A DNA stretch of 6,885 nucleotides from Octopus sinensis (GCF_006345805.1 NW_021829121.1:1-6885), one strand, 5' to 3'. Counted from the first letter of the stretch, positions 1 through 6,885 are shown. Translations and numbers: made by a program. Notes: generated from the sequence alone by a model not told the origin.

Positions 1-88
1 TGAGATGTGCGAGTGTATATGTTTGTGTGTTCACGCTGAAATTTCACTTGTTCCCACATGTTCCAGTGTGGTGTTAATTCAGTGTAAA

Positions 89-195
89 TGGATGTTGTAC
101 GTATGTGTGTGTGTTGGTGTATGTGCATTTGTGTGTGTATATGTGTATGTATGTGAGTATGTGTGCGTGTGTATGTGTTTGTGTGCATGGTTATA
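89..195. repeat. Degenerate (TG)n/(TATG)n low-complexity tract
   Basis: Interrupted TG/TATG runs seen directly; they explain the V/C/Y-rich ORF 5..208. Confidence 0.85.
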
Positions 196-342
196 TGCGC
201 AGGAGTAAGAGGGCGATGACCAAATCCACTGTCTCCATATTTATTTTTTGAGTGTCTTTGTGGGTATAAATGAGTCTATATTTTAGTTTCTGATTATGTG
301 TGAGGGTATATGCAAAAGTGTCTTAGTCAGTCTATGTCTGCG

Positions 343-345
<3 letters not shown>

Positions 346-377
<32 letters not shown>
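346..377. repeat. (GT)16 microsatellite
   Basis: Perfect GT dinucleotide run. Confidence 0.97.
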
Positions 378-379
<2 letters not shown>

Positions 380-468
380 CGCGTTTCTGTGCCCACGCGT
401 GCTTGTGCGTGCGTTTGTGTGTTAAATTGACTGACCTGTGTGCATGTGTGTTTATATACGTATATGAA

Positions 469-541
<73 letters not shown>

Positions 542-563
542 CTATATCTATCTAATCTATCTA

Positions 564-618
<55 letters not shown>

Positions 619-633
619 CATATATATATACAC

Positions 634-700
<67 letters not shown>

Positions 701-755
701 ATGCATGCATGTATGTATGTATCTATGTATGTATACACATACACTCACACACATA
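469..755. repeat. Compound microsatellite: (TATC)18, (CT)n, (TA)n, (CA)n, (TA)n, (TATG)n
   Basis: (TATC)18 at 469-540, then CT (~565-588), TA (~588-629), CA (~630-667), TA (~668-701) and a degenerate TATG/CA tail. Confidence 0.97.
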
Positions 756-1357
756 AAAGAACGAATGCTTTGAACAGAAAGACACAAGCAAATCTATTTG
801 TGTGCAATCTATGTGTAGGCAAATGTATACACCCACACATGTGCGCGCACGCACACACACAAACATATGTATAGCCATGGGTGTGTGTTTACGTATGTGG
901 GTGTATGCAAATAAATAATTCATAGATATTTATATTTGCATAACTGCATGCACGCGCGTGTCAGTATAGATATGTGTGAACACTTGTTATGCATTTATGC
1001 ATGTTAGTTCTTTTATGAGAATTTATATATGCATCAATTGAAATGCATGTAAATGCATGGAAATTTATTGCTGTGATTTAGAAATGTATATATTCCTATT
1101 CTTATCAGTTGATGTATAATTTGATAAAGTAAATTGATTGATATGCAAACTCACATACACGTACCTGAACATGTACACACTTATAGGTTAGCTGTTTATT
1201 GACACAGATGTATATATATATATATACACACGCCGATTAAACATACATGCAGATAGAATCATGTACTTATGTTTTGCTATACATGTGTTTTTTTGTATTT
1301 TGCAAACCGGCGAATAAGTAAGAATGCACAAGTTAAGTTATACTTCACTCGCGGAAT

Positions 1358-1479
1358 ACACACACACACACACACACACACACATACTCGGGCACACAAA
1401 GACATACTTACACACACATACATACACACACACACACACAAACACACACACTCGGGCACACAAAGACATACATACACAC

Positions 1480-1515
<36 letters not shown>

Positions 1516-1615
1516 TCGGGCACACAAAGACATACATACACACATACTCGAGCACACAAAGACATACATATACACACATACACACATACACACACACACA
1601 CACACAACACACTCA
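1358..1615. repeat. Minisatellite: four copies of 22-bp ACTCGRGCACACAAAGACATAC embedded in (CA)n/(CATA)n
   Basis: Copies at 1386-1407, 1450-1471, 1514-1535 and 1546-1567 (the last has one G>A change). Start-to-start spacing is 64, 64 and 32 bp. Confidence 0.92.
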
Positions 1616-2401
1616 CACGCATACACGGTACATAGCTTTTGCCATGCGATGTGGTGTGTGCTTCTATAAGTATGTATATGTCTGAGTGCGTGTGTATCTG
1701 TGTTTTGTCGAGAACTTTAATAATATTCTGTGAATGTTTTTTGAGTTACCAGATCTGAATTCATTTTTATTGTAGTATAAAACTGCGTTAGAACTGCCCA
1801 AGTGTTAATGATTTACATATTTACCACTTTATTCATTAGCCTAAAGCTTAGCTTACTTGCGGAGACCTATTTTCAAAGGCACTACAACAGTAACGACATA
1901 GATACTGTATTACTATATTGAAAGTACCCTTCATGTTTCAAGATAATACAGCATGGTTTAGAAGCGATTTGGTTGCTATTACTAGCTTATCGAGCGAACG
2001 AGCAACAGTTCCATAGTGATTTTTTTCTCATTCCGATTCAAGTATAAGTATTAAAACGAAACAAACGGTAGATGCTGCTATGAAGGCATTCGACCAGCTG
2101 TATATAGCAGAAAAAACTATCTTTGATCGAAAACCTAAAGCTTTAAAAAAAGAGAGCGTCGTGTCCTATATTTGCAATTCTAATTTCTAAATAAATTTAT
2201 ATCTTTTATATTTCACCTTAAACTTATTTCAGTCATTGGACAACTCCTTGAATAGTCTTGGTCGAAGAAACCGAATATACCCAACAGTTATTCGTCATAA
2301 GATGGTTAACTTTGAAAGTATATGAGTAATATCAAGAAATAAGGCATAGGTATTATAATTATAACATATAGCTCATCAAATTTCTAGTCGGTTATACAAA
2401 A

Positions 2402-2777
2402 CTAGCACTAAGACCCGGCAACACCGGGTCATAGTGCTAGTGCATGCATATACAGCTGCGTGCGTGCGTGCGCACATACACGCGAGTACTGTCCAAATCT
2501 CCGACCAATCACATACAGCTAGCTGGCATTCCATTGGTGTATCTAGTTTCGGGCATTTTGATTGGGTCTTGGATAGAAAATTCACAAAAAGTCACTTCTA
2601 TTGATTTTTTAGTGGCTTTACAGGGTGACTGGGGAAATGTAAAGATGTGCACGATCACCCTTGGCCGGTTTTCAATGACCATAGAAAGTGCGAGCCCTCT
2701 AACTGAAAATTGTGGATTTGTATAAAGGATACACACACACACACACACAGACAGTTTGCCGTTTATATATAGAGAGA
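2402..2777 (-). mobile_element. Non-autonomous Helitron (376 bp)
   Basis: On the minus strand the element starts TC (TCTCTCTATATATAAACGGCAAACTGTCTG then (TG)n) and ends with the GC-rich hairpin GACCCGG-TGTTG-CCGGGTC, 6 nt, then CTAG. It sits between a host A (2778) and T (2401) with no TSD. These are the established Helitron hallmarks. No Rep/Hel ORF is present. Confidence 0.82.
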
Positions 2778-3160
2778 TGAGGAAATGAGTATTAATTTTC
2801 CTACAAAAAAGATTTATTACTTTATCATTTACTTTCTTCTCCTCCTCTGTCTCAAAGTTCTTTCTCACTACTTGATTATGTAAAATTCCTTTACTCATTA
2901 CCTGCCACTAAGTGCACTCATCCTTCATCTCTTATGTTAACTCTGTATCTTTCTGTGTCTCTCTGTATCACATACCCGCAATCGAGTGCAAGCACAAACA
3001 CATGCGTCCCAATTCTTATATTCGCCAGTTTATCATTCTCGGGAGGACTGAGACAACGTTTACCTTGGTTCATGGCTGTAGAGGCATGTAAAATAATTAA
3101 CAAAAGCATAGTAGAAGTATCCAGGGCATGCTTGTGCATAACGGCTAAGCTCAGCAACAA

Positions 3161-3205
3161 CTGAGGAGGTGATTTGTCACCGAAACATCGTGTAGACGCG
3201 GTGTC
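3161..3205 (+). ncRNA. Hammerhead-like motif, probably degenerate (core, stem II and stem III present; stem I not formed)
   Basis: CTGAGGA (3161-3167), stem II GGTGA-TTTG-TCACC, GAAA (3182-3185), 8-bp stem III ACATCGTG/CGCGGTGT with two G.U pairs and loop TAGA, then a GUC triplet ending at 3205. The downstream TCCAAAA does not pair with the upstream GCAACAA beyond 1 bp. Confidence 0.5.
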
Positions 3206-3354
3206 TCCAAAATTTATTAATGCGATATGGTCCGAGTGTTTAACTTACATAGTTTAACATGTAAGCAAATATTGTTATTCAAATTATCATAATAATATAG
3301 AGTTCTTTCAAATATCAATAATTTTTCATTCATTTGGTATGTACTTTTACTTAG

Positions 3355-3527
3355 ATATGTGTGGATTTGTCTATTTATGTCTTTCTATATGTGTCTGTTT
3401 GCTTCGTATATGTGTGTGGGTATGCTCTTTATATGCGTATATATATATATGCGTGTGTGTGTGTGGTATATTTGCGTGCATGTATGTGTTTGTGCAAGTA
3501 TGTATGAGTGTATAATGTGTGTTTGTG
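3355..3527. repeat. Degenerate (TG)n/(TA)n low-complexity tract
   Basis: Interrupted TG, TATG and TA runs; they explain ORF 3359..3577. Confidence 0.8.
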
Positions 3528-3828
3528 AAGTGTTATTTCCATCAATACTTTGGTTTTATCTCTCCAGCAAGCCCTGATTGTTCATTATCTATAAATTGAA
3601 AGTCATGCATAGTTAACCACTTTCTAACTTGTTTGAAACTAGGTCGAAGTACAACATCGTTGAGAACGAGTTTGTAAATGTTCTGATAAACGCTTCTCTG
3701 CCTATGTTTGTATTTCACCACACAAAGTTACACAGCAGCACACGTTCGTCGTGTGTGTGTGTGCGCGCGAATTTTTGTATCCGTGTATATTAGACGTAGA
3801 CTTAGCAGTGACTACTCAATCGCTCGAA

Positions 3829-3877
3829 TGTATACACACACACGAACGCGCGCACACACACACACACCACACACACA
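3829..3877. repeat. (CA)n/(CG)n alternating tract
   Basis: TATACACACACACGAACGCGCGCACACACACACAC seen directly. Confidence 0.85.
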
Positions 3878-3939
3878 TATCAGCCAAAGCATAAATAATG
3901 GTCATTATATATAACTGTGTTGTAGTAAATTTGACTTAC

Positions 3940-4040
3940 AGTTGAATCGTTATTGATTGGTTTTCCTTAATCGGTCGATTGATCGGTTGAGAAAGATTGA
4001 ACAACCCAAAGAATTAATGCTGCTTTCGTCAGAGCCATTT
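3940..4040 (-). other. Candidate 101-bp exon (non-coding or pseudo-exon)
   Basis: On the minus strand a long pyrimidine tract ends TTCTGCTTGCTTATAACCAG| (acceptor) and the segment ends ACT|GTAAGT (consensus donor). All three frames contain a stop. There is no transcript evidence. Confidence 0.3.
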
Positions 4041-4059
4041 CTGGTTATAAGCAAGCAGA

Positions 4060-4241
4060 ACAGAAGAAAGAATAACACAGGCCGGGGAAGGAGCACGAAG
4101 AGAGGCAATAAGTATAAGCTTAAGGTGAGTGGAAGAGAGATAAAGAAGAAAGGAATAGAACAGGGATGATTTGGAAAAGGAAGACTAAAGGAAAAAGGAA
4201 AGGAAGGAAGAGGGGAAGGAATAAGAAGAATAGAGGAGTAG
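4060..4241. repeat. Purine-rich (GA) low-complexity tract
   Basis: Strongly A/G-biased on the plus strand, with GGAA/GAAG repeats at 4170-4241. Confidence 0.8.
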
Positions 4242-4281
4242 CGAAATGTACATATTATAACACTGTAACGTATTATGTAAC

Positions 4282-4379
4282 CTGATGAGGTTTCCTCTGC
4301 ACTGCGGGGCGCATTCGATTCCATTATATCGTTTCCCACTCATTAAGGAGCAGAGCAGATGTAAGCCGAATCGGTTGTC
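4282..4379 (+). ncRNA. Degenerate hammerhead-like motif with a long stem II
   Basis: CTGATGA (4282-4288). Stem II: GGTTT/AAGCC (4289-4293/4363-4367) plus TCTGCACTGC/GCAGAGCAGA (4296-4305/4350-4359, 9 of 10 paired). Then GAAT instead of GAAA, near-palindromic AATCGGTT, and GTC. Stem I is weak. Confidence 0.4.
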
Positions 4380-4452
4380 GTACTAAATGAAGCGCACAGC
4401 ACACTCTGTCTTCCCTATGAATTATTCAAAATATGTCTGTATGTGTGAGTGT

Positions 4453-4465
4453 ATACATACATACA

Positions 4466-4496
<31 letters not shown>

Positions 4497-4540
4497 CATA
4501 CCATATAATATATATATATATATATATATAAAATATATAT
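4453..4540. repeat. (ATAC)10 plus (TA)n microsatellites
   Basis: ATAC x10 at 4453-4492 and a TA run at ~4504-4540. Confidence 0.95.
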
Positions 4541-4656
4541 CAGCCGAAATTGCGAGGATGATCCAGTTCTTGACTGAAGATTAAAGGCTTCGAATGACCC
4601 GTCCGTGTTTTTTGTATCGTCTATTTGGATGTTTTGCGTTTTTGTCCCATTTTGTT

Positions 4657-4715
4657 TATATATATATATATATATACACACATGTATATACATATATATA
4701 TATACACACATATAT
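4657..4715. repeat. (TA)n/(CA)n microsatellite
   Basis: Seen directly. Confidence 0.92.
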
Positions 4716-4799
4716 ATTGTATAGAGGGCATTATTACACATAAATGCCGCACGCTAGGAGGGACTCTTAAAGTCATAACTACCAAATATAAACAAATCG

Positions 4800-5043
4800 T
4801 ACCGAATGCAATTCTCGAAGCGAGTCATTTAAAAACAGAATTTAGCTCCATATCACCTGTGATTTCGCAATTAACGCATTATCCGCGTCCCTTGCTCCTC
4901 AGTGAAGCGAATCCAAGATATATCATGAATAAACAAAAACATCATACCAGATCGACAACCATCGCCTCCATCGTAGCATATGGAAATGTTTACCCCTCAT
5001 ACACCTATGTAACTGGCGGGCTCTTTCGAATTGCATTTCGGTA
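4800..5043. mobile_element. Inverted-repeat-bounded ~244-bp unit containing the hammerhead (MITE-like or retrozyme-like; class unresolved)
   Basis: TACCGAATGCAATTC (4800-4814) pairs with GAATTGCATTTCGGTA (5028-5043): 15 Watson-Crick pairs and one bulged T. The outermost bases are TA on both sides. AACAAAT is also directly repeated at 4791-4797 and 5061-5067. Confidence 0.45.
4838..4914 (-). ncRNA. Type I hammerhead ribozyme (complete core and stems I, II, III); predicted cleavage between 4851 and 4850
   Basis: Minus strand reads GGAUU C GCUUCA CUGAGGA GCAA GG GACGC GGAUAAU GCGUU AA UUGC GAAA UCAC AG GUGA UA / UGGAGC UA AAUUC. All conserved core bases are present (CUGANGA, G10.1-C11.1, GAAA, UH = AUA). 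Stem I is 6 bp plus 5 bp across an internal loop, stem II is 4 bp plus 5 bp, and stem III is A-U plus UCAC/GUGA. Confidence 0.85.
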
Positions 5044-5065
5044 ACAACGTGCTTCTTCGGAACAA

Positions 5066-5279
5066 ATTTAAAAAATAGGATAAAATCTTTATAAGAAATC
5101 TTAACAAGAAATTATCAAATAGTTAGCATGAAAAACCTCATAAGAGAAAAAAACTGTTTAAATAAATATTTTCAAAGAAAAAAATTTACAGTTTTTTTCT
5201 CTTATGAGGTTTTTCACGCTAACTACTTGATAATTTCTTGTTAAGATTTCTTATTAAGATTTTATCCTATTTTTTAAAT
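5066..5279. repeat. Foldback inverted repeat: 92-bp arms (89 of 92 complementary), 30-bp AT-rich spacer; possible MITE
   Basis: Left arm 5066-5157 and right arm 5188-5279. Mismatches are T5090/T5255, A5119/C5226 and A5128/C5217. Confidence 0.93.
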
Positions 5280-5336
5280 ATATACACATATATGTATATG
5301 CACACACGCGCGCGCGCACACACACATGTATATATA
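5280..5336. repeat. Alternating purine-pyrimidine tract with a (CG)5 core
   Basis: ATATACACATATATGTATATGCACACACGCGCGCGCGCACACACACATGTATATATA seen directly. Confidence 0.9.
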
Positions 5337-5487
5337 TTCCGTACGGTTACTGTCAGGATAATATATCCATCCATACACTAGATTTTGTGTACTTGGGTGA
5401 TAGAGGAAGAAGCCGTACAATACGGCTTTGCAGGATCCCCAAATTCTGCTAGATAGATGATGTTCCCTTTAAATCATTCATTGCAAG

Positions 5488-5616
5488 CTACTAAATCCAC
5501 TCACAAGTATTTGGTCGGCTCGTGGCTTTAGTAGAGTAGAATTGGCGAAATTGGCCACGCAATTGAAACCATGTGGTTGAGAGGCAAACTTCTTACCACA
5601 CAACCACGCCTGCACC
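5488..5616 (-). mobile_element. 5' part of a tRNA-derived SINE (octopus-type), diverged and 3'-truncated
   Basis: Minus strand reads GGTGCAGGCGTGGTTGTGTGGTAAGAAGTTTGCCTCTCAACCACATGGTTTCAATTGCGTGGCC...AGCCGACCAAATACTTGTGAGTGGATTTAGTAG. An A-box-like TGGTTGTGTGG is at 5596-5606 and the B-box region looks partly deleted. Family resemblance to octopus tRNA-SINEs is from memory, not a search. Confidence 0.75.
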
Positions 5617-5759
5617 CATCGATATCGTCCTGATAACATTTATCGATATCTCGGGATCGATCACATTCAAGCAACGAATTCAGATTAGATGCAGCGGACA
5701 CTAAATTCTGATCAGGTCGAAGTTCGTGCGAAGAAAATGTAGACAATATAACAAATAAA

Positions 5760-5970
5760 GGCGTCGAGCTGGCAGAACCGTTAGCACGCCAGGCGAAATG
5801 CTTAGAGGTATTTCGTCTGCTGTTACGTTGCGAGTTCAAGTTCCGTCGAGGTCGACTTTGCCTTTCATCCTTTCGGGGTCGATAAATTAAGTACCAGTTA
5901 CGCACCGGGGTCAATGTCTGTCCTTGTTTGTCCCCTCTGTGTTTAGCCCCTTATGGGCAATAAAGAAATA
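5760..5970 (+). mobile_element. tRNA-derived SINE with a Deu/Nin-like central domain, A-rich tail and 14-bp TSD
   Basis: A-box-like TGGCAGAACCG (5770-5780), B-box-like GAGTTCAAGTTCC (5832-5844), the motif GCCTTTCATCCTTTCGGGGTCGATAAATTAAGTACCAG (5860-5897) resembling the Deu/Nin SINE domain, and a CAATAAAGAAATA tail. Flanked by AATATAACAAATAA (5745-5758) and AATATGACAAATAA (5971-5984), 13 of 14 identical. Confidence 0.88.
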
Positions 5971-6341
5971 AATATGACAAATAATGAATATTTAAAAGAA
6001 ATTAACTCCCTATGAGCCTTTTCTAGTATGTATATGTTGCGTGTGACAATCGGAGGCCTTTAATTTTACTGTTACCAAAGGTATTTTTGAAATATCAGCT
6101 ACAATAAATGTAAAATTCTATCTCAGATATCGAATAGTCTTTCTCCTCTTAGCTTACAAACGCATTTTATTTTTTCATATGAACACACGCACACACAGTC
6201 CAACGCACAAATTAACACATGTACATACGCTTGTGTATGCTTTGAACTTATGAATACGTGTGACAATATGTTACGACCACTCTCTACAAACATTTTTAAT
6301 GTTTAACGACCCACGGCATAACAATGCTCATTTTCATCTAC

Positions 6342-6422
6342 AACATATATACATGTGTGTGTGTGTGCGTGTGTGTGTATGTGTGTGTGTATGTATGTAT
6401 ATATACACATATATACATATAT
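6342..6422. repeat. (TG)n/(TA)n compound microsatellite
   Basis: Seen directly. Confidence 0.92.
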
Positions 6423-6491
6423 AGGTGGTGCTATTAAGTTAGACATGGCCTGGGCCAATACTGGCCAAAACCTTTCCAAGTTATTCTAAGT

Positions 6492-6591
6492 TATATATAT
6501 ATACACACATATATGTATATATGTGCGTGTGTGTATATGTATACATATATGTAATATATGTATATATCTATATATATATATAACATATATG

Positions 6592-6637
<46 letters not shown>

Positions 6638-6718
6638 ATATATATATATATATATATATATACATACTATACACATATATATATACATATATAAATCTGT
6701 GTGTGTAAACATACATAC
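6492..6718. repeat. Long interrupted (TA)n microsatellite
   Basis: Seen directly; it explains the Y/I-rich ORFs 6523..6708 and 6558..6761. Confidence 0.96.
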
Positions 6719-6885
6719 AAGCAGGAAAAATGTGTCCTTTTTCTCTGTTGTCTTTATATGAAAGTGTCGTAGTTATTTTTTTGTGTTGTTAAGACATAGA
6801 TTGGTGGCGAATGCGGCTACTTCCAATGAATGAGTCGATTAACTGCTTCATTGTAATCGGCTTTCTCTATTATTGCATTTTGCTA

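What the first reader, a model, noticed from the sequence alone, without database searches (positions are those of the whole stretch)
4838..4914. Complete type I hammerhead ribozyme on the minus strand
Seen: 5'-GGAUU C GCUUCA [CUGAGGA] GCAA GG GACGC GGAUAAU GCGUU AA UUGC [GAAA] UCAC AG GUGA UA / UGGAGC UA AAUUC-3'. Every conserved core base is in register and all three helices pair. Stem I has one G.U pair, an internal loop (C/UA) and a distal 5-bp helix. Stem II is extended by an internal loop. Established: an internal loop in stem I and a stem II loop are where natural type I hammerheads form the tertiary contact needed for fast cleavage; AUA is a permitted NUH site; metazoan type I hammerheads occur in Penelope-like element repeats, retrozymes and satellites. 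The near-palindromic stem III with a 2-nt loop could also permit dimeric folding, as in minimal Penelope-type hammerheads. Inference: a possibly active, uncatalogued cephalopod ribozyme. Whether it has been described cannot be determined here.
Basis: partly seen in the sequence, partly recalled or inferred. Interest (0 to 1): 0.9.

Follow-up and report, generated by a model that had tools for sequence, protein, structure and literature searches.

The report
Hammerhead ribozyme in octopus-type retrozyme repeat
The motif is a genuine, evolutionarily maintained self-cleaving hammerhead RNA motif, but it is one of several thousand copies carried by a roughly 480-base mobile repeat of a kind already known in animals, so it adds a new family rather than a new principle.

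Summary
On the minus strand, 4914->4838 carries every conserved hammerhead core base in register (CUGAGGA, GAA, A15.1-U16.1, A17), with helices of 6, 4 and 5 bp and cleavage predicted between 4851 and 4850. A descriptor of this kind hits 1 of 3000 shuffled windows, so this one occurrence does not prove much. The paralogues do. The motif lies in a repeat of about 477 nt. Its core plus helix III occur intact 4531 times in the 2.72-Gb genome; the reversed control pattern occurs 0 times. Across subfamilies only N7 and H17 vary in the core. Helices I and II covary: 12 of 25 pairs change on both sides, and 91% of cells pair against 28-39% in slid controls. The repeat has no ORF. It forms tandem arrays of period 476-481, partial tandems and head-to-head inverted pairs. 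Every copy checked ends in (TA)n or runs seamlessly into the next unit. This is the signature of a non-LTR retrozyme mobilised by Penelope-like elements. Rfam 15 hammerhead models do not detect it. The window copy is a solitary, 5'-truncated unit, so its ribozyme is probably competent but has no role at this locus. Cleavage is untested. Verdict: new member of a known kind; moderate interest.

The parts
4838..4914 (-). Complete type I hammerhead motif (77 nt). Helix I is open; helices II and III are closed by loops.
   Evidence: The family covariance model R1 scores 96.3 bits here, and the next-best site in the window scores 11.5 bits. The window sequence was in the model, so this shows uniqueness within the window only.
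4896..4902 (-). Core strand C3 U4 G5 A6 N7 G8 A9 = CUGAGGA. N7 is at 4898.
   Evidence: Column conservation in 44 copies is 97/88/100/100/38/100/100%. All four bases occur at N7.
4867..4895 (-). Helix II: GCAA/UUGC (4 bp, G10.1-C11.1 canonical here), 2x2 internal loop GG/AA, distal GACGC/GCGUU (5 bp), 7-nt loop GGAUAAU.
   Evidence: In the first alignment, 3 of 4 proximal and 4 of 5 distal pairs show changes on both sides.
4864..4866 (-). Core G12 A13 A14.
   Evidence: 95/97/100% conserved. The two G12->A copies sit in the CpG formed with C11.1.
4852..4863 (-). Helix III: A15.1 UCAC AG GUGA U16.1, a near-palindrome.
   Evidence: 95-100% conserved and never covaries. Hairpin -0.6 kcal/mol; intermolecular duplex -13.2 kcal/mol.
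4850..4851 (-). A17 (4851) and the predicted scissile bond 4851/4850. Cleavage triplet AUA.
   Evidence: H17 is A in 23 and C in 10 of 33 intact sampled copies, never G.
4903..4908 (-). Helix I proximal 5' strand GCUUCA. It pairs with 4845-4850 (UGGAGC), one U.G pair.
   Evidence: Five of the six pairs show changes on both sides across subfamilies, for example GUUCUG/CAGAAC, GUUGCA/UGUAAC and GUCUUA/UAAGAC.
4909..4914 (-). Helix I internal-loop C (4909) and distal 5' strand GGAUU. The distal strand pairs with AAUUC 4838-4842; loop UA is at 4843-4844.
   Evidence: In paralogues the 5' strand changes only by A<->G opposite U (AU 25 / GU 12). The 3' strand was fixed by my sampling pattern, so it gives no independent covariation test.
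4710..5157 (-). One 5'-truncated copy of the ~477-nt repeat unit (my unit positions 1-448). It lacks the ~29-nt segment that joins units in arrays. The hammerhead is at unit positions 244-320.
   Evidence: copies 86-97% identical, 5' ends variable, nearly all ending at the position of window 4710.
4710..4837 (-). Conserved 3' part of the unit, ending ...CCCUCUAUACAAUAUAUAU. Likely site for reverse-transcription priming or recognition.
   Evidence: Mostly 90-100% conserved across subfamilies. The end lies in (TA)n or in the next unit in 46 of 46 copies. The function is inferred.
5159..5299 (+). Inverted, head-to-head partial copy: the unit-joining segment plus the first ~112 nt of the unit.
   Evidence: Inverted repeat 5066-5157 / 5188-5279, 97% complementary. 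It matches other loci on the opposite strand. The same divergent arrangement is seen at many arrays.
4653..4709 (.). (TA)n/(TG)n microsatellite abutting the 3' end of the unit. A second (TA/TG/CG)n tract lies beyond 5299.
   Evidence: (TRF 4657-4717).

Best explanation
The motif is a bona fide type I hammerhead ribozyme belonging to a large family of non-coding mobile repeats of about 477-481 nt. The repeats have the genomic behaviour of animal non-LTR retrozymes, that is, non-autonomous passengers of Penelope-like elements (PLEs). Shown: the core, helices I and II, and the free positions N7 and H17 have been maintained by selection while subfamilies diverged. The repeats have no ORF, form seamless tandem arrays, partial tandems and divergent inverted pairs, are 5'-truncated at variable points, and always end at one AU-rich site inside (TA)n. 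The genome also holds PLE ORFs (RT plus GIY-YIG). Inferred: arrays are transcribed into multimers. Each hammerhead cuts after A17 (window 4851/4850), alone or paired with a neighbour through the palindromic helix III. This releases unit-length RNA with 5'-OH and 2',3'-cyclic phosphate ends. A host RtcB-type ligase circularises that RNA. A PLE reverse transcriptase, primed by nicked (TA)n DNA annealed to the AUAUAAAUA segment, copies the circular or multimeric RNA and produces new arrays. The window copy is a solitary truncated insertion from an older subfamily (at most 97% identical to any other copy). Its ribozyme is intact with a canonical G10.1-C11.1 pair and could cut a read-through transcript once, but it cannot release a unit. 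It is best read as a probably competent but locally functionless copy.
For: Motif and register. Copy number: 4531 intact core-plus-helix-III matches against 0 for the reversed control; 1427 copies of the downstream flank against 1. Selection signature in a sample chosen only by the flank: 33 of 43 untruncated copies have an intact core; N7 is U13/A12/G6/C2; H17 is A23/C10; column conservation. Covariation: MAFFT alignment of 37 distinct sequences gives 91.2% paired against 28-39% slid, 12 of 25 pairs changed on both sides, score 0.306 against 0.055 or less, 0 of 500 shuffles. A model-fitted alignment of 82 distinct sequences gives 92.2%, 11 of 25, and 0.301 against 0.075 or less. Retrozyme/PLE context: arrays of period 476-481, up to 14 units; partial tandems, variable 5' truncation and a common 3' end; inverted head-to-head copy; (TA)n or next unit at 46 of 46 ends; no ORF or tRNA; GC 33.5% and a strongly structured monomer, -124.4 against -98.2+-5.6 kcal/mol. 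PLE ORFs of 781 aa with RVT_1 and GIY-YIG are present in the genome. Literature: canonical metazoan type I hammerheads have helix I of 6 bp and helix II of 4 bp (PMC4209133); retrozymes are low-GC tandem repeats giving circRNAs, and a U.U pair at the base of helix II occurs in self-cleaving axolotl motifs (PMC7229834); PLE insertion hallmarks and the (TA)n bias (PMC8557442); retrozymes derive from PLE pLTRs (10.64898/2026.07.22.740005).
Against: There is no cleavage, RNA-seq or circRNA evidence. Rfam hammerhead models give nothing, even at E<=10, for the window or for seven other subfamily loci. RNAalifold run de novo does not recover the hammerhead fold. The nearest-neighbour MFE of the 77-mer (-20.1 kcal/mol) is an alternative fold pairing UUCAC with GUGAU. 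The hammerhead fold is -17.1 to -18.3 kcal/mol, and helix III has pair probability 0.02. Helix III is invariant, so it has no covariation support. The 10.1-11.1 pair is non-canonical in 16 of 37 sequences, including the youngest and most prolific subfamily. One subfamily carries U4->C. The one PLE examined shares no sequence with the unit and has no hammerhead nearby, so the partner is unidentified. The unit is longer than the 170-400 nt reported for animal retrozyme RNAs.
Confidence: 0.82

Rival explanations
1. The motif descends from a hammerhead, but as a single motif it is catalytically weak or dead. It would work only as a dimer between neighbouring units through an extended helix III, or not at all. 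The window's solitary copy would then be inert.
For: The helix III hairpin is worth -0.6 kcal/mol with pair probability 0.02, against -13.2 kcal/mol for the intermolecular duplex. A competing fold is more stable than the hammerhead fold. Helix III is invariant and palindromic. Most metazoan type I and PLE hammerheads are thought to act as dimers, and PLE minimal motifs cleave poorly in vitro (PMC4209133). Non-canonical 10.1-11.1 pairs are common.
Against: A helix III of 4 bp plus a tetraloop is longer than the 1-2 bp of the dimer-dependent newt, axolotl and PLE motifs. Invertebrate retrozyme hammerheads with 2-bp helix III cleave efficiently as monomers (PMC7229834). The window copy has canonical G10.1-C11.1, a 6-bp helix I and a 4-bp helix II.
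Confidence: 0.25
2. The ~477-nt unit is not an independent non-autonomous element. It would be the pseudo-LTR of an autonomous PLE, and the copies seen would be solo or tandem pLTR remnants.
For: The genome has thousands of GIY-YIG candidates and PLE ORFs that are intact over 781 aa. PLE pLTRs carry hammerheads and show the same tandem and inverted arrangements (PMC8557442, PMC4209133).
Against: Arrays of up to 14 seamless units with period 476-481 have no room for an ORF. No RT or GIY-YIG ORF adjoins any of about 100 copies held. The one PLE locus read has no similarity to the unit and no hammerhead. On contig C1, the two GIY-YIG hits within the listed range are more than 400 kb from any hammerhead copy.
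Confidence: 0.1
3. The segment is conserved for a reason unrelated to catalysis, for example as part of the 3' region recognised by the reverse transcriptase. The hammerhead resemblance would be incidental.
For: The whole 3' half of the unit (4710-4914) is much better conserved than the 5' half. Helix III does not covary. Rfam models and RNAalifold do not support a hammerhead.
Against: Within otherwise invariant core strands, the only freely varying positions are exactly N7 and H17, and H17 avoids G. Helices I and II change sequence wholesale while keeping pairing in the hammerhead register, and the signal collapses when partners are slid by 1-3 columns.
Confidence: 0.03
4. The motif is a chance match to the hammerhead consensus.
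For: The descriptor is short. About 3e-4 hits per shuffled window implies roughly 100 chance hits per genome of this size.
Against: There are 4531 genomic matches against 0 for the reversed control, plus covariation and the N7/H17 pattern.
Confidence: 0.01

Closest known systems
Animal non-LTR retrozymes with type I hammerheads (coral, mussel, axolotl; Cervera & de la Pena 2020, PMC7229834)
   Same: Type I hammerhead inside an ORF-less, low-GC tandem repeat. Thousands of copies, arrays from dimers to many units, and a strongly structured monomer. A subfamily with a U.U pair at the base of helix II parallels axolotl HHR_Amex2.
   Different: The unit is 476-481 nt, against 170-400 nt. Helix III is longer (4-5 bp, palindromic). 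In the window's subfamily helix II continues past an internal loop into a second 5-bp stem. The cleavage triplet is AUA or AUC. RNA forms and activity are untested here. No cephalopod example is given in that paper.
Hammerheads in the pseudo-LTRs of Penelope-like elements (Cervera & de la Pena 2014, PMC4209133; Craig et al. 2021, PMC8557442)
   Same: Partial tandems, an inverted head-to-head copy, variable 5' truncation and insertion into (TA)n microsatellites. A palindromic helix III allows dimer formation.
   Different: No RT/GIY-YIG ORF is attached. The motif is a full canonical-type hammerhead (helix I 6 bp, helix II 4 bp, real helix III), not the minimal PLE variant with a short helix I and no helix III. 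The autonomous partner is not identified.
Rfam Hammerhead_1 (RF00163)
   Same: Same topology and the same core. Other compact type I motifs in this very genome reach up to 48 bits with that model.
   Different: This family scores below any reportable threshold with every Rfam hammerhead model. The probable reasons are the 12-nt helix III with U15.2-A16.2 and the long helix II. That explanation is inference.
Newt/salamander satellite 2 hammerhead
   Same: Type I motif in transcribed tandem repeats of about 330 nt, with a palindromic helix III region allowing dimeric cleavage.
   Different: The newt helix III is 1-2 bp and depends on the dimer. Here the stem is 4-5 bp.

Membership tests
Hammerhead ribozyme, type I | Conserved core in register: C3 U4 G5 A6 N7 G8 A9, G12 A13 A14, the A15.1-U16.1 pair, and H17 (not G) 5' of the scissile bond. 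| tested here: met
   for the window. Core columns are 88-100% conserved in 44 copies.
Hammerhead ribozyme, type I | Three helices radiating from the core. Helix I is open; helices II and III are capped. Pairing is maintained in evolution. | tested here: met
   helices I and II covary (11-12 of 25 pairs with changes on both sides; 91-92% paired against 27-39% slid). Helix III is paired in 97-98% of cells but is invariant, so it is supported by conservation only.
Hammerhead ribozyme, type I | Only N7 and H17 are free to vary inside the core. | tested here: met
   N7 reaches 38% majority with all four bases. H17 is A or C (U is also seen), never G in intact copies.
Hammerhead ribozyme, type I | Match to a curated covariance model (Rfam RF00163 and the other hammerhead families) at the gathering score. 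| tested here: not met
   No hammerhead match at gathering or at E<=10 for the window or for seven other subfamily loci. This is a property of the models, not of the catalytic definition.
Hammerhead ribozyme, type I | Canonical G10.1-C11.1 pair at the base of helix II. | tested here: inconclusive
   Met in the window copy. Across the family it is G-C in 19, A-U in 2 and unpaired in 16 of 37 sequences. Precedent: a U.U pair in axolotl HHR_Amex2 (PMC7229834).
Hammerhead ribozyme, type I | Mg2+-dependent site-specific self-cleavage giving 2',3'-cyclic phosphate and 5'-OH ends. Tertiary contact between the helix I loop and helix II. | not testable with these tools
   Geometry only: an internal loop 6 bp up helix I, and an internal loop or GUAA loop 4 bp up helix II. 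This is the spacing of canonical metazoan motifs (PMC4209133).
Animal non-LTR retrozyme | Type I hammerhead inside short, ORF-less, low-GC tandem repeats present in many copies. | tested here: met
   Arrays of period 476-481, up to 14 units. No ORF. GC 33.5%. The window copy itself is a single truncated unit.
Animal non-LTR retrozyme | Monomer size in the described range (RNAs of about 170-400 nt; repeats of 150-450 bp). | tested here: not met
   476-481 nt. The published range is descriptive rather than defining (PMC7229834).
Animal non-LTR retrozyme | Expression as unit-length linear and circular RNAs. | not testable with these tools
   No transcriptome data were available.
Penelope-like element (autonomous) | A single ORF encoding RT plus a GIY-YIG endonuclease. 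| tested here: not met
   There is none in the window or next to any held copy. Such ORFs exist elsewhere in the genome.
Penelope-like element (mobilisation style) | Partial tandems, an inverted copy at the 5' side, variable 5' truncation, and microsatellite ((TA)n) targets. | tested here: met
   compared with PMC8557442.
Penelope-like element (mobilisation style) | Sequence relationship between the non-autonomous unit and the pLTR or 3' end of a resident PLE. | tested here: inconclusive
   The one PLE locus read (L131) shows no similarity and no hammerhead. Further loci could not be fetched.

The most novel reading that the evidence does not exclude
The insertion footprints record the template. 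Unit boundaries never coincide with the ribozyme cleavage site. Arrays are seamless, 5'-truncated at random points, and always stop at one AU-rich site about 140 nt downstream of the cut, inside (TA)n. This is what rolling-circle reverse transcription of a hammerhead-processed, ligated ~480-nt circRNA would leave, if primed by microsatellite microhomology. With a subfamily 99-100% identical and apparently still active, this genome would make the proposed circRNA route of retrozyme and PLE mobility directly testable. Weakened base pairs at 10.1-11.1 in the most prolific subfamilies might reflect tuning of cleavage against ligation.
Probability: 0.35. Interest if true: 0.55.

Novelty: new member of a known kind. 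Interest (0 to 1): 0.35.

Why it matters
The finding adds a large, partly very young hammerhead/retrozyme family, apparently from an octopus genome, that standard Rfam annotation misses entirely. Ribozyme counts for such genomes are therefore underestimates. It supplies natural sequence variation around one fixed core and helix III, including variants with non-canonical 10.1-11.1 pairs and a U4->C subfamily, which is useful for structure-function tests. The uniform (TA)n ends and seamless arrays also give genomic evidence on how these elements integrate. It does not change the current picture of hammerhead biology.

Tried and rejected
1. Rfam at the gathering score and at E<=10 on the window, a 351-nt region, a 93-nt region and seven paralogous loci gave no hammerhead hit, only microsatellite-driven miRNA noise.
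2. RNAalifold run de novo on the 37-sequence alignment returned a near-zero-energy alternative (CACU/GGUG) with no compensatory changes and did not recover the hammerhead.
3. The single-sequence MFE does not give the hammerhead fold.
4. tRNA-derived SINE: no tRNA was found.
5. Coding element: the window ORFs are microsatellite translations or have no Pfam match.
6. Search for the autonomous partner. GIY-YIG hits are abundant. One 781-aa RT+GIY-YIG locus was read, with no similarity to the unit and no hammerhead. An exact look-up of the PLE protein found no record.
7. Loci around the Rfam-detected compact hammerheads hold no PLE ORF.
9. Taxon: only the genome size (2.72 Gb) matches a published Octopus sinensis assembly. 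This is not proof of origin.

Full report
OBSERVATION. The minus strand from 4914 to 4838 reads GGAUU-C-GCUUCA-CUGAGGA-GCAA-GG-GACGC-GGAUAAU-GCGUU-AA-UUGC-GAA-AUCAC-AG-GUGAU-A-UGGAGC-UA-AAUUC. This places C3 U4 G5 A6 N7 G8 A9 at 4902-4896, G12 A13 A14 at 4866-4864, A15.1 at 4863, U16.1 at 4852 and A17 at 4851. The scissile bond would lie between 4851 and 4850. Helix I has 6 bp (one U.G), then a C/UA internal loop, then a 5-bp distal stem that also has one G.U. Helix II has 4 bp with the canonical G10.1-C11.1, then a GG/AA internal loop, then 5 bp and a 7-nt loop. Helix III is nominally 5 bp with a 2-nt loop, which in practice is 4 bp with a CAGG loop. A hammerhead descriptor I wrote finds exactly this one site on either strand of the window. 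It hits 1 of 3000 dinucleotide-preserving shuffles of the window. That rate is low per window but amounts to roughly a hundred chance hits in a 2.7-Gb genome. The single occurrence therefore cannot carry the claim. Rfam 15 reports no hammerhead here at the gathering score or at E<=10, even when only 93 nt are searched.

THE MOTIF IS PART OF A REPEAT. A 161-nt query around the motif finds at least 1200 candidate places in the window's own genome (2,719,151,902 bases, 13,516 contigs). The scored places are 89-97% identical. Comparison with 30 such loci shows a unit that runs on the window's minus strand from 5157 to 4710. Copies start at many different internal positions. Nearly all end at the base corresponding to window 4710. 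Many are partial tandems, in which the end of one unit is followed after about 29 nt by the start of the next. Many are head-to-head inverted pairs. In the window the unit lacks that 29-nt joining segment. At 5158 it abuts an inverted partial copy (5159-5299, plus strand). This gives the 92-nt inverted repeat 5066-5157 / 5188-5279 at 97% complementarity. The composite insertion is flanked on both sides by (TA)n/(TG)n microsatellite. The window has no plausible coding ORF, no Pfam match and no tRNA.

A SUPERFAMILY WITH YOUNG MEMBERS. A copy 74% identical to the window unit keeps CUGAGGA, GAAA and the UA site. It replaces helix I GCUUCA/UGGAGC with GUUCUG/CAGAAC. That subfamily is 99-100% identical among its members, has at least 1885 candidate places, and forms arrays with a 481-nt period. 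A 23-nt pattern taken from the flank just downstream of the ribozyme occurs 1427 times, against once for the reversed control. The pattern CTGANGA-N10-34-GAAATCAC-N1-2-GTGAT-H occurs 4531 times, against 0 for the reversed control. It occurs in arrays of up to 14 units with periods of 476-481, often diverging from a central inverted junction. The listed matches include compact versions whose helix II is only (A/U/G)UAC-GUAA-GUA(U/C).

IS THE HAMMERHEAD MAINTAINED? I fetched 60 copies chosen only by the downstream flank, so the sample is not conditioned on the core.
- Seventeen copies are truncated inside or upstream of the motif.
- Of the 43 others, 33 have a fully intact core.
- Among those 33, N7 is U in 13, A in 12, G in 6 and C in 2. 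H17 is A in 23 and C in 10, never G.
- In a MAFFT alignment of whole units, the core columns are 97/88/100/100% conserved, then 38% at N7, then 100/100%. G12-A14 are 95-100% conserved. Helix III is 95-100% conserved apart from its two loop positions (63% and 90%). H17 is 68% conserved.
The only free positions inside the invariant strands are the two that the hammerhead leaves free.

Helices I and II differ between subfamilies while keeping pairs. Helix I examples: GCUUCA/UGGAGC, GUUUCA/UGGAAC, GUUGCA/UGUAAC, GUUCUA/UAGAAC, GUCUUA/UAAGAC, GUCUUG/CAAGAC, GCUACA/UGUAGC. Two alignments were tested against the hammerhead structure.
- Structure-blind MAFFT alignment, 37 distinct sequences: 91.2% of cells paired, against 28-39% when partners are slid by 1-3 columns. 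Twelve of 25 pairs change on both sides. The covariation score is 0.306, against 0.055 or less in slid controls. No shuffle of 500 reaches the observed pairing or score.
- Model-fitted alignment, 82 distinct sequences: 92.2% paired, 11 of 25 pairs, score 0.301 against 0.075 or less. This alignment leans towards the structure by construction, so the first result is the stronger one.
The family model marks one site in the window at 96.3 bits, and the next-best site scores 11.5 bits. This is circular for significance but shows that the site is unique in the window.

WEAK POINTS.
- Helix III never covaries. It is simply conserved.
- RNAalifold run de novo does not recover the hammerhead. It proposes a weak CACU/GGUG pairing without compensatory changes.
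- The same competitor appears in the single-sequence MFE, at -20.1 kcal/mol against -17.1 to -18.3 for the hammerhead fold. Helix III has a pair probability of 0.02.
- The helix III hairpin is worth -0.6 kcal/mol. Two copies pairing through it give -13.2 kcal/mol.
- Against a need for dimers: dimer-dependent metazoan motifs have 1-2 bp in helix III (PMC4209133). Invertebrate retrozyme hammerheads with 2 bp plus a tetraloop cleave efficiently as monomers (PMC7229834). A 4-bp stem need not depend on a dimer.
- The 10.1-11.1 pair is non-canonical in 16 of 37 sequences: U.U in the youngest subfamily and A.C in another. A U.U pair at that place occurs in the self-cleaving axolotl HHR_Amex2 (PMC7229834).
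- A small group of copies shares U4->C, which should inactivate the motif.
- No Rfam hammerhead model reports any of seven subfamily representatives at E<=10, including the compact form. RF00163 does find other compact type I motifs in this genome, at up to 48 bits.

WHAT THE ELEMENT IS. The unit has no ORF, is AT-rich (33.5% GC), and occurs in seamless arrays. Cut at the ribozyme site, its 481-nt monomer folds far better than shuffles: -124.4 against -98.2+-5.6 kcal/mol with mononucleotide shuffles. After the terminal ...CCCUCUAUACA, 28 of 46 copies run into (TA)n. The other 18 run into AUAUAAAUAAAUAUUUUC... and the next unit. None ends in unrelated sequence. Partial tandems, an inverted copy at the 5' side, variable 5' truncation and a (TA)n target preference are the published hallmarks of Penelope-like element insertions (PMC8557442). 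Tandem, ORF-less, low-GC repeats carrying type I hammerheads are the published definition of animal non-LTR retrozymes (PMC7229834). A 2026 preprint derives these from PLE pseudo-LTRs (10.64898/2026.07.22.740005).

The genome holds many GIY-YIG matches: 4846 candidates, with 149 of the 150 scored reported as matches, nearly all above the Pfam cut-off, several in open frames of 762-883 aa. [quoted passage not shown] That locus shares no sequence with the unit and has no hammerhead within the 4 kb read. Further loci could not be fetched. The autonomous partner is therefore unidentified.

MECHANISM. Shown: selection has maintained the hammerhead core and helices I and II. The element multiplies as tandem units that end at one AU-rich site in (TA)n. 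Inferred from the named literature: multimeric transcripts are cut after A17 by each ribozyme, alone or as neighbour dimers. The unit-length RNA with 5'-OH and 2',3'-cyclic phosphate ends is circularised by a host RtcB-type ligase. A PLE reverse transcriptase then copies it at nicked (TA)n. One point follows from the data here. Unit boundaries lie about 140 nt downstream of the cleavage site, and arrays are seamless. The template therefore cannot be a linear ribozyme-cleaved monomer. It must be circular or multimeric, and the AUAUAAAUA segment could anneal to the (TA)n target as a primer site. I give the full rolling-circle reading a probability of about 0.35.

THE WINDOW COPY. It belongs to an older subfamily, at most 97% identical to any other copy. 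It is 5'-truncated and solitary, with an inverted fragment at its head, so a transcript through it could be cut once but could not release a unit. Its ribozyme has no damaging change relative to its relatives. It differs mainly at N7 (G, where most of its subfamily has A) and in loop 2. I consider it probably competent in vitro and without a role at this locus.

COMPARISON AND NOVELTY. By core, topology and variation pattern this is a type I hammerhead. It has the canonical metazoan proportions of a 6-bp helix I and a 4-bp helix II (PMC4209133). It differs in four ways: a longer palindromic helix III, an AUA/AUC site, a second stem beyond an internal loop in helix II in some subfamilies, and a unit longer than described retrozymes. 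Hammerhead_1 matches have been counted in a giant squid genome by Rfam annotation (PMC6962438). Recent octopus repeat annotations mention Penelope-like elements but not hammerheads or retrozymes (PMC13282606). I found no description of this family. Verdict: a real feature, a new member of a known kind, of moderate interest (0.35).

Noticed in passing
G000 loci L031, L034-L036, L039, L040 (e.g. G000:C13:29988995-29989039): A different, compact type I hammerhead family (GUAC CUGAAGA GACCCAGAAUGGGUC GAA ACAUGUGU C GUAC) is detected by Rfam RF00163 at up to 48 bits, partly in tandem (431-nt spacing on C16). A third type (CCAC CUGAAGA UUGUCGAUCAAGACAA GAA ACGAUUGU A GUGG) lies in L034 and L048. The genome therefore hosts several unrelated hammerhead-bearing repeats.
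   Followed up: partly
L131 (G000:C1:207475200-207479200), ORF 332-2674: [quoted passage not shown] At least eight GIY-YIG hits elsewhere lie in open frames of 780-781 aa, which suggests recent activity. There is no hammerhead within 1.3 kb downstream.
   Followed up: partly
L073, L089, L113, L083 (paralogues): Four sampled copies carry CCGANGA (U4->C), three of them in one subfamily that also has a UG loop in helix III. A presumably inactive ribozyme may have been propagated.
   Followed up: no
window 4902-4905 with 4854-4857 (minus strand): A conserved alternative pairing of UCAC-U (end of helix I plus C3/U4) with (A)GGUGA (3' strand of helix III) competes with the hammerhead fold. It is the MFE choice, varies only through wobble pairs, and could act as an inactive conformer.
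   Followed up: partly
window 5488-5620 and 5752-5970: Another interspersed repeat. These stretches match several unrelated loci (L002, L009, L015, L019-L021, L029) at 70-80% identity. The overlapping 128-aa ORF (5528-5914, minus) has no Pfam match.
   Followed up: no
window 1358-1634; also 469-735, 4453-4539, 6492-6693: The window is dense in microsatellites. One is a compound (AC)n array organised in 32/64/96-nt higher-order periods (96% matches at period 64). Most listed ORFs are translations of these tracts.
   Followed up: no
L028 2234-3160: A LINE-type reverse transcriptase fragment (…NYRPISLTS…) lies next to one retrozyme copy. It appears unrelated to the element.
   Followed up: no
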